Shown: positions 1 through 64,000 of the stretch, in pieces | Position numbering within the stretch: position 1 is the first letter of the stretch | How the letters are laid out: every line of letters starts with the position of its first letter | From: Rhodospirillaceae bacterium | Lineage (GTDB): Bacteria; Pseudomonadota; Alphaproteobacteria; GCA-2731375 | Direction: 5' to 3' | Length of the DNA: 64,000 nucleotides | NCBI GenBank assembly: GCA_018660265.1 | Contig: JABJKS010000057.1 | Location: forward strand, 66,506-130,505 | Translations under genes and position numbers: made by a program | Notes under the pieces: model-generated | What the model was told of the DNA's origin: nothing | Database searches by the model: none | What the model saw: the letters and a program-made list of their open reading frames with translations, nothing else

Positions 1-53
1 GGCTCAAAGGCATGCGCCGCCTGCACGAACTCTACGGCTGAGAACGCGCAAAA

Positions 54-1286
54 TCAGGCCGCCAGAGCCAGGCATTCCCGTGCGATCAGGGAGGACAGGC
101 GCGACATTCCATCCTTGATCACGGCGACGGGGCACGTCGCGAACGACAGGCGCAGGGTGTTCTGGCCACCGCCTAGGGCGTGGAAGGCCGCACCTGGAAC
201 AAAGGCCAGGTTTTCCTCCCGCAAGGCCTTTTCCAGCAATCCTTTGGCATCCATGCCGTCTGGCAGGGTTAACCAGACGAACATGCCACCCTTGGGTTCT
301 GTGAAATGCACGCCTTGGGGTAGACATTGCCGCAGGGTCGCCACCATGGCATTGCGGCGTTCGCCATAGGTTTCACGCAGGGTTATGACGTGATCATCCA
401 GGATCGTCGTCGCCAGCTCGTGCGCGAGGATCTGGTTGTAGGTCGCCGTATGCAGATCCGAGGCTTGCTTCAATAGAACCAGGCGCTCCAACAAGGTCGC
501 AGGCGCGATGGTCCAGCCGACCCGCAGGCCGGGCATCATGGTCTTTGACACGGTGCCTAGTTGGATCACCAGGCCGCCATTCTGCCACCGATCCGATCCC
601 AAAAATTGACCTTCCAGCTCCAGCAGTGAGAGAGGCGGCGGTGCGTCGTAGTACAGGGTCCGATAGGCCACATCCTCCAGGATCGTCACGTCATATTGGT
701 GGGCCAGTTTAATAATCCGCTGGCGGCGCTGCGCCGAAATGCTGATACCGCCGGGATTTTGGAAATCCGGAATGGTATAGAGCATGCGCGCGCCGTCCTT
801 AAAGGCGGCCTCCAGACTGTCCATGACCAGGCCATCAGCGTCGGTTTCGACGGTCAGATAACGGGGTCGACGGGTGCCAAATACCTGCAATGCACCAAGA
901 TAAGTTGGATTGGCAACTGCCATGGGCGCGTCCGCATTGATCAAAGCCATGGCCAGCAGCATCAAGGATTGCTGCGCCCCGTTGGTGACCAGGACGTTGT
1001 CCGTCGACAGGGTTATTTCTGGCGTGGAATGACGCGCGGCGATCCATTCGCGAAGGGGCTGATAACCCTCCGTCTGGGAATATTGCATGGCCCGGGCATA
1101 TCGCGCCGGTTCAGCCTCCAGCCTACGGGAAATCCGAGCCACTTCAGGCATGGGAAATAGATCCGGATCAGGAATACCACCTGCGAACGACAAAATTCCC
1201 GGTTCACCGAGGATCTTGAGCAATTCACGAATTTCGGATGCCTCAATGGCACCGGCATCAGAGGAAAACTTGGCTTCCCAGCTCAT
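54..1286 (-). CDS. PLP-dependent aminotransferase (class I/II fold)
   Basis: 410-aa ORF with typical aminotransferase class I/II sequence features (PLP-lysine region ...GTVSKTMMPGLRVGW...). It lies on the same strand as the downstream amino-acid-catabolic genes. Confidence 0.8.
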   Translation of the reverse strand: MSWEAKFSSDAGAIEASEIRELLKILGEPGILSFAGGIPDPDLFPMPEVARISRRLEAEPARYARAMQYSQTEGYQPLREWIAARHSTPEITLSTDNVLVTNGAQQSLMLLAMALINADAPMAVANPTYLGALQVFGTRRPRYLTVETDADGLVMDSLEAAFKDGARMLYTIPDFQNPGGISISAQRRQRIIKLAHQYDVTILEDVAYRTLYYDAPPPLSLLELEGQFLGSDRWQNGGLVIQLGTVSKTMMPGLRVGWTIAPATLLERLVLLKQASDLHTATYNQILAHELATTILDDHVITLRETYGERRNAMVATLRQCLPQGVHFTEPKGGMFVWLTLPDGMDAKGLLEKALREENLAFVPGAAFHALGGGQNTLRLSFATCPVAVIKDGMSRLSSLIARECLALAA

Positions 1287-1302
1287 AGCGACACGCTTTC
1301 AT

Positions 1303-1337
1303 TAAATTAATGTCAGTAATACTGACCTTAATTTAAT
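1303..1337. promoter_or_regulatory. 35-bp AT-rich near-perfect palindrome (TTAAATTAATGTCAGTA-A-TACTGACcTTAATTTAA) just upstream of the aminotransferase start; candidate operator
   Basis: Read directly from the sequence. The arms match at 16 of 17 positions and the element is centred about 30 bp upstream of the ATG at 1286. Confidence 0.4.
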
Positions 1338-1374
1338 TACGTGTCAAGCGCTCCTAACAACACAAAGTTACAAT

Positions 1375-1602
1375 TTAGGCCCTCGGATCAGTTTGCCGGG
1401 CATGGCGACACCACAGATCAGGCCACAATGGGCCATCCCAGATGGGAAACAGCGCTGAATCCAGGATACTACCGGCGAACAAAATAATCCCCGGATCGGT
1501 CAGAGTTTCAAACAATTCATGGATTTCAGACGCCTTGATCACACCGGCATCAACAGAGGAATTGGTTTCCCTACTCATGACAACACGTCTTCGGCAACTC
1601 AA
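1375..1602 (-). pseudogene. Gene remnants: about 47 codons of a paralogous aminotransferase N-terminus (1440-1602) joined to the last ~12 codons of a D-aminoacylase paralog (1375-1440)
   Basis: The fragment SVDAGVIKASEIHELFETLTDPGIILFAGSILD parallels SSDAGAIEASEIRELLKILGEPGILSFAGGIPD of the intact gene at 54-1286. A 29-bp exact match (ggccctcggatcagtttgccgggcatggc) to the 3' end of the amidohydrolase gene at 2572-2600 encodes AMPGKLIRGP. Confidence 0.55.
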
Positions 1603-1809
1603 AGTCCGCTATTTTTACCTTTATTTCGGACGATGTCTATTTTGCCGAGGTTGTGGATAGTATTCCCAATCAACAATTCGCAGCAATGGAGATGGATAAA
1701 AAGGTTAATATTTTGTTAAATTTGGATTGACGGTCCACCACAAAAAAAATTAACCTTATTTGGTGAGGGCATTGAACGAACCTTTTTAAACAAAATGGGA
1801 GAGCATAAA

Positions 1810-2343
1810 ATGAAATTTGTTACAAAAATGGGGACAACTTTTGCCCTTATCATGGGCTTAGTATTCACTGTGATGAACACATCGCAAGCTGCCGTTGTTG
1901 TAGATCCTGGCACCGGCGGTTCCTACACCTTCTTCTTCGACGCGCTGGGACCAATCACCGGGATCTCTGGCTTCCCTGGTGAGACTACATGGTCGATGAC
2001 AGTAGGTAGCACTTCAAGCCTAAGCTTTGCGACTGCTACCGATTGCTGCACAGTTGGCGATGAATTTGGTCTGATTTTTGATGGTGCCGCTGTTGCCTGG
2101 GATACAGAAACAACAACAGGGGGCGGCTTTTTTGAAGGCAGCATGTCCGATCTGCTGTTGACAGCAGGGACCCATACATTTGGATTAGTCCTGACTGCGG
2201 CTTGTTGTTCTTCCGGCGGTGCTTTCATGGAGTTTGGTACTGCAACTGCTGTTCCTGTTCCAGCGGCTTTACCCCTGTTTGCGGGTGGTCTTGGTTTCCT
2301 AGGTTTCATGGGCTGGCGTAAAAAGCGGGTTGCAGCCGCTTAG
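1810..2343 (+). CDS. Secreted VPLPA-CTERM (PEP-CTERM-like) sorting-domain protein
   Basis: N-terminal signal peptide (MKFVTKMGTTFALIMGLVFTVMNTSQA). C-terminal VPVPAALPLFAGGLGFLGFMGWRKKR tail, i.e. a VPxPA motif, a hydrophobic helix and a basic cluster. An RBS GGGAGAG precedes the ATG at 1810, and the local GC is lower than the flanks. Confidence 0.7.
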   Translation: MKFVTKMGTTFALIMGLVFTVMNTSQAAVVVDPGTGGSYTFFFDALGPITGISGFPGETTWSMTVGSTSSLSFATATDCCTVGDEFGLIFDGAAVAWDTETTTGGGFFEGSMSDLLLTAGTHTFGLVLTAACCSSGGAFMEFGTATAVPVPAALPLFAGGLGFLGFMGWRKKRVAAA

Positions 2344-2479
2344 AGTATGTTTACTTTAAACATGCCCAGATACTTGCGATTCTTAAGAAAAGAGTGATTG
2401 GACCAATTACTTGGACCACAAGAGTGAATTCATTTAAATTGAAATTTCTCTAGTTCATCAACAAAATGCAAGACAAATT

Positions 2480-2505
2480 AAAACGGCCCTTCGGGGCCGT
2501 TTTTC
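2480..2505. terminator. Bidirectional rho-independent terminator hairpin (AAAACGGCCC-TTCG-GGGCCGTTTTT) between convergent genes
   Basis: Perfect 10-bp stem with a 4-nt loop, flanked by A-run and T-run on either side. It lies between the + gene ending at 2343 and the - gene ending at 2559. Confidence 0.6.
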
Positions 2506-2558
2506 TTTCCTGGCAAACATGCCCCATCTTCCAAGTTTATACGGGGGAAACGCGACGC

Positions 2559-4286
2559 TTAATTCGCTTGCGGCCCTCGGATCAGTTTGCCGGGCATGGC
2601 ACCCGTCGCTACTCCATCGCGATAAGTCACTTCACCACCCGACACAGTGGCCAGATAGCCATCAACTTCCTGGACCAACCGGCGGCCATTGGCGGGCAGA
2701 TCATCGATCATATAGGGCGGTTTCAGACGCATATCGTCTAAATTCATAACGTTCAGGTCCGCCTTCAGACCTTCTGCCAACAGGCCGCGATCTTTCAGGC
2801 CATAGCTAAGGGCTGTGTCGCGAGTTTGGTATTTGACCGCCTGCTCCAACCCAAGGCGCGGGCCACGGGTACGATCACGGACCCAGTGGGTCATCAGATA
2901 GCTGGGCATGGCGGCATCACAAATCAGGCCGCAATGGGCCCCGCCGTCAGAGAGGCTGAGGAGCGTATCCTCGTTCTCCAACATCTCCCGCAATACTTCA
3001 AAATCGCCATTGCTATAGCTGATCAGGGGGTAATACAGCATCTCCTTACCGTCCCGGCTCAACAGATAGTCCAGACAGACCTCTTTCCCCGAACGCCCTT
3101 CGCGGCTGGCAATGGCGGCGATGGATTTGTCCTGGGTCGGTTCGTAATCAAGGGGGTCACCAAGGGGAAACATCTTGTCATAGGACGTCGCCACCGTGGG
3201 GTTAAAGCGGCCTGTGAAGCCGCTTTTCTCTGACAGCAACGCGGCCCGGTTTTCGGGCGTACTCAACGCAGCCACACGTTCGGCAAGGGGCAGATGGGCA
3301 AAGCGTTTATAGGTAGGATGCTCCATGAATGGATGCAGGGAACTTTGCAGCCCCAACAACAAACCTGCGGGACGTCCCGCCACCAATGCACGGACATCGG
3401 CACCCGTGCCCCGTGCGGCGCGGGTCAACTTCAGTATCTCGCGCCATTCATCGGGCACCGTGTCGGCTTGGCCCAGGATGAAGGTCACCAACAAGCCGGT
3501 ATCTTTGGCCAGGCGGACCATCCAGTCCATGTCTTCACCGAATTTGCCGCCCATGCCGCCGAGGCCGAAATCCGTGGCCAATTCGAACACCCCGTGGCCG
3601 GCCCGTTTCATGCCCTGGCCGATGGCCATCAATTCGTCCGCGCCCGCAAAGGTTCCAGGTACCGGTTCCCCATCGAGGGAACGATGCAGCATGGTGCGCG
3701 ATGTTGAAAAGCCCAAAGCGCCCGCTTTCAGCCCCTGTTCAACAATATCTGCCATACCGGCCATATCGTCGGGGTTGGCGGGTTGATTGGTCGCCCCACG
3801 ATCTCCCATGACATAGGTGCGAATGGCCCCATGCGGGACTTGCGTGCCCACATCCAGCGAACGTGGCATGGCATCAAGGGCATCAAGATATTCGGGAAAG
3901 CTTTCCCAATCCCATTTGATCCCCGCTGCCAGGGCGGAACCGGGAATATCTTCCACGCCTTCCATCAGGCGGATGAGCTGGTCGTGGGCGTCAGGTGCGA
4001 CCGGTGCGAAGCCGACGCCGCAGTTGCCCATGATCGCCGTCGTCACACCGTGCCAGCCGGACGGTGTGAGGTGCGGATCCCAGGTTACCTGGCCATCATA
4101 GTGGGTGTGGATATCAACCCAGCCAGGTGCGACAACGGCACCATCGGCATCGATTTCTTCCCGTGCCGCGCCGGCCGTGCCGCCAACCTGGCTTAACCGG
4201 TCGCCATCAATGGCCACATCACCCGTGGCTTTTTCGGCACCCGAGCCGTCAACAATGACGCCACCGCGTATGACCAGATCATGCAT
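2559..4286 (-). CDS. N-acyl-D-amino-acid deacylase (D-aminoacylase) family amidohydrolase
   Basis: 575 aa. N-terminus MHDLVIRGGVIVDGSG...APGWVDIHTHYDGQ is typical of the D-aminoacylase branch of the metal-dependent amidohydrolase superfamily. Confidence 0.85.
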   Translation of the reverse strand: MHDLVIRGGVIVDGSGAEKATGDVAIDGDRLSQVGGTAGAAREEIDADGAVVAPGWVDIHTHYDGQVTWDPHLTPSGWHGVTTAIMGNCGVGFAPVAPDAHDQLIRLMEGVEDIPGSALAAGIKWDWESFPEYLDALDAMPRSLDVGTQVPHGAIRTYVMGDRGATNQPANPDDMAGMADIVEQGLKAGALGFSTSRTMLHRSLDGEPVPGTFAGADELMAIGQGMKRAGHGVFELATDFGLGGMGGKFGEDMDWMVRLAKDTGLLVTFILGQADTVPDEWREILKLTRAARGTGADVRALVAGRPAGLLLGLQSSLHPFMEHPTYKRFAHLPLAERVAALSTPENRAALLSEKSGFTGRFNPTVATSYDKMFPLGDPLDYEPTQDKSIAAIASREGRSGKEVCLDYLLSRDGKEMLYYPLISYSNGDFEVLREMLENEDTLLSLSDGGAHCGLICDAAMPSYLMTHWVRDRTRGPRLGLEQAVKYQTRDTALSYGLKDRGLLAEGLKADLNVMNLDDMRLKPPYMIDDLPANGRRLVQEVDGYLATVSGGEVTYRDGVATGAMPGKLIRGPQAN

Positions 4287-4307
4287 GTTTTGCTTCCTTC
4301 CCCAGAT

Positions 4308-5231
4308 TTAAAGATGGCTCAAATATTGCGCCACGTAGTCCGAACCGACCTCGTCCTTATAGGCTGCCATCAACTTCGCTGTTATAGGCCCCGGCACGGC
4401 ACCATCACCAATGGGCGCACCGTTAAAGCTGCGCATGGGGCAAAGACATAGGGAGGTCGAGGTAATAAAGCCCTCGTCCGCCGTGGCCGCATCAAAGGGA
4501 GAGAGATCATCCTCAATAATTTCAAGCCCCAAGCCCCGGCACAGATCCATACTGACCGCGCGGCTGACACCGGCCAGCACATACTGCGCCTTTGGTGTGC
4601 GCACCTTGCCGTCATGGATCAGAAAAATATTGCTGCCGCTGCCTTCTGTGAGGAAGCCGCGCGTATCGAGCAATAGGGGCCAGGCATCGGGGGCTGATTT
4701 TTGCGTTTCCAGACCGGCAACGATCAGGTTCAGATAATTGTGGGTCTTGGCCGCTGGGTTCAGTGCCTCGGGCGGCGTGCGCCGGGTCGCGGGCACGACG
4801 ATATCAATACCATCGCGAAACAGCGGCGCCCGCTTCGCCAACGGCAAGGGCACACATGTTACGATGACCGTTGGCCCCGCATCACCACCCGGGCCGTCTG
4901 GATAGTTCGGCCCCCGGGTGACCCGTAGGTAGACCCAGTAGTCTTCATCCGGGCCCAGCAAATGCAAATTGCGTTCGATGACTTCTTCCGAGATCGCGCA
5001 AAATTCCGCCACGTTCAGGCCTGGATCAATCTGCACATAACGCAGGGAACGAAACAATCGCTCCACATGCTCCTCAAGGCGATAGATCTTGCCGGCAAAG
5101 GTTCGCGCCGTATCGAACACCGCATCGCCATAAATGAAGCCACGGTCGGAAATAGAAATGGTGGCACGGGATTCCGGCACGTAGTCGCCGTTGATATAGA
5201 CCACCCGCTCGTTCAATAGACTTTCGTTCAT
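4308..5231 (-). CDS. Class IV aminotransferase (D-amino-acid / branched-chain aminotransferase fold)
   Basis: Fold-type IV signature. The start is chosen at MNESLL, which has an AGGAG RBS 7 nt upstream. There is a 4-bp ATGA overlap with the upstream gene. Confidence 0.8.
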   Translation of the reverse strand: MNESLLNERVVYINGDYVPESRATISISDRGFIYGDAVFDTARTFAGKIYRLEEHVERLFRSLRYVQIDPGLNVAEFCAISEEVIERNLHLLGPDEDYWVYLRVTRGPNYPDGPGGDAGPTVIVTCVPLPLAKRAPLFRDGIDIVVPATRRTPPEALNPAAKTHNYLNLIVAGLETQKSAPDAWPLLLDTRGFLTEGSGSNIFLIHDGKVRTPKAQYVLAGVSRAVSMDLCRGLGLEIIEDDLSPFDAATADEGFITSTSLCLCPMRSFNGAPIGDGAVPGPITAKLMAAYKDEVGSDYVAQYLSHL

Positions 5232-6568
5232 TCCGCTGCTCCTAACGTATTCTGTTTGGACGCGAATGCTTCCAACCCACCTTTGAATTCGGTCTGCCCG
5301 AAGATATCCGGCAACAGGCTTTTCAACCATTCACGGTCCATATCCACGCCATTGGCTTTGAGGTAAATTTCACCCTCATCCAGAACCATGTCCCAGTCGT
5401 CCTGCATCCGATAGCGTTTGGAAATATCATCGTGCGGCTGTTGGCCCAGGGCCTGGACCAACAAATCTGTCCAGTTCACGACCTGGAATTTTCCGCCCGC
5501 CTCCAATCCCGATAACTGGCCGTGGCAACCATGATAAAGTGAAACGAGAATATCCACATCCTCTGCCTCCGCCCGCGCCAGGGTCTCCGCCCGCGCCGCC
5601 GCCTTTAAGTCCGGTGATCGATCCGCCCCGGATCCGCCGCAGGTATAGCCGGGCTCCGACACCGTCCCGACCAAGGTCAGGCCCGGCACCGACGACAACA
5701 TCCTGGCGACGTTTTCGCCGACCTTTTCCATGCCGTCGTGGGTGTGGAGGAGGACGCGTTTGTTAACCGGCTGGATGAATTTCTCCGCCAACCCTTCGGC
5801 CCGCGCGACAAGATAATTGGTCACATGATCAAAATCAAAACTGGCCTGACGGAAGCCGGCAATCGTCTCGCCCAGATGCAGTACACATGACGGGCACCAG
5901 CTTAGGACTTCCTTGGGCTTGAAGCCGGCAAAGCGATCAATGGTCCCGTCCACGACCCGCTCGCCTGCGGCCTGGTCACCCTCCCATTTCGATTGAATGA
6001 TGCCGCAGCAGGCACCGGGCCCACCAACCACTTCATAGTCGGTTTCCAGGGCATCCAAAATCGCCATGGCATTGAACAACAAATGCGGGGTACGGATCGG
6101 GTTACAGCCGGTATAAAAAACAACGTCCGCCGGGTGGGCCCGGGGATTGCGCAACAGCTTGTCAAACTCCGGCGGGGCCAGTTGCATGGCCGCCATGATG
6201 CGGATCGAACGGGACATCTTGCGGAACAATTGCGGCGTCGGGCTGTCCTGTTCCGCCTCCACCGTATTGGCCAGCATCAACATTCGCCGCGGGTTCACAC
6301 CTTCGGGACAGCTGGGAATACAAAGGCCGCAGCCGTTGCATTGACTACTCCAAGATTGCGCCGCGCCCGCCAATGGCGTGCCATCGCGCAAAAGACCCAA
6401 AACACCGCCTATGCCGCCAATGACGCCAGGTTCCTCCCCCGCCTTCACATCCGTATAGGGCGTGACCGGGCAGACCTCGACACATTTGCCGCATGCGGTA
6501 CAATCCGCAATCAGGGCTGCACGCTCCTGATCCAGAAAATCGTTCAACGATTGTTTTGCTAATCCCAT
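5228..6568 (-). CDS. Fe-S oxidoreductase with two 4Fe-4S ferredoxin motifs and CCG cysteine-rich domains (GlcF/GlpC/HdrD-like)
   Basis: CTACGKCVEVCP and CNGCGLCIPSCP motifs, followed by CCG-type Cys clusters. Start placed at MGLAKQ; the start is uncertain. Confidence 0.7.
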   Translation of the reverse strand: MGLAKQSLNDFLDQERAALIADCTACGKCVEVCPVTPYTDVKAGEEPGVIGGIGGVLGLLRDGTPLAGAAQSWSSQCNGCGLCIPSCPEGVNPRRMLMLANTVEAEQDSPTPQLFRKMSRSIRIMAAMQLAPPEFDKLLRNPRAHPADVVFYTGCNPIRTPHLLFNAMAILDALETDYEVVGGPGACCGIIQSKWEGDQAAGERVVDGTIDRFAGFKPKEVLSWCPSCVLHLGETIAGFRQASFDFDHVTNYLVARAEGLAEKFIQPVNKRVLLHTHDGMEKVGENVARMLSSVPGLTLVGTVSEPGYTCGGSGADRSPDLKAAARAETLARAEAEDVDILVSLYHGCHGQLSGLEAGGKFQVVNWTDLLVQALGQQPHDDISKRYRMQDDWDMVLDEGEIYLKANGVDMDREWLKSLLPDIFGQTEFKGGLEAFASKQNTLGAAE

Positions 6569-6599
6569 ATTCGTAGTGTTTCCCGCCAGATTGCGTAGG

Positions 6600-6965
6600 T
6601 CAAGTCCGCTTCGACGCCTTCTTGTTCTTTGCCGCATCAACGCGAAGGGCAGCGTCTGCTGCGCCACGGGCCCAAGTCAGGAATTCATCCTCGTTATCCA
6701 GCACATCGACAGGCACCGTCCAATAACTGCCCAGACTGGCCCGCTTGCCCTTGCGCTCATAACTAAAGGCCTCCATCCCCTCGGCCTCATAGTCGGGACG
6801 GTTCACATCATCGACCTTGAAATGCAGGACGTCCCGCAAGATCAAAGCAAACATCAATCCCCGATAAAAAATCCCCAAACCACCGAACATGCGGCGGGAG
6901 GTGATATGCCCCAAGGGCGCGACAAGATCCTCAATATAGGCACGGTATTCCGGTGATACGGCCAT
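6600..6965 (-). CDS. TfoX/Sxy N-terminal-domain protein
   Basis: 121 aa. The RMFGGLGIFYRGLMFALI motif is characteristic of TfoX_N. Confidence 0.6.
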   Translation of the reverse strand: MAVSPEYRAYIEDLVAPLGHITSRRMFGGLGIFYRGLMFALILRDVLHFKVDDVNRPDYEAEGMEAFSYERKGKRASLGSYWTVPVDVLDNEDEFLTWARGAADAALRVDAAKNKKASKRT

Positions 6966-6967
6966 GG

Positions 6968-7837
6968 CTACTTATACAGCGGCACCTGATCCTTGGGTTT
7001 GCCAATATGTTCGTAGAGGTCGGGGCGGCGCTGGTCCATCAGTGGGTAGCGGCGTTTAACCTCGTCGGCAAAACTCAGGTCGATTTCTGTTGTGATGATG
7101 CCTTCATCGTCCGAGGCGGTGGCGACAATTGTGCCCCAGGGGTCCACCACCATGGAACGGCCTACATAACCGACGCCCGAAGATGGATCGACACCGTATT
7201 GGCCAGATGCCACGACCCAGCACTGGTTTTCCGTGGCCCGGGCGCGCAGGAAGAATTCCCAATGATCAAAACGCGGGCTGAGGAAGGCGGAAGCGCAGAC
7301 GATGACCTCCGCGCCCTTCAGGGCCAGCTCGCGATAGACCTCCGGAAAACGCAAGTCGGAACAGACCGACAGACCAATCTTGGCGGGCGCGGTATCGAAC
7401 ACCGGTAATTCCGTGCCCGCCTTGACATGATCGGACTCCCGAATGCCCGCCTTGATATCGGGGCGGTCGGGGGCATCGAACAAATGGGTCTTCCAGTATT
7501 TGCCCATGATCTCCCCCTTAGGATTGATGAAAGGAGAGGAGTTGTAATGCTGGTTCCCCTCCTTTTCATACATGGAGCCGACAATATACATGCCGTACTT
7601 TTGGGCTTTCTCCGCCAACAGATCCGATGTTGGTCCAGGAATAGTCTCGGCAATATCGAGGTAAGCATCATCAGAGGAAAAGCCCGCACCGGTCCAAATT
7701 TCGGGCAGCACCACAAGTTCCGATCCCCGCCGTCCCGCCACATCCAGAAAACCCATCATCTTTTCAACAACGGCATCTTTTTCTCCATCCACCGCTGTAA
7801 TCTGAATGGCGGAAACGGTCATGGGTCTTGCAGTCAT
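6968..7837 (-). CDS. Carbon-nitrogen hydrolase (nitrilase superfamily)
   Basis: Catalytic E/K/C context with ...GLSVCSDLRFPE... Start placed at MTARPMTV, which has an AGGAG RBS. The exact start may be off by 1 nt. Confidence 0.8.
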   Translation of the reverse strand: MTARPMTVSAIQITAVDGEKDAVVEKMMGFLDVAGRRGSELVVLPEIWTGAGFSSDDAYLDIAETIPGPTSDLLAEKAQKYGMYIVGSMYEKEGNQHYNSSPFINPKGEIMGKYWKTHLFDAPDRPDIKAGIRESDHVKAGTELPVFDTAPAKIGLSVCSDLRFPEVYRELALKGAEVIVCASAFLSPRFDHWEFFLRARATENQCWVVASGQYGVDPSSGVGYVGRSMVVDPWGTIVATASDDEGIITTEIDLSFADEVKRRYPLMDQRRPDLYEHIGKPKDQVPLYK

Positions 7838-7847
7838 ATTAATTCTC

Positions 7848-9476
7848 CTAGTATTTGGAAATTTCGACTTCTTGCGAGGTGATAAATTCCAGCAATGCCG
7901 GCACACCTGCCTCCGTTTGGGCGATGCCCCGTTGGATTGCGGGAATAATCTCCGCCGGGTCGGTCACACGCTCGCCATAGCCGCCGAACGCCTTGGCCAT
8001 GTCGGCGTAGTTGCCCGAGATATCAGTGGAGCGATATTTCTCTGTTGAGACTTCCATGATCTTAAGTTCAATGGCCATGGAGAAATTATTCAACAGGATC
8101 GACAGGATGGGAATGCGTTCCCGCACCGCCGTCTCGAAATCCATGCCCGTAAAGCCAATGGCCGCATCGCCCCAAACATTGATACACAGCGCATCGGGGC
8201 GCACCAACTTGGCCCCCATGGCGAGGCCGAGGCCATAGCCAAGCTGGGTGGTCTTGCCCCAACCGATATAGCTGAGCGGTTTGGTGGCACGCCAAAAAGG
8301 TGAGAGCTGATCACGGGGAGAGCCCGCATCATGGGTGATAATTGTATTGTCCTTGTCCACCGTGTTCTGCAGATCCCAGAGCACCCGGTAAGGCGTCATG
8401 GGATTTTGCGTGGACGTCAACTTGGGCATCCATTCCGCCAACCAGGCTTCATGGACGGCGGCAATTTCCTTGGCCACCGGTTCATTGTCCCGGGGCCCTT
8501 CCACCAAATCTTCCACGGCAGCGATCAGCGCATCAAGGCTCAACGCCGCATCGCCCAACAAGCCGACCTCCACCTCCACATCCTTATTCAGATCGATGGG
8601 GTCCAGGGTGGCCTGGATAAAGCTTTTGCCTTTGGGCATGGCAATGCCGAATGAGGTTTCGGTGAAACTGCAGCCGACGCCAAAAATCACGTCCGCATTA
8701 TGGAGGAATTGATGCACCGCCTTTGGGAAGGCCAGGCCGCCCGATCCCAGTGACAGTGGATGGTCTTCCGGGAAGCTGCTTTTGCCGCCCAGAGAGGTAC
8801 AGACCGGAATGGCCAGCAACTCTGCCAACTGCTTCAACTGCGGCCAGGCCTCGGCATAGTGCACGCCGCCACCGGCATAAATCACCGGGTTCTTGGCGGC
8901 GACCAGCATTTCCGCGGCCCTGACCACGTCCAATGGATCGGGACCATAGCGGGTGGATAGCACGGGTGTGTAATCCAGCTCTCCCGTCATCTCCTCGTTC
9001 ATGACATCGGTCGGCACTTCAACCACACAGGGGCCACCGCGGCCGTTGCGCAGCTGGGTAAAGGCCCGGCGCAGGATATTCGGGACTTCATCAGCATGGG
9101 TTACGGGTTCGGTGGTTTTTGCAACCTGTGCCATGGCTTCCGTGGAGTTGAAGTTAGGACGAATATGGGCCAACCGCCGGGCATATCCCATGGGCAGCAC
9201 CAAGATGGGCACGCCCTCACCAAATGCCTGGGCGACGCCGCCATAGGCGTTTTCAGCGCCGGGGCCGTGTTGCATGGCGAACACGCCAACGTTCTTACCC
9301 GACGACAGACGCGACATGGCATCCGCCATATGCAAGCCGATCCGTTCCTGGCGCACAATGACGGGGCGAATGTCCCACCGTGCGGCATATTCCAGAATGT
9401 GATTGACGGGATAGCCGATCAAACATTCGACCCCTTCCCGCTTGAGAATTTCGACGATCGCTTCAACTGCTTTCAC
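7848..9476 (-). CDS. Thiamine-pyrophosphate-dependent enzyme (acetolactate-synthase large-subunit family)
   Basis: TPP-enzyme N, central and C domains (GDAAIGFTGMDFETAV, a GDG-like TPP motif). A GTG start at 9476 has an AGGAG RBS 8 nt upstream. Confidence 0.8.
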   Translation of the reverse strand: MKAVEAIVEILKREGVECLIGYPVNHILEYAARWDIRPVIVRQERIGLHMADAMSRLSSGKNVGVFAMQHGPGAENAYGGVAQAFGEGVPILVLPMGYARRLAHIRPNFNSTEAMAQVAKTTEPVTHADEVPNILRRAFTQLRNGRGGPCVVEVPTDVMNEEMTGELDYTPVLSTRYGPDPLDVVRAAEMLVAAKNPVIYAGGGVHYAEAWPQLKQLAELLAIPVCTSLGGKSSFPEDHPLSLGSGGLAFPKAVHQFLHNADVIFGVGCSFTETSFGIAMPKGKSFIQATLDPIDLNKDVEVEVGLLGDAALSLDALIAAVEDLVEGPRDNEPVAKEIAAVHEAWLAEWMPKLTSTQNPMTPYRVLWDLQNTVDKDNTIITHDAGSPRDQLSPFWRATKPLSYIGWGKTTQLGYGLGLAMGAKLVRPDALCINVWGDAAIGFTGMDFETAVRERIPILSILLNNFSMAIELKIMEVSTEKYRSTDISGNYADMAKAFGGYGERVTDPAEIIPAIQRGIAQTEAGVPALLEFITSQEVEISKY

Positions 9477-9562
9477 GAGGCACACTCCTGCTATGGGTCC
9501 GCGCCGGGGCCCTATTCGTTCCAATTCGGTTCATGATGACACGGCGTAGGTTCAGCGGCAAA

Positions 9563-10360
9563 TTAACCGCCGGAAAAATCAGGCTTCCGTTTGTTCGTGA
9601 AGGCGCTGACCGCTTCCTGATGATCCGCCGTCAGGTTCGATTGGGTCTCCACGCTGATGCTCAGATCCATCATGGAATGGGCCAGTTGGCGCAAGGGAAT
9701 GTTGGTCACCTGCTTGGTCCAGCGAATGGATTTGGAGGCACCGGCGGCCAACCGCCGGGCCAGGCTATAGACCTTATCGTCCAGTTCATCCAACGGTACG
9801 ACATGGTTGATCAGACCAATCCGTTCCGCCTCGGTAGCGCTCATCAGATCGCCGGTGAACAGGTATTCCTTGGCCCGGGCAAAGCCGATCAACTGCGGCC
9901 AGATCACCGCCCCGCCATCGCCGGCCACCAATCCCGCCCCGACATGGGGATCGCCAATTTTGGCACCTTCGGCAGCGATGATAATATCGCAGAACAGGGC
10001 AACAGTGGCGCCCAGGCCCACCGCATGGCCATTAACACGGGCAATGATCGGCTTGTCGCATTCCAGCATGCGGAAAATAATGCGCTTAGCTTCGGGCACG
10101 ATTTCATCGAACAATTTTGGATCGTCGATTTTCTTTTGCATTTCAACCACATTGCCTCCCGCAGAGAAGGCCCGGCCCGCACCGGTCAGAACAATGACGT
10201 CTACCGCCGGGTCATCATGCAGGTCGCTCCAGATCTTGGACATGGCCAGATGCATACCACCCGTAAACGCATTCAGGTTTTCCGGCGCGTTCAGGGTGAC
10301 AGTCACGACGCCGTTGTCGTTTTCGACCAGAAGATCTTTGTAAATACTGTAATCAAACAT
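9563..10360 (-). CDS. Enoyl-CoA hydratase/isomerase (crotonase) family protein
   Basis: Crotonase fold motifs (VIVLTGAGRAFSAGGN..., ...ARVNGHAVGLGATVALFCD). A GAGGAAA RBS precedes the start. Confidence 0.85.
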   Translation of the reverse strand: MFDYSIYKDLLVENDNGVVTVTLNAPENLNAFTGGMHLAMSKIWSDLHDDPAVDVIVLTGAGRAFSAGGNVVEMQKKIDDPKLFDEIVPEAKRIIFRMLECDKPIIARVNGHAVGLGATVALFCDIIIAAEGAKIGDPHVGAGLVAGDGGAVIWPQLIGFARAKEYLFTGDLMSATEAERIGLINHVVPLDELDDKVYSLARRLAAGASKSIRWTKQVTNIPLRQLAHSMMDLSISVETQSNLTADHQEAVSAFTNKRKPDFSGG

Positions 10361-10405
10361 GCTCGTTTCCTCATTGTTTTTGTTTTGGGTTTTTTGTTTT
10401 GCGAG

Positions 10406-11659
10406 TTAGCGACTGTGAATTTTCACCGGCAAGGACCTGATGCCCCGGATGAAGTTGGAATAGAGCCGCACAGGCGGGCCCATGACTTCAATGTCCAAAT
10501 CACGGGCCAGGATTTCCTGCCACAGAATTTCCAATTGCAGCTCCGCCAAGCGATCACCGACACAGCGGTGAATGCCGGCCCCAAAGGAAAGGTGGCGTCG
10601 CACCTTGGCCCGATCAATGATGAACTGATCCGCGTTCTCAATCGCCTTTTCATCACGGTTGCCCGAGAGATACCACATCACCACCTTGTCCCCCTTGGCG
10701 ATGGTATGACCGCTAATTTCCGTCTCCTGCAACGCTGTGCGGCGCATATGGATCACCGGGGTCTGATAGCGAATGACTTCGTGCACCATGGGTTTGACCA
10801 GGCTGTGATCGGCCCGCAGCTTTGCCAACTCGCCCGGATTTTCCTGAAATGCCAACAACGCCCCACTCATGGAATTGCGCGTGGTATCGTTGCCCCCCAC
10901 GATCAACAAAGCGATATTGCCAATAAATTCCCGTGGCGACATGTTCGCCGTTGCCTCTGTGTGCGCCATCATGGAAATCAGATCAAAGGTCGGCTCGGCG
11001 GCCTCCCGCTCTTTCCAAAGCGCACCGAAATACTCGGCCATTTCGTAGAGATGCTTCATACGCTCTTCCTGGCTTTTGATCACGGCATCATCAGAGCCGA
11101 TGTCGGCAATCGCCACATCGGACCAAAAGCTCAACATCCGCCGATCCTCAAATGGAAAATCGAACAACGTCGCCAGCATCATCGCCGTCAGCTCGGTCGA
11201 GACCAGATCAACCCAGTCAAAGGTCTCGTCGCGGGGCAGGCTATCTAGATTTTCTGCCGTGCGCTGGCGGATCAGGTCTTCCATATTCTTCAGGTTAGTG
11301 GGTGCGACAATGGGCGCAACGGCCTTGCGCTGGGCCGTATGACCAGGTTGATCCATACGAATGAAATTCGGCAGCTCCTCACCCTGGGGCTGGTCATCAA
11401 CCCGAATGCCGCCCATGGCAGAGGCAGAAGAAAATGTGCCGTGGTCCAATTCCACCTGCATCATTTCGTCATAACAGCTAAGCGACCAATAGGGTCCATA
11501 GGGGCTGTCCATACAGCGATGGACCGGTGCTTCCCGCCGTAGCCGGGCAAAGACATCATGCCAGGCATCATTCTGATAGAGGGCGGGGTCGGAGACGTCT
11601 ATGTCCGCAAGCGCCCGCGTATGTAGATCGCTCAAGTGAGCTGCTTCGACCATAACCAC
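10406..11659 (-). CDS. Cytochrome P450
   Basis: Heme-binding loop FGAGIHRCVGDRLA and the EXXR motif (EVIRY). Confidence 0.9.
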   Translation of the reverse strand: MVMVEAAHLSDLHTRALADIDVSDPALYQNDAWHDVFARLRREAPVHRCMDSPYGPYWSLSCYDEMMQVELDHGTFSSASAMGGIRVDDQPQGEELPNFIRMDQPGHTAQRKAVAPIVAPTNLKNMEDLIRQRTAENLDSLPRDETFDWVDLVSTELTAMMLATLFDFPFEDRRMLSFWSDVAIADIGSDDAVIKSQEERMKHLYEMAEYFGALWKEREAAEPTFDLISMMAHTEATANMSPREFIGNIALLIVGGNDTTRNSMSGALLAFQENPGELAKLRADHSLVKPMVHEVIRYQTPVIHMRRTALQETEISGHTIAKGDKVVMWYLSGNRDEKAIENADQFIIDRAKVRRHLSFGAGIHRCVGDRLAELQLEILWQEILARDLDIEVMGPPVRLYSNFIRGIRSLPVKIHSR

Positions 11660-11766
11660 GCCTTTCTCTAACCGATGTTAGAAAACAGCATAGCACGGGA
11701 AAGTCGAAGATTTAAGCCAGTTGGATTGCCCGAAAGATCAAGCGTTATTCGAACGCTATTCGGGCG

Positions 11767-12519
11767 CTATTCAGGCCCTTCGCAGCTGAGGGCAAGATGC
11801 AGCGCCGCCGGTGAAATAACGCAACGGGCCAGATTGGCACGCCACAAATCGGCACCCTTTAAATCAGCAAAGGATAAATCTGCTTCGATAAGATTAGCCT
11901 CGGTCAGAGAGGCGGAGGACAGGTTGCTGCCTGACAAATTGGCCCGGCTCAAATCCGCGCCGGTCAGGTCCGCGCCAACCAATTTAGCACCCCGCAGCCG
12001 GGCACCGGACAGTTTCGCATTGGCCAAACTGACATGGCTTAAATCCCGGCCCTCTAGATTTACATTGGCGAGGTTTTCATCCGACAAATCCGCACGGATA
12101 CCATCACTGTCGCCCTGTAGCCATAGATGGTGGGAGGTCAACGTCCGCAACAAACGCCGATTGCGTTCGCCATTCGCTTTCTTTTGCTCTGCTTCAACGA
12201 TGTTTTTCTCGATGATGCGCGTATCAAGGGGTAATTGTGCCCGCCCCAGAACCACGCGCAACTGTCGTTGCGCATGCTTCATGTCATAAGCTTCAAGCTC
12301 ACCTGTGGTGAGATTGCCGCCCATGTGAAAGCGTACTTCGTACAAATATTCAATTAGCTTGGGTTGTTTCTGGTTAGAAGCATCAGTTTCTGCCTCGGCA
12401 GCACACAAAGCTGCCAGTTCCGCCGCGATTTCCTCGGGCGGGGCATAATTGCTGTTATGGCCGATACCAGGTTGCCATTCGGCAACCTGATCGTCAAATT
12501 CTCTACTGGTTGTGGCCAT
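11767..12519 (-). CDS. Pentapeptide-repeat protein with a ~150-aa N-terminal domain of unknown function
   Basis: The C-terminal ~100 aa are tandem A(D/N)LSG pentapeptide repeats (ADLSDENLANVNLEGRDLSHVSLANAKLSGARLRGAKLVGADLTGADLSRANLSG...). A GGAGG RBS precedes MATTSREF. GC is about 53% against about 60% in the flanks. Confidence 0.7.
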   Translation of the reverse strand: MATTSREFDDQVAEWQPGIGHNSNYAPPEEIAAELAALCAAEAETDASNQKQPKLIEYLYEVRFHMGGNLTTGELEAYDMKHAQRQLRVVLGRAQLPLDTRIIEKNIVEAEQKKANGERNRRLLRTLTSHHLWLQGDSDGIRADLSDENLANVNLEGRDLSHVSLANAKLSGARLRGAKLVGADLTGADLSRANLSGSNLSSASLTEANLIEADLSFADLKGADLWRANLARCVISPAALHLALSCEGPE

Positions 12520-12640
12520 ATAACGCGCCTCCATCTGCATATCAGGCACCGAAAGCCCGTCTGAATGCTCAAAATATGCTTCACATTATGACTACGAACC
12601 ATAGTTTCATCATATTAACAAAGGCTTAGTTTGGACCGGG

Positions 12641-15094
12641 TCAGGCCTTAATGTTTATACTTTTCGGGTCATAAAACGGGCGCAAAGATGCCGTCGCCTC
12701 TACTCGTTCACAGGCGACCTCAATCTCATAGGTTCCCGCATTGACGAAAGCAGCATCGACGACACCCCCTTCAGGGTCCTGCACATAGCCGAGGCCGATG
12801 GCAGCGCCTAAGCTGTGGCCATAGTTGCCTGAGCGCAGATGACCGACGATAACCCCATCCCGCCAAATTGGTTCGTTGTGATACAGCAGCTTTTCCGGGT
12901 CGGTCAGGCGGAATTGCACTAGTCGTTGGTGTGTCCCCGCTTCCCGCTGGGCCAATAACGCCTCCCGTCCTATGAAACCGCCAGGCTTGTCCCAGGCGAC
13001 GGCGAAACCAAGGCCGGCTTCCAACGGCGTATCTTCGTCCGTAATATCGTGGCCCCAATGACGATAGGCCTTTTCTATACGCAGGGAATCCATGGCGTGA
13101 TAGCCCGCATGCACCAGGCCGAATTTGGCCCCCGCCGCGACAATTTCGTCATAAACCCCTGGGACGAATTCCGACGGGATATACAGCTCCCACCCCAACT
13201 CACCCACATAGGTCAACCGGGTCGCGCGAACGGTGGCATAGGCGATATTGAGCAATTGCGAGGTGCCGAACGGAAACGCGGCGTTGCTTACGTCTGCATC
13301 CGTCAGGCCGGCCAACAGATCACGGGATTTCGGACCCATGATGGATATCACAGCCTGGGCCGAGGTCAGGTCCGTTAGATGGGCATGAGCGTCAGTCGGG
13401 ATATGTGATTTGAGCCAATGGAAGTCCCGCACCTGGCTGGTAGCCGAGGTGACGATGAGGAATTCATCCGCTTCCGTGCGGGTCACGGTCAGGTCAGCCT
13501 CGATCCCGCCGCGCGCGTTCAGCCATTGGGTATAGACCGTGCGCCCAATGGCTACATCAACCTCATTGGCACAGACTTGGTTCAAAACCGCCACGGCATC
13601 CCGCCCCGATAGCTGAAACTTCGCGAATGAGGTCTGATCAAACAGGGCAACACTTTCCCGCACTGCCAGATGTTCGGCGGCGGAATATTCGAACCAGTTC
13701 TGCCGGCCATAGCTGTATTCATACTGCGGATCCGTGACCCCCGGCGCATACCAATTGGCCCGCTCCCACCCTGCCGCCTCGCCAAAGGCTGCACCGGCGT
13801 TCACCAGACGGTCGTGCAAGGGTGATTTCCGCACCCCACGTGCGGTGCGATATTGATAGAACGGCCAATGCGGCGCGTAGAGCAGACCCAGGCATTCGCT
13901 GACCCGTTCTTTCAGGAAGCGCGGATTGCTTTGATGGGGAAGTGTGCGGCGAATATCCACATCCCACAGATCCAGGGGCGCATAGCCATTACGGATCCAT
14001 TCCGCCATGACCTTGCCCACCCCACCGGCGGATTGAATGCCGATGGAGTTGAAACCACAGGCGACGAACAGCCCCGTGACATCAGGCACCTCACCAAGAT
14101 GATAGCGATTGTCCGGCGTAAAGCTTTCCGGACCACAGAACCAGGTCCTGATCCCGGTTTCCTGTAGGGCCGGCATGCGGTTCAAGGCCCGCTCCAACAC
14201 CGGCATGAAATGCTCCATATCATTCGGCAATTCATCAAAACAGAAGTCTTCCGGTATGCCGTCCATACCCCAGGGCTTGGCCTCGGGCTCAAACGCGCCA
14301 AGCAGGATCTTGCCCGCGTCCTCCTTGAAGTAGGCAAAATTGTCGGGGTCCCGCAGCACCGGCAGATCAGGCGTGACACCGGCGATGGGATCGGTCACCA
14401 CATAGAAATGTTCGCAGGCGTGCAGGGGTATTAAGGTGTTGGTGAAGCCACCGACCGAGCGCCCCCACATTCCCGTGCAATTGACCACGATGTCGGCGCT
14501 GATATGGCCGTCTTCTATTTCAACCCCCGTAACCCTGCCACCTTCCGTCGAGATATCGGTAACCTTGATATTCTCCAGCACTGTCGCACCACCGGCACGC
14601 GCGCCCTTGGCCAGGGCCTGGGTCAAATCGGATGGATTGATCTGGCCATCCTTAGGCAGGAATACCCCGCCCACCACATCGTCGACGTTCAGCAGAGGAT
14701 GCATCCGGCGAATATCGTTCTGATCGATCTCCTCCACCGCCAATCCGAACACCCGCGCCATGGAGGCACCCCGGCGCAATTCCTCCATCCGCTCGCCATT
14801 TGTCGCCAGAGAAATCGAGCCATTCTGTTTGAAGCCCGTGGCCTGGCCCGTCTCCGCCTCCAAACCGGCATAAAGTTCGGTTGAATATTTTGCCAACTGG
14901 GTGAGGTTTTGCGTCGCCCGCAACTGCCCCACCAAACCAGCCGCATGCCAGGTGGTCCCCGATGACAACTGTTTGCGTTCCAGCAACAGCACATCCGTGA
15001 TACCCAACTTGACCAGATGATAGGCGATGGAACAACCGACGACACCGCCGCCAACAATGACGACAGAGGCATGGTTCGGCACCGACTTTGGCAT
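12641..15094 (-). CDS. Dimethylglycine/sarcosine-dehydrogenase-family flavoprotein (FAD oxidase domain fused to a GcvT-like aminomethyltransferase domain)
   Basis: N-terminal FAD dinucleotide fold (VVIVGGGVVGCSIAYHL). C-terminal GcvT-like folate-binding domain. 817 aa. A GGAGG RBS precedes the start. Confidence 0.85.
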   Translation of the reverse strand: MPKSVPNHASVVIVGGGVVGCSIAYHLVKLGITDVLLLERKQLSSGTTWHAAGLVGQLRATQNLTQLAKYSTELYAGLEAETGQATGFKQNGSISLATNGERMEELRRGASMARVFGLAVEEIDQNDIRRMHPLLNVDDVVGGVFLPKDGQINPSDLTQALAKGARAGGATVLENIKVTDISTEGGRVTGVEIEDGHISADIVVNCTGMWGRSVGGFTNTLIPLHACEHFYVVTDPIAGVTPDLPVLRDPDNFAYFKEDAGKILLGAFEPEAKPWGMDGIPEDFCFDELPNDMEHFMPVLERALNRMPALQETGIRTWFCGPESFTPDNRYHLGEVPDVTGLFVACGFNSIGIQSAGGVGKVMAEWIRNGYAPLDLWDVDIRRTLPHQSNPRFLKERVSECLGLLYAPHWPFYQYRTARGVRKSPLHDRLVNAGAAFGEAAGWERANWYAPGVTDPQYEYSYGRQNWFEYSAAEHLAVRESVALFDQTSFAKFQLSGRDAVAVLNQVCANEVDVAIGRTVYTQWLNARGGIEADLTVTRTEADEFLIVTSATSQVRDFHWLKSHIPTDAHAHLTDLTSAQAVISIMGPKSRDLLAGLTDADVSNAAFPFGTSQLLNIAYATVRATRLTYVGELGWELYIPSEFVPGVYDEIVAAGAKFGLVHAGYHAMDSLRIEKAYRHWGHDITDEDTPLEAGLGFAVAWDKPGGFIGREALLAQREAGTHQRLVQFRLTDPEKLLYHNEPIWRDGVIVGHLRSGNYGHSLGAAIGLGYVQDPEGGVVDAAFVNAGTYEIEVACERVEATASLRPFYDPKSINIKA

Positions 15095-15184
15095 AGAGAC
15101 CTCCAAACAAAGTGATTTGCCGACACCCTACCGGAATGAGGCGTCCTGGGCCATAATGCGACAACAAATTTTGGGGAGATGCTC

Positions 15185-16888
15185 GTGACATATGATTTGG
15201 TAGTACGCAATGGCATGGTCGTCGATGGTTCGGGCATGCCCCGTTATCGTGCCGACGTCGGCGTCAAGGACGGCAAGATTGCCCATATCGGGCGCATAGC
15301 AAACGGCGCGGGCGAAAGCATCGATGCCGAGGGGCATGTGGTCAGCCCCGGCTTTGTCGATGGGCATACCCATATGGACGCGCAGATTTTTTGGGATCCC
15401 TTGGGAAGTTGTTCCAGCTATCACGGTGTTACATCCGTTGTGATGGGCAATTGCGGTTTTACCCTGGCACCGTGCAGACAGGCAGAAGCGGACTTGGTCT
15501 TTCGCAATTTGGAACGGGCCGAGGATATTTCCCGTGACGCCATGTTGGCTGGCATCGATTGGAACTGGGAGACTTTTCCCGAATATCTCGACGTGCTGGA
15601 CGGACTGCCCAAAGGCATCAACTATGCAGGCTATATGGGGCATTCCGCCCTGCGCACCTATGTCATGGGGGAACGGGCCTTTTCCGAAGCCGCCAGCGAG
15701 GATGAGTTGGCGAAAATGGCCCACATGGTCAAGGAGGCTGTGCAGGCCGGGGCCATCGGCTTTTCCTCCTCCCGCAGTATGAACCATGAGACATCCGACA
15801 ACCGGCCCGTCGCCTCACGTGCCGGTGACTGGAACGAGCTGTCGACCATGGTCCGCGCCATGGGAGAGATCAACGCAGGTATCCTGGAAATGGCGGGCGA
15901 GCCTACGGGCGAAGTCCATGACCGGGCCGAGACCTATTTCAATGGCCTGAAAGACCTGTCGGTCGAAACAGGCCGCCCGATCACGTTCGGTATGTTTTCC
16001 ACCCGCAAGAAACCAGGTGCATGGCGGCCCTGGTTCGATGTCATCAACAAAGCGGCGGCGGAGGGCGGTCGGTTATTCGTGCAGGTTCACAGCCGGGCCC
16101 TGAACGTGTTGTTGTCGTACGGCACGGCCATGCCTTTTGATAAGCGGGAACTGTGGCGGGATATCCGCGCCCTGCCCCTGGCAGAACAAAAGGCCGCCTT
16201 CCAGAATTCAGAGACCAAAGCAAAATTGATCGAAATCGCCAACCGCCCCCATGAGGGCCCCAAAGCCATCGGCACGGAAATCCGCCCGCCCGATTGGGAT
16301 TGGCTGTTCCTGATGGACACGGTTGAAGGCCCCCACCAAACAATGGCAGAGGTGGCCCGGCAACGAGGTGTCTCGGAGGTCGAGGCGATGATCGACCTCG
16401 GTGTCGAAAGCGACATGAAGGTCTTCTTCCGCCAACCCGTCGCCAACGAGGATCAGGACCAGGCCCTGGAAATGATGCGGCATCCCCGCTCCGTTGTGAC
16501 TTTTTCGGATTCCGGTGCCCATGTCAGCCAGATCATGGACAGCTCCCTCCAGACCCATTTGTTCAGCCATTGGGTACGGGAAAAGCAGGCCTTCACGTTG
16601 GAGGAAGCTGTGCGTCTGGTCACCTATGACACGGCGACCCATTGGGGCTTTCATGATCGCGGTTTGATCCGTGAAGGCATGGCGGCTGATCTGGTGGTCT
16701 TTGACCCCGACACGATTGGGGCCCGTATGCCCGAAGTGGTCACTGATCTGCCCGCATCCGCCAAACGCCTGAAACAAACCGCCAATGGCATCCGCGCCAC
16801 GGTGGTCAACGGCCAGGTTCTGCTACGCGACAATGAACCCACAGGTGCGACACCTGGTCGGCTTATCCGGGGACCGCTCGCGAACTGA
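15185..16888 (+). CDS. N-acyl-D-amino-acid deacylase family amidohydrolase (paralog of the gene at 2559-4286)
   Basis: YDLVVRNGMVVDGSG...SPGFVDGHTHMDAQ. Ends PGRLIRGPLAN, compared with PGKLIRGPQAN in the paralog. GTG start with a GGGGAG RBS. Confidence 0.85.
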   Translation: MTYDLVVRNGMVVDGSGMPRYRADVGVKDGKIAHIGRIANGAGESIDAEGHVVSPGFVDGHTHMDAQIFWDPLGSCSSYHGVTSVVMGNCGFTLAPCRQAEADLVFRNLERAEDISRDAMLAGIDWNWETFPEYLDVLDGLPKGINYAGYMGHSALRTYVMGERAFSEAASEDELAKMAHMVKEAVQAGAIGFSSSRSMNHETSDNRPVASRAGDWNELSTMVRAMGEINAGILEMAGEPTGEVHDRAETYFNGLKDLSVETGRPITFGMFSTRKKPGAWRPWFDVINKAAAEGGRLFVQVHSRALNVLLSYGTAMPFDKRELWRDIRALPLAEQKAAFQNSETKAKLIEIANRPHEGPKAIGTEIRPPDWDWLFLMDTVEGPHQTMAEVARQRGVSEVEAMIDLGVESDMKVFFRQPVANEDQDQALEMMRHPRSVVTFSDSGAHVSQIMDSSLQTHLFSHWVREKQAFTLEEAVRLVTYDTATHWGFHDRGLIREGMAADLVVFDPDTIGARMPEVVTDLPASAKRLKQTANGIRATVVNGQVLLRDNEPTGATPGRLIRGPLAN

Positions 16889-16892
16889 AACG

Positions 16893-17879
16893 ATGCAAGT
16901 ACAAGATCCATATGGCCAGATTTCTGCCCGGTACAAGAAATTTGCGGAGGCAGAGGCACGCGGACAATCCGAGCAATATGAGTACCTGGCAAGAGGGATT
17001 TCCGAAAGTCCTGAGCTTCTCGCCTTCCTCACAACTTTGCCAGAGGCATGCCAACAGCCAAATCTCTTTCTTGCTGCTGTTCGCTGGATCGAAGGTGTGC
17101 CAAAGGACGTTGCCGGGTTGCATGACATTGTCAGGGCGAACCGGTCGACCCTTCGCGATGTCATGCTGACACGAACGACGCAAACCAATGAACCGGCCCG
17201 TTGTTCGGTTCTCGTCCCCGCGCTGGCCGGCCTGAAACAACCGTTGGCATTGATTGAGGTTGGCGCATCTGCAGGCCTGTGTTTGTTTCCCGACCATTAT
17301 GCCTATGACTACGGTAAGTTGAAGCTAGCCCCCCCAATAGGGCCGGCCACGATACCACCCCTTTTTCGCTGTCAGATAACCGGTGATCCGCCGATACCAT
17401 CCCGATTGCCGCAAATTACCTGGCGTCGTGGCTTAGACTTAAACCCGATCTCCCTTGATAATCCCGATCAGATGAGATGGCTTGAAGGCCTTGTCTGGCC
17501 AGGTCAGGCACAGAGGTTATCCCGGCTACAGGCAGCTATTCGCATTGTCCGAAGCGACCCGCCGGAAGTCATCAAAGGTGATTTACAAACAGATCTGTTT
17601 GAGCTTATTACCAGCGTCCCGAAAGGACTAACCCCTGTCGTCTTCCATTCGGCGGTCTTGAATTATGTCAGCGCGCAATCGGACAGGGATGATTTTGCTT
17701 CAATGGTACAAGGTTCCGGTGCTGTGTGGATCAGCAACGAAGCGCCCTCTATATTCCCCCAAATACATCGAAAAGTATCGGGCAAAACCAAGGCCGGATG
17801 TTTTTTGTTATCGATTGACGGCAACCCTGTCGCTTGGACAGGCCCCCATGGCCAGACACTAGACTGGTTCGGGGGATAG
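16893..17879 (+). CDS. DUF2332-family protein
   Basis: About 328 aa. Conserved features of this uncharacterised family (LAAVRWIEG..., ...LIEVGASAGLCL...). Starts 5 bp after the preceding stop. Confidence 0.6.
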   Translation: MQVQDPYGQISARYKKFAEAEARGQSEQYEYLARGISESPELLAFLTTLPEACQQPNLFLAAVRWIEGVPKDVAGLHDIVRANRSTLRDVMLTRTTQTNEPARCSVLVPALAGLKQPLALIEVGASAGLCLFPDHYAYDYGKLKLAPPIGPATIPPLFRCQITGDPPIPSRLPQITWRRGLDLNPISLDNPDQMRWLEGLVWPGQAQRLSRLQAAIRIVRSDPPEVIKGDLQTDLFELITSVPKGLTPVVFHSAVLNYVSAQSDRDDFASMVQGSGAVWISNEAPSIFPQIHRKVSGKTKAGCFLLSIDGNPVAWTGPHGQTLDWFGG

Positions 17880-17881
17880 CA

Positions 17882-18064
17882 TCAGTTCAGATAGGGTAGT
17901 GAGGTTACGGCCAGCGCTGCGCCGATGATGATGGCGGCAAAAATGATCCCGCCGCGCCTGGTGGTCCAACTTTTTGGCACACCCAATAACATCGCGACGC
18001 GGCGTCCCCCCAACCACCAAACCAGGCCGCCGGCAGCGATCAAAATGACCAATAGGATTTTCAC
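17882..18064 (-). CDS. Possible small two-TM membrane protein
   Basis: 60-aa ORF with two hydrophobic helices. GTG start with no clear RBS, so weakly supported. Confidence 0.25.
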   Translation of the reverse strand: MKILLVILIAAGGLVWWLGGRRVAMLLGVPKSWTTRRGGIIFAAIIIGAALAVTSLPYLN

Positions 18065-18079
18065 GCGGCGGTTCGTGCT

Positions 18080-18733
18080 TTAGGCGGCGGCGTCGTCCGT
18101 CAGATTGGTGTCGAGGTAGGTTGCGACCTCTTTATTGACCCGATCCATCTTGCCTTGGAAAAAGTGCGTCGCGCCGGGGATTTTTCGATAGTCGATGGCA
18201 ATACCGCGTTGGGCCTGCAAACGTTCGGCCAGGGCGGCGGCATCCGCCTCGGGCACCGTGTCATCCCGGCTGCCGTGCACAATCAGGCCCGATGCGGGAC
18301 AGGGTGCCAGGAAGGTAAAGTCAAAATTATTAGCGGGCGGCGCGATGGAGATAAAGCCGGCTATTTCCGGCCGCCGCATCAAAAGCTGCATGGAAATCCA
18401 GGCCCCAAAGGAATAACCACCGATCCAGCAGGTTTTGGCATTCACATTGATGCTTTGCAGCCAATCCAGGGCGGAGGCCGCATCGGACAGTTCGCCAATG
18501 CCGTTGTCATAGCTGCCCTGGCTGCGCCCGACGCCGCGAAAATTAAAGCGCAGGACGGAAAAATCCCGCTCCACAAACGATTGATACAGATTATAGACAA
18601 TCTTGTTATTCATGGTGCCCCCGAAACGTGGGTGGGGATGCAACACAATGGCAATAGGGGCGTTGGTTTCCTTGCTTTCGTGATAGCGCCCTTCCAATCG
18701 TCCGACCGGTCCGTTGAAGATTACTTCAGGCAT
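18080..18733 (-). CDS. Alpha/beta-fold hydrolase (esterase-like, ~217 aa)
   Basis: GYSFG nucleophile-elbow motif and catalytic His near the C-terminus. An AAGGAG RBS precedes the start. Confidence 0.75.
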   Translation of the reverse strand: MPEVIFNGPVGRLEGRYHESKETNAPIAIVLHPHPRFGGTMNNKIVYNLYQSFVERDFSVLRFNFRGVGRSQGSYDNGIGELSDAASALDWLQSINVNAKTCWIGGYSFGAWISMQLLMRRPEIAGFISIAPPANNFDFTFLAPCPASGLIVHGSRDDTVPEADAAALAERLQAQRGIAIDYRKIPGATHFFQGKMDRVNKEVATYLDTNLTDDAAA

Positions 18734-18992
18734 AAATTGGGCACTCCTTATAGTCGATGCTGCAACCCAGTCGCTTCAGGGAGCTATCGACAGCTTCTAC
18801 AATGGCCATATAAGGCACCCCACCCCTAATCTGCAAGTCTTTGCCGTATATTTTGCCCGAATTCACAAAATATTGGCCATTCGCAGTGCATCTTGAACAT
18901 TTGATCAAGGGTAACTAGGTTAATAGTGATTCGATCATTACAGCCCAGGGAATTTGTTTTCCTGGTGTAATGGATCGGTGTGGAGATGCAAG

Positions 18993-19766
18993 ATGTTCAA
19001 GACCTTGGCTGATGACATCGCGGCCTGCATGGCGCGCGACCCGGCGGCGCGTTCCAAACTGGAAGTCATCCTGGCCTATCCGGGCTTTCACGCTGTGGTC
19101 TTCTACCGCATGGCCAGGTTTTTCTGGCGGCGGAATTTCTTCCTGTTAGGCCGGGTTATTTCCCATATTGGGCGGATGCTGACCGGCATTGAAATTCATC
19201 CTGGCGCAACCATCGGTAAGGGATTTTTCATCGACCATGGTCTGGGCGTGGTGATCGGCGAAACGGCGGAGATCGGCAATAACGTCACTCTTTACCATGA
19301 CGTGACCTTGGGCGGGATCGCACCTTCAGTGGATTCAGCTGCCCAACGCCAAACCAAACGCCATCCGACCTTGGGCGATGATGTCATCGTCGGTTCCGGG
19401 GCACAGATTTTAGGCCCCATTACCGTCGGTGCCGGTGCCCGCGTTGGGGCCAATTCCGTTGCCCTGCGCGATGTGCCGCCAGGTGCCACCGTCGTTGGCA
19501 TTCCCGCCAAGGTCGCCCGTGGCCGCGCGCCGGAGGGAGAGGAAAAGAATATTCCCTTCGCAGCCTACGGCACCCAGGCCGATATCCCTGATCCGGTGCA
19601 ACGGGTGATCGACGCCCTGTTGGACAAAGTTCAGGGTCTGTCCATGCGGGTGGAAGAACTGGAACGTGAGGCGGCAAACCCCTATGCTGTCGATGATGAT
19701 AATTTCAGCGAAACAGACAGCGACGATGAGGCCGACGGCGATGATTGTACGGGACGCAATAATTAA
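18993..19766 (+). CDS. cysE: Serine O-acetyltransferase
   Basis: Hexapeptide-repeat left-handed beta-helix ([31 protein letters not shown]...) with the SAT N-terminal domain. Confidence 0.85.
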
Positions 19767-19784
19767 ACTGACCGGACTGGCGTC

Positions 19785-20927
19785 TTGAACATGGCCGAAC
19801 CTGAACAGATCTATCTGGATTATAACGCCACGGCCCCCGCCCGGGCGGAAGTCATTGCCCTGGTCGGTGAAATCATGGCGACCGTGGGTAACGCCTCATC
19901 CGTACATCGGGCCGGGCGCAAGGCCCGGCAGCGCGTGGATACAGCCCGCCGGCAGGTCGCTGACCTTGTTGGCGCGGTGGCCCGCAATGTGATTTTCACA
20001 GGCGGCGGTACAGAGGCGGATAATCTCGCCCTGCGCGGTTTCCTACCCCGGCGTCTGATCGTCTCCGGCATTGAACATGGTGCCATTTTATCCCCTGCCC
20101 TGTTGCTGGACCGGGATGCGATCATCGTCGATGTGGATGCGCAAGGGCGCATCAAACTAGACGCCCTGAAAGTGGCATTGGAAGCAACGGAAGGCCCCGC
20201 CCTGGTCTCTCTTATGCTGGCCAACAACGAAACCGGTGTGATCCAACCGGTGGCGGAAGCCGCGGCGATCGCCCATGAATACGGCGCGCTGGTACATTGC
20301 GACGTCATTCAGGGTGCCGGGAAAATTCCCGTCGATATCGAGGCCCTGGGCGTTGATCTGATGTCCATATCGGCCCACAAGTTTGGCGGGCCGCAAGGGG
20401 TCGGTGCCCTGGTGATGCGCGAAGATCGCACTATTTTGGCCCAGATGGCTGGCGGCGGTCAGGAAATGGGCCGTCGTTCGGGCACGGAAAATGTCGCGGG
20501 CATAGCAGGTTTTGGCGAAGCCGCACGCCTTGCAGCGCAGGACCTGACGAAATTCGCCGAACTGGCGGACCTGCGGAATAGAATGGAAGACCGTCTGGGG
20601 CAAATCGCACCCGGGCGCAGAATTTTCGGCGCTGATGCACCCCGTGTCGCAAACACCTCGTGCGTGACCATGCCCGGTGTACGATCCGATACCCAGGTCA
20701 TGGCCCTTGATCTGGCGGGTATCGCCGTTAGTGCGGGATCAGCCTGTTCGTCCGGCAAAGTCTCCGCCAGCCACGTGTTGGATGCCATGGGCATTGAAAT
20801 GGACGAGGCGATGACGGCGATACGTATCAGCCTGGGTCGTGATACGACACGGGAGGAGATTGAGCATTTTCTGACCGCCTGGGCGGACATCTATCGCCGC
20901 AACAGCAGCCGTACCAACGCTGCTTAA
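19785..20927 (+). CDS. Cysteine desulfurase (class V aminotransferase, NifS/IscS-like)
   Basis: PLP-Lys region SISAHKFGGPQGVGAL and the active-site Cys loop SAGSACSSG. Confidence 0.85.
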   Translation: MNMAEPEQIYLDYNATAPARAEVIALVGEIMATVGNASSVHRAGRKARQRVDTARRQVADLVGAVARNVIFTGGGTEADNLALRGFLPRRLIVSGIEHGAILSPALLLDRDAIIVDVDAQGRIKLDALKVALEATEGPALVSLMLANNETGVIQPVAEAAAIAHEYGALVHCDVIQGAGKIPVDIEALGVDLMSISAHKFGGPQGVGALVMREDRTILAQMAGGGQEMGRRSGTENVAGIAGFGEAARLAAQDLTKFAELADLRNRMEDRLGQIAPGRRIFGADAPRVANTSCVTMPGVRSDTQVMALDLAGIAVSAGSACSSGKVSASHVLDAMGIEMDEAMTAIRISLGRDTTREEIEHFLTAWADIYRRNSSRTNAA

Positions 20928-21278
20928 TTGTCCGAAAGCCCTCTATTGCCACAGATCATTTTTTTGAGCCCGGACGGCAGTCAACGATGGGAGGTCGAGG
21001 CCCCCATCGGTGTGTCTGTGATGGAAACAGCCGTGGCCAATGGCATCGACATGGAGGGTACATGCGAGGGCAACATGGCGTGTTCCACGTGCCATGTCAT
21101 CGTTGACCCCAGCTGGGAGCTGAAATTGCCCCTCCCGGCAGAGGAGGAGGAGGATATGCTGGACCTGGTTTATGGCCTGGCCCCGACCTCTCGTCTGTGC
21201 TGCCAGATCATCATGACGGCAGAGCTGGACGGACTAGTCGTCCGCCTGCCCAGCGAAAGCCGAAATTTGTTGGGGTAA
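20928..21278 (+). CDS. [2Fe-2S] ferredoxin (adrenodoxin-type)
   Basis: Cys ligands in CEGNMACSTCHV...C. A non-ATG (TTG) start is implied, so the start is uncertain. Confidence 0.75.
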   Translation: MSESPLLPQIIFLSPDGSQRWEVEAPIGVSVMETAVANGIDMEGTCEGNMACSTCHVIVDPSWELKLPLPAEEEEDMLDLVYGLAPTSRLCCQIIMTAELDGLVVRLPSESRNLLG

Positions 21279-21299
21279 GCCCGGCTATCCACGCAACAA

Positions 21300-22754
21300 C
21301 TACGGCTTCAATTTTTCCCGTAGCAACTGGTTGACCATTTGCGGATTGGCTTTGCCCTTGGTGGCCTGCATAATCTGACCCACGAACCAACCCAGGACTT
21401 TATCCTTACCGCCCCGAAATTCGGCAACCTTGTCCGCATTCGCCGCGATGACTTTGTCAATTTCGCCTTCAATAGCGCCGGTATCTGAAACCTGTTTCAG
21501 GCCTTTTTCTTCGACAATCACACTCGCGTCCTGACCGCTTTCGAACATGGTCTCCAGGACATCCTTGGCGATTTTGCCCGATATGGTGCCGTCCGTGATC
21601 AGATCGATCAGACCGCCCAACTGCGCCGCACTGATGGGACTGTCGGCCACCTCTAATTCTGCTTTCCCAAGCAGCGCAAAAAAGTCGCCCTGGACCCAGT
21701 TGGCAGCAACCTTCGCTTCACGCCCTGTGGCAACCTCTTCGAAAAAGACGGCGATATCCCGCTCGCTCACCAGAACCTGGGCGTCATGCTCAGACAATCC
21801 TAATTCCGCCATATAGCGTTTTTTCTTGGCATCGGGCAGTTCGGGCAAAGTGGCGCGAATGCCGTCAACGAATTCGTCCGAGAATTCCAGGGGCAGCAAA
21901 TCGGGGTCCGGGAAATACCGGTAATCATGCGCCTCTTCCTTGGAGCGCATGGGCCGTGTTGTGCCGGTCTGGCTATCAAACAGGCGGGTTTCCTGATCGA
22001 TGGAACCGCCGTCTTCCAATATGTCGATCTGCCGTGATGTCTCGTAGTGAATAGCCTGTTGCATAAAACGAATGGAGTTAACGTTCTTGATCTCGGCCCG
22101 GGTACCCAGTTCATCACCAGGATGGCGGACCGAGACATTCACATCCGCCCGCATGGAGCCTTCCTCCATATTGCCATCGCAGGTGCCCAAATAACGCAAT
22201 ATGGCGCGCACTTTGCGCACATAGGCCCCCGCCTCCTCGGCCGAGCGCATGTCAGGCTTGGAGACGATTTCCATCAACGCGACGCCGGAACGGTTCAGAT
22301 CCACGTGCGTTTTGGTTGGATGCCGGTCATGGATCGACTTGCCCGCATCCTGTTCCAGATGCAGGCGTTCGACACCAATATCCCGGCTGCTGCCATCCTC
22401 CAGATCGACCGTGATGACACCTTCGCCAACGATGGGTTGGAGGTATTGGGAAATCTGATAACCCTGGGGCAGATCAGCGTAGAAATAGTTTTTCCGATCA
22501 AATACCGAATAGGTGTTGATCTTGGCATTCAGGCCCAACCCGCTGCGCACAGCCTGTTCCACTGCCACTTCGTTGATCACCGGCAACATGCCCGGCATAC
22601 CGGCATCGACCAGGCTGACCTGGCTGTTTGCCGCGGCACCAAACGCGGTTGCGGCACCGGAAAACAGTTTCGATTGCGAGATCACCTGGGCATGAACTTC
22701 CAAGCCGATGACCACTTCCCATCGCCCCGTCGCACCTTCCACCAGGTTGCTCAT
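21300..22754 (-). CDS. gatB: Asp-tRNA(Asn)/Glu-tRNA(Gln) amidotransferase subunit B
   Basis: Conserved GatB sequence. Start MSNLVEG. There is a 4-bp overlap with gatA. Confidence 0.9.
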
Positions 22755-24253
22755 GATGCACTCCTCCACCATTTTTCGGGCTGGGCGGTGAAAGCGGCAG
22801 CCTCCTCCAAGACACCGGCGATACGGTACATGGTCTCTTCATCAAACGCCGGTGCCAGCACCTGCAGGCCCAGGGGCAGGCCTTCGTCGGACAAACCAGC
22901 CGGGATCGAGATCCCGGGCAGGCCCGCCAGATTGGCCGTCACCGTGAAGACATCGTTGAGATACATCGAGATGGGATCATCGGATTTCTCGCCAATGGCA
23001 AAGGCCGCGGATGGTGCCGACGGTGTCAAAATGGCATCCACCTGTTCGTAGACATCGCGGAAATCCTGCGTGATCAGGCGGCGCACTTTTTGCGCCTTCA
23101 GGTAATAGGCATCATAGTAGCCGGCGGACAAAACATAGGTGCCAATCAGAACACGGCGACGGACCTCAGCGCCGAAACCGGCGGCACGGGTGTTCTCATA
23201 CATCTCCGTCAGGTCACTGCCATCGACCCGCAGACCAAAGCGCACGCCGTCATAACGGGCCAGGTTTGATGACGCTTCAGCCGGCGCGATGATGTAATAG
23301 GCCGGTAAAGCGTACTTCGTATGAGGCAGGGAAATATCAACAATTTCCGCGCCTGCATCTTTTAGCCAGCCGATGCCCTGTTGCCACAGGGCCTCTATCT
23401 CCACCGGCATCCCGTCGAGAACGAATTCTTTGGGTACGCCAATTTTCAAACCACGCACATCACCGGTCAATGCGGCTTCAAAGTCCGGCACTGCTTTATT
23501 GGCCGAGGTTGAATCTTTCGGGTCATAGCCTGCCATGGCACCCAGCATGATGGCGTTGTCACGCACAGAGCGAGTGATAGGCCCGGCCTGATCGAGTGAG
23601 GAGGCGAATGCCACCACGCCCCAGCGGGAACAACGCCCATAGGTGGGCTTGCAGCCTACGGTGCCCGTAAAAGAAGCCGGTTGGCGGATAGAGCCGCCTG
23701 TATCCGTCGCCGTCGCGGCCATGGCAAAACGTCCCGCCACTGCAGTCGCAGAACCGCCCGATGAACCACCGGGCACAAGGTTGCGGTTATCGCCTCCATC
23801 GCCCTGGCGCCGCCAGGGATTATGAACCGGACCGTAATAGGAAGTTTCGTTGGACGACCCCATGGCGAATTCATCCATGTTCGTCTTGCCCAACATCACC
23901 GCGCCGGCTTTCCACAGCTTGTCCGTCACCGTACTTTCATAAGGCGGCTTGAAACCGTCCAGGATATGACTGCCTGCGGTGGTCAACACATCGTTGGTAC
24001 AGAAAAGATCTTTGATAGCCAGCGGAATGCCCTCAAGGGCGCCGACCTCTCCCCCATCGGCTTGGGCGCGGCGCGCATCAGAGGCCGCGGCCATTGCCTT
24101 GGCCTGCGCTGGCGTTTCCGTGATCATGGCGTTCAAAGATTGCGCCTCTGCCATGGCGACGCTATGTGCCGTCGTCAGCTCCACCGATGAAACTTCGCCC
24201 TTGGACAGCAGGTCGCGCGCCTCGGCGATACCGATTTCCGTTAGCTCTGCCAT
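22751..24253 (-). CDS. gatA: Asp-tRNA(Asn)/Glu-tRNA(Gln) amidotransferase subunit A
   Basis: Amidase signature [12 protein letters not shown]. Confidence 0.9.
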
Positions 24254-24552
24254 TATTCGATCACTTTCGGAACGGTGAAAAATGCCCCATCGCCGTCATT
24301 GTCGCCGTCAGGTGCATTGGCCACCACGTCGGCCTGTTTGCCACCATCATTGATGACATCGGCGCGCCAACGCAGGGCCTCATCATGAACAGATGCCATG
24401 GGGGGCACGGTTTCCGTATCCACCTCGTTCAATTGTTCGATCCAATTCAGAATACCCGACAGCTCCGCTGCGAGGGGCTCTAACTCGTCCTCCCCAACGC
24501 CAATACGGGCCAGATGGGCGATGCGTGCAACCGTGGCTTTATCGACCGACAT
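24253..24552 (-). CDS. gatC: Asp-tRNA(Asn)/Glu-tRNA(Gln) amidotransferase subunit C
   Basis: 99-aa product starting [17 protein letters not shown], immediately upstream of gatA. The longer ORF extending to 24903 is rejected. Confidence 0.8.
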
Positions 24553-24634
24553 GTGCGACCTTTCCGGTCTGTAGAAATTCATGAAATTGCGCCCAAGGTA
24601 AGCTTCCTGGCGCGCGCGGAAGCTAACATTCGAT

Positions 24635-25108
24635 ATGCCCACGATCAAGCCCGAGGCGCTACGCAGCGCCGTACCCATACCACAAAGATTGCTTGGCCTG
24701 GACCTAGGCAGCAAGACCATCGGCCTGGCCCTATCCGACACCACCTGGGCCATCGCCACGCCACTGGAAACAATACGGCGGAAAAAATTCACGATTGACG
24801 TCGAACGCCTGTTTGCCCTGGTGGATGAGCACGAGGTCGGGGCCCTGGTTCTGGGTCTGCCTTTCAATATGGATGGCAGCGAAGGGCCCAGGTGCCAATC
24901 CACCCGCGCCTTTGCCCAAAACGTCCTGGAACGCCGCGATATGGCAATTGTCTTTCAGGACGAACGCCTGTCCACGGCCGCCGTCCAGCGCATGTTGGTG
25001 GACGAAATGGACAGCACCCGCAAGACCCGGGCCCAGGTGGTGGATAAGCTGGCCGCAGCCTATATCCTGCAAGGCCTTCTGGACCGCCTGAATATGCAGC
25101 AAGGTTGA
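24635..25108 (+). CDS. ruvX: Holliday-junction resolvase-like RNase RuvX (YqgF)
   Basis: LLGLDLGSKTIGLALSD N-terminal RNase H-like motif. Confidence 0.85.
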   Translation: MPTIKPEALRSAVPIPQRLLGLDLGSKTIGLALSDTTWAIATPLETIRRKKFTIDVERLFALVDEHEVGALVLGLPFNMDGSEGPRCQSTRAFAQNVLERRDMAIVFQDERLSTAAVQRMLVDEMDSTRKTRAQVVDKLAAAYILQGLLDRLNMQQG

Positions 25109-25323
25109 GCGCAATGCCGGATACTCTGAAGCTTGCTATTATCACGGATATTCATCACGGCCCGGACAAATTGGCCAACCTGCCCGTACCCAATCATCAC
25201 ATTCTTGGCAATCACGACCAAGTTCACCTTACCAGCGGCAATCCGGCCGGGCCCACCAACCGCTATCAACCCACGCTCCACGCAAGTGACCTGGCAGCTC
25301 TGGCCAACCTGCTGCTGGGATAG
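25105..25323 (+). pseudogene. Likely remnant of a metallophosphoesterase gene
   Basis: The 72-aa ORF carries calcineurin-like motifs (LAIITDIHHG, ILGNHDQ) compressed into a length far too short for the fold. The ATGA overlap with ruvX suggests a formerly coupled gene. Confidence 0.35.
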
Positions 25324-25331
25324 GTCAAGCC

Positions 25332-26255
25332 ATGGCCGCCACACTTTCAATTATCCTGCCGATCTTCATGTTGTTGGGACTGGGATGGTTGTTGCGCCTG
25401 CGCCGTTTCCCGGGCGAGGAATTTTGGCGGTTGCTGGACCCCTTGGTCTATTTCATTTTATTCCCGGCCCTGTTGGTGCGGAATTTTGCCAACGTGGATG
25501 TCTCCCAGTTGGATGTCCTGCCGGCCGCCGGTGCCGCCGTTGCCGCCGTTTTAATAGCAGCCGCACTTCTATTGCTGGTGCGTCGGCATTTATCCGTAGA
25601 CGGACCCGCCTTTACCTCTCTGGTGCAAAGTACCATTCGTTTTAATTCATATATGGGTTTCGCGATTGCAGCCGGGCTGTATCAGGATGCCGGCGTGACG
25701 GTCTTCTCGGTTGTCGTTGCCTTTGTCACACCGTTGGCCAATCTGATCTCGGTCGTAGCCCTGGGCCGCTATGGCGAAGGACACAATCATGGCCGTGAGA
25801 ATAAGCGGCAATTGCTGTTCGCTTTGATCAGCAACCCTTTGATTTTGGCCGTCGTATTGGGCGTTTTCTTGAGCCTGAGCGGTATTGGCCTGCCATGGGT
25901 GCTGGACCCATTTCTCGATATTCTGGGACGCGCCGCCTTGCCACTGGGTTTATTGGCGGCGGGCGCAGGACTTGACCTCAAGGCTTTGCGAAAAAGCGGT
26001 CGGGCCGTCGCTGTCGCTTGTCTGGGGCGGTTAATACTAATGCCCCTTCTCGTCCTGGCGATGATCTGGGTTTTCAAAGTTGAAGGTTTGGGCCGAATGG
26101 CGGTTTTGATCTACGCCATAATGCCGGTGCCGCCGGGCAGCTATATTTTGGCGCGGCAGTTAGGCGGCGATGCGACCCTGCTGGCCACAATCATTGCAGC
26201 GACGACACTAATTGCCGTCGCGACGGTACCCATATGGATCTTTATTTTGAGCTGA
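25332..26255 (+). CDS. AEC-family (auxin efflux carrier / malate permease-like) transporter
   Basis: 307 aa with about 10 TM helices and a typical AEC N-terminus. Confidence 0.8.
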   Translation: MAATLSIILPIFMLLGLGWLLRLRRFPGEEFWRLLDPLVYFILFPALLVRNFANVDVSQLDVLPAAGAAVAAVLIAAALLLLVRRHLSVDGPAFTSLVQSTIRFNSYMGFAIAAGLYQDAGVTVFSVVVAFVTPLANLISVVALGRYGEGHNHGRENKRQLLFALISNPLILAVVLGVFLSLSGIGLPWVLDPFLDILGRAALPLGLLAAGAGLDLKALRKSGRAVAVACLGRLILMPLLVLAMIWVFKVEGLGRMAVLIYAIMPVPPGSYILARQLGGDATLLATIIAATTLIAVATVPIWIFILS

Positions 26256-26326
26256 AATGGCGTACACGCTACAAAATTTGTGATAGATAAGTACTAAGCT
26301 ACAAAGACGCATACGCCCATCAGCGG

Positions 26327-28276
26327 ATGCTATTTAGCATAAAAAAATTTTCGGTAGAATCCGTGGCAGACAACACTAACTTGGACATTTTGGCAGACAG
26401 TTTCGAAGGCCTTGAAATTGGCCTGGTGACCCTGGATTCCGATATGCATATACTGAGTGCAAACAAAAAACTCCAAGAAATCCTGGAAATTCCGCCAAAC
26501 ATTCTGCAAACGTCAATTGATTTTACGGAAGTTGTTGAATTTGTCCATACGCGTGGGGACTTTGCCACAGCCGGCATTGAAGTCACCGTTAATAAGTTGA
26601 TGGAAGGACTTCGCTGTCGGCAGCTACGCAGCCATGAATACGATACGGCTGATGGTGGACATATCCGGTGTGACATCCGACCCGTTGGAAAAGATAGCTT
26701 GATGCTCTCCTTTCAGCGCTCAGCTGTCGGGGAAGCAATTGCCAGTGCGTTAGAGGAAAGCGAAGGTCGCCTGAGTGATTTCGCGGAAGCTGGGTCTGAT
26801 TGGTTTTGGGAAATGGACGAAAACTATAAATATACTTGGTTTTCGGACAACTACGAACGAACCTACGGCATTAAGGCAGAAACAAGATATGGTAATAGCC
26901 GCCTGGACCTGATTGTTGAATGGGCAGATACCAATGGTGCCTGGCAACATCGTAAATGCCTCGAAGAACGACGCCCGTTCACCGATGTCATCTCCCGACC
27001 CAAGCTGGATGGTGGCGAAGAACGATGGATCAAGGCGTCCGGCGCACCCTTCTTTGACAGTTACGGAGAATTCCGCGGCTATCGTGGGGTTTCATCAGAT
27101 ATAACGGAAGAACTGGTACAGCGACGTCGGGTCGTTTCGGAGAATGAACGCATCGCGACGGCCATGGATCGTTTCAATGAAGCCATCGCCCTGTTCGATG
27201 ACCAGGATCGATTGATATTTTGCAACAAAGCCTTTCACGAATTGAATTCCCGGATTAGCGATATGATCGTGCCCGGCATCACATTTGAGGAAATTGTCAG
27301 GGCCAACATTGGCAAAGGCCATTTCAGCGAAATGGGCGATAAGAGCGAACAATTTGTCCAAAGCCGTCTGAGAAAATTTTATCATCCCGAAGAACCAGTC
27401 GACCTGGAACTGCACAGTGGTGTGTGGCTGCGAGTCAGCATCAAGGCCTTGGAAAATGGCGAACGGGCTGTAGTTTCCAATGATATTACCGGTTTGAAGC
27501 GCGCAGAGACGGAACTGCGCGCCGCCAAGGAGCAGGCGGAGCAAGCCAATCGGGCCAAATCAATGTTTCTGGCAAATATGAGCCACGAACTCCGCACACC
27601 CTTGAATGCGATCTCCGGCTTCTCGGAAATCATCGGGCAAGAACTGTTTGGCCCCCTGGGCAATCCCAGTTACGTCGAATACGCCACGGACATTCACGCC
27701 AGTGGTCAGCATCTGCTAGCGATCATCAATGATATCCTTGATCTGTCCAGGATCGAGGAAGGTCAGGATGAGTTGGAGGAATCAGAATCTGCCATCGATT
27801 TTGTCATCGAATCCTGTATGCCCCTAGTACGTGAACGGGCAGCGGCAGCGGAAATAACAATCACCCAAGATATCGCCACGGATCTGCCGCGGGTCATTCT
27901 GGATGTTCGTCGGATGAAGCAAATTCTTATCAACTTGCTGTCGAACGCCATCAAATTCACCGAACCCGGCGGAGAGATCGTTATCGGTGCGAAGCTTGAT
28001 GAAGCTGGAAGTATGAAACTGATGGTGCGGGATACGGGCATCGGAATAGAGCCTGAAGATATCCCCACGGCGCTGGAACCTTTTGGGCAAATTGAAAGCT
28101 CCCTCTCCCGTCGCTACGAGGGTACGGGGCTTGGCTTATCCCTGGCCAAGCAGCTTGCCGAAGCCCACAATGGTGAATTGAAAATTACCAGCGAATTGGG
28201 CGTTGGGACCAACGTGCAAATTATCCTGCCGCCGGAACGATTGGTATCAACAAAAACAATCGAGAACGAACCGTAA
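26327..28276 (+). CDS. PAS/PAC-domain sensor histidine kinase with no adjacent response regulator
   Basis: HisKA H-box SHELRTPLNAISGFSE. HATPase N, G1 and G2 boxes. Multiple PAS/PAC domains upstream. Confidence 0.85.
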   Translation: MLFSIKKFSVESVADNTNLDILADSFEGLEIGLVTLDSDMHILSANKKLQEILEIPPNILQTSIDFTEVVEFVHTRGDFATAGIEVTVNKLMEGLRCRQLRSHEYDTADGGHIRCDIRPVGKDSLMLSFQRSAVGEAIASALEESEGRLSDFAEAGSDWFWEMDENYKYTWFSDNYERTYGIKAETRYGNSRLDLIVEWADTNGAWQHRKCLEERRPFTDVISRPKLDGGEERWIKASGAPFFDSYGEFRGYRGVSSDITEELVQRRRVVSENERIATAMDRFNEAIALFDDQDRLIFCNKAFHELNSRISDMIVPGITFEEIVRANIGKGHFSEMGDKSEQFVQSRLRKFYHPEEPVDLELHSGVWLRVSIKALENGERAVVSNDITGLKRAETELRAAKEQAEQANRAKSMFLANMSHELRTPLNAISGFSEIIGQELFGPLGNPSYVEYATDIHASGQHLLAIINDILDLSRIEEGQDELEESESAIDFVIESCMPLVRERAAAAEITITQDIATDLPRVILDVRRMKQILINLLSNAIKFTEPGGEIVIGAKLDEAGSMKLMVRDTGIGIEPEDIPTALEPFGQIESSLSRRYEGTGLGLSLAKQLAEAHNGELKITSELGVGTNVQIILPPERLVSTKTIENEP

Positions 28277-28359
28277 AGGTAATTTCTCGGAGCCAGCGCA
28301 GGTAGTTCAGGCCGTTCAGATCATTCCGCAAGATGCGTCTTAAACCATCCTAAAACGGC

Positions 28360-29229
28360 TTAAAACGGCTTATCGCCCTTCAAGGTCACCCGATGCAACA
28401 GGCGGGTATGACCATGATAATCGTTGACCGGATAGTGCTGGGCGCAACGATTATCCCAAAATGCCAGGGACCCGGGCCGCCAAATGAAACGGCAGCTAAA
28501 TTCCGGCTGGATCTGATGGCGATAGAGATAGTCCAAGATCGGCGTGCTTTCCGCCTCAGTCATGCCGCCAAAACGCACAGTATGGCCGGTGTTGACGTAC
28601 AACGCCTTGCGGCCGGTCTCCGGATGGGTGCGGACAACGGGATGTTCCGCCTCCATCACCTCTGCCGCCAGACCTGTGCCGCCGTCGGCGACGCGATCAC
28701 TTCTGGTTGCCGCAGCACTTCCCTTGGCCGCGCTGTTAATGGCCGTCAAACCATCAAGAAACGCTCGCAAAGGCGCCGATAAGGTTTCATAGGCCTGATA
28801 CTGATTGGCAAACAGAGTGTCCCCCCCCGCAGGCGGCAATTCCTTGGCATACAATACAGTCCCCATGGGCGGATTGGGCTGATAGACCGTATCTGAATGC
28901 CAGATACCACCAAAATTGACCGTCTCCTCCGGCAGTTTCAGGATTGGTGTAATTTCGGGATAGTCGTCCAAGCCTTTGACAAAGGGATAGATATCCGGCT
29001 CCCCAAAGCGAGAGACAAAGGCTAGCTGCTGCTTCGGCGTAATCTCCTGATCCCGGAAAAAGATCACCAGATGATCTAATAGAACCTGGCGAATATCGGC
29101 CACGGTCTCCTCCGCCAGAACTTGTGAAATATCGACGCCGCTGATTTCCGCGCCAATACCACCCGTGACGGGCTGAACCTCAATTTTAGATGCCATCGTA
29201 TAGTTGGTTACACTCATTGTTGCACTCAT
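28360..29229 (-). CDS. TauD/TfdA-family Fe(II)/2-oxoglutarate-dependent dioxygenase
   Basis: H-x-D...H facial-triad context (WHSDTVY..., ...HTRLLHR). Confidence 0.85.
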   Translation of the reverse strand: MSATMSVTNYTMASKIEVQPVTGGIGAEISGVDISQVLAEETVADIRQVLLDHLVIFFRDQEITPKQQLAFVSRFGEPDIYPFVKGLDDYPEITPILKLPEETVNFGGIWHSDTVYQPNPPMGTVLYAKELPPAGGDTLFANQYQAYETLSAPLRAFLDGLTAINSAAKGSAAATRSDRVADGGTGLAAEVMEAEHPVVRTHPETGRKALYVNTGHTVRFGGMTEAESTPILDYLYRHQIQPEFSCRFIWRPGSLAFWDNRCAQHYPVNDYHGHTRLLHRVTLKGDKPF

Positions 29230-30473
29230 CTAACTGCTGCCAGGGCTTCATTGATAGAACTTTGAAAATGCGCCAGAGCCGGTTCATTACGACCAAAAAC
29301 CAATTCAGACTGCGCCTTTGACGCAAGGCCTGATTGGATGCCCGCGCTAACAGGAAAATCTTCTTCGTCCACGGTGCGAATGGTCAAATCCATATTGCGG
29401 TCCCAATGCTGCCTGGCGCTTTCAGTTTCCACCGGCTCCGGAATTAGAAAGTCCAAATACATCACGCATTCATCGACATTGTCGGCAACAGGATAGACCC
29501 GCCATAACTCCACATGATCGATCTGCATAACCAAAACCGTATTGGGGAAAAGCACATAAACCATCGCCGTATGGGTTATCAGATCCCAGTCGGCTTCTGG
29601 CAGATCACGCAGGGTCTCGATGGACCGCCGGGGGAGGGTCTCACGCAAATGCGGGCCAAATCCATCGAACAAGCATAAATTTGGGAACAGCAAGGGTCCA
29701 ACCGTGTTGGCGTGCAGAACGCCAAAATGATAGGGTTCCAAAAAAGTATCGATCACCATTTTCCAATTGAAGTTTCGGCGCAGCACCCTGGTTTCATAAA
29801 GGTGATAGTCGGCAAAGCCATAATTCGCCAGCTCCGGGGCCAGGCCGCATAAATGGGCATCTGCATCAAGCTCCGCCCCTGGTGTTGGAATGACCCAGAT
29901 CATGCCATCACGTTCGATCGCCGGCAGTTCCACCAAGCCGCGATCTGCCTTATCCACGCCGGCAAAGCTATCCTTGTCAGGTATGCCCATCAACGCGCCT
30001 TGCAGGCTGTAGCTCCAGCCATGGTATGGGCAGCTGAAGGCCCGACCGGTCTTGCCGCAACCCTCGACCAAGCGTGCGCCGCGATGGCGGCAGACGTTTA
30101 AAAATGCCCGTACGTCGCCGCCACGGTCCCGCACGACAACAATGGGCACGCCGGAATAATCATCTGTCAGGAAATCACCGGCGTTCGGCAATTGGCCGCT
30201 TAGCCCCATCAACAGCGGGTATTTCCGAAACAGGATTTCCTTTTCCCGGGCCAACCGTTCGGGCGAGTCGTAAGCGGATGTTGCATGGTACATAACATCA
30301 GGTGCCAGGGCCGTCGTATTCGCGTCCAGATGCGCAAATACTTCCCGCGTTAGTCGCACTTGCGTTGCATGCTCCACGTCGCCCACCCCTTGCCTTACGC
30401 CACAACAGTACATAGCAGATAAACGAAATTCCGGCCCTTTGTCACACGAAAAGTCTGCGACACATTGCAGCAC
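29226..30473 (-). CDS. Rieske [2Fe-2S] non-heme-iron oxygenase, catalytic alpha subunit
   Basis: CRHRG-x16-CPYHGW Rieske motif plus a C-terminal mononuclear-iron domain. ATGA overlap with the TauD gene. The start is uncertain. Confidence 0.8.
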   Translation of the reverse strand: MLQCVADFSCDKGPEFRLSAMYCCGVRQGVGDVEHATQVRLTREVFAHLDANTTALAPDVMYHATSAYDSPERLAREKEILFRKYPLLMGLSGQLPNAGDFLTDDYSGVPIVVVRDRGGDVRAFLNVCRHRGARLVEGCGKTGRAFSCPYHGWSYSLQGALMGIPDKDSFAGVDKADRGLVELPAIERDGMIWVIPTPGAELDADAHLCGLAPELANYGFADYHLYETRVLRRNFNWKMVIDTFLEPYHFGVLHANTVGPLLFPNLCLFDGFGPHLRETLPRRSIETLRDLPEADWDLITHTAMVYVLFPNTVLVMQIDHVELWRVYPVADNVDECVMYLDFLIPEPVETESARQHWDRNMDLTIRTVDEEDFPVSAGIQSGLASKAQSELVFGRNEPALAHFQSSINEALAAVR

Positions 30474-30578
30474 ATTTTGATCCGTATTAATATTCGTTAA
30501 GCATAAATTATGTTATTTGCCTTGAAATGCCGACGACGTAGCTTTGATAGCCGAACGCGGGATAAGGAAACCACAGTG

Positions 30579-33233
30579 ATGAACTTTAACAGTCCAATAT
30601 CAGTCCGGATAAAACGTTTGCCGCTTTTGGCGTTATCCGGGTTTGTGTTATTGGTCGCCGCGAATGGGCTATTGGGCCATGATAGGAGTCTTGCCGCACA
30701 AAGTGTCGGCGTTACATCCGCCGTTCTGCCGCAGGCAAATAGCACCCGGCCTAACGAAGAGACCCTGACCCTGCGTATTGGCGTCGATATTGTGGCGAAC
30801 GAACGGGTCGTCACGGATGCGAAAGGAAAGCTTCAACTGCTTTTCCTCGACGGCTCCGCCCTGACCGTCGGGCCCAATTCCGAAGTCGTGGTTGACGAAT
30901 TCGTCTATGACCCAAAGGCCAAAACCGGATCGTTGGCTTTTTCCGCAACAAAAGGCGTTTTCCGCCTTGTGGGTGGGAAAATATCCAAGAAAAAGGCCGT
31001 TCTACTAAGAACGCCCGAGTCCGTGATCGGCATTCGTGGTGGCATTGCCGCGGCCCAAATCAGCCCGGAAAAAGTCACCGCCACCTTCATATTTGGCGAG
31101 CGGATGACAGTGGAAAGTAGTGGCGCGACGGTCGCTGTAACCCGCCCCGGCTTTCAAATCAGTGCCCAAGCGGGACAGGCACCGTCTGCTCCCGTACGCG
31201 CCTCAGAGAAGCAGTTGACGACGCAACTAAATGCGCTGGAGAGCGATCAAACCCAAGATGATGCCCCTGACGTTCCAGTTGGCGACGAAGATGTTTCGAA
31301 CACACAATTGGCAGCCATGGGGTCTGATGCCGAACCGATTGCGGTCGCTGTAAACGACCTACCGCCGCCACCGCCGCCGGGCGATACAGCAAGAATTGAG
31401 GGCAATGTCGATGTTGTAACGGCCTCTCAGCAGATGGTGGCCGATAACAACACCGGCGGTCTTACTTTGACCGGCTTCTATGGTCGCGCCAAACGAGGTA
31501 CATCGACCCTTACAGGAACCCTGGACACCAACAGCACGCAAAATTTCGCCCTTAGCAATGTCGCCATCAGCAATGGCCGCTTCTCCGCCAATTCGTCCCA
31601 GGGCAGCTTTAGTTTGCGGGGGCCATCGGCAACCGGCTCGTTTGCACTATCTGCGGGCGACAGCACGGCCTTTGGTGCGGTGTCTGGTAACGGTCTGTTG
31701 TCTTCGGATCAGAGTTTCCTGCTGTACGAACTGACGGGCAGTCGGCAATTGGTTTTTGCCGGCCTTCCAACGCCAAGCACCGCCTTCCCCACCACCGGCG
31801 TCACGACCTACCTGACCAGGAATGACTTCACCCTAGGCGGCAGCAAGATCCCCCTGATCCCTTACGCCCACGGCGGCAACCTGACACCATTGAAGACACC
31901 GAATGCCATGATCTATTGGGGTGCTACCGGATCAGGTGCCCATCCGGGATTCTTAAGCGCAAACCTTGCCATCGTAGGTACCGGCAGCGCCCAGAAACAT
32001 GCTGTCAGCTTGATGGTCGGCGAAATCCTTACGGATGGATCCTCCCGGCGCTTTTTCATTGGCGATGCGGTTGGAACATCGTTGATTTCTTCGACAGCGG
32101 ACTATTATGGCTATTTCGGCGAAGTCGCCAGCCTTGATGTGGGCGATGGCAGCGATTTTTTCGGCACCAGCGGGCCGCATCATGCCGTCATCGGGGCTGA
32201 GGATGTCAATTCCCTGGATGTTACCTCAAGTTTTGGTCTGACAGAAAGTCAACGCAGCGCAGACACCACGATTTTTCCAAATATCCCCATATCCTCGACC
32301 AACAATGCCGCCGGATTGGGTGTGACACGCTCAACCCGGATCATGTCCGCCTATGTGGGCGGCGTTTCGCGGGACTTTAGCTCCGGCGGCACCTTCCTTG
32401 GGGTGCACAAATTCTATTCCATCAATACCACTGGCGGGAACAATTTCATCCAGACCAGCGCCGCCAATAATACAGTGCAGGGTTCTTTCAATATAATGAG
32501 CCCGTTTGCCAATGGCGTACCGGCAACGTTGATCGATTTTGGCGGCATAGGCACATCCTTCGGTGACGACAGCACATTTATCGATGATGGCCATTTCGGT
32601 GCCATTGGCTTTGATTCCGGCAGCCCGATCGAACCCGATATCGGCGTATTCCGGGATACGGATATCTCGTTGGCGGGCATAACGCCGTCGGGCGTGACCA
32701 TATGCACCTGTGCCTACGTCACCTGGGGCTTTTGGGGCGCGGGGATCGACCCCAGCACCGAGCACGATATCGGCCTGGCCACCTGGGTCGCCGGCGAACG
32801 GGTTGCCAATTCGAACCTGAATTATACGGCGACGGGCACCTACAGCGGCACTCTCATCGGCAGCGTCGCCAACGGCCCCAATACTTCCAACGGATCGGTC
32901 GCGATCTATACCGCTGTTGGGTCCTATTCTTTTGCCTTGAGCATTGGCGTCAGCTCCCTCACGGCGACGTCCGGATCTTTGAGCATTGATGGTGCCACGA
33001 TGACGTTCACCGGTTCCGGGGCCATCAGCGGCACAACACCAACGGAAGTCGTCGGCACACTTTCAGGGACGCGAGGTGAGACGACCTTATCGGGCACAAT
33101 TCGCAGCGCCTTTTTTGGCACGCCGGCGAATTCATCATCCGCGCCCAGGAATGCGGCGGGTTTTTTCGCCGCGGCTGACAGCGCCAAAACCTATCAAGTC
33201 AGCGGCATCCATTTTTCCCAACTACAGCCCTGA
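30579..33233 (+). CDS. Large secreted FecR-domain protein (884 aa) with a long Gly/Ser/Thr-rich beta-rich region and a possible C-terminal TbpB/fHbp-like barrel
   Basis: Signal peptide MNFNSPISVRIKRLPLLALSGFVLLVAANG. FecR-like domain at about residues 60-200 (TLTLRIGVDIVANERVVTDAKGKLQLLFLDGSALTVGPNSEVVVDEF). A PPPPPP linker. C-terminal YVTWGFWGAG...AAGFFAAADSAKTYQVSGIHF. An AAGGAAA RBS precedes the start. Confidence 0.7.
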   Translation: MNFNSPISVRIKRLPLLALSGFVLLVAANGLLGHDRSLAAQSVGVTSAVLPQANSTRPNEETLTLRIGVDIVANERVVTDAKGKLQLLFLDGSALTVGPNSEVVVDEFVYDPKAKTGSLAFSATKGVFRLVGGKISKKKAVLLRTPESVIGIRGGIAAAQISPEKVTATFIFGERMTVESSGATVAVTRPGFQISAQAGQAPSAPVRASEKQLTTQLNALESDQTQDDAPDVPVGDEDVSNTQLAAMGSDAEPIAVAVNDLPPPPPPGDTARIEGNVDVVTASQQMVADNNTGGLTLTGFYGRAKRGTSTLTGTLDTNSTQNFALSNVAISNGRFSANSSQGSFSLRGPSATGSFALSAGDSTAFGAVSGNGLLSSDQSFLLYELTGSRQLVFAGLPTPSTAFPTTGVTTYLTRNDFTLGGSKIPLIPYAHGGNLTPLKTPNAMIYWGATGSGAHPGFLSANLAIVGTGSAQKHAVSLMVGEILTDGSSRRFFIGDAVGTSLISSTADYYGYFGEVASLDVGDGSDFFGTSGPHHAVIGAEDVNSLDVTSSFGLTESQRSADTTIFPNIPISSTNNAAGLGVTRSTRIMSAYVGGVSRDFSSGGTFLGVHKFYSINTTGGNNFIQTSAANNTVQGSFNIMSPFANGVPATLIDFGGIGTSFGDDSTFIDDGHFGAIGFDSGSPIEPDIGVFRDTDISLAGITPSGVTICTCAYVTWGFWGAGIDPSTEHDIGLATWVAGERVANSNLNYTATGTYSGTLIGSVANGPNTSNGSVAIYTAVGSYSFALSIGVSSLTATSGSLSIDGATMTFTGSGAISGTTPTEVVGTLSGTRGETTLSGTIRSAFFGTPANSSSAPRNAAGFFAAADSAKTYQVSGIHFSQLQP

Positions 33234-33328
33234 GCCAACCTGCCATTGCGAAGGCTATACTGGACGAAGGCGGTCCAGGCGGGATATAGAGCAGGCAAGC
33301 GCTCACCTATAAACTATCGGAGAACCAC

Positions 33329-34957
33329 ATGCTTGGCCTGATGCAGGATCGCCCCCTACTCATTTCGTCGCTGATTGATTTCGCCGCACAATATCACGGC
33401 GATGTGGAAATCGTATCGCGCAGCGTGGAAGGTCCGATCCACCGATATAACTATTCCGAGGCCAACCATCGCGCCAAGCAACTGGCCCAAGCCTTGGAAG
33501 GATTGGGGATGCAGCTTGGCGACCGGGTCGCAACCCTGGCCTGGAACGGCTACCGTCATTTGGAATGTTACTACGGCGTGTCCGGCATTGGCGCGGTTCT
33601 CCACACCATCAACCCGCGCCTGTTCCCGGAACAAATCGTCTATATTGCCAATCATGCCGAAGACCGGGTTCTGTTCACGGAATTGACCTTTGTGCCTTTG
33701 TTGGAGGCTATCGTGGATCAACTGACATCGGTGGAAGCCATCGTCATCATGACCGACCGGGAACATATGCCCCAGACGTCATTGCCCAACGCGCTCTGCT
33801 ATGAAGAGCTGCTGGCGGCACAGGACGGAAATTTTGACTGGCCCAGCTTTGATGAACGGACGGCATCTTCCCTTTGCTATACCTCCGGTACCACCGGCAA
33901 CCCAAAGGGCGTTTTGTACTCTCACCGCTCTACCCTGCTGCATTCCTTCGCCGTTTGTAGTTTGGATGTCCTGGGTTTGTCTTCCCAGGACGCGGTGTTG
34001 CCCGTTGTGCCTATGTTCCACGCCAATTCCTGGGGCATTGCTTATGCCGCGCCCATGTGCGGGGCCAAATTGGTACTACCCGGCATGGGTATGGATGGTG
34101 CCTCTATCTACGAATTGCTGGAAACCGAACAGGTCACCCTTTCGGCCGGTGTGCCGACGGTCTGGCTAATGTTGTTGCAGTACCTGCAACAAAACGACAA
34201 GAAATTGCCCCACATGACGCGCACGGTTATTGGCGGTTCCGCCGCCCCCGCCTCAATGATCGAAACCTTCGAGCATGATTTTGATGTCACGGTCATCCAC
34301 GCCTGGGGTATGACGGAGATGAGCCCGCTTGGTACCACCGGGAATTTAAAGGCCAAAATGGCCGACGCTGATTATAGCGAAAAGCTGGCTTATAAATCTA
34401 AACAGGGTCGCGCCATCTATGGCGTCGATATGAAGATCACCGATGACGATGGGGTGGAATTGCCGCGTGATGGTGTCGCATTCGGCCACCTGATGGTACG
34501 GGGTCCATGGATCACCAACGGCTATTTCAAGGGTGATGGCGGCCAGGTGCTTGATGATGCTGATTGGTTCGATACAGGCGATGTGGCGACATTGGATCCG
34601 GAGGGCTATATGCAAATCACGGATCGATCCAAGGATGTCATCAAATCAGGCGGCGAGTGGATATCCTCCATTGATCTGGAGAACATCGCCGTCGGCCACC
34701 CGGACGTGGCCGAGGCGGCGGTGATTGGCGTGGCGCATCCGAAGTGGGATGAACGGCCCCTGTTGATCATCATCCGTAACGAAGGCAGCTCCGTTGAGGG
34801 AGCTGAAATTCTGAAATTCATGGAGGGCAAGATCGCCTCTTGGTGGATGCCGGACGACGTTACATTCGTCGATGAAATCCCGCACACAGCCACGGGAAAA
34901 ATTCAGAAACTTGTACTGCGTGAACAGTTTGCCGGCTATAAATTGCCAACCGCTTGA
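33329..34957 (+). CDS. AMP-dependent acyl-CoA synthetase/ligase (fatty-acid--CoA ligase-like)
   Basis: AMP-binding motif [12 protein letters not shown] and C-terminal ANL-domain motifs. Confidence 0.85.
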
Positions 34958-34975
34958 ACAATACGCCTATACGGC

Positions 34976-35740
34976 TTATGCCGCCTGTTCGTTCTTCCAT
35001 TTGTGGATAAAGCGTTCGACGATGGGATTGCCTGTATGGGCGATTTCTTCGGGCGGGCCGTTCCAGGCGACATGGCCCTCGTGTAACAAAGTGATCTGAT
35101 CGGCGATCTGGATCGCCGTGTTGATGTCTGAGGTGATGGACAACGCCGTCGCACCCAATTCCCGGACATTGCGAATGATTAGATTGCCAATGACTTTTGA
35201 CATGATGGGATCCAGGCCCGCCGTCGGCTCATCAAGCAGAATGATCTCAGGCTCAGACGCGATGGCACGGGCGATACCGACGCGCTTTTGCATACCGCCT
35301 GACAATTCCGACGGCAAAAGGTCCGCCACCGCCGGGCCAAGGCCGACAGATCCCAGACGCTTCACTGCCATTGCATGGGCCTGATCCGCGTTCAGTTCCT
35401 TGTTTTGCATCTGGCGGAACGCCACGTTGCGCCACACGGGAAGACTGTCGAACAGGGCGGATTGCTGAAACAGCATGCCGCAACGGCCCAGCATCTGGTC
35501 CCGCTCCCGGCCAGTCAAACCAACAGTTTCCTGGCCGTCGATACGGATGGAGCCAGCATCGGGTCGGATCAGGCCCATAATGCATTTCAGGGTCAGGGTC
35601 TTGCCGGAACCGGATTCCCCCAGCAGCACCAGGGACCCGCCATCCGGGATCGACAAATCAATGCCATCGAGGACCGCTTCCCCATCAAATGATTTACACA
35701 GGCCCTCAACGACAATCTTCGGCGTATCCGGCGTGTTCAT
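34976..35740 (-). CDS. ABC transporter ATP-binding protein, MlaF/Ttg2A-like, with no adjacent permease
   Basis: Walker A GESGSGKT, signature LSGGMQKRV and Walker B ILLDEP. Confidence 0.85.
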   Translation of the reverse strand: MNTPDTPKIVVEGLCKSFDGEAVLDGIDLSIPDGGSLVLLGESGSGKTLTLKCIMGLIRPDAGSIRIDGQETVGLTGRERDQMLGRCGMLFQQSALFDSLPVWRNVAFRQMQNKELNADQAHAMAVKRLGSVGLGPAVADLLPSELSGGMQKRVGIARAIASEPEIILLDEPTAGLDPIMSKVIGNLIIRNVRELGATALSITSDINTAIQIADQITLLHEGHVAWNGPPEEIAHTGNPIVERFIHKWKNEQAA

Positions 35741-35761
35741 CAGTCCCGTCTCCCAAAGACC

Positions 35762-36670
35762 TTATGCAGCGCGATAGACCGTATCAGGCCCCGGTACCCC
35801 GTCACAAAAGGCCCGGTCCGTATCCACCATATGGACCAGGTGCGAAAAGACGGAACGCGCCGCGGCCTGATGCAGATGTTCGGGTACATCGCGGTACATG
35901 GTCTTGACCATGTCCGGTATGCGGCCCACCTGCTGGGTCAGGCATAGGGCGATTTGAACCTCCCGCTCCTCCCGATGCTTGATCAATTCGGCGACGAAGG
36001 CTTTCGGATTTTCGATCCTGGGGCCATGGGTCGGCCAATAATAATCGTCCGAGCGCAGCAGCAATTTTTTCAGGCTTTGCATATAGCGATACATGTCGCC
36101 ATCGGGCGGGGATACAATGGTGGTCGACCAGCCCATCACATGATCGCCTGTAAACAACGTGTTCTCTTCCCGTAGATGATAGCAGGTATGGTTGGATGTA
36201 TGGCCCGGCGTATAGACCGCCTGCAACGACCATTCCTTGGTATCCAGGATGTCGGCATCATTGGCCATTGTATCGGGCCGGTAATCCGTATCCGCACCTT
36301 CCTCGGAAACAGCCTGGGCATCGACTTTACCCAGGCGGCCATGACCGTGCGGCCCGCAGCCCCATATGGTCGCCCCGGTCGCGGCCTGCAAAAGCGCGGC
36401 ACCCGGCGAATGATCACGGTGGGTATGGGTAATGATAATATGGCTGATCGTCTCACCCTTCAGCGCATTCATGATGGCGGCGATATGGCCCGGATCATCG
36501 GGACCAGGATCGATCACCCCAACCTGGCCGTGACCGATGATATAGGTCCCCGTGCCGTGCAGGGTAAAGGCGGATGGATTGGGTGCGATGACCCGGCGGA
36601 TCAAAGGCGAGATTTGATCAACCACACCATGTTCGAAGGTCAATTCTTTCTTGAACGGGATGTTGGCCAT
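35762..36670 (-). CDS. MBL-fold metallo-hydrolase
   Basis: HxHxDH motif (ITHTHRDH). Confidence 0.8.
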   Translation of the reverse strand: MANIPFKKELTFEHGVVDQISPLIRRVIAPNPSAFTLHGTGTYIIGHGQVGVIDPGPDDPGHIAAIMNALKGETISHIIITHTHRDHSPGAALLQAATGATIWGCGPHGHGRLGKVDAQAVSEEGADTDYRPDTMANDADILDTKEWSLQAVYTPGHTSNHTCYHLREENTLFTGDHVMGWSTTIVSPPDGDMYRYMQSLKKLLLRSDDYYWPTHGPRIENPKAFVAELIKHREEREVQIALCLTQQVGRIPDMVKTMYRDVPEHLHQAAARSVFSHLVHMVDTDRAFCDGVPGPDTVYRAA

Positions 36671-36845
36671 TGATGGCTCTCCAATAAATAACGCAAACTA
36701 TGCTGCAAAAGAATCAGTGTGGAAACTTAGTACAAGCTTACGAATACCGGCACCAGGATCAAGTTATTCCCACAACCGGGTCTATAGCTAAATTTTGTCG
36801 CATGTTTATGCAGAATAATTCTTGCCTCGTAGAAATCCTGCCCCT

Positions 36846-37550
36846 ATGGCTACGCCCATGACCTTGCAGACGGAATATAAACAATTCAGTGATCCAGTGG
36901 CTCAGATGGATCCGGCGGCCCGCCGGGCTGAATGGTTTCGCTATTATTCCGACAAGCGCATTGGTCAGCAATGGTTTCAGCTGCACTTGCTCGACGGCCT
37001 GGAGGTGCAAAAGGTATTGGAAGTCGGGCCGAATTTGGGTCTGGTCTCCGCCCTGCTGGCGAACGCGGGCTTTACGGTCACGACCATGGATATGCTGCCC
37101 AGCCAGGACCCCCGGCCCGATATTCCCCAAATCCAAGGTGAACTGACGGCTATTGATAGTGCCCGGCTGACAGGTCACGACGCCATTCTGTGCTGCGAAA
37201 CGCTGGAGCACCTGCCCTGGGATCAGGTGCAGGATATCCTGGCCAAGTTTCACGCCGCAGCGCCTGACTATCTGATCATTTCCGTTCCCTACATGGGGTT
37301 TCAAATTGATTGGCGGTTGTATTTGAATGGCGTCACGGGGCGGAGCAAGTTTTCCTTTAAAAAGCTGAACTTCCTGCGCCGCTTTAAAATTGACCATTCC
37401 GACCCCTGGGGCCACAAGTGGGAGGCGGGTTATCGCGGCCATTCACTAAAAGCCCTGGAAGGCAAAATCAGCCAGTCTGGCTGGTCCATCAAGCGCCGGG
37501 ACTTCACCTCCCCCACACGTTCGGTGTTCTATTTACTGGCTCGAAAATAG
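36846..37550 (+). CDS. Class I SAM-dependent methyltransferase
   Basis: Motif I VLEVGPNLG and the CETLEHLP region. The start is uncertain (36846 or 36855). Confidence 0.7.
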   Translation: MATPMTLQTEYKQFSDPVAQMDPAARRAEWFRYYSDKRIGQQWFQLHLLDGLEVQKVLEVGPNLGLVSALLANAGFTVTTMDMLPSQDPRPDIPQIQGELTAIDSARLTGHDAILCCETLEHLPWDQVQDILAKFHAAAPDYLIISVPYMGFQIDWRLYLNGVTGRSKFSFKKLNFLRRFKIDHSDPWGHKWEAGYRGHSLKALEGKISQSGWSIKRRDFTSPTRSVFYLLARK

Positions 37551-37882
37551 GCGGAATTCCGCCAGAAATTAACCATAAATTATTGGCCGACTGTGCCAGA
37601 ATTGGCAGATTTCCTTAACCATTTGTCTCGAATCGGGACCAAATTCGTCCTATTAACCATGACTTTCGCAGAATTCCTTAACGGGCCGGTTTGGCACGAT
37701 GCTTGCATTTATTGTGACAGGCGGCGACCCAATAGGGTCGAACGACCACACCTAGTGGAGGCCCTCACCCCCTAGGTGGCCTAGACGGCGGCTCTTTGGA
37801 GTCGCCGTCACGCGTTTCAGGCCGCTATTTTCATTCACCTCACAATTTGTCATTATGCCCCTTGACCAATGGGGACGACGAC

Positions 37883-38152
37883 ATGCGCATATATTTCGAC
37901 GATCTGGCCCGGCGAACGGGCGGTGCCCTGTACGGCCTTGGCCTGACAGCCGTTGGTGTCTACAGCCTATCCATGGTCGGCGAGGCACCCGATGCCGTGC
38001 TGGAGGATCGCACCATGTGGCTGGGCATTACCATGCTTATCGCCGGCGTCGTCTCGTTCGCCATGTCCTGGCTGACCCCGGATCTATCCGGTGTGTGGTG
38101 CCGCGCGCCCCGTTTTCTACCAAAAAAAAAGAAACCTGACGAGACGTCATGA
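37883..38152 (+). CDS. Small hypothetical membrane protein
   Basis: 89-aa ORF with two predicted TM helices. Weak support. Confidence 0.35.
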   Translation: MRIYFDDLARRTGGALYGLGLTAVGVYSLSMVGEAPDAVLEDRTMWLGITMLIAGVVSFAMSWLTPDLSGVWCRAPRFLPKKKKPDETS

Positions 38153-38169
38153 CATGAGGAAAGAATAGT

Positions 38170-38601
38170 ATGAGTAACCCTGAACAAGAGCGCCTGGAAA
38201 TGATGCAGGAGCGGATGCTGGGCAAAGGTTTCGGTGCCGTTTTGGGTGCCAGGATCGAGGTGCTGGAAGAAGGTTTCTGCCGCATGCTGCTGCCCTGGCG
38301 CGAGGATCTGTCCCGTGGCGATGCGATGATCCACGGCGGCGTTATATCTGCCCTGATCGACAAAGCGGGCACGACGGCGGCCTGGTCCTACAAAGACATT
38401 CCCGAAGGCACTCTGGGCTCCACCGTCGGTATGAACGTCAACTTCCTGGAAGGCGCCAAATGGGACATGATTGCAGAGGCCACGACCGTCCGGCGCGGCG
38501 GCTCCATCATTGTCATCGATGTGGACGTGAAAAGCCCTGACGGCGTCATCGTGGCCAAAGGCATGGTGACCTACAAGCAGTCGCGCCCAAAAACCAAATG
38601 A
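38170..38601 (+). CDS. PaaI-family hotdog-fold thioesterase
   Basis: 143 aa with the ...MIHGGVISALIDKAG... hotdog signature. Confidence 0.75.
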   Translation: MSNPEQERLEMMQERMLGKGFGAVLGARIEVLEEGFCRMLLPWREDLSRGDAMIHGGVISALIDKAGTTAAWSYKDIPEGTLGSTVGMNVNFLEGAKWDMIAEATTVRRGGSIIVIDVDVKSPDGVIVAKGMVTYKQSRPKTK

Positions 38602-38617
38602 GATAGGAGCCCATCCG

Positions 38618-39430
38618 ATGACCTCCGATACCGTACTCTATGACGTCGAAGACAATATCGCCACCGTGACCCTGAACCGGCCGGCGCGTTTGAACGCCCT
38701 GAATGATGAGATGATCATAGCGCTTTATGAGGTCATGCAGCGGGCCGACAAAGACCAAGATGTCCGGGTCATCATACTGACCGGCGCGGGGCGCGGCTTT
38801 TGCGCCGGTGGCGATATCCAGGGCTTCGACAATCTGGTGCCGGAACAATTGATCGTTAAAACCCCCATAGAATTCAATATGAATATCCGCGCCGACTATC
38901 AAACCCGGCACGCCTATCTGCCCAGCCTGCGTAAACCGGTCATCGGCATGGTCAACGGTGCGGCGGCGGGCCTGGGGCTGCTCTATGCCCTTGGCTGCGA
39001 TATGCGTTTTGCCGCGAATAGCGCCAAATTCACCACCGCCTTCGCCAAACGCGGCCTGGCAGCGGAATTCGGCATGTCCTGGTTGCTGCCCAAAGTCGTC
39101 GGTCACGCCAACGCCATGGACCTGCTGTTATCGGCCCGGACCATTGGCGCAGACGAGGCCAAGGAATTAGGCCTGGTCAATAAGATCTTCACGCCCGAGA
39201 CACTGCGTGACGAGACCCTGGCCTATGCCAGGGAAATGGTAAAATGGTGTTCGCCCACATCCATGCGCCACATCAAAAAACAAGCCTGGGACACACCCTT
39301 CCAGTCCCTGCAGGAAGCCGTCAGGGACGCCAACCAAATCATGCTGCAAACCAACCGCTCGGAAGATTTCACGGAGGGCACAGAGAGCTTCCGCGACAAA
39401 CGTGCGCCGAAATTTCCAGCTATTGATTAG
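38618..39430 (+). CDS. Enoyl-CoA hydratase/isomerase family protein
   Basis: VIILTGAGRGFCAGGD and MVNGAAAGLGLLYALGCD crotonase motifs. Confidence 0.85.
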   Translation: MTSDTVLYDVEDNIATVTLNRPARLNALNDEMIIALYEVMQRADKDQDVRVIILTGAGRGFCAGGDIQGFDNLVPEQLIVKTPIEFNMNIRADYQTRHAYLPSLRKPVIGMVNGAAAGLGLLYALGCDMRFAANSAKFTTAFAKRGLAAEFGMSWLLPKVVGHANAMDLLLSARTIGADEAKELGLVNKIFTPETLRDETLAYAREMVKWCSPTSMRHIKKQAWDTPFQSLQEAVRDANQIMLQTNRSEDFTEGTESFRDKRAPKFPAID

Positions 39431-39598
39431 GGCCAGTTTGTCCTGAAAGGGACTATCCACATCTGCCGCCGCAGATAGCAAAGTTAAGTGCACTGTCACA
39501 GCAATTGCAAGAATATTGAAGAAAGTAGCGGCATCAGTGACTATTTTGCCGACCCTAATTCAGCCTGGCAGCGCGGTTACAATGAAAACACCAATGGC

Positions 39599-40333
39599 TC
39601 ATTCCTCGTCTTCCTCTTGCTCGAGCTGACCGATTGACACCGAGAACGGTAGGCGGTCGCCGCCGAAACCTACAGAGTAGAAACCTTCCGGCATGGCGCT
39701 ATGATTGGAGACGTCCTTTTTGTTGTCCAAGAACTTTAGCACCCGACCGTCGGAGACGCTTGGAGACCACGTCGTGTATAGGCCATGCATGCCGTCTAGC
39801 TTTACGGAGATCATGATAGAGAAATCGGGATTTGCGCGAAGCTCGTCACGAAGCTCAGTGAATGATATTTCATCGAGATGCACTTCGAGCCAGAAATGTT
39901 CGTCCCAAGGGTTATCCATATCATCGGAGGCCGTAAAGGGAATTACTGCGACGCGCTTTCCCTCGCTCCTGTGTATCGAAATTTTTAGTGTGGTATGTGC
40001 TTGCCGAGAACCAAGAAGGGACAGCGAGTAACACCCATGCTGCGAACTCTGTATAACCCCCTGACCGCTAAATCTTTCGGTGCTTGTCTCGGCGAGCTCA
40101 TCCTTGTTGCTGTAGTCCGTTTCCAGCCCCCAGCTCCGCACGTAGGAGAGCTTTTTGCAGGCAACTTCAAGCGTTAAGAAACCCTGTCTTTCATATTCGT
40201 CCGCTTTGTTGCCTTCAGTGAAGCTCCCCGCCTTTTCGAAACCCCCTTCTGGATGGAACACGACGCCCAAACTGTTGTCCTGTTCGCCTTGCCCATCATC
40301 GTTAATTTTGCGGTTCCAAATCATATCAACCAT
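39599..40333 (-). CDS. Orphan hypothetical protein (244 aa, acidic C-terminus) in a low-GC segment
   Basis: Long ORF starting 51 bp after the thiSG stop on the same strand. GC is about 50% against about 60% in the flanks. No recognisable domain. Confidence 0.5.
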   Translation of the reverse strand: MVDMIWNRKINDDGQGEQDNSLGVVFHPEGGFEKAGSFTEGNKADEYERQGFLTLEVACKKLSYVRSWGLETDYSNKDELAETSTERFSGQGVIQSSQHGCYSLSLLGSRQAHTTLKISIHRSEGKRVAVIPFTASDDMDNPWDEHFWLEVHLDEISFTELRDELRANPDFSIMISVKLDGMHGLYTTWSPSVSDGRVLKFLDNKKDVSNHSAMPEGFYSVGFGGDRLPFSVSIGQLEQEEDEE

Positions 40334-40384
40334 CTCTATCGGTCATGTTTCTTGCAGCAATTACGGTGACAGTTTACTCAACTC

Positions 40385-41383
40385 CTAAATCAACCCCGCA
40401 AGCGGCGATGAGGGATCGGCATACATCTTCTTGGGCATGCGGCCTGCGAGATAGGCGTCCCGGCCTGCTTTGACGGCGTGGTTCATGGCGCGGGCCATGC
40501 GGATGGGGTCTTTGGCCTCGGCAATGGCTGTGTTCATGAGGACGGCGGCACAGCCCAGTTCCATGGCCACGGCTGCATCAGATGCGGTGCCGACGCCTGC
40601 ATCAACAATGACCGGCACATTGGCGTTTTCGATGATGACGCGGATGTTGACCGGGTTTTGGATGCCCAGGCCCGAACCAATGGGCGCACCCAGGGGCATG
40701 ATGGCGCAACAGCCGATCTCTTCCAGCACCTTGGCCTGGATCGGATCATCGGCGCAATAGACCATGACCTGAAAGCCCTCCTTGACCAACAGCTCCGCCG
40801 CGCGGGTGGTTTCGGGCATGTTCGGATACAGGGTTTTTTTATCGCCCAGGACCTCCAACTTGACCAGATCCCAGCCGCCGGCTTCCCGCGCCAGGCGAAG
40901 CGTCCGCACGGCGTCTTCGCCGGTGAAACAACCGGCGGTATTGGGCAGATAGATGTATTTATTGGGATCAATATGATCGACCAGCATTTCCTGACCTGGG
41001 TCCGTGACGTTGACCCGGCGGACGGCAACGGTGACCATTTCGGCCCCCGCGGCCTCTACCGCACGACGGTTTTCGTCGTAATCTTTGTATTTGCCGGTAC
41101 CGACGATTAGGCGCGAGGTCATCTTGCGTCCGGCCACGGACCAGCTGTCATCGGAAGAAACGCCGTCCGAATCGTTCTGGGCATCCCCCCCGCCGATGAA
41201 ATGCACGATTTCCAGGCGGTCCCCGTCCCCCACCATGGTCTGGTCATAGGCGGAGCGCGGCACGATCTCCAGATTATGTTCCAGGGCGATTTTACGGGCA
41301 TCCAACCCAAGGTCCGCCAACAGCGCGGTAACTGTCACGGATGAGGGTAATTCGCGGTTTTCGCCATTGATAACAACGCGCAT
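40385..41383 (-). CDS. thiG: Bifunctional sulfur-carrier protein ThiS / thiazole synthase ThiG (single fused reading frame)
   Basis: N-terminal ThiS ([12 protein letters not shown]...IVHFIGGG) continues without a stop into ThiG ([13 protein letters not shown]...). An AAGGA RBS precedes MRVV. Confidence 0.8.
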
Positions 41384-41556
41384 CGTCTCACGTTCCTTAA
41401 TAAATATTCGAGCCGTAAATGTCTTTGTAGAGAGGTCGGCGACTGCATTCAAACAGTCTGGATAAATATACTATTCAATGTCCGGCGTCACTGGCTTCCC
41501 TATCCGTTACCGTGGCAGTATATAGGCGGTAATATCCTTGTCATCGGTGAAATCCC

Positions 41557-42006
41557 ATGCCCAAAGCTATGCCGGCAAATATCCTGGTTCTGAACGGCCC
41601 CAACCTGAACATGTTGGGTCTGCGGGAGCCCGCCGTCTATGGCCACGAAACCCTTGCTGATGTTAATGCGGCCATTCAGGCGCGGGCGGATGAATTGGGT
41701 GCAGAGGTGGAATGCCGGCAAAGTAATCACGAGGGGGAGCTGGTCACCTGGATCCAGCAGGCCCGTGGTGAAAAAACTGCAATCATCATCAACGCCGGGG
41801 CTTATTCCCACACCTCCATCGCCATACCGGATGCACTGCGGGCAGCCGAAGTGCCGGTCTATGAAGTGCACCTGTCAAACATCTATCAACGGGAAAGCTT
41901 TCGCCATCATTCCTATATATCAGACCTGGCCACCGGCGTGATCTGCGGCCTGGGACTGGACGGCTACCTTTACGCCCTGAATTCAGCGGCGAAATTAAGC
42001 GACTAG
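41557..42006 (+). CDS. aroQ: Type II 3-dehydroquinate dehydratase
   Basis: ILVLNGPNLNMLGLREPAVYG N-terminal signature. Confidence 0.85.
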   Translation: MPKAMPANILVLNGPNLNMLGLREPAVYGHETLADVNAAIQARADELGAEVECRQSNHEGELVTWIQQARGEKTAIIINAGAYSHTSIAIPDALRAAEVPVYEVHLSNIYQRESFRHHSYISDLATGVICGLGLDGYLYALNSAAKLSD

Positions 42007-42028
42007 ATTTCAAGAGAGGCAAATCAGC

Positions 42029-42484
42029 ATGGCGAAACACGAGGTCGATAAGGACCTGATCCGGACATTGGCGGCCCTGATGGACGAGACGGGGTTGAGC
42101 GAGATCGAGATCGAAAATGACGATGATCGCCTGCGTCTGGTGCGCGCTACCGCCGCCGCAGCCCCTGTGGCGGTTGCGCCCATTGCGCCGATTGCCATGG
42201 CAGCAGCAGCGGCACCTGCGCCAGCGGGTGATGCGGATCTATCGAAGCATCCCGGTGCCTTGTTATCGCCCATTGTCGGCACCGCCTATCACGCCGCCAG
42301 CCCCGATGCGGCACCGTTTGTCGCCATCGGTGATCGGGTCAGCGCAGGGCAAACAGTGTTGGTGATCGAGGCTATGAAAACGTTCAACGAAATCCCATCG
42401 CCCAGTTCCGGCGTGGTCAGTCAAATTCTGTTTGATAACGCCACCCCCGTCGAATACGGCGATGTTCTGATGATTATTGAATAA
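42029..42484 (+). CDS. accB: Acetyl-CoA carboxylase biotin carboxyl carrier protein
   Basis: C-terminal biotinyl domain (VLVIEAMKTFNEIPS), with an Ala/Pro-rich linker. Confidence 0.85.
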   Translation: MAKHEVDKDLIRTLAALMDETGLSEIEIENDDDRLRLVRATAAAAPVAVAPIAPIAMAAAAAPAPAGDADLSKHPGALLSPIVGTAYHAASPDAAPFVAIGDRVSAGQTVLVIEAMKTFNEIPSPSSGVVSQILFDNATPVEYGDVLMIIE

Positions 42485-43835
42485 CCCCGCGATGTTCGAA
42501 AAGGTACTCATCGCCAATCGGGGGGAAATCGCCCTTCGTCTGCACCGGGCCTGTCGCGAGATGGGGATCAAGACCGTCGCCGTCCATTCCACCGCCGACA
42601 GCGACGCCATGCATGTCCGCCTGGCCGATGAAAGCGTCTGTATCGGGCCGCCGCCCGCCATGGACAGCTATTTGAATATGCCGGCCATCCTGGCAGCGGC
42701 CGAAATTACAGGTGCTGAGGGTATTCATCCCGGCTATGGCTTCCTGTCGGAAAATGCTGATTTCGCCCATATCGTCACCGAACACGGCTATACCTTTATT
42801 GGCCCCACGGAACAGCACATCCGCACCATGGGCGATAAAATCGAAGCCAAAAAGATGGTGCGGGATTTGGGCATTCCCGTAGTACCGGGCAGTGATGGAG
42901 AGGTCACGGACCCGGAGGAGGCTGTGGCCCTGGCAGAGGACATAGGCTATCCGCTGTTGATCAAGGCGGCCTCAGGCGGCGGCGGGCGGGGCATGAAACT
43001 GGTGCGCCAGGCCAGCGAGTTTGCCGACGCTCTGGCCGCTGCGCGCCGGGAAAGCAAGGCCGCCTTTAACGACGATGCGGTCTATATCGAACGCTACCTG
43101 GAACAGCCCCGCCATATCGAAATTCAAGTCATTGGCGATGGCACCGGCAAGGTGGTGCATCTGGGGGAGCGGGATTGTTCCCTGCAACGCAATAACCAAA
43201 AGGTCCTCGAAGAAGCGCCCTCGCCGGCCCTGAACGATGCGGTCCGCCAGAAGATCGGGCAAACCGTGGTCGATGCTTTGTCGCAGATCAAATATACCTC
43301 GTTGGGTACGGTGGAGTTTCTGTACGAGGATGGGGAGTTCTATTTCATCGAAATGAACACCCGCCTGCAGGTGGAGCATCCGGTGACGGAGGCGATTACA
43401 GGCATCGATCTGGTGCGCGAACAAATCCGTATCGCCGCCGGTGCGCCGCTGTCATTTTCCCAGGAAGACATCAGCTTTCACGGCCATGCCATTGAATGCC
43501 GGATCAACGCGGAACACCCCACCACCTTTGTGCCCTCACCGGGCCAGGTCGGAGATTTCCATGCCCCGGGCGGGTTAGGTGTGCGGGTGGATTCGGGCCT
43601 TTACGCCGGTTATCGCATCCCCCCCAACTATGACAGCCTGATCGCCAAGCTTGTGGTACATGGTACAACCCGCAACGATTGCCTGATGCGCCTGAGCCGC
43701 GCCCTGGAAGAATTTGTCATCGGCGGCATCGATGTGAATATTCCCCTGCATGCGGATGTGATCCAACAACAAAGCTTTATTGATGGGGATTATCATATCC
43801 ACTGGCTGGAAGAATTTCTGGGCCATCATAAATAG
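42477..43835 (+). CDS. accC: Acetyl-CoA carboxylase biotin carboxylase subunit
   Basis: ATP-grasp biotin carboxylase motifs. 8-bp overlap with accB. Confidence 0.9.
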   Translation: MNNPAMFEKVLIANRGEIALRLHRACREMGIKTVAVHSTADSDAMHVRLADESVCIGPPPAMDSYLNMPAILAAAEITGAEGIHPGYGFLSENADFAHIVTEHGYTFIGPTEQHIRTMGDKIEAKKMVRDLGIPVVPGSDGEVTDPEEAVALAEDIGYPLLIKAASGGGGRGMKLVRQASEFADALAAARRESKAAFNDDAVYIERYLEQPRHIEIQVIGDGTGKVVHLGERDCSLQRNNQKVLEEAPSPALNDAVRQKIGQTVVDALSQIKYTSLGTVEFLYEDGEFYFIEMNTRLQVEHPVTEAITGIDLVREQIRIAAGAPLSFSQEDISFHGHAIECRINAEHPTTFVPSPGQVGDFHAPGGLGVRVDSGLYAGYRIPPNYDSLIAKLVVHGTTRNDCLMRLSRALEEFVIGGIDVNIPLHADVIQQQSFIDGDYHIHWLEEFLGHHK

Positions 43836-43861
43836 ACGACAATCGGGAAGGACACCGCACC

Positions 43862-44698
43862 ATGAACATTGTCAGCGATGGCTATACGGACGCGACGTTC
43901 AGCATTGACGACAATGGCGTCGCCCTGTTCACCATGAACCGCCCCGATATCCTAAATGCCCTGACAGACGAGATGAAAGCGGATTTCGTGCGCATGCTCG
44001 ACACCGTACAGGGCAATGAAGACGTAAAAGTCCTGATCGTCGCCGCCAACGGGCGCGCTTTTAGTGCGGGCGGCAACGTCAAGGCCATGGGGGAGCCAAC
44101 CCGGTCTGTTCCTGTCAATACCCGGACCCGGCTGCTGAAACTGCATGACTGGTTTGAGCGTTTGCATAATCTGGACTGCCCGGTGATCGCGGCGGTGGAC
44201 GGCATGGCCTTTGGCGGCGGTTTCGCCGTCGCCCTGCAGGCGGATTTCATCCTGGCCAGCGATCGGGCGAAATTTTGCGCCGTCTTTGGCCGTATCGGGT
44301 TGGTGCCGGATATGGCCGTGTTCTATACCCTGCCCCGCGCGGTGGGTATGCAGAACGCCAAGGAATTAATGTACACCGCCCGCTCCATCACGGCACAGGA
44401 GGCTGATGCCATGGGCTTGTTGTTCTCCATCCACCAGGCCGACGATTTAATGCCCGCAGCCCATGCCATGGCCGCCCGCCTGGCAAAAGGCTCCAAACAC
44501 GCCATGGGGGTGACCAAGAAAATCGTCAACCGCAGCTTCCAATCAGATTATGCGACCATGGCGGAGATGGAGGCGGACGCCCAGGCCATCGTTGTCGCCA
44601 CCGACTTTCACCAAGAGGCCGTGCGCCGGTTCCAGAATAAAGAAACCCCCATGTACAACTGGGACGCCATGGAAAAGGCGGATGGAGTTAAAGAATAG
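43862..44698 (+). CDS. Enoyl-CoA hydratase/isomerase family protein
   Basis: Crotonase motifs (VLIVAANGRAFSAGGN, AAVDGMAFGGGFAVALQAD). Confidence 0.8.
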   Translation: MNIVSDGYTDATFSIDDNGVALFTMNRPDILNALTDEMKADFVRMLDTVQGNEDVKVLIVAANGRAFSAGGNVKAMGEPTRSVPVNTRTRLLKLHDWFERLHNLDCPVIAAVDGMAFGGGFAVALQADFILASDRAKFCAVFGRIGLVPDMAVFYTLPRAVGMQNAKELMYTARSITAQEADAMGLLFSIHQADDLMPAAHAMAARLAKGSKHAMGVTKKIVNRSFQSDYATMAEMEADAQAIVVATDFHQEAVRRFQNKETPMYNWDAMEKADGVKE

Positions 44699-44704
44699 CG
44701 GCAA

Positions 44705-44870
44705 CATGGATTGCCGGGTCAAGCCCGGCAATGACGAAAGAATGGCTAAAATTAGCCAAATAGATAGCACAGTCGTCATGCCCGGACTTGATCCGGGCAT
44801 CCACGGCGATGCCTTTGAGGCTCTCCGCGCCGTGGCCCCAAGAAACGAAAAGCCCTATTTAGATATCAGA
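44705..44870. repeat. Alphaproteobacterial REP-like composite element with three or four consecutive hairpins
   Basis: Perfect stem-loops TTGCCGGG-tcaa-CCCGGCAA (44711-44731), ATGCCCGGA-cttga-TCCGGGCAT (44778-44800) and CCACGGCG...CGCCGTGG (44801-44835), then CTATTTA...TAAATAG. The spurious ORF encodes MPGLDPGIHG. Confidence 0.6.
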
Positions 44871-44908
44871 TTAAATAGTACTCTTAATTCATTGATTTTA
44901 CTTAGTTA

Positions 44909-45580
44909 ATGAAGATAACCCCCGACATAATTCTCAAAGCTTACGCGGCCGGGATTTTTCCTATGTCAGAGGGCCGGGATGACGATGAGATGTTTTGGGT
45001 TGATCCCGAATATCGCGGCATCCTGCCCCTCGATAGCTTCCATCTCTCCCGCCGACTACGGCGTACTGTGCGCCAGGAACCATTTTCCATACGCATCGAT
45101 AGTGCCTTCGAACAGGTCATGACTGCCTGTGCGGCCCCTACATCGGGCCGCTGGACGACCTGGATTAATCATGAGATCCAGGCGTTATTTGTCGCGCTCC
45201 ACCAACAGGGCTTCGCCCATTGTGTCGAAGCATGGATAGAAGACGAACTCGTTGGCGGCCTTTACGGTATCGCCCTGGGTGGTGCATTTTTTGGCGAGAG
45301 TATGTTCAGCCGCCGCACCGATGCCTCAAAAGTGGTTTTGGTCCATCTGGTGGCCCGCCTGCGCCTGGGTGGGTTCACTTTGTTGGATACTCAGTTCATC
45401 ACGGATCATTTACGCCAATTCGGTGCCATCGAGATCAGTCGGGATGAGTATCACTCCCGCCTGTCGCTGGCGCTGTCGGGGGAATTGTCGGGGGAATTGT
45501 CCGGATTGGCCGATTTCAAGCTTTCAGGCAAATCACTGTCCACGTCATCTGTGCTGCAATCGATGACCCAAACGTCGTAG
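44909..45580 (+). CDS. aat: Leucyl/phenylalanyl-tRNA--protein transferase
   Basis: Conserved Aat core (GIFPMSE...WxxP..R; [19 protein letters not shown]). The conserved region probably ends near 45480 and the remaining tail is low-complexity. Confidence 0.8.
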
Positions 45581-45927
45581 ACCGGATGCTCCAGCGCCGA
45601 CAAGGCAGGCGACGATGCGAACATCCAGCCGGAAAACAACGCCAACCGACCGTCTTCGCCGTGCCGCTCCTCATCAATTTCAAGGAACACGGCAACCTCC
45701 GGCGTTTCCTCCGGCGGGCGTTTGCGGCAGGTCTGGACAGTGATGCGCAAAGTGCCGAAGGAGACTTCCTCTGCCAGCGGCACCATGAACGTCGTAACCC
45801 GGGCCGTGATTTTGTCCAACCCACGCAGCAGGGCACCGGTGACGTTGGGCCCATCGATGTTTTGCGCCAGGGCGGGTCGTGTTAAGGCCAGCAAAACCCC
45901 CAGCAATACGACGGCTGCCGTCTTCAT
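45451..45927 (-). CDS. DUF2155-domain periplasmic protein
   Basis: Signal peptide [21 protein letters not shown]. Convergently overlaps the aat ORF by about 130 bp, and the true C-terminus is probably shorter. Confidence 0.65.
45475..45507. repeat. 12-bp tandem repeat (GTCGGGGGAATT, about 2.7 copies)
   Basis: Read directly from the sequence. It encodes [11 protein letters not shown] on the + strand and [10 protein letters not shown] on the - strand. Confidence 0.7.
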
Positions 45928-45975
45928 GGATTTCTGCTTATTCCGATTGATTGATGCGCATTGGTGCTGGCATCA

Positions 45976-46437
45976 CTATTTTTTGCCACCACCTGAACCG
46001 GTGCTGTAGATGGCTTTGCCTATCAACTCTGTCAGATCGACGGCACCTTGGGTAAAGCGGATCTCGTCATCGGCTTCAAGGTAGTCTTCTGAACCACCGG
46101 GATCGATGGAGAGATATTTGCCCCCCAAAAGACCGTCGGACGCAATCTTAATCGCCGAATCATCGGGCAGTTTCACCTTCTGAGACATCGAAATCTTTAG
46201 CACCGCCAGATATTCTTCCGCATCCAGATCCTGGTCCGTGACGGTTCCAACCTTGATGCCCGCCAGCATGACGTCGCTGCCGACTTTTACGCCATCAACT
46301 TTGTCGAACTTCGCAGTCAGGGAATAGCCTTCAACCGCGCCCACATCCGCCTTGTCGTAGGAAAAATAAAGGAAAAAGCCGGCCACGACCAAAACCACCG
46401 CACCAATTAAGGTCTCTACGAGATTGCCGCTCATCAC
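45976..46437 (-). CDS. MlaD/MCE-domain protein (single MCE domain, N-terminal TM anchor)
   Basis: N-terminal TM helix followed by an MCE domain (...VMLAGIKVGTVTD...). Confidence 0.75.
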   Translation of the reverse strand: MMSGNLVETLIGAVVLVVAGFFLYFSYDKADVGAVEGYSLTAKFDKVDGVKVGSDVMLAGIKVGTVTDQDLDAEEYLAVLKISMSQKVKLPDDSAIKIASDGLLGGKYLSIDPGGSEDYLEADDEIRFTQGAVDLTELIGKAIYSTGSGGGKK

Positions 46438-46541
46438 TAGTCTCCCCTGGTAAAGTCAGTGTCTATCGCAGTCCTGAGAATGGCTCGGATCGATGGACAT
46501 CAATTATGGCCCCTTATATTAGATCGGGCGCAGCAATCGAT

Positions 46542-46898
46542 CTATTCCGGCGTCCAGGCCTGATAATCGCCGCCGCTTTTCTGCCGATTCTTATCGGACA
46601 GCACGCTGCCGCCGGGACGATACGCCGCTGAAGTTCCGGTCAGGTTCGTTATATGCGGCTTTTCCCAGGCGATTTCCTCACGCGGGCCTGTCGGTGCCTC
46701 ATCCACCGTGTGGTGCAACCAGGCGTGCCATTCCGCCGGCACCTTTGAAGCCTCGGGCGCACCCTCGTAGATCACCCAGCGGCGTTTCCCACCCGATTTC
46801 TCCTTAAAATAGCGATTGCCAAAGCTGTCCGTGCCAACTTCCTGGCCTTTCCACCATGTCATCAATCGGGTTCCAACAGTCGCGCCCATTATTCTCAC
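46542..46898 (-). CDS. NADH:ubiquinone oxidoreductase 17.2-kDa subunit (NDUFA12-like)
   Basis: TWWKGQEVGTDSFGNRYFE...W..W motif characteristic of the NDUFA12 family. Confidence 0.75.
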   Translation of the reverse strand: MRIMGATVGTRLMTWWKGQEVGTDSFGNRYFKEKSGGKRRWVIYEGAPEASKVPAEWHAWLHHTVDEAPTGPREEIAWEKPHITNLTGTSAAYRPGGSVLSDKNRQKSGGDYQAWTPE

Positions 46899-47261
46899 CT
46901 AAAATACGATCTTATCTGCATTCTGATTTGGGCCGGACTATTGCACCGACCGGCCCTTGGGTCCAGCACCAAACATTTGCAGGGCGATTCTGCTGATCTT
47001 GAGAGGCATTGTCCCAAGACTTATCCACAAGATCCCACATATAGCGGCTATTTCGTTCACATCCACTAAAATTAGTTGCTGCCCCTGCGGCACTCTGTCT
47101 ATCATTGCACCGAGTCGGGGACTTAACAGCGCCTATTTACAGCTAATTCATTCAATGAATCGCTCCTGATCGAGGTAGATTGCGGTTGGCTGCGCCCAAT
47201 AAGTTTAATCGGGGCAAAAAAGTTATCCACAGGACATTTCGGCCCTTGACCTCCCCCTCAC

Positions 47262-47306
47262 CACAACATATTGTCACCGTCCCGTTGGCGCACACAATAT
47301 GTTGTA
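47262..47306. promoter_or_regulatory. Two NrdR boxes, ACAACATATTGT (47263-47274) and ACAATATGTTGT (47294-47305), with 31-bp centre-to-centre spacing upstream of nrdJ
   Basis: Read directly from the sequence. The two boxes are exact reverse complements of each other and match the NrdR-box consensus (acaCwAtATaTwGtgt core). They lie about 80-120 bp upstream of the nrdJ ATG. Confidence 0.6.
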
Positions 47307-47384
47307 GATTTTGTTAACCAACGTCGACGGCGACAAATAACGAAAAATTACGATTTAGCGAAAGTACGAGGGGCAAGAGGGCAA

Positions 47385-50300
47385 ATGAAAATATCACGGC
47401 GCTTTACGGAACAGGGTCAATCACCATACGCAAACATCGAATTCCGCATGGCGAGCAGTGAGATCAGAAATCCTGACGGTTCTATTGTTTTCAAGCTGGA
47501 CGATATTGAAGTTCCCACCAGTTGGTCCCAGGTTGCCTGCGATATTCTGGCACAAAAATACTTCCGCAAGGCCGGCATTCCCGCCGCCCGCAGGCGGGTG
47601 CCCGAAGACGACGTGCCGATCTGGCTGTGGCGTGAGGAAGCGGATGAAGCCGCCCTCGCCTCCCTGCCTATCGACGAACGCGATACCCACGAATCCTCGG
47701 CCCGCCAGGTTTTTGATCGACTGGCCCGGACCTGGACCTATTGGGGCTGGAAGGGCGGCTATTTTGATGCCGAAGAAGACGCGATCACCTTTTGTGATGA
47801 ATTGAGCTTCATGCTGGCCCAGCAGATGGCGGCGCCGAACTCACCACAATGGTTCAACACCGGTATGCATTGGGCCTATGGCATCGATGGCCCCAGCCAA
47901 GGTCATTTTTTCGTCGATCACAAGAATGGCGAACTACAGGCCTCCTCCTCCGCCTATGAACGGCCCCAGCCCCATGCCTGCTTCATCCAATCCTGCGCTG
48001 ATGATCTGGTCAATGAAGGCGGCATTATGGATCTGTGGGTGCGGGAAGCACGCCTGTTCAAATACGGCTCTGGCACCGGCTCTAACTTCTCCCACATCCG
48101 TGGTGCGGATGAGCCGCTTTCGGGGGGTGGAAAATCCTCCGGCCTGATGAGCTTCCTGAAAATCGGCGACCGTGCCGCCGGTGCCATCAAATCCGGTGGC
48201 ACCACACGACGGGCTGCGAAAATGGTCGTGGTGGATGCAGATCACCCGGACATTGAAGACTACGTCAATTGGAAAGTGGTGGAAGAGCAGAAGGTCGCCG
48301 CACTGGTTGCAGGTTCCCGCATCACGGCGAAAAACCTGCAAGCGATCATGGCGGCCTGTCAGGAAGGCGCGGGCGAGAATGAGCCTGGCGTCGATGAACA
48401 GGGTGAAGCCCATGACGGACGCTTTGATCCCACCCGCAACCCAGCCCTGAAAACCGCCCTGCGCGGCGCACGGGCTGCGATGATCCCGGAAAACTATGTT
48501 CGTCGCACCATAGACTTTGCCCGCCAGGGCTATGTCGGCATGGACTTCCCGGTCTTTGATACGGATTGGGATTCGGATGCTTATTTGACCGTTTCGGGGC
48601 AGAATTCAAATAATTCCGTCCGTGTCACCAACGATTTTCTGAAGGCTGTTGAAGCGGATAGCGATTGGATCCTTTATCGGCGCAAGGACGGCGCGGTTTC
48701 AAAAACCATCAAGGCGCGGGACCTATGGGAAAATATTGGCCATGCGGCCTGGGCCAGTGCCGATCCGGGGCTGCAATACCATTCCACCATCAACGAGTGG
48801 CATACCTGCCCCGAGGGCGGTGAGATCAGGGCCTCAAACCCCTGCTCTGAATATATGTTCCTTGATGATACGGCCTGCAACCTGGCCTCCATCAATCTGA
48901 TGACCTTCCTGTCCGAGGACGGCAGTTTTGATGTCGGCGGTTTCAGGCATGCCACACAGCTGTGGACCATGGTGCTGGAAATCTCGGTCATGATGGCACA
49001 GTTCCCGTCCAAAGAGATTGCCCAACTATCCTATGATTATCGCACCCTGGGTCTGGGCTTTGCCAATATCGGTGGCTTGTTGATGGCTCGTGGCATGTCC
49101 TATGACAGTGAAGAGGGCCGCTCCCTTTGTGCTGCCATCACGGCCCTGATGACAGGCACCGCATATGCGACATCCGCCCTTATGGCCAAGGAAATGGGCA
49201 CCTTCGCCCGCTATGAGGACAATGCCGACCATATGCTGCGGGTGATCGCAAACCATCGCCACGCCGCCATGGGGGCCCGCGAAGGCTATAACGGGTTGGA
49301 GATTAATCCAGTGCCGTTTAAGGCTGTCGATTGCCCCGATGCAGCCCTGGCCCGAGCCGCCGCCGCCGCCTGGGACGAAGCCCTCGAACTGGGTGAAATG
49401 CACGGTTTCCGGAACGCCCAAGCCACGGTCATTGCCCCCACGGGCACCATTGGCCTGGTCATGGATTGCGACACGACCGGTATTGAGCCGGATTTCGCCC
49501 TGGTTAAATTCAAGAAGCTGGCGGGTGGCGGTTATTTCAAAATCATCAACCGTATGGTCCCCTCCGCCTTGCGCACCCTGGGTTATGAAGACGACCAGAT
49601 CGATGCCATCATCAATTATGCCCTCGGCCATGCCACTCTGGATGGGGCGAAATACGTGAACCACGAAAGTTTGATTGCAAAGGGCTTCACCGCAACACAG
49701 ATCGAAAAGATTGAAGCCGCGCTGGAGAGCGCATTCGATATCAAATTCGTCTTCAATAAATACACCCTGGGCGAGGAATTCTGCCGCGAGATCCTGGGCT
49801 TCAGCGACGATCAATTGAACGATCTGTCTTTCAATATGTTGGGTGAATTGGGCTTCAGCAATAGCGAGATTGAGGACACCAATATTTATTGCTGTGGTGC
49901 CATGACCCTCGAAGGCGCGCCCGACCTGAAGGACGAGCATCTGTCGGTATTCGATTGCGCCAACCCGTGCGGTCGGATCGGCAAACGCTATCTTTCCGTG
50001 GACAGCCATATCAAGATGATGGCGGCGGCCCAACCGTTCATATCGGGTGCGATCTCAAAAACCATCAATATGCCCAATTCCGCCTCGGTTGAGGATTGCA
50101 AGCGGGCCTATCGGGACTCCTGGCGTTTGGGTTTGAAAGCCAACGCATTGTATCGTGATGGCTCAAAACTATCGCAGCCGCTTTCATCCGCCCTGTTCGA
50201 TGACCTGGGCGATGATGTAGAGGCAGAAGACAGCCTGGCCGCAGCCCTAAGCGCACCTAAAATTCAGCCCCAGGTCGTGGCCGAACGGGTGGTGGAGCGG

Positions 50301-51143
50301 ATTATTGCCGAGCGGCGGAAGCTGCCCCAACGGCGCAAAGGCTACACCCAGAAAGCCGTTGTCGGCGGGCACAAGGTCTATCTTCGAACCGGTGAATACC
50401 AGGATGGCTCGTTAGGTGAAATCTTCATCGATATGCATAAAGAGGGCTCTGCCTTCCGCTCGTTGATGGATAGTTTCGCAATTGCCATCTCTCTCGGTCT
50501 GCAACATGGCGTGCCCCTGGATAATTATGTGGATGCGTTTACCTTTACCCGGTTTGAACCCAACGGCATTGTCGAAGGTAACGATGTCATCAAGATGTCC
50601 ACCTCGGTATTGGATTATCTGTTCCGTGAATTGGCCGTGTCCTACCTGGGCCGTAACGAACTGGCCCATGTTGATCCCGAAGACCTACGCCCCGATACCC
50701 TGGGCGCGGGACTATCACAGGAAGAAGCGGAAGCCGACAGCCAGGAAGAAAAACTGGTCGCAGCCCATAACAGCGTCGCCTCCCACGGCTTTGTCCGCGG
50801 ACGTCATCTGACGGTCCTGACGGGTGGCAACAATGGTGCCTCAATTGGCAGCACAAGCAACGGTGCCTCCAACGGCAGCAGCAATAGCGTGAACGGCGGC
50901 GCGAACAGTGGCGCAAACGGTGGTGGGGGCCTGGCCACCGCTACAGCAAGTGCTGCCGTCGCAGCGGTCACTGTTGATCCGGTTATCAGAGACGAAGTGG
51001 ATCAACGCCTGGATCAAATTCGTGAAGCCCGCATGAAGGGATATGAGGGCGATGCCTGTGGCGAATGCGGTAACTTTACCCTGCTGCGCAACGGCACCTG
51101 CATGAAATGCGATACCTGCGGCGGCACATCAGGCTGCAGCTAA
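47385..51143 (+). CDS. nrdJ: Class II (adenosylcobalamin-dependent) ribonucleoside-diphosphate reductase
   Basis: About 1252 aa. Active-site thiyl Cys region ([16 protein letters not shown]). C-terminal Cys-rich zinc ribbon ([27 protein letters not shown]). A GAGGG RBS precedes the ATG at 47385. Confidence 0.9.
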
Positions 51144-51226
51144 AGAATTAGAGATTGCCCGGCACGACAGTCGGGCAGGTTTATTGTTGCGTAAATGAGT
51201 AGCGTATAAGCCTCCCTGTTGAAACT

Positions 51227-51268
51227 GGGGTGCGGCCGTCCAAAATGGGCCCCCGCACCCCTTTTTTG
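51227..51268 (+). terminator. Rho-independent terminator of nrdJ
   Basis: GGGGTGCGG...CCGCACCCC stem followed by TTTTTTG. Confidence 0.7.
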
Positions 51269-51324
51269 TCCGATTTTCCTGCCATTGGGCGATTAACGCC
51301 TCGTTTAGGCAAATATTCTATGTT

Positions 51325-52509
51325 GTGGTCATGGCAAACATGGCGACAAAACCGGTTAAAAAAAGGGCACCCGAAGGGCGACTGCAGGTGCGCGAGGCCA
51401 GCAATGCCGAGCAGCGCCATAAAATACTGAAGTTCCGCAATCAGGTGATGGTTGATGAATTGGGTATTCAACCCGATGTCGCCCTCGATAAGGATCGCGC
51501 GGATCAGGCCGCCCGCGACAAAGCCTCCCGGCACCTGTTCCTCAGCTCGAACGGTGCCGTCGTCGGCTGTTTACGCCTCCATACCTCGGACATGATTGCC
51601 CCGACCCAGGACATGAGCCACATCTACGGCCTTGACGCTTTTGTGGATTTTTCGCCGAAATATCTTTCTTTTACAGATCACATGGTCATCGGCGAACGCT
51701 GGCGCGGCAGCCATGCGCCGGCTTTGATGACGGCAGCAGCCTTTAAATTGGCGCGCAGCGACGGGGCCCATTTCGATTTCACCTATTGCCCGCCGGCCCT
51801 TGTGGGATTGTACGAAAAAATCGGCTATCGCACCTATAGCAGCGAATATCTGGAGGCTGATGCGGGTCTGCAAATCCCCATGATCCTGGTGATGGACGAT
51901 ATCGACCATCTGCAGGCCATCAATTCACCTTTCGCCAAATTGGCAGTGATGCAAAAACCAGACCTGGGCGTTGCCAAGTGGTTTCACGCTAATTTTCCGG
52001 AGGCCGCAAATCGGCCCGTCAAAGCCCTGCGTGATGAGCAGAATTTGTGGCAGTACCTGACCCAGCAATTGCACCAAAACCCTCTGCACGGGGTGCCTCT
52101 GTTCGATGGCTTGTCCTACGATGAGGCGCGACGGTTTTTGCGCAACGCCACGACATTGGTGCTGCGCAGTGGAGACCGTCTGGCCCGCATCGACGCTATG
52201 AGCGATGAGGCCTTTGTCATGCTGTCTGGCAATGTAGAAGTCCGTGATCGTAACGGCGCGATCGTGGCACGTTTTGATAAGGGTGCCGTGGTAGGTGAAA
52301 TCGCCTATTTGGCAGCCATGCCGCGCACGGCGGAGATCGTGGTCACAAACGACGCTGAAGTCCTGGTGTTAACCCAGGCCACATTCAAAAACATCATGGC
52401 CAAGGATCCCGAAACGTCCAACAAACTGCTGTTTAATATGACCCTGATACTGGCCGAACGCCTGAAAGCTACGTCTCAGATTCTGTCCAACTATACCCAG
52501 GGCGCATAG
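51325..52509 (+). CDS. Fusion of a GNAT-family N-acyltransferase (Acetyltransf_5, OlsB/FeeM/LuxI-like) to a C-terminal cyclic-nucleotide-binding domain
   Basis: N-terminal ~230 aa carry HKILKFRNQVMVDELG and ...HLFLSSNGAVVGCLRL motifs typical of N-acyl amino-acid synthase / OlsB-type GNATs. The C-terminal ~120 aa form a CAP-type effector domain (GAVVGEIAYL...PRTAEIV). The start may be at 51331 or 51340. Confidence 0.7.
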   Translation: MVMANMATKPVKKRAPEGRLQVREASNAEQRHKILKFRNQVMVDELGIQPDVALDKDRADQAARDKASRHLFLSSNGAVVGCLRLHTSDMIAPTQDMSHIYGLDAFVDFSPKYLSFTDHMVIGERWRGSHAPALMTAAAFKLARSDGAHFDFTYCPPALVGLYEKIGYRTYSSEYLEADAGLQIPMILVMDDIDHLQAINSPFAKLAVMQKPDLGVAKWFHANFPEAANRPVKALRDEQNLWQYLTQQLHQNPLHGVPLFDGLSYDEARRFLRNATTLVLRSGDRLARIDAMSDEAFVMLSGNVEVRDRNGAIVARFDKGAVVGEIAYLAAMPRTAEIVVTNDAEVLVLTQATFKNIMAKDPETSNKLLFNMTLILAERLKATSQILSNYTQGA

Positions 52510-52526
52510 CCTGGCGCGGTACCGCG

Positions 52527-54332
52527 CTAATCTTCGGGCGCAGCCGGTTTCGGGGCTTCGGGCAACACGGTACGGATATGCAATTCCCGTAGATGCTTGC
52601 TATCTGCCGGTGCCGGTGCACCCATCATCAAATCCTGGGCCTGCTGGTTCATGGGGAACATGATGACCTCACGGATATTGGGCTCGTTCGCCAGCAACAT
52701 CACCATGCGGTCAATGCCAGGTGCGATGCCACCATGGGGCGGAGCACCGAATTTCAGGGCGCTGAGCATACCGCCGAAACGGTTTTCCACCTCCGAATTA
52801 TCATAGCCGGCGATCTCAAATGCCTTGTACATGATGTCAGGCAAATGGTTCCGAATGGCACCGGAGGCCAGCTCATCACCGTTGCAGACGATATCGTATT
52901 GATAGCCTAGAACCTCCAGGGGATCGTCGCCATTCAGGGCCTCAAGGCCACCCTGGGGCATGGAGAAGGGGTTGTGGGAGAAATCCAGCTTTTGCTCAGT
53001 CTCGCTCCACTCATACATGGGATAATCAACAATCCAGCAAAACCGGAAGGCATTCGGTTCAACCAACTCCAGATCCCGGCCTACCTTCAGGCGCGCCTGA
53101 CCTGCCAGGGCAGCGGCCTCACCTTCCTTGCCGGCGGCAAAGAACAGGCCGTCGCCATCACCAGAACCGGTCAGTTCCTTTAGCTTTGCCATGCGCTCAT
53201 CATCAAGGCGGTTGGCAATGGGGCCCTTACCGCCGCCATCGACGAAGCTGATCCAGCCCATGCCGGCAGCACCCTCGTCGCGGGCCCAGTCGTTCATCTT
53301 GTCAAAGAAGCTGCGGGGCCGTGCAGCGGCACCAGGAGCGGGAATGGCGCGCACGACGCCGCCGCCCGCCACCAATTTGGCGAATAGTTGGAAGTCCGAG
53401 CCGTCAAAGACTTCGCTGACATCGGAAATTTCCGTCGGGATCCGCAGATCCGGTTTGTCGTTACCGTATTTCAACATGGACTCGGCATATGGAATGCGCG
53501 GGAACGGCATGGGCGTGACCTCACCGCCATTGGCGAATTCCTCAAACACCCCGTGCATGACTGGTTCTACCGCCTGAAAAACGTCTTCCTGCTCGACAAA
53601 GCTCATTTCCAGATCAAGCTGATAAAACTCGCCCGGACTACGGTCGGCGCGGGCATCTTCATCCCGAAAACAAGGTGCGATCTGATAATAACGGTCAAAA
53701 CCGGCGATCATGGCCAACTGCTTGAACTGCTGCGGGGCCTGAGGTAGAGCATAGAATTGACCGGGGTGCAGGCGGGAGGGCACCAAAAAATCACGGGCAC
53801 CTTCAGGCGAGGATGCGGTCAAAATAGGTGTCTGGAAGTCAATAAAACCCTGCGCTTCCATACGCCTGCGGATGGATGAAATGATCTTGCTGCGCAGAAG
53901 GATATTGTCATGCATTGCAGGACGGCGCAGATCAAGGAAGCGATAACGCAAACGGGTTTCTTCGGGATAAATCTGATCGCCAAAGACCTGTAGCGGCAAT
54001 TCCTCTGCCGCTGAAAGCAGCTCCAGACCGGCGATCCGAATTTCGATCTCGCCCGTTGGCAGATCTTTGTTGATCGTCTCCGCCTCGCGCGCCAAAACCG
54101 CGCCGTCAATGCGCAGCACGCTTTCCGGACGGACCGCTTCCGCAGCGGCAAAATATTCGCTATCTGGCTCAATGACGCATTGGGTGACACCGTAATTATC
54201 CCGCAAATCAATGAACAGCAGGCCGCCATGGTCCCGCTTTCGGTGCACCCAGCCGGAAATTCTTGCGGTCTGGCCCACATCCGTCGAGCGCAGGGCGCCA
54301 CAGGTATGGCTACGATAAATATGCATGGTCAC
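52527..54332 (-). CDS. aspS: Aspartyl-tRNA synthetase
   Basis: Class II aaRS motifs. N-terminus [12 protein letters not shown]. The start is at 54332 or 54326. Confidence 0.9.
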
Positions 54333-54512
54333 GATCCCGTAGTTAAACTATTCAATTTGGATTGGCATTTTAATGGGTGCGGCGCGCCGTCTACGGCAGC
54401 GGCGCTAAACCGCACGGAACGGGCCAATTTGTCAAGGCCTAGCAAGGCGCACAGGCCCATTTTTCGGATTTAAAGCGGAACGAAAACTGTAGGGGCGACG
54501 GCGGGGCATAAA

Positions 54513-55700
54513 TTGTGTATAGCATGTCCCATGTCACCCATGCGTATTAATGAATTAATAGATGATAATGAGACTTTGGCCAGCTTTTGCGCCCAAATGT
54601 CCGCTTCACCCTATGTCACGATCGACACGGAATTTATCCGTGATCGAACCTATTGGCCACGCCTGTGCCTGGTGCAATTGGCCAATCATGATATAGCCCG
54701 TGCCATTGACCCCCTGGCCAAGGGTATAGACCTTTCGCCCCTGGCGGAACTTTTGGCCAATCAAAATGTCATCAAGGTTTTTCACGCTGCACGTCAGGAT
54801 GTGGAAATATTTGTCAACCAGAACGAGGTTGTCCCCTCGCCTATGTTCGATACACAGATCGCGGCCATGGTCTGTGGTTTTGGCGATTCCGTTGGTTACG
54901 ACCGTTTGGTGGAAAAGCTGGCCGGGGCCCGGGTTGATAAAGGTTCCCGCTTCACGGACTGGAGCCGGCGTCCATTGAGCGATAAGCAGATCGGTTACGC
55001 CCTTGATGATGTGACCCATCTGCTCTCTGTTTATGAAGCTCTTTGCCGCCAGTTGGAAAAATCCGACCGTGCCCTGTGGCTGGAGGAAGAGATGGCAGTG
55101 CTGACCAGCACTGAAACCTATATCCAATCACCGGATCAGGTCTGGAAACGGCTGAAAATTCGCAGCCGCAACCCGCAATATCTGGGCGTGGCAAAAGAAA
55201 TCGCCGCCTGGCGCGAGCGCGAGGCGCAGCGGCGCGATATGCCGCGCGGCCATATCCTCAAGGACGAGGCAATCCAGGAAATTGCCGCCGAGATGCCGGA
55301 AACAATCAACAATCTGGGCCGCCTACGATCCGTGTCAAAAGGTTTGGCGGAAGGCTCTGCCGGAAACGAAATTCTGACCGCCATCAAACGGGGCAAAAAC
55401 CTACCCAAGAATGAGGTGCCTCAACCGGCGGCGCAGGTTGTCCTGCCCCGTGGCCTGGGCCCGTTGATAGACCTGCTGAAAGTCCTGCTGAAGACCAATT
55501 GTGAAGCCCACGACGTGGCCCAGAAGCTGGTTGCCACGGTATCCGATTTGGAACGCATCGCGGCTGATGACAACGCGGATGTGTCCGCATTGCGTGGCTG
55601 GCGCAAGGAAATTTTCGGCAATGACGCCCTTGACCTGAAACACGGGCGCCTGGCCATGACGGCCAAGGGAAAACGGGTGGAATTGATTCGCACCGGCTGA
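54513..55700 (+). CDS. rnd: Ribonuclease D
   Basis: DEDDy 3'-5' exonuclease domain (VTIDTEFIRDRTYWPRLCLVQL) plus an HRDC domain. Confidence 0.85.
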   Translation: MCIACPMSPMRINELIDDNETLASFCAQMSASPYVTIDTEFIRDRTYWPRLCLVQLANHDIARAIDPLAKGIDLSPLAELLANQNVIKVFHAARQDVEIFVNQNEVVPSPMFDTQIAAMVCGFGDSVGYDRLVEKLAGARVDKGSRFTDWSRRPLSDKQIGYALDDVTHLLSVYEALCRQLEKSDRALWLEEEMAVLTSTETYIQSPDQVWKRLKIRSRNPQYLGVAKEIAAWREREAQRRDMPRGHILKDEAIQEIAAEMPETINNLGRLRSVSKGLAEGSAGNEILTAIKRGKNLPKNEVPQPAAQVVLPRGLGPLIDLLKVLLKTNCEAHDVAQKLVATVSDLERIAADDNADVSALRGWRKEIFGNDALDLKHGRLAMTAKGKRVELIRTG

Positions 55701-55765
55701 ATTGTTAGGCTGAATTCACTTATGCCGGACTAGTCCGCAAATCGACCTATAATGGGGAGAGATTT

Positions 55766-56323
55766 ATGAATTCGGATAGTACAATACCAAAAGTATTAGG
55801 CATTCATCACAGCGCCTATCTATGCCGCGACGCCAAGGAAACCCGCGATTTCTATTGTGATGTCCTCGGCATGCGGATGCGGGCTGCATTGGCGATTGAA
55901 AAGCGCCCCGGCACGGACGTCGATTTGCGTTATATGCATCTGTTTTTCGAGATGGCCGATGGCAACTTCATAGCTTTCTTTGATCTGCCGGATACCGTCA
56001 AGCCGGATTATTTCTACCAAAAAGACAGTATGCAGGAATATCACTTCGCCTTTGAGGTGGAGGACCGCGCGGCGCTGGATCAATTTAAGGCACAGCTGGA
56101 AGCGCGGGGCTTGCCCGTAAGGGGGCCCATAGATCATGGTTTTGTCACCTCAATCTACTTCCATGATCCAAACGGCCTGCAACTGGAATTCACCATTCGT
56201 GAGGACCGCCATGAAGAGATCCTGGCGGAAGAGGAAGCCAATTCGGAAGATATCCTGGCCCGCTGGACAGCGGATACGGCTGCAATGAAAGCAGAACGCC
56301 TGCGCCCCACTGCAGCCGAATAG
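55766..56323 (+). CDS. VOC-family (glyoxalase/bleomycin-resistance/dioxygenase) protein
   Basis: Two beta-alpha-beta-beta-beta modules (HHSAYLCRDAKETRDFYCDVLGM...). Confidence 0.75.
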   Translation: MNSDSTIPKVLGIHHSAYLCRDAKETRDFYCDVLGMRMRAALAIEKRPGTDVDLRYMHLFFEMADGNFIAFFDLPDTVKPDYFYQKDSMQEYHFAFEVEDRAALDQFKAQLEARGLPVRGPIDHGFVTSIYFHDPNGLQLEFTIREDRHEEILAEEEANSEDILARWTADTAAMKAERLRPTAAE

Positions 56324-56363
56324 ATGTGGCTGAATAGGCGCGACTAAATAGCCTTTATTGGGA

Positions 56364-57908
56364 TCAGTCTGAGGTTACAACCGCCTTACGATCAAAACTG
56401 CGAGCCATGGCGGTCAGGCGTTTGCGGGCGGCCTCGCCTACAAGGCTGAGGTTCTCCGGTCTGCAGTGCAGGGTGATATCCCCGTTGTCCAAGGTCAGGC
56501 TGTATTGGGCCAGCAAATCCATAACGCCACCCGACAAGGTATGCGCCAGACGCAAGGCCTGGCCGACCTGACGTGACCAGAGCCTGTCCTCATCTTCAAT
56601 CAAATGACCATAACGCTCCACCCAGCGGCTATCGCGTTTGTGGGTATAACGAAAGCGAATGGCCAGTCCCAGCATGATCCGTTGGCGATGGTCCAGGCCG
56701 ATCAGGGGCGCGCGCAAAACATCAGCCATGGCATGATCGGGCCGTTCGTCAGGATGAATGCGCCAGCCGATATCGCTTAACAAGCCTGCCGCCAGGCGCA
56801 GGCGGCGATGAACTTCATCTTCATGAGGGAACAAAGGCGTCAGCCAATCCGTTAGTCTGGCCCCATCACCATGGCCGTGTCCAAGCCCCACATCAGAGTT
56901 CCGGGTGGAAGCAAGTGCGGCAAGCCGGCTAGAGGCTAAAAGAGGATCAGCGGCGCGTTGTTCCTGGCTGAGATGTTCCGACAACAGCCCTTCGCGCAGG
57001 CCATGGGCGGAAAATATCACCCGCTTCGCCCTGCACTTTAGCAACAGGCGGTCCAGTACACGGGCTGCCAATGCCAAAGTGTCCAACCGATCCTGTGGTG
57101 CCGCCTCAATGCTTTGCAAGCTTTCCAGACTTAAACCAGAGAACAACTGGCACATGGAGGCCACCCTTTGGCTGGGCAGGGTATATCCATGCAGAACCCG
57201 CAACGGATAACGGTTGCGGGTCATTTCCAATCGACCAAGGCTGCGCCAGGCACCACCGACGATGTATAAATCACCGTCCATGACATGGTCCATCCATCCG
57301 ACCTGATCAAGAATATCATCGATATGGCGATCCAGGGCCGCACTATCACCGGGATCAATCGCTGCCAGTCGCAAGGTGCCCAGGGGCAAGGATGTACGCT
57401 CCCCGACGCCATCGGGCTGCCCTGGATCCAGGTGGATCAATTCCAAACTGCCGCCGCCCAAGTCACCCACCAGACCGCGAACCCCCGGACTGGCGGCCAG
57501 CACCCCACGGGCCGATAGGCGCGCCTCTTCCCCGCCGCTTATGATCCGGACCGTAATACCGGTTTCCCGGCGGACCCGTTCCAGGAACGCATCACCATTG
57601 GCAGCCTCGCGCACCGCCGCCGTGGCGGCCGCATCTATGACGCCGACATTCATGGCCCGGGCCAGATAGGCAAAGCGGGCAATGGTATTAATGGTGCGGA
57701 TCATCGCGGCCTCGGATAAATCACCCCCCGCGCTCTGCCCGCGTCCCAAACCGCACATGGCTTTTTCATTGAACAAAGGCGGAGCGGCCAACGCAGTCGC
57801 GGGATAGACCACCATACGAACGGAGTTAGAGCCCACGTCGATCACCGCAAGGCGATCTTTCTGTCTTACATGCTCGATCACAGCGTTATTCCGGCCCAGT
57901 CCCATCAT
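56364..57908 (-). CDS. ppx: Ppx/GppA-family exopolyphosphatase
   Basis: ASKHA fold N-terminus ([15 protein letters not shown]) and a C-terminal HD-like region. Overlaps the end of ppk. Confidence 0.8.
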
Positions 57909-60114
57909 TAGATCCGGCCCATTCCAGGGTTAGGCGTAGATCGGCGTTACCTTTTCGAAGGGCGCTACCACGGCCCGATAGACTGGGATTGGTCATGAAA
58001 TAGCGATGGGCCGAAAAATTCTCGCCCACGTCCACCACACGTTCATACTGGTCATCGGCATTAAGGGTCCAGCTTTGCATGCGATCATTGAAGTTGGCGA
58101 CCATGATCTGGCCCATGATCTGTTCCCGCACCGTTTCGTTTTCAATGGGCACCATGGCTTCCACCCGGCGGTCAAAATTACGCGGCATCCAATCGGCTGA
58201 TGAAATAAAGACCTTCGCCTCATCAGAGGGCAAACCATGCCCGGCACCAAAACAGGCAATGCGGCCATGCTCCAAAAACCGACCAACGATGCTTTTTACG
58301 GTGATGTTTTCCGACATGCCCGCGACGCCGGGCCGCAAACAGCAGATGCCGCGCACCACCAGGTCGACCTTTACCCCCGCGTTCGAGGCTTCATACAAGG
58401 TATCGATAATCTGGCTATCCACCAGTGAATTTAACTTGGCCCAAATGGCACCGGGCCGCCCTGCCTTTGCATGGGCGATCTCCTGCTCGATCAAGGATTG
58501 GATGGATTCGCGCAAACCATCGGGCGATATGACCAGCTTGTCGAAATATTTCGGCCGGGCATAACCGGTCAGATAGTTGAACAATCGCGCCGCGTCCGCG
58601 CCCAGGTCCGGGTCAGCGGTAAAAAACGACAAATCCGTATATATCCTGGCCGTCACGGGATGATAATTACCAGTGCCAAAATGGACATAGGTCAGCAGAT
58701 CTTCCCCCTCCCGCCGGGCCACGTATGACACCTTGGCGTGGGTTTTCAGATCCATGAAGCCATAGACCACATGCACGCCCGCGCGCTCCAAATCACGGGC
58801 CCATTTGATATTCGCCTCTTCGTCGAAGCGGGCCTTCAATTCCACCAAAGCCGTAACCGACTTGCCACTTTCCGCCGCCGCGATCAACGCCTTGACGATG
58901 GGACTATCATCGGACGTGCGATAGAGGGTCTGTTTGATAGCAATGACATCGGGATCATCTGCGGCTTGGGCTAAAAACTGCGCCACCACATCGAAACTCT
59001 CATAAGGGTGGTGAACCAAAATATCCTTGGCACGAATAGCGGCAAAGCAATCGCCCCCCAGCTCCCGTATTCGTTCCGGATAGCGGGGGTTATAGGGCTC
59101 AAACTTCAGATCAGGGCGATCATCAACGATCAATTGGGCTACATCAGCCAACCCCAGGGCGCCATCGATTGCCATCACTTCATGGCGACCGACATCCAGG
59201 TTTCGCGCCACGAACCGGCGCAGACCATCGGGCATATCGCCGTCTATCCATAGACTGATAACACTACCCCGACGACGGCGCTTCAGAGCGCTCTGGTAAA
59301 ACCGCACCAGATCCTCGGCCTCTTCCTCGACCTCAATATCGCTGTCTCGAATGACCCGAAACAGGCCGCGGCCTTCCGTGGTGTAGCCTGGAAACAATTG
59401 ATCCAGGAACAAGCCGACCAAATTCTCCAGGCTGATAAAGCGGATATCGGCACCTGGCAGGCGAACAAAACGCTCAACCATCTGCGGCAGGGGGACCAGG
59501 GCATTCATAAAGCTGTCGTCGGCATCCCGGCGCAATTGCAAAACCATGGCAAAACCAAGATTTTGGATAAAAGGAAACGGATGCGCCGGGTCGATAGCCA
59601 ATGGCGTGAGGACGGGAAATATTCGCTGCAGGAAATGCTGGGTTAGAAATTCCCGATCCTCGTCCGACAGGTCATCGGGGGAGACAAGGGTAATCCCCGC
59701 CAGGTCCAGTTCGTCAATCAGCTCCATCCAATAGCGACCCTGTTCGGCCATAATCCGGCCCGCTAATTCATTGATGGCGGCAAGTTGTTGCGCGGGCGTT
59801 CGCCCATCATCGCTGACCTGATCGATACCGGCCCGACGTTGGCCATGCAGGCCCGCCACGCGGACCATGTAAAACTCATCCAGATTGGTGGCCGAGATTG
59901 ACAGGAAACGCAACCGCTCCAACAAGGGATGGGCTGGATTGCGGGCCTCTTCCATCACACGTTGATTGAAGGCTAACCAGGATAGTTCGCGATTGATGTA
60001 GCGCTCACCCGGATCGGTCGGTTCGCTGGGTAACACCACCCCCCGTTCGCCGCCCCGTTCGCCGCCCTGTTCGCCGCTATCTTCTGCCTGCGACACTAAT
60101 TGTTCCTCCTGCAA
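57886..60114 (-). CDS. ppk: Polyphosphate kinase 1
   Basis: PPK1 N, H, C1 and C2 domains with PLD-like HKD motifs (...KTHAKVSYV...). The N-terminus carries a GGERGGERG tandem repeat. Confidence 0.9.
60041..60076. repeat. 12-bp tandem repeat x3 (CCCCGTTCGCCG) inside the ppk 5' coding region
   Basis: Read directly from the sequence. It encodes the GGERGGERG peptide. Confidence 0.7.
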
Positions 60115-60121
60115 AGTATAA

Positions 60122-60592
60122 TTAGTTCACCCGCGTCCAGATTTGTGACTTGCCGAAAAGGGGCAGGCCCACATAACCCCGCACCTTCAACGTATCGGCG
60201 TCCAACAGGGACATGGTGCAGGAGTATGTCTCGCCATCTTCGGGGTTATAGATTGTGCCGTCGCCCCAGACACCTGCCTCGTCGCCGGGAACAAAGTTTG
60301 CCAATAACGGCAGGCCGACAATTGGGCGTGCCTGGAATGAAATGTCCGGATTATTGGCGTCGTGCTTTGGCTTGCCCTGATCATTAAGGGGTTCTTTCAG
60401 CCAAATGATGCGCCCGCACAATTTGCCTTCTTCTTCACAGTTTGAAATTTCAACATGGGATTTACCCCCTTCCGTCGACCAGACGCCGGTGACGGTGCCA
60501 GAGACGGTGCCAGAGACGGTGGTGGCAAACGCCGGCCCAAACTGCAAAAGCGTCACGAACAAAATCGCTGAAACTATGTGTTTAACCCACAT
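60122..60592 (-). CDS. DUF2147-domain secreted protein
   Basis: Signal peptide followed by the ...[10 protein letters not shown]... motif. The N-terminal [12 protein letters not shown] peptide is encoded by the 12-bp tandem repeat at 60486-60526. Confidence 0.65.
60486..60526. repeat. 12-bp tandem repeat x3 (GACGGTGCCAGA) in the DUF2147 gene
   Basis: Read directly from the sequence. Confidence 0.7.
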
Positions 60593-60603
60593 AAGCTATC
60601 CCC

Positions 60604-61329
60604 TTATTCCTGCGCATCAATCCCATCTTCTACATCTTTGACATCGGCTGGATCGGTCGCCAGGGCGGCACGGGCCAACGGCACGGTTATGGGTCGGTTT
60701 CCCGAAAGCGAGGCCTGATCCAACTGAACCACCGCCGCCTCCGCCGCCAGAAAAGACCTTTCTATCCTGGCTGCCAGATAGGTTAGCACGTCCTGGTTAA
60801 CGCGCACTTGCCGATCCGCAAACATTTTTGCCATGACCGCCAACAATAATTGGTCATCAGGGGCCTGGATACCGACACTAGGTGCCGCCAGCAAGCGGGA
60901 GCGTAGGTCGGGAAGCGCGATGGCCCACTGTTTTGGCGGTCTGCGGGCGGCCAACAGCAGATAACCACCCTGTTCTGCCAACAGATTGTATAGATGCAAT
61001 AGAGCCTCGTAAGCGTCAAAAGCATCCGCCATGCTCAGATCTGAAAAATCGATGGCGATGGCGCCTTGCGCCGCCAATTCCGGCACTGCATCACGGCATA
61101 AATCATCAGGCCCGATCAATCGCCCCTGGGCGGCATCGCACCACAAATGCGCCAAATGGGTTTTGCCGCAACTTTCAGGGCCATACAGCGACAAAACCGG
61201 ACTGGGCCAGTCAGGCCAACGATCCAGCCAGGCGACCGCATCACTATTGCTGTCCGTGACCAGAAAGTCTGCCCGCCCTTGGGCCCGGCGCACGGAAAGA
61301 TCCAGGGTCAGTTGCGGATGGGAATTCAC
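60604..61329 (-). CDS. hda: DnaA-related Hda/HdaA-like protein (regulatory inactivation of DnaA)
   Basis: Degenerate AAA+ P-loop LYGPESCGKTHLAHL, about 240 aa, DnaA domain-III-like. Confidence 0.7.
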   Translation of the reverse strand: MNSHPQLTLDLSVRRAQGRADFLVTDSNSDAVAWLDRWPDWPSPVLSLYGPESCGKTHLAHLWCDAAQGRLIGPDDLCRDAVPELAAQGAIAIDFSDLSMADAFDAYEALLHLYNLLAEQGGYLLLAARRPPKQWAIALPDLRSRLLAAPSVGIQAPDDQLLLAVMAKMFADRQVRVNQDVLTYLAARIERSFLAAEAAVVQLDQASLSGNRPITVPLARAALATDPADVKDVEDGIDAQE

Positions 61330-62450
61330 AATATTGACCCATCACCAGGCGGGTCATCGGCAGGCAATTTGCCGTCGGACAGCTCTGTGGGACCGCCATA
61401 CAGTTTGCTGCCCAGATAACTACTCAAGCCGAAACGAACCATGACGCCTATGGCAGCAGCCGCGGGAACGGCAATCAACACCCCGACGAAACCGAACAAG
61501 GCCCCGCCCGCCAACAGTGCAAACATAACCCAGACCGGATGCAGACCAATACGATCACCCAGCAGACGGGGGGTAAGGATATAACCCTCTAAAACCTGAC
61601 CAACCACAAATATCACCGCGATTATGCCTAGGCGCAGAAAATCCCCATCGGGCAGAAACTGTGTCAGGGCCGTCAACATGGACAGCACCAACCCTGTCGT
61701 GGCACCGACAAACGGTATAAACGAGACCAAACCGCTTAACAGGCCAATGATCAAGCCGAATTCCAGGCCGGCAAGGGTTAATCCCAGGCCATAGTAACTG
61801 GCCAGGATCAGGCAAACCGTGCCTTGGCCACGAATAAACCCGGCCATCACTTCATCAATTTCCGCCAACAGCCCCCGTACGGTTTTGGCGTGTTGACGGG
61901 GCAGCCAGCTGTTCAAGGCGGCAATCATATGGTCGAAATCCCGCAATAGATAAAATGCCACCACGGGTGTGATCACCAACAAGGTCAGAATATTGAACAA
62001 CGCCAGACCGCCGCTCCACGCCCGGCGCAGCAGTTGAAAGACGAAATTCACCGCATCGGCGGCCATTTCCTTTGCCGCATCGCCGGCGGAGGCGCCGACG
62101 TCCACCCCAAATTTCTGGCCCAATTCGGTGAGCAGAGGTAATGCGGTTTCCCGCAATCCAGCAATATAGCCAGGCAGACGGTCGGCAAAACCAAGGATCT
62201 GCGATTGCAGGATCGGCACCAGCAACAATGTCGCCAGAACCATCAAAACAAAAAACAGGATCACCACAAGCGAGGTCGCCAAGCCGCGCCCCAGGCCCCG
62301 CGCCTCTAGCTTATCCGTCGGGGGATCAAGAAAATAGGCCACCGCCATGCCAGCCACAAAAGGCAACAGGATCGAACTCAACAGCCAAACCAGGGCCAGC
62401 AACACCGCCAGCGAGATCAGCCAATAGCGAACCTGCTGTTGCGTGCTCAC
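61326..62450 (-). CDS. AI-2E (PerM/YdiK-like) family transporter
   Basis: About 8 TM helices. Conserved C-terminal region. 4-bp overlaps with both neighbouring genes. Confidence 0.8.
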   Translation of the reverse strand: MSTQQQVRYWLISLAVLLALVWLLSSILLPFVAGMAVAYFLDPPTDKLEARGLGRGLATSLVVILFFVLMVLATLLLVPILQSQILGFADRLPGYIAGLRETALPLLTELGQKFGVDVGASAGDAAKEMAADAVNFVFQLLRRAWSGGLALFNILTLLVITPVVAFYLLRDFDHMIAALNSWLPRQHAKTVRGLLAEIDEVMAGFIRGQGTVCLILASYYGLGLTLAGLEFGLIIGLLSGLVSFIPFVGATTGLVLSMLTALTQFLPDGDFLRLGIIAVIFVVGQVLEGYILTPRLLGDRIGLHPVWVMFALLAGGALFGFVGVLIAVPAAAAIGVMVRFGLSSYLGSKLYGGPTELSDGKLPADDPPGDGSIL

Positions 62451-62995
62451 AAGTCGTCCTCCAGCCTATTCATACGCCCCCACCATTCTATCATATAGGC
62501 CAGCCCCGAAGTTACTGTCGTAATAGCCACGGCCAGTATCAAAAGACTTATTATTGGCGTCAGCACGGCAAGTTCGAAACCTATACTGGCGATCACCGCA
62601 CCGGCCAGGACAATTTGCGTCGCCGTATTGATCTTTGACAGCACAAAGGGCGTCGGCTCGTACAATTGGTCCATGACGTATAGCAAAAACAAGCCGCCAA
62701 CGATTAAAATATCCCGCGAAACAACCAATATCACCAGCCATAGAGGCAAATGCTGTTGCACGCCAAGTACGATAAAGACCGAAACCAACAGGACTTTATC
62801 GGCAATGGGGTCGAGATACTGCCCCAATCGCGACTGCATATTGAAGCGTTTCGCCAGAAATCCATCTAATGCATCAGACAGGCCAGCCAGACAGAAAACC
62901 ACCAGGGCCAGACGCCAATGATCGATCATGATCAGCCAGATATTGAATGGCACAGATATCAACCGGGCCAGGGATATCATGTTAGGTAACGTCAT
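62447..62995 (-). CDS. CDP-alcohol phosphatidyltransferase (PgsA-like)
   Basis: D-G-x2-A-R...G-x3-D-x3-D motif (LSDALDGFLAKR...GQYLDPIADK). Start placed at MTLPNMISLARL. Confidence 0.75.
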   Translation of the reverse strand: MTLPNMISLARLISVPFNIWLIMIDHWRLALVVFCLAGLSDALDGFLAKRFNMQSRLGQYLDPIADKVLLVSVFIVLGVQQHLPLWLVILVVSRDILIVGGLFLLYVMDQLYEPTPFVLSKINTATQIVLAGAVIASIGFELAVLTPIISLLILAVAITTVTSGLAYMIEWWGRMNRLEDDL

Positions 62996-63963
62996 TTCGT
63001 GGTCATCCGGCCTTTTTTGGCCAGGCGCAGCTCCCAAAATCCATCGATCAGGGCAAGGTGCAGGTCGCGCTGTGCCAAAGAAACCACAAGACTGTCCGTA
63101 TCACCGAAAAAATCGATCACCACCTGGGCATCCTGGCGCGAGATGCCGTGCAAAGTGATCGAACGTACAATAGCGGTCGCTTCCAGACGCTGGCGCACCG
63201 CCAGCCACTCCGCCAACCCTCTCAAGGGGACCAGCGCGGACAAACTGGTCTCCGTCCCGAATGTCAGCTGGGTTAGACGTTTCCAATTTTCCTGCTGGTC
63301 TGTCACCAACCGCAGGGCCAGTCGATCCATGGCCCCACCTAGGTCTCTATCCAGGCCTTGGCCCACTTCAATACTATAATCCAATACTTCGGTGCTTTTA
63401 CCCCTGGGACCAAATCGCAACAGTGTAACATCTACCCGGGGCACACCGCCGGCTTGCAGATCGATGCTCAATACCGCATGGGCAACCATGATGTTCTCAA
63501 CCCCATAACGCAGGGCCATGGCGCGCAGCTGCCCCTCGTTTCCAGCCAGCGCGCCCTCGGCTGTAATGGTCGTGATGTCCTGCAAATCGCCTTTTGGCAG
63601 GCGCAACGGCAACAGGGCGGATGCGCCCAGATCCAGCCGGTCCCAGGCGGCCCGCCAGACATTGCTATCTTCGAATAGGGCCAGGGCGGCACCTTTTTCG
63701 AAAACCGGCAAAACCAGGGTTGGCTTGGCACGTGTCTCGGAATAACTGATACCGATGTTTCGCAACAATTCGCGCACAGCGGTACGGTCAAAGCGGACGG
63801 TCAGGGTCGCCAGATAACGTACGGTAGAGGTTTTTTCCCCCGTAACCTGCACCGCCGCCACCAACTGGGCGATGGCCTTATCATCAGGATTTGGTAGCGC
63901 GGGATAATCACTACGCTGCGTAATTCGCCGCAGAACAAGCGCCAAAGCCCGGCGTTGGCCCAC
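62992..63963 (-). CDS. DUF2066-domain protein; the N-terminus may extend past the window edge
   Basis: Long ORF running to within 37 bp of the window end. The reading frame stays open upstream of the first Met. Confidence 0.55.
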   Translation of the reverse strand: MGQRRALALVLRRITQRSDYPALPNPDDKAIAQLVAAVQVTGEKTSTVRYLATLTVRFDRTAVRELLRNIGISYSETRAKPTLVLPVFEKGAALALFEDSNVWRAAWDRLDLGASALLPLRLPKGDLQDITTITAEGALAGNEGQLRAMALRYGVENIMVAHAVLSIDLQAGGVPRVDVTLLRFGPRGKSTEVLDYSIEVGQGLDRDLGGAMDRLALRLVTDQQENWKRLTQLTFGTETSLSALVPLRGLAEWLAVRQRLEATAIVRSITLHGISRQDAQVVIDFFGDTDSLVVSLAQRDLHLALIDGFWELRLAKKGRMTTK

Positions 63964-64000
63964 GCGCAGGGCCTGACCACGGGCGGCCAGGGCGGACCGG

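Follow-up and report, generated by a model that had tools for sequence, protein, structure and literature searches.

The window, meaning the whole stretch of DNA analysed (64,000 nucleotides), comes from a marine Rhodospirillaceae genome. At one end of it, two intact minus-strand genes, an aminotransferase (AT) and an amidohydrolase (DA), enclose an oppositely oriented gene for a secreted protein and a stretch of about 260 bp that carries fragments of both enzymes. Judged by its sequence, this stretch appears to be a dead patchwork, an ordinary rearrangement scar. Its parts (AT' and DA' denoting the relics) and their neighbors are as follows.

54..1286, minus strand: intact class I/II PLP-dependent aminotransferase AT, 410 aa (open reading frame; PF00155, E = 1e-31)
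1301..1347, minus strand: promoter and operator of AT, with the -35 box TTGACA (1342-1347) followed immediately downstream by a 37-bp palindrome (1301-1337)
1348..1377, no strand assigned: spacer separating the AT promoter from the DA' relic, matching only itself in the window and the loci compared
1375..1578, minus strand: 67-aa ORF spanning the scar, hypothetical protein HOK21_11360, open and called by gene finders
1378..1406, minus strand: DA' patch 2, which is copy 1 of a 29-mer, DA C-terminal codons AMPGKLIRGP (29/29 to resident DA)
1407..1434, minus strand: DA' patch 1, derived from inside DA at about 2913-2940 and encoding AHCGLICGV (24/28 identity)
1435..1440, no strand assigned: AT'/DA' junction of a few bases, read from the alignments
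1441..1578, minus strand: AT' relic, the first 46 codons of "AT2", a divergent homolog of the aminotransferase (alignment, tblastn)
1579..1637, minus strand: decayed AT2 promoter and operator (TAGACA and a broken palindrome; 30/48 positions shared, without gaps, with the region upstream of AT)
1810..2343, plus strand: PEP-CTERM/VPLPA-CTERM-like secreted protein gene, 177 aa, between the 29-mer repeats (ORF, signal peptide, C-terminal VPVPAALPLFAGGLGFLGFMGWRKKR)
2480..2503, no strand assigned: bidirectional intrinsic terminator shared by DA and the PEP-CTERM gene, which converge on it (10-bp stem; runs of T on either strand)
2559..4286, minus strand: intact Amidohydro_3 amidohydrolase DA, N-acyl-D-amino-acid deacylase-like, 575 aa (PF07969, E = 1e-51)

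Orthologs of DA share 81-83% identity with it, are all 575 aa long, and lie in a conserved operon. DA matched no NCBIfam model at its cut-off; JGI labels some of its homologs N-acyl-D-amino-acid deacylase, and we describe DA as N-acyl-D-amino-acid deacylase-like, with that specificity predicted. Its native 3' end is intact and orthologous: the tail reads GPQAN-stop, versus GPQAA-stop or GPQSV-stop in orthologs. The idea that the inserted segment had given DA a new C-terminus was rejected because this tail is orthologous. A distant DA paralog (36% aa) lies elsewhere in the window, at 15191-16888. Full-length AT orthologs are 72-84% identical to the resident AT, whose own flanking genes are adh_short, methyltransferase and PALP. 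The AT palindrome is an inverted repeat (I3), 94% complementary, and together with TTGAC it is kept upstream of the AT orthologs L095, L098 and L100, in a different genomic context; the contig of the 84% ortholog, L111, includes only 36 nt upstream and covers the right palindrome arm alone. Upstream homology between AT and its orthologs stops at the -35 box.

The plus-strand gene sits in a segment of low GC content, as the initial annotation had described, with 45.6% GC across 1287-2558 versus 56% in the window and 59% in the flanking genes. At the C-terminus of its product, VPVPA, a hydrophobic helix and RKKR are visible. Scores of 17.7 against TIGR03370 (cut-off 25.35) and 19.7 against PF07589 (cut-off 20.7) are both below threshold; the protein resembles this sorting-signal family, with strict membership unproven. 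The gene is an ORFan, absent downstream of DA in relatives, where ORFs of 121 aa and 180 aa, considered as possible homologs, proved unrelated. A metagenome scan with the protein returned two same-population contigs and unrelated sorting-signal matches.

The aminotransferase fragment noticed initially is real and comprises 46 codons. A gapless alignment of 1442-1626 with 1150-1334 pairs it with AT codons 1-46 and 48 bp upstream at 67.6% identity, without indels over 185 bp, and scores 65 versus 10 +/- 1.2 for shuffles. In tblastn, AT matched 1578-1441 at 56.5% aa (E = 4e-9). MAFFT of the upstream regions misplaced AT', and the ungapped alignment was used in its place. Ahead of the AT' codons, 48-60 bp of a decayed promoter and operator survive, with a promoter-like site, TAGACA-17-AAAAAT, at 1639-1611. 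Because the upstream operator homology is present besides the coding homology, AT' appears to derive from the complete 5' end of a gene, control region included.

Of the 410 codons, AT' retains only 46. At positions invariant in four functional homologs it carries 11 amino-acid changes, among them IRELLK to IHELFE and FAGGIPDP to FAGSILDS, versus 0-2 in those homologs themselves. It is a truncated PF00155-family relic with invariant residues lost, and because the 11 changes are unique and fall at family-invariant positions, we regard it as probably dead. Its singleton changes fall 5/6/2 by codon position, a spread that suggests neutrality; all available copies are 100% identical. A protein search with the 47-aa AT' peptide returned the scar ORF itself and no intact AT2, and among the genomes examined none has an intact AT2 at the scar position. 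HOK21_11360 follows the AT' frame and then runs out of frame into DA'. It has no Pfam or NCBIfam match, its only database match is itself, and it is probably spurious. An Rfam scan of 1-5000 gave nothing over noise, and we saw no signs of activity in the scar.

We then placed AT' relative to AT and its orthologs. Its coding identity is 68.8% to AT versus 69.6%, 69.6%, 66.7% and 65.9% to L095, L098, L100 and L111, so it is equidistant from the resident gene and from orthologs of other genomes. Of the informative (derived) sites, AT and L111 share 4 and AT and AT' share 1, which groups AT with L111, and neighbour-joining puts AT' outside, a placement of few sites within small samples (138 and 57 nt for the two relics) whose third positions are near saturation. 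AT' and AT differ at 43/138 sites, distributed 10/9/24 over codon positions (chi-square p = 0.007). Since their third-position divergence, 24/46, equals that of functional orthologs among themselves (19-23/46), most AT' divergence would have arisen under purifying selection. AT' therefore reads as a diverged, once-functional AT homolog that was probably not copied from the resident AT.

The DA relic beside it has a more complicated anatomy than first described. A terminal DA fragment had been reported here, and the C-terminal relic is real; it is also composite, with an internal piece fused to it that had not been noted. Homology of patch 1 overlaps patch 2 back to 1387 (41/48 with the overlap, E = 7e-10), and 1387-1434 matches internal DA at 2893-2940 at 85%. 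Between the internal and C-terminal pieces 312 bp (104 codons) are missing, in frame, and the joint lies at the microhomology GCCATGCCC, where the similar 20-mers at 2581-2600 and 2893-2912 are 16/20 identical, with 9 bp exact. On the minus strand DA' reads ..AHCGLICGVAMPGKLIRGPKL followed by a stop. DA homology ends between 1377 and 1378, where the real DA goes on with GCAAGCGAATTAA, as orthologs do; DA' has no continuation into the native DA tail or the intergenic region.

Among the sequences compared, DA' is nearest the resident DA, with 4/57 differences (53/57 identical) versus 9-12/57 to orthologs, a value not significantly below the 9/57 that separates DA from its 83% ortholog. Third positions differ at 2/19. 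Patch 2 matches the resident DA at 29/29, versus 22-25/29 for DA orthologs of 77-83% aa identity. These motifs are very conserved: even distant DA homologs, at 51-63% aa identity, reach 24-25/29 against the C-terminal piece. DA' may yet descend from an older DA paralog that gene conversion had homogenised with DA.

Exactly 2 copies of the 29-mer GGCCCTCGGATCAGTTTGCCGGGCATGGC exist across the 64 kb, a direct repeat at 1378-1406 and 2572-2600 with a spacing of 1194 bp, as the initial annotation stated; by our estimate about 1e-8 such repeats would be expected by chance. The second copy belongs to the native DA gene and forms its 3' end, also as annotated. The repeats do bracket the PEP-CTERM segment, but one is the end of a native gene and the other a patch within the scar, and neither marks a boundary of that segment. 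The PEP-CTERM gene, an ORFan missing after DA in relatives, may have been captured between them, as the initial annotation suggested, although the segment does not have the repeats as its edges. Twenty-nine base pairs is near the minimal length for RecA recombination, and the repeats had been proposed still to mediate excision or amplification. Recombination between them is predicted to yield ACAATTTA+29-mer+ACCCGTCG where the segment is deleted and, reciprocally, TCGCTTGC+29-mer+GACACCAC where it is amplified. The deletion-junction pattern had 0 matches in JGI metagenome contigs, and 16 same-population contigs, each spanning part of 1-4400, agree with the window over all shared sequence. The scar is fixed in the population, and the proposed excision finds no support in these data. 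Population heterogeneity at the 3' end of the PEP-CTERM gene maps to CTAG sites 2302 and 2450, not to the repeats. Unfamiliar sequence in the variants L089 and L085 gave no informative match to the window and loci, and terminal inverted repeats are not evident in it.

Comparison with relatives locates the scar at the exact point where synteny ends. The operon of TPP enzyme, CN_hydrolase, TfoX, CCG/Fer4, Aminotran_4 and DA is conserved in relatives, and the sequence after DA varies. AT orthologs occur in the context MerR, OYE, ACAD, AT, LplA. DA stands beside this AT family in 0/84 DA-anchored loci from other organisms (L001-L080 and L101-L104; the closest available relatives are only 81-84% identical in amino acids) and in 0 AT-anchored loci, and GCA_964344935.1 carries DA and AT on separate contigs. 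In a genome-collection scan with DA, the best among the matches listed was 63% identical, with no close relative among them. None of the relatives examined has a second DA or AT at the scar site.

With moderate confidence, we read the scar as what remains of another AT homolog, formerly functional, that was cut by illegitimate recombination, its junction patched from the nearby DA; that grade covers the reading as a whole, including the view that 1378-1637 is non-functional. A single illegitimate-recombination or deletion event would have removed the rest of AT2 and placed its relic beside the intact AT's promoter. Two short patches from the resident DA, 1.1-1.5 kb off on the same strand, would have filled the junction: an internal 28-nt piece and a 29-nt C-terminal piece, joined at GCCATGCCC. 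Template switching during repair or replication may have supplied them, or a 312-bp slippage deletion in a copied 369-bp fragment. The exact 29-bp direct repeat would then be a by-product of patching, not a cassette edge, and both relics would since have decayed neutrally by roughly 7-16%. One inactivation date fits both, because decay at otherwise invariant sites is compatible between them (13/81 in AT' versus 3/42 in DA', p = 0.26). Against this reading, the order AT', DA', intergenic sequence, AT exactly matches a tandem-duplication join point, no genome examined shows the state before the event, and the reading does not account for the origin of 1348-1377 and 1435-1440.

The features that the initial annotation saw are all present and far beyond chance, and it was right that the fragments are true gene relics and that the region is a rearrangement scar. 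It went further and proposed an ancient tandem duplication of the aminoacylase-aminotransferase pair. Spelled out, a single duplication from inside DA to AT codon 46 would have made the AT'-DA' joint, both parts becoming junk since and the PEP-CTERM gene inserting later between DA and AT'. The minus-strand order (DA, AT' N-terminus, DA' 3' part, 91 bp, AT) is indeed the signature such a join point would produce, and the AT' upstream region retains its 30/48 homology to that of AT. However, a join point requires sides of equal divergence, and these differ: AT'/AT at 43/138 versus DA'/DA at 4/57 (Fisher p = 2e-4), and at third positions 24/46 versus 2/19 (p = 0.002). AT' is no nearer AT than orthologs are, AT instead grouping with L111; the third-position bias indicates that AT' mostly evolved under selection; and DA' lacks the native DA tail and intergenic continuation. 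In synteny, gene order fits a join point, but the parental adjacency of DA and AT occurs in no relative examined. Because the two relics have different histories, a single DA-AT tandem duplication is unsupported, and we hold it to be quite unlikely. A somewhat better case, still an improbable one, can be made for an ancient paralogous AT2...DA2 pair (or DA-AT2-DA2-AT), once intact, in which a deletion fused AT2 codon 46 to the DA2 end and the identity to DA stems from conservation, gene conversion or both. The DA C-terminal motif is conserved enough (24-25/29 in homologs of 51-63% aa identity), AT' behaves as an old, once-functional gene, and the window does hold a distant DA paralog (15191-16888, 36% aa). 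Yet 29/29 together with 2/19 third-position differences falls well short of the 9-10 expected (binomial p about 4e-4, our calculation), the 312-bp internal gap demands an extra event, and no relative examined has a second DA or AT here.

Horizontal replacement is a variant of the preferred reading that names the source of AT: DNA arriving with the present AT, its promoter and its operator would have been anchored by homology within the 3' part of the resident AT2 or past it, and joined illegitimately at AT2 codon 46, with filler. That AT and its operator stand in another neighborhood in relatives implies that the gene unit has moved, and homology to orthologs sets in precisely at the -35 box. 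Transformable bacteria are documented to undergo homology-facilitated illegitimate recombination involving short microhomologies, in the passage of PMC6382021 that cites de Vries & Wackernagel 2002. Set against this are the lack of a donor, of detectable mosaic structure and of mobility genes nearby, and a filler that matches the resident DA, not a donor; we rate this version, too, as unlikely. A functional scar, whose 67-aa ORF or decayed operator is regulatory or whose 29-bp repeats let the PEP-CTERM surface-protein gene be reversibly excised or amplified, seems very improbable. The ORF (1578-1375) is open and called by gene finders, 185 bp of relic lack indels, the 29-bp repeats are direct, and the PEP-CTERM gene varies within the population at its 3' end. 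But the ORF has no homolog except itself, AT' has lost family-invariant residues and its palindrome is broken, JGI metagenome contigs lack the recombinant junction, 16/16 population contigs match the window where they cover 1-4400, and the heterogeneity lies at CTAG sites 2302 and 2450 instead of the repeats. We therefore give hardly any credence to a scar that is not inert, whether through rare RecA-mediated loss or amplification of the PEP-CTERM gene or through co-option of the ORF and relic operator as a leader or decoy operator for the aminotransferase repressor; if it were so, repeat-mediated loss of the PEP-CTERM gene would re-create a DA-AT operon.

The scar resembles bacterial pseudogene relics in that a truncated N-terminal fragment with invariant residues lost lies at a synteny breakpoint between intact genes and is mis-annotated as a short hypothetical ORF; unlike them, it also keeps a decayed promoter and operator and is fused to two tiny patches of a neighboring gene. 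Short-junction tandem duplications have been described in Salmonella and E. coli. With the join points of tandem duplications the scar shares a 3'-ward gene start followed by a 5'-ward gene end, but its sides are unequally diverged, AT' appears not to derive from the resident AT, and DA and AT are adjacent in no relative examined. Filler DNA at illegitimate junctions is known from FoSTeS/MMBIR-type events, and from RecA-independent slipped misalignment between short repeats. The same-strand patches of 28-29 nt, the microhomology of 9 bp exact (16/20) and the few unassigned bases at the other joints are those of microhomology template switching, which here, however, is deduced from the end product alone, and a 369-bp copy followed by a 312-bp deletion gives the same result. 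Homology-facilitated illegitimate recombination in natural transformation, as that same passage of PMC6382021 presents it, could explain an AT2 mostly replaced by a diverged homolog with one illegitimate end, but the scar shows no donor, anchor or mosaic boundary.

Under the preferred reading of a cut AT homolog patched from DA, the practical value of the finding is small, and it has no bearing on an open biological question. HOK21_11360, annotated in genomes assembled from metagenomes, is the scar ORF and should not count as a gene. The locus illustrates neatly how, in nature, short copies of a neighboring gene can patch a junction, and its lesson is that an exact repeat plus a paralog fragment do not alone indicate tandem duplication. 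For this lineage, the scar marks a precise break in synteny and would record the AT unit, with its operator, relocating or replacing a homolog.

The window has matches of 100% identity in a marine population of an uncultured 'Rhodospirillaceae bacterium', including GCA_018671365.1 JABHHU010000022.1, further NCBI metagenome-assembled genomes, and ENA, JGI and Logan contigs. The 64 kb contain exactly two copies of the 29-mer GGCCCTCGGATCAGTTTGCCGGGCATGGC, directly repeated at 1378-1406 and 2572-2600. GC content is 45.6% across 1287-2558, below the 56% of the window and the 59% of the genes on either side. All descriptive claims of the initial annotation, namely the exact repeat pair, the aminotransferase and D-aminoacylase fragments and the lower-GC segment, were borne out. 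The features of the region are as follows.

54-1286, minus strand: intact class I/II aminotransferase gene (AT)
1301-1347, minus strand: AT promoter and putative operator, a TTGACA -35 box and, after it, a near-perfect palindrome of 37 bp (1301-1337)
1378-1637: scar, with amidohydrolase fragments (DA') at 1378-1434 and an aminotransferase fragment (AT')
1810-2343: PEP-CTERM/VPLPA-like protein gene, with a signal peptide and a VPVPA...RKKR tail
2480-2503: bidirectional terminator common to DA and the PEP-CTERM-like gene
2559-4286, minus strand: intact Amidohydro_3 amidohydrolase ("D-aminoacylase") gene (DA)

A gap-free alignment of 1442-1626 with 1150-1334 (67.6% identity; local score 65, shuffles 10 +/- 1.2) spans AT codons 1-46 and 48 bp 5' of the AT start, and tblastn recovers AT' at 1578-1441 with 56.5% amino acid identity (E = 4e-9). 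The homology extends into the control region, of which AT' retains a degenerate version with TAGACA and a broken palindrome. Just 5' of the aminotransferase start, the intact 37-39 bp palindrome (AATTAAATTAAGGTCAGTAwTACTGACCTTAATTTAATT) is present once in the 64-kb window, with no further copies. It recurs with TTGAC 5' of AT orthologs in loci L095 (about 6945-6990), L098 and L100, and its right arm is visible in L111 (positions 1-36), a short contig carrying an 84% ortholog. Kept upstream of 72-75% orthologs despite a different gene neighbourhood, the palindrome looks like a repressor operator travelling with the AT gene.

AT' shares 68.8% of its positions with the resident AT; against orthologs in other genomes, identity is 69.6%, 69.6%, 66.7% and 65.9%. 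Within the limits set by few sites and third positions near saturation, four parsimony-informative sites join AT to L111 and only one joins AT to AT', and neighbour-joining places AT' outside. The 43 differences from AT among 138 coding sites fall 10/9/24 by codon position (third-position bias, p = 0.007), and third-position divergence (24/46) is as high as among functional orthologs; hence, most of the divergence arose under purifying selection. By its sequence, AT' is now a dead gene: it carries 11 unique amino acid replacements at sites where four functional homologs do not vary, compared with 0-2 in each of those homologs, and the changes touch the IRELLK and FAGGIPDP motifs of the family.

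On the minus strand, the DNA adjoining AT' reads AHCGLICGVAMPGKLIRGPKL*. Positions 1387-1434 match internal DA sequence (2893-2940) at 85%, and 1378-1406 are identical to the DA C-terminus. Because these homologies overlap in a 20-mer repeated inside DA (2581-2600 / 2893-2912, 16/20 identical, GCCATGCCC exact), DA' is a composite of 28 nt of internal motif joined to the C-terminal 29 nt, and it lacks exactly 312 bp (104 codons) of the DA sequence at the microhomology. The DA homology of the scar ends at 1377/1378, whereas DA itself continues ...GGGCC GCAAGCGAATTAA (GPQAN*) and orthologs end GPQAA* or GPQSV*. Thus, 2572-2600 is the native 3' end, as the initial annotation had proposed, and 1378-1406 is a secondary patch.

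That annotation read the scar as the junction of an ancient tandem duplication of a DA-AT pair. The minus-strand order (DA, AT' N-terminus, DA' 3' part, 91 bp, AT) is indeed that expected of a tandem-duplication join point, and the two relics are statistically compatible in how far they have decayed at sites that functional genes keep invariant (13/81 in AT', 3/42 in DA'; p = 0.26), so a single inactivating event is possible. The divergences, by contrast, are unequal: DA' differs from DA at 4/57 sites and 2/19 third positions, and the contrast with AT'/AT is significant (Fisher p = 2e-4 for all sites, 0.002 for third positions), with the caveat that DA' is drawn from very conserved motifs. Resident DA is the nearest sequence to DA', at 4 differences, and orthologs (77-83% amino acid identity) stand at 9-12. 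AT' is no closer to AT than it is to orthologs in other genomes. Nor do relatives support a pre-existing pair: this aminotransferase occurs in 0/84 DA-anchored loci from other organisms, and DA is absent from all AT-anchored loci examined. Loci with DA orthologs of 81-83% identity (L101-L103) retain the upstream operon (TPP enzyme, CN_hydrolase, TfoX_N, CCG/Fer4, Aminotran_4, DA) and carry unrelated genes 3' of DA, while AT orthologs of 72-75% identity sit among MerR, OYE, acyl-CoA dehydrogenase, AT and LplA. In GCA_964344935.1 the AT-bearing L098 and DA-bearing L103 are separate contigs. The scar therefore lies exactly at a synteny breakpoint, and we regard a single tandem duplication as very unlikely.

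The best explanation, to which we give slightly better than even credence, combines an aminotransferase relic, recombination or deletion, and patching from DA; we infer its steps from scar anatomy. Positions 1441-1637 would be what is left of another aminotransferase gene, a diverged homolog (AT2) that was once functional and had its own operator. Through illegitimate recombination or a deletion, the rest of AT2 would have been lost and the relic set beside the present AT promoter. The joint would have been filled by two short copies of resident DA, 1.1-1.5 kb off, fused at a 9-bp microhomology, by template switching or by copying of a 369-bp fragment and loss of 312 bp through slippage, leaving the 29-bp repeat as a by-product. 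Of the mechanisms already described, microhomology-mediated template switching or slipped misalignment comes nearest. Another near parallel is homology-facilitated illegitimate recombination (PMC6382021), and horizontal replacement by that route is an improbable variant of the same model. An old AT2-DA2 pair whose DA' was refreshed by gene conversion is likewise doubtful. No genome showing the pre-event state was found.

The DA operon (4308-5330 and upstream; L081, L101, L103), shared by relatives with 81-83% DA identity, has a class IV aminotransferase as its last-but-one member and may serve the catabolism of D-amino acids or N-acyl-amino acids. Finding a TfoX_N protein in a metabolic operon is unusual. 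A second, distant, full-length Amidohydro_3 paralog of DA (36% amino acid identity) lies at 15191-16888 (+).

The repeats had also been suggested to mediate excision or amplification. The exact junction predicted from 29-mer recombination had no match in JGI metagenome contigs, and the 16 contigs from the same population, which each overlap some portion of 1-4400, agree with the window throughout shared sequence except for single-base differences in two; several span the whole scar. Population contigs diverge at 2302/2303 (L089) and 2449/2450 (L085 and L084), so heterogeneity is located elsewhere than at the repeats. Both points are CTAG sites in or past the 3' end of the PEP-CTERM-like gene, and the variant contigs stop soon after, with no informative match beyond the junctions. 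The variant sequences (L089 1-116, L085 3897-3946, the L084 end) probably represent either an alternative allele or DNA that is repeated or mobile. In L089 (1-116) the sorting-signal tail is replaced, giving a 174-aa protein ending ...GFLAHIIHDRDQL*.

The PEP-CTERM-like gene does lie between the repeat copies. Neither copy bounds its segment: promoter DNA and the AT2 relic separate it from the left copy, and the terminator and last four DA codons from the right. Its product scores just under the TIGR03370 and PF07589 curated cut-offs. In JGI metagenomes it matches two identical population contigs and otherwise only through its last 32-48 residues, the sorting signal, making it an ORFan; the gene was not found in relatives' loci. 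The protein is Cys-rich (CC motifs), and the gene occupies the region's lowest-GC part. In the AT-rich region 5' of it, a 17-bp inverted repeat (1698-1714 / 1744-1760, AAAAAGGTTAATATTTT / AAAAAATTAACCTTATT) may be a regulator site.

Gene callers and NCBI annotate 1375-1578 (-) as a 67-aa hypothetical protein, HOK21_11360, which matches only itself in a 5.8-billion-protein database. A functional reading of the scar is hardly credible. The scar is genuine, and as a pseudogene and rearrangement remnant it is ordinary.

Follow-up and report, generated by a model that had tools for sequence, protein, structure and literature searches.

Which kind of gene separates the thiSG fusion gene from the convergent enoyl-CoA hydratase gene at positions 39431-40384 of the window (the whole analysed stretch of 64,000 nucleotides), how did it get there, and what might it do? 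The locus comprises the following features, listed from thiSG towards the hydratase gene; loci used for comparison carry L numbers and individual proteins P numbers.

40385..41383, minus strand: thiSG fusion gene (Pfam ThiS and ThiG), the upstream flank, 96% identical to its counterpart in L019, the closest relative
40357..40383, no strand assigned: proximal arm of a 27-nt inverted repeat, a single base away from the thiSG stop codon; reads AGTTGAGTAAACTGTCACCGTAATTGC in the direction of the gene
40325..40359, minus strand: 5' leader, about 35 nt long, carried along with the gene, as seen from nucleotide similarity to L001 and L002
39599..40324, minus strand: orphan coding sequence, 241 residues from the conserved ATG; 100% identical to P0001, which also has 241 residues
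39509..39598, minus strand: 3' non-coding spacer of 90 nt, specific for this cargo; unlike L001 past the stop codon and unlike L019
39482..39508, no strand assigned: distal arm of the 27-nt repeat; reads GCAATTGCTGTGACAGTGCACTTAACT in the direction of the gene; a copy is found at L019 5582-5608
39431..39481, no strand assigned: backbone spacer from the distal arm to the hydratase stop codon, which aligns with L019 5609-5665
38618..39430, plus strand: enoyl-CoA hydratase gene (Pfam ECH_1), the convergent downstream flank, 91% identical in L019

The preliminary description of this locus had reported an ORF of 244 residues (39599-40333, minus strand) that starts 51 nt past the thiSG stop codon (40385-40387), and this ORF is present as claimed. 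It is the longer version of the gene, with its start at 40333. As judged from sequence conservation, the ATG at 40324 (M4) is probably the true start: it is conserved in L001 and was chosen by gene callers for the identical protein P0001, and the in-frame ATG further upstream is missing in the nearest homologue locus. The gene would then encode 241 residues, and the gap to thiSG would be 60 nt. For thiSG itself, the ATG at 41383 (332 residues) is the most likely start, rather than the TTG at 41452 of the mechanical ORF list. Three further statements of the preliminary description were borne out. The acidic C-terminus reads ...LEQEEDEE. No terminator lies between thiSG and the ORF; no terminator-like hairpin was found in 39200-40700. 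There is also no partner gene nearby: the neighbours are thiSG on the upstream side and the convergent hydratase gene, and the spacer 3' of the orphan gene contains only short ORFs of 37-49 residues that are not conserved. The folding of this 3' spacer does not exceed that of shuffled sequence (z -0.14).

The low GC content that had been noted is correct in its direction, since the ORF (51.3%) lies below thiSG (58.9%) and the hydratase gene (57.2%). However, the contrast is smaller than the claimed difference between about 50% and about 60%, given a window mean of 56.0% (sd 2.9). The ORF is found at the 7th percentile among windows of the same size, and several other segments have lower values. 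Its GC3 is 0.59, compared to 0.66-0.74 in the neighbouring genes. An ORF at 1795-2343, within the lowest-GC stretch of the window, encodes a PEP-CTERM-motif protein (GC3 0.45); a pentapeptide-repeat protein (11767-12549) and a PAS histidine kinase (26327-28276, GC 0.50) are further examples. The GC dip of the orphan gene is therefore not unique in the window. Composition alone is not decisive for the question of acquisition, which was decided by the comparative evidence given below.

The orphan ORF is a real protein-coding gene. An indexed search yielded 13 homologues with identities of 52-100%, all of them unnamed, and an exhaustive HMMER search of 1.84 billion representatives yielded 77 clusters at E<=1e-3; a metagenome locus search that used a narrower alignment returned five loci. 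The identical protein occurs on at least 36 metagenomic contigs, and all eight contigs that were read share one context. Comparison with the nearest homologue in L001 (76% amino-acid identity) gave a dN/dS value of 0.18 at a dS of 0.72; at the same divergence, the values for thiSG and the hydratase gene are 0.03 and 0.07, respectively. The orphan gene is under moderate purifying selection.

An AlphaFold2 model calculated with an alignment of 58 sequences reached a pLDDT of 90.3 and a pTM of 0.84 and consists of approximately 13 strands and one helix. This confidence depends on the depth of the alignment, as the 13 close homologues alone gave a pLDDT of 30 and an unusable model. The orphan protein is thus predicted to be a mostly beta domain of about 220 residues, and every residue that is invariant in the family is present in it. 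After an acidic linker, 43 of the 79 full-length family members end in a hydrophobic helix, for example the membrane-anchored homologue P775_15070 of Puniceibacterium. The subfamily of the window is acidic and has no C-terminal helix; the orphan protein itself is soluble, with a pI of 4.7.

Neither sequence nor structure could be related to a known protein. Profile HMMs from Pfam-A, NCBIfam, PADLOC and PHROGs gave no match to the query at E<=1-10, no Pfam family was matched consistently by 58 family members, and a PADLOC search with 27 anchored members produced noise only. The family member of L111 did not match any PHROG, and a profile search of PDB sequences returned nothing. The label "YifN (PemK superfamily)" that JGI assigns to the homologue P0011 was not reproduced by any profile search. 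With the AlphaFold model as query, Foldseek detected no match at E<=1e-3 in PDB or BFVD. The family is rare and undescribed; the predicted fold appears to be without known relative among solved (PDB) and viral (BFVD) structures, and it is to these two sets that its novelty extends.

In order to trace the origin of the gene, a set of 80 genomes with close relatives of ThiSG was searched with the orphan protein by means of tblastn. The gene was found in none of the 80 thiSG-bearing relatives. In L019, the closest relative, the DNA is similar to that of the window as far as 40384 and then again from 39432, with both breakpoints at the stop codons of the flanking genes. The same slot of L019 is filled with about 2.8-2.9 kb that carry two unrelated genes on the other strand (L019:2749-5657). 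The first encodes a protein of 485 residues with no family match. The second encodes a protein of 334 residues with an N-terminal zinc ribbon and with sub-threshold matches to Nuc_deoxyrib_tr (nucleoside 2-deoxyribosyltransferase; 23.9 bits, compared to a Pfam threshold of 28.8 bits) and to TIR effectors. The latter protein is also distantly related to the AbiJ_NTD5 neighbours of the family gene in L108 and L109 (25% identity over 99 residues, E 1.7e-5). The two-gene cargo of L019 could be an uncharacterised defence pair. Within the clade of the window and L019, the interval between thiSG and the hydratase gene is a slot with exchangeable cargo. More distant relatives have a 4HBT thioesterase gene directly after thiSG, and others contain further insertions, with genes for metabolic or regulatory proteins. 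Synteny thus breaks quite generally at the 3' end of thiSG, and the slot is no hotspot dedicated to defence.

The homologues were found in 14 independent contexts. None of these contains a thi gene, no neighbour is conserved across them, and the family gene is solitary. In L003-L005, it follows repA at a distance of 4 nt; a small plasmid with this arrangement also carries a MobA/MobL relaxase gene and a PIN/PhD pair. On the small plasmid L008, it lies directly after parA and an RHH gene, and Rep3 and a resolvase are encoded as well. Toxin-antitoxin genes are located near the family gene on two plasmids. Family members are also carried by islands with integrase or resolvase genes, one of them in the cultured Puniceibacterium antarcticum. 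In two islands (L108 and L109), the family gene has a divergent Zn-ribbon/AbiJ_NTD5 neighbour, and in L105 it adjoins a ParB_N gene and a resolvase gene. On the viral contig L111 from IMG/VR, a membrane-anchored member (L111:1819-2727) is placed between neck genes (phrog_82, phrog_6367) and the tail terminator gene (phrog_4204), downstream of the major head and head-closure genes, a location typical of morons. The family gene also stands alone among housekeeping genes, in at least five chromosomal contexts. In L001, it has a TIR_2-pentapeptide protein gene and a transposase HTH fragment in its vicinity. No homologue was detected in PLSDB (72,556 plasmids) or in the GenBank phages (50,697 genomes), so that the association with mobile genetic elements rests on about ten metagenomic contexts.

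Two observations concern individual neighbours. In L001, a gene for a 527-residue protein without family match starts 43 nt past the gene of the closest non-identical homologue (76%; neighbour coordinates L001:3204-4787 and L001:4975-6162). An HTH_17-type protein adjoins the family gene in L003:1307-1744 and L006:5533-5994; the two copies are 45% identical, occur in different orientations, and represent the only recurring neighbour in the soluble subfamily, in two otherwise different plasmid-like contexts. The two RepA copies of L003 were considered as a presence/absence pair that would give the borders of a cassette; they are only 70% identical and thus belong to different replicons.

The occurrence of relatives on plasmids, genomic islands and a prophage marks the orphan gene as mobile accessory cargo. 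Together with the empty result for the 80 relatives and the different cargo between the same flanks in L019, it upholds the earlier proposal of a horizontally acquired single-gene cassette. We consider it very probable that the gene is acquired mobile cargo. The result documents a lineage-specific insertion with breakpoints that are defined to the base pair.

How the gene arrived is less clear from its borders. The nucleotide similarity to L001 and L002 (81%) extends from 40359 to 39596 and thus covers the coding sequence and the 35-nt leader. This shared DNA ends at the inner edge of the proximal arm, and the arms of the 27-nt repeat lie outside it. The two arms are complementary in 22 of 27 positions; 300 shuffles of the flanks gave a mean of 16.5 and a maximum of 19. 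L019 contains a single copy of the 27-mer, which corresponds in place and orientation to the distal arm of the window and lies some 50 nt away from the stop codon of the hydratase gene. The proximal arm matches this copy in 24 of 27 positions and hence better than its own distal partner. In both genomes, the 27-mer has the same orientation and lies just upstream of the first cargo gene. A third copy was sought without success in the window, in about 110 loci and in IMG/VR. A target-site duplication is absent; the flanks are TTAGG and TTGCT and do not form a direct repeat. The distal arm appears to be conserved backbone.

Three readings of the repeat are possible: a MIC-like cassette, an ancestral palindrome with cargo in its centre, or a reused promoter or operator. 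By definition, mobile insertion cassettes (MICs) carry passenger genes framed by IS-type inverted repeats and lack a transposase (PMC4337579). If the orphan gene had arrived as the passenger of such a non-autonomous cassette, a transposase or recombinase acting in trans would mobilise the 27-nt ends; this route would be compatible with any function of the orphan protein. The locus resembles MIC231 and the TnXax1-type MICs (PMC4337579) in its one passenger gene, the lack of a transposase and the inverted repeats of about 27 nt. The complementarity of the arms beyond the shuffle maximum, the coincidence of the outer repeat edge on the thiSG side with the breakpoint relative to L019, and the L019 copy, which borders another cargo and has the same orientation with respect to the first gene of that cargo, all speak for it. 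However, the locus has no target-site duplication, and neither a cognate IS nor any copy beyond the single one in L019 came to light, which sets it apart from these MICs; moreover, the arms are absent from the DNA shared with the closest homologue locus, and one arm is backbone-like. We therefore regard arrival by a MIC-like cassette as rather unlikely. An equally good alternative is that the convergent genes were ancestrally separated by a long palindrome and that the cargo was inserted into its centre. Two other element types were rejected by inspection. The outer ends GTTGAGT and ACTTAAC fit the GTTRRRY and RYYYAAC consensus of integron cassettes, but the complementarity extends over 27 nt on either side of the gene instead of forming a 3' attC hairpin, and no integrase gene is nearby. 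The 27-mer (AGTTRARTRMACTGTCACMGYAA) has no internal dyad of the XerC/XerD type, which speaks against a dif/pdif module.

What could the cargo do? The absence of a terminator in the 60-nt gap points to read-through, so that the orphan gene would probably be transcribed from thiSG, its likely source of transcription; the conserved 35-nt leader would supply the translation signals. The family may be a conflict module that would either exclude phages or plasmids or provide defence of the abortive-infection type. Its conserved beta domain would be the part that binds a component of the invader or of the host, and in about half of the family the C-terminal tail-anchor helix would place this domain at the inner membrane. 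The protein of the window would then be a variant without this tail, ending in an acidic stretch. This assignment of the family draws on gene neighbourhoods and predicted features, and we hold it for possible rather than probable. The same tentative grade applies to the statement as a whole, in which an acquired single-gene mobile cargo has a conflict function. It agrees with neighbours that include PIN/PhD and HigB toxin-antitoxin genes, a TIR-pentapeptide protein and AbiJ_NTD5 proteins, with the C-terminal hydrophobic helix of the anchored members, and with the TIR-like, AbiJ_NTD5-related protein in the L019 slot. Against it stand the lack of any meaningful PADLOC match for any member, the lack of a fold match that would suggest an activity, the missing membrane anchor of the window protein, the nature of the slot as a general synteny breakpoint, the empty searches of PLSDB and the GenBank phages, and the Nuc_deoxyrib_tr match of the L019 cargo, which stays below the Pfam threshold. 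A single-gene defence role, which had been among the candidates of the preliminary description, is plausible and would fit the contexts. A wider claim, which combines a single-gene anti-phage or exclusion family on mobile elements, a beta-rich fold unlike any solved one and a 27-nt repeat acting as a new recombination site that exchanges cargo, is unlikely to hold in all its parts.

These contexts also bear on other functions. The gene might encode a factor that serves the element itself, as an accessory of replication, partition, establishment or transfer, with the chromosomal copy being a stranded remnant of a plasmid or island. The positions next to repA in L003-L005 and after parA and the RHH gene in L008, the ParB_N and resolvase neighbours in L105, and the recurrence of the HTH_17 protein in L003 and L006 would all be expected from such a role. 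It is nevertheless distinctly unlikely, because plasmid maintenance makes no sense in the solitary chromosomal contexts or in a phage morphogenesis module, and an identical copy has been kept intact on the many contigs of the population. The protein could instead be an orphan of the immunity or antitoxin type that acts against a toxin from competitors or one encoded elsewhere, a candidate put forward earlier. A small, acidic, beta-rich and solitary protein that is horizontally mobile and under moderate purifying selection would suit this role, and so would the toxin-antitoxin genes nearby on two plasmids. Yet a cognate toxin gene is adjacent in none of the 14 contexts, no partner gene is conserved across them, a tail anchor in half of the family is atypical for such proteins, and the PemK-related label of P0011 lacks support from profile searches. 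The immunity candidate is weakened by these results and must be considered improbable.

The possibility that the gene is a functionless hitch-hiker, recently acquired, neutral and heading to decay, follows from the rarity of the family, the lack in this protein of the membrane anchor of many relatives, and the lack of an assignable function. It is quite improbable in view of the intact frame, the dN/dS value of 0.18, a domain that is predicted to fold with confidence and retains all family-invariant residues, and the identical sequence on many metagenomic contigs. An accessory factor of thiamine metabolism that is co-expressed with thiSG had also been considered, in the form of a thiamin-salvage protein. 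Its basis is location: the gene lies on the same strand, 60 nt past thiSG, with no terminator between. No thiSG-bearing relative among the 80 carries the gene, however, no thi gene occurs in the 14 homologue contexts, and neither a TPP riboswitch nor any other Rfam family was detected in 38500-42200 at E<=1. This role is extremely improbable and was rejected.

For the conflict function that we prefer, known systems offer partial parallels. Prophage morons can encode membrane superinfection-exclusion proteins such as gp15 of HK97, and these may be the closest analogy to the family. The tail-anchored member of L111 resembles them as an extra single gene, without a partner, between the neck and tail-terminator genes. 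In contrast to them, however, the family shows no similarity in sequence or fold to any known Sie protein, and the copy of the window is chromosomal and without a membrane helix. A further, general class consists of single proteins for abortive infection or defence that have a transmembrane effector segment. The combination of a cytoplasmic globular domain with one terminal transmembrane helix in about half of the family, the solitary gene and its carriage on mobile elements are reminiscent of this class, whereas the missing PADLOC match and the window protein without such a helix set it apart.

At the level of the locus, the comparison is with hotspots and defence islands flanked by core genes, as described for P. 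aeruginosa (PMC10250203) and E. coli (PMC10121019). As in those cases, conserved flanks enclose different cargo in sister genomes, and the L019 cargo looks defence-like. However, only two occupied states are compared here, the cargo contains no recognised defence system, and more distant relatives of the window hold metabolic genes at the site. PADLOC gave no match for the orphan ORF, and the 334-residue protein of L019 shows only the sub-threshold matches to Nuc_deoxyrib_tr and TIR.

As a single gene for about 240-300 residues with a confidently predicted fold, which is found on plasmids, islands and a prophage of marine Alphaproteobacteria, the family is a compact candidate. If it proved to encode an exclusion or defence protein, the bacterial immune repertoire would gain a new family and a new fold, and the slot between thiSG and the hydratase gene would be a bait locus for further cargo in a poorly studied lineage. 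Even if it did not, the spurious link to thiamine would have been removed.

Two observations were made on the DNA that follows thiSG in other relatives. L021 contains an ORF of 244 residues only 43 nt past thiSG (L021:7042-7776), which was considered as an orthologue and rejected: it encodes an unrelated alpha/beta hydrolase (hhalign probability 0.2). The gene next downstream of this hydrolase ORF encodes a PAS histidine kinase. The spacers between thiSG and the 4HBT gene of L023:7005-7355, L025:6985-7285 and L033:7005-7230 contain repeated GC-rich hairpin units, for example GTCATTCCCGCGAAAGCGGGAATCC. These units are similar to REP or MITE-type elements and again point to an intergenic site that gathers insertions.

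Follow-up and report, generated by a model that had tools for sequence, protein, structure and literature searches.

A large family of predicted GNAT N-acyltransferases fused to a cyclic-nucleotide-binding domain, with a conserved nrdJ-aspS locus in marine alphaproteobacteria

The window analyzed here is the whole 64,000-nucleotide stretch of DNA from a Rhodospirillaceae bacterium (assembly GCA_018660265.1, contig JABJKS010000057.1). Between nrdJ and aspS it carries a gene for a two-domain protein in which a GNAT-type acyltransferase module is followed by a cyclic-nucleotide-binding (CNB) domain. The features of this locus, in window coordinates, are as follows.

47271-51143, plus strand: nrdJ, class II (B12-dependent) ribonucleotide reductase, the upstream neighbor
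51155-51178, plus strand: first terminator-like hairpin, directly 3' of the nrdJ stop codon (consensus scan)
51227-51267, plus strand: intrinsic-terminator-like hairpin with a GC stem, GGGGTGCGG...CCGCACCCC plus six T residues (called from sequence and fold, and kept in relatives)
51325-52509, plus strand: coding sequence of the two-domain protein, including the stop codon
51382-51894, plus strand: FeeM/OlsB/LuxI-like GNAT N-acyltransferase core, residues ~20 to 190
51895-52020, plus strand: helical extension, residues ~191 to 232 (alignments; AlphaFold2 helices with pLDDT of 82 to 94)
52021-52089, plus strand: interdomain linker predicted at low confidence, residues ~233 to 255 (AlphaFold2 pLDDT below 50 for residues 234 to 255)
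52090-52407, plus strand: CNB beta-roll domain of the CAP/PKA-R type, residues ~256 to 361
52294-52335, plus strand: phosphate-binding cassette G324-E325-I-A-Y-L-A-A-M-P-R334-T335-A336-E337 (PKA alignment)
52408-52500, plus strand: long C-terminal helix, residues 362 to 392, equivalent to the CRP C-helix (AlphaFold2 secondary structure)
52527-54332, minus strand: aspS, the convergent downstream neighbor

The open reading frame list gives a protein of 394 aa that starts at a GTG. Reading the sequence directly, we found an ATG at 51331 that yields 392 aa, and because a database protein 100% identical to the window protein (P0001) is also 392 aa long and most homologues start with MAN, this ATG is probably the true start. 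A 181-nt spacer separates the gene from nrdJ, and both hairpins lie between the nrdJ stop codon and the start codon. Judging from its sequence, the second hairpin (51227-51267) would end the nrdJ transcript upstream of the GNAT-CNB gene. Taken together with the convergent orientation of aspS, the spacer hairpins suggest that the gene is its own transcription unit, and the preliminary description, which had placed the gene alone between nrdJ and aspS behind a terminator, was right about both the flanks and the hairpin. Beyond aspS lie rnd, a glyoxalase-family gene, and ppx. The predicted fold of the spacer (51144-51330) had an energy of -76.3 kcal/mol (z = -5.3 relative to shuffled controls), and a block within it (GTAGCGTATA..CCTCCCTGTTG.AACT.GGG.GCGGCC, leading into the terminator) is kept in loci whose proteins are 53 to 72% identical to that of the window. 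No Rfam family matched in or around the GNAT-CNB gene, spacer included; the block may belong to the nrdJ 3'-UTR as a conserved element, or it may be a small RNA derived from the terminator. Separately, NrdJ carries a Gly/Ser/Asn-rich low-complexity insert (window positions ~50790 to 50910) just N-terminal of its Cys-rich tail.

The N-terminal two-thirds of the protein had been assigned to the Acetyltransf_5 clade, partly on motifs, and FRNQVMVDELG, VGCLRL, and GEIAYLAAMPRTAEI are indeed all present in the translation. At the level of the family the assignment held: Acetyltransf_5 (PF13444) matched 22 of 28 aligned homologues at an E value of ≤0.01, FeeM (PF21926) matched 5 of the 28, and distant members pass both cutoffs (P0131, for example, scores 45.5 bits against FeeM). 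For the window protein taken alone it fell just short, at 21.8 bits versus a cutoff of 22.4 for PF13444 and 17.5 bits versus a cutoff of 27 for PF21926, and we count these subthreshold scores against the reading favored below. Membership in the OlsB, TIGR03694, LuxI, and Pat families was considered and rejected, the profile scores being below the cutoff or absent. For the PDB profile search we used the N-terminal half, a full-length profile being dominated by CNB matches. It retrieved the acyl-homoserine-lactone (AHL) synthase TofI (E = 0.001), and R38, D65, and R84 aligned with conserved positions of the LuxI family. FeeM itself was not reached by sequence, either from the family profile or from the best FeeM-scoring member.

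An AlphaFold2 model, built from a 28-sequence alignment, had a mean pLDDT of 77, mostly above 90 in the GNAT core, and a pTM of 0.61. It contains the extended GNAT fold of the LuxI/FeeM type. In fold searches, which had no OlsB structure to compare, the closest fold to the GNAT module was that of FeeM, aligned over 173 residues that include the N-terminal region specific to LuxI and FeeM. The general base in the catalysis of FeeM and LuxI is a Glu on strand beta4. When the family was aligned with RpaI, the position of this Glu was hydrophobic; the absence of a conserved acid here also counts against the favored reading. Along the catalytic strand that bears E-x-S-R in LuxI-type enzymes, the majority of family members have [TS]-S-R and the window clade has F-T-D-H, a sequence difference that suggests a clade-specific substrate or mechanism. 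The core is followed by the helical extension, with conserved residues D192, H195-L196, S201-P202-F203, W219-F220, and F224-P225.

The C-terminal half is a more straightforward case. Pfam cNMP_binding (PF00027) matched residues 280 to 361 with 53.5 bits (E = 2.3e-14; cutoff, 27.5) and also matched all 28 homologues, and the best PDB sequence matches were the PKA regulatory subunits, PKG, SthK, and MloK1. The model shows an eight-stranded beta-roll and then the C-helix, and the match to the CRP fold covers 132 residues, C-helix included; by analogy, this helix is a possible dimerization element. In PKA-R-type CNB domains, the Gly, Glu, Arg, and Ala of the phosphate-binding cassette contact the ribose and the cyclic phosphate. 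The window cassette, GEIAYLAAMPRTAE, aligns residue for residue with GELALMYNTPRAAT of PKA RII-alpha, and all four of these residues are kept. The earlier call of a complete C-terminal CNB domain is therefore borne out by a score above the cutoff and a canonical cassette, and with the family-level GNAT matches and a structure prediction in which both domains appear, the domain call as a whole is correct. The relative arrangement of the two domains was poorly predicted (the pTM and the linker pLDDT given above), and this too we count against the favored reading.

A word-indexed search returned 32 full-length homologues, most of them from metagenome-assembled genomes (MAGs) of uncultured marine Rhodospirillaceae or other alphaproteobacteria, and repeating such a search with a diverse profile yielded no members beyond those known. 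When the N-terminal profile was used by itself in an exhaustive HMM search, it gave 2,692 representatives (clusters at 50% identity) at an E value of ≤1e-3, 1,747 at ≤1e-10, and 418 at ≤1e-30. Among the best 149 representatives, 123 have a CNB-type C terminus and 106 are 370 to 425 aa long; the other 26 are ~220 to 260 aa long and lack the CNB. Fusion of the two modules is thus the rule in this large family and no rarity. The preliminary description had allowed that the architecture might already be common and annotated; common it is, but the annotation is generic only, with names such as "cyclic nucleotide-binding domain-containing protein," "predicted GNAT family N-acyltransferase," and "CRP-like cAMP-binding protein," and no NCBIfam model claims the family. 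Two stand-alone short forms that we looked up are complete genes inside contigs, and one such form is 33% identical to window residues 20 to 225. The ~220-aa members contain the helical extension and end right after it, which indicates that the extension is part of the acyltransferase module and that the CNB is an add-on. One stand-alone form (L107) was checked and does not occupy the nrdJ-aspS slot. The family is found in lineages from marine, freshwater, and sediment habitats and in anaerobes. At five loci (L020, L022, L046, L048, and L100), MAG or metagenome copies of the gene are broken into two open reading frames that overlap or adjoin; these are frameshifts or assembly errors, or possibly pseudogenes.

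Conservation extends over both modules. The near-invariant residues of the GNAT core are R38, D65, R84, F106, R127, F152, E164, G167, and R169; apart from R127, which 94 of 101 sequences retain, all of these are more than 85% conserved in 108 representatives, as are D192, S201, and P202 of the extension. In the cassette, the same 108 representatives retain the Gly in 102 cases, the Glu in 82, the Arg in 69, the Thr or Ser in 63, and the Ala in 70. This pattern of sequence conservation points to purifying selection on both modules.

The window clade, which is marine and alphaproteobacterial, has the conserved order nrdJ - X - aspS (minus strand) - rnd - ... ppx - ppk, where X is the GNAT-CNB gene, and the nrdJ-X-aspS arrangement is still kept at the locus of P0037, a homologue with only 33% identity. 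Since the neighbors are housekeeping genes, this order is better explained by long vertical inheritance than by a functional operon. One Rhodospirillaceae MAG (GCA_964344935.1) has tandem copies in the slot, P0020 and P0018, each 58 to 59% identical to the window protein (L004, 6662-9182, and L006, 7983-10503). No cyclase, acyl carrier protein (ACP), or O-acyltransferase gene adjoins the GNAT-CNB gene of the window or its counterparts at the syntenic loci, an absence that we also count against the favored reading.

Elsewhere in the family, the surroundings are richer. We scanned metagenome contigs with an alignment subset (74 loci), called open reading frames, and typed the neighbors with Pfam and locally built HMMs. 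A SAM methyltransferase was fused or directly downstream at ~24 of the 74 loci, and a PF14518 "iron-containing redox enzyme" of the heme-oxygenase-like diiron family lay directly upstream at ~18; the two contexts never co-occurred. A neighbor-joining tree built on the N-terminal module placed the nrdJ-slot loci in one coherent clade and the heme-oxygenase-like diiron (HDO) loci in another, and the methyltransferase loci fell into a few coherent clades. Long variants comprise five GNAT-CNB-SAM-methyltransferase fusions and one GNAT-CNB-B12-radical-SAM (B12-rSAM) fusion, and in anaerobes a PAS histidine kinase, GNAT-CNB, and B12-rSAM stand in a row, together with a polysaccharide deacetylase. 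Such anaerobe genes at L007/L029 (8001-10900) and L028 (8001-10847) have a degenerate cassette, B12-rSAM fused or 3', and the PAS histidine kinase 5'; the L028 cluster is located among sporulation genes. The diiron gene is translationally coupled upstream of GNAT-CNB at L059, L066 to L069, L072, L074, L077 to L082, L086, L090, L094, and L101, and the pair looks like an uncharacterized two-gene biosynthetic cassette. Apparently, then, the product made in these sister subfamilies is further processed by a methyltransferase, a diiron enzyme, or a B12-rSAM enzyme. Nothing in the 64-kb window matched the methyltransferase or the diiron partner.

It had also been proposed that the gene may be functionally linked to a VPLPA-CTERM protein encoded near the other end of the window, whose gene we place as follows.

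1795-2343, plus strand: PEP-CTERM-like open reading frame for a small secreted protein that has a signal peptide and the sorting tail ...VPVPAALPLFAGGLGFLGFMGWRKKR (VPVPA...GWRKKR)

This protein scores 19.7 bits against a Pfam cutoff of 20.7 and weakly matches the flocculation protein PepA; its gene has no exosortase among its neighbors, which encode aminotransferases, an amidohydrolase, a TPP enzyme, a P450, and a pentapeptide-repeat protein. We rejected the link: the two genes are 49 kb apart, the window protein has no match to the exosortase-associated acyltransferase model TIGR03694 (E ≤ 1), and no exosortase or PEP-CTERM partner adjoins the GNAT-CNB gene in any syntenic locus. TIGR03694 is a distant homologue of the family, matching 52 of 77 members weakly (best E = 3.7e-11). 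In the same part of the window, a cytochrome P450 gene and a pentapeptide-repeat gene adjoin each other (10406-11659 and 11767-12549, both on the minus strand), and the P450 resembles the solanimycin enzyme SolI, with a score of 425 bits versus a cutoff of 850.

We favor the reading that the protein is an N-acyl-amide synthase of the FeeM/OlsB/LuxI type that is regulated allosterically by a cyclic nucleotide through its CNB domain, and we give this chain as a whole somewhat better than an even chance. The enzyme would be soluble and built of two modules, the GNAT with its helical extension and, across the linker, the CNB. Homology with FeeM, OlsB, and LuxI suggests that the GNAT module most likely acylates the amino group of an amino acid or a related amine, taking the fatty acyl chain from acyl-ACP (or acyl-CoA), so that the product would be an N-acyl amide of the signal or lipid type. 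To judge from the cassette, the ligand of the C-terminal CNB would be a cyclic nucleotide (cAMP or cGMP). Comparison with Pat, PKA, and CRP makes it plausible that binding gates the enzyme, with the CNB switching the acyltransferase on or off via the linker and probably, like CRP, through a dimer formed by the C-helix; the level of the second messenger would then directly set the output of N-acyl product. A bolder version holds that the family makes a new class of N-acyl amide signals, such that in abundant, uncultured marine alphaproteobacteria intracellular cAMP or cGMP directly licenses an extracellular, quorum-sensing-like lipid signal and relatives methylate or oxidize the product. This version is speculative, and we regard it as doubtful.

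Alternatively, an N-acyl amide could be made by a protein whose CNB senses neither cAMP nor cGMP and either binds another ligand or serves only in dimerization or as a scaffold. CNB folds of the NtcA, CooA, and CprK types bind other ligands, and the cassette Arg is lost in about one-third of the wider family, so that the fold can serve there without a cyclic nucleotide; this loss is a further point that we count against the favored reading. It is unevenly distributed, however. The canonical cassette is present in 16 of 22 members of the methyltransferase class, in 13 of 18 of the diiron class, and in none of 3 of the B12-rSAM class, all three of which lack the Arg. In the nrdJ-aspS clade, every one of the 13 members that could be scored has the canonical G-E...R-[TS]-A, down to 33% identity, and this suggests that cyclic nucleotide binding is most likely in the branch of the family that contains the window protein. 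Moreover, the best sequence matches of the CNB half, listed above, are genuine cAMP or cGMP binders. For the window protein we therefore consider a CNB that ignores cyclic nucleotides improbable.

The enzyme could instead catalyze the first step of aminolipid synthesis, as OlsB and GluB do, making a lyso-aminolipid from 3-hydroxyacyl-ACP and placing membrane remodeling under cyclic nucleotide control. PF13444 is the domain of the aminolipid N-acyltransferases, and aminolipids are abundant in marine alphaproteobacteria (PMC11631085). Among 77 family members, 53 matched the OlsB model weakly (best E = 4e-10). Against this, the window protein itself scored 11.9 bits versus a cutoff of 350 for that model (NF052554), an OlsA/PlsC-type O-acyltransferase was adjacent in no locus examined, and the closest fold, in a comparison that included no OlsB structure, is FeeM, which is not an aminolipid enzyme. 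The partners found in relatives (methyltransferase, diiron oxidase, and rSAM) resemble enzymes of small-molecule tailoring rather than of a second acylation. They favor a small-molecule product over a membrane lipid, which for the partnerless window clade is an extrapolation from sister clades. We judge the aminolipid alternative to have a low probability, comparable to that of the preceding one.

Less likely still, and in our view quite unlikely, is a cyclic-nucleotide-regulated protein acyl- or acetyltransferase, i.e., a domain-swapped functional analogue of mycobacterial Pat. The Pat model (NF058543) gave 31.3 bits versus a cutoff of 460, and only the CNB aligned (query residues 259 to 369 with Pat residues 3 to 115). 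The GNAT module, for its part, aligns with FeeM over 173 residues that include the region of R38, D65, and R84, and Acetyltransf_1 reached only E = 0.025 with the window protein. A divergent, cyclic-nucleotide-gated AHL synthase of the LuxI type can be set aside as very improbable, given that Pfam Autoind_synth matched neither the window protein (E ≤ 1) nor the 28 aligned members (E ≤ 0.01), that F-T-D-H stands in place of the LuxI beta4 E-x-S-R, that no LuxR-type gene is adjacent, and that the fold is matched better by FeeM than by any AHL synthase.

Compared with known systems, the favored enzyme, a cyclic-nucleotide-regulated N-acyl-amide synthase, would combine familiar parts in an unfamiliar way. 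FeeM and related N-acyl amino acid synthases (PF21926; PDB 2G0B), with ~10% sequence identity to the window protein, are single-domain enzymes without a sensor, whereas the GNAT-CNB family adds a helical extension of ~40 residues and, mostly, a C-terminal CNB. LuxI-type synthases (TofI, LasI, and RpaI) have a LuxR partner and E-x-S-R; the window family has neither and carries a fused sensor. OlsB pairs with an O-acyltransferase, unlike the window-family genes at the loci examined, and its equivalog score is far from being reached. We know of no described aminolipid enzyme with a CNB domain. The PF13444 domain type is nevertheless common to OlsB, GluB, GlsB, and the window family, and because PF13444 enzymes form amide bonds from acyl-ACP, the expected chemistry is the same, acyl-ACP plus an amine giving an amide (PMC11631085). 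The closest regulatory parallel is mycobacterial Pat (Rv0998/MSMEG_5458), whose CNB domains are recognizably related to those of the window family. In Pat, however, the CNB is N-terminal and the GNAT is an acetyl-CoA-dependent protein lysine acetyltransferase, while in the window family the CNB is C-terminal and the GNAT is of the FeeM/LuxI type; the opposite domain order and different GNAT clade stated in the preliminary description thus stand. To our knowledge, Pat, which is activated by cAMP, is the only studied case in which a CNB covalently controls a GNAT enzyme. In searches of the open literature, we came across no work on fusions of FeeM or PF13444 domains to a CNB or on diiron/GNAT/methyltransferase cassettes.

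Both domains are well known, and Pat provides a precedent for their combination; what is new is a large, generically annotated, and apparently untouched family as far as experiments go. The modular logic will not surprise a signaling specialist, but the family merits experimental attention because it is large, comprises distinct tailoring subfamilies, and can be tested directly, and it allows ready comparison of forms competent for cyclic nucleotide binding with forms whose cassette is degenerate. Since the subfamilies have distinct tailoring partners, the family probably hides several unknown natural products. As far as we know, synthases of N-acyl amino acids, aminolipids, and AHLs are treated as constitutive enzymes that are controlled at the level of transcription. 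If the enzymes described here are gated, they would provide a direct posttranslational link from second-messenger state to lipid or signal production.
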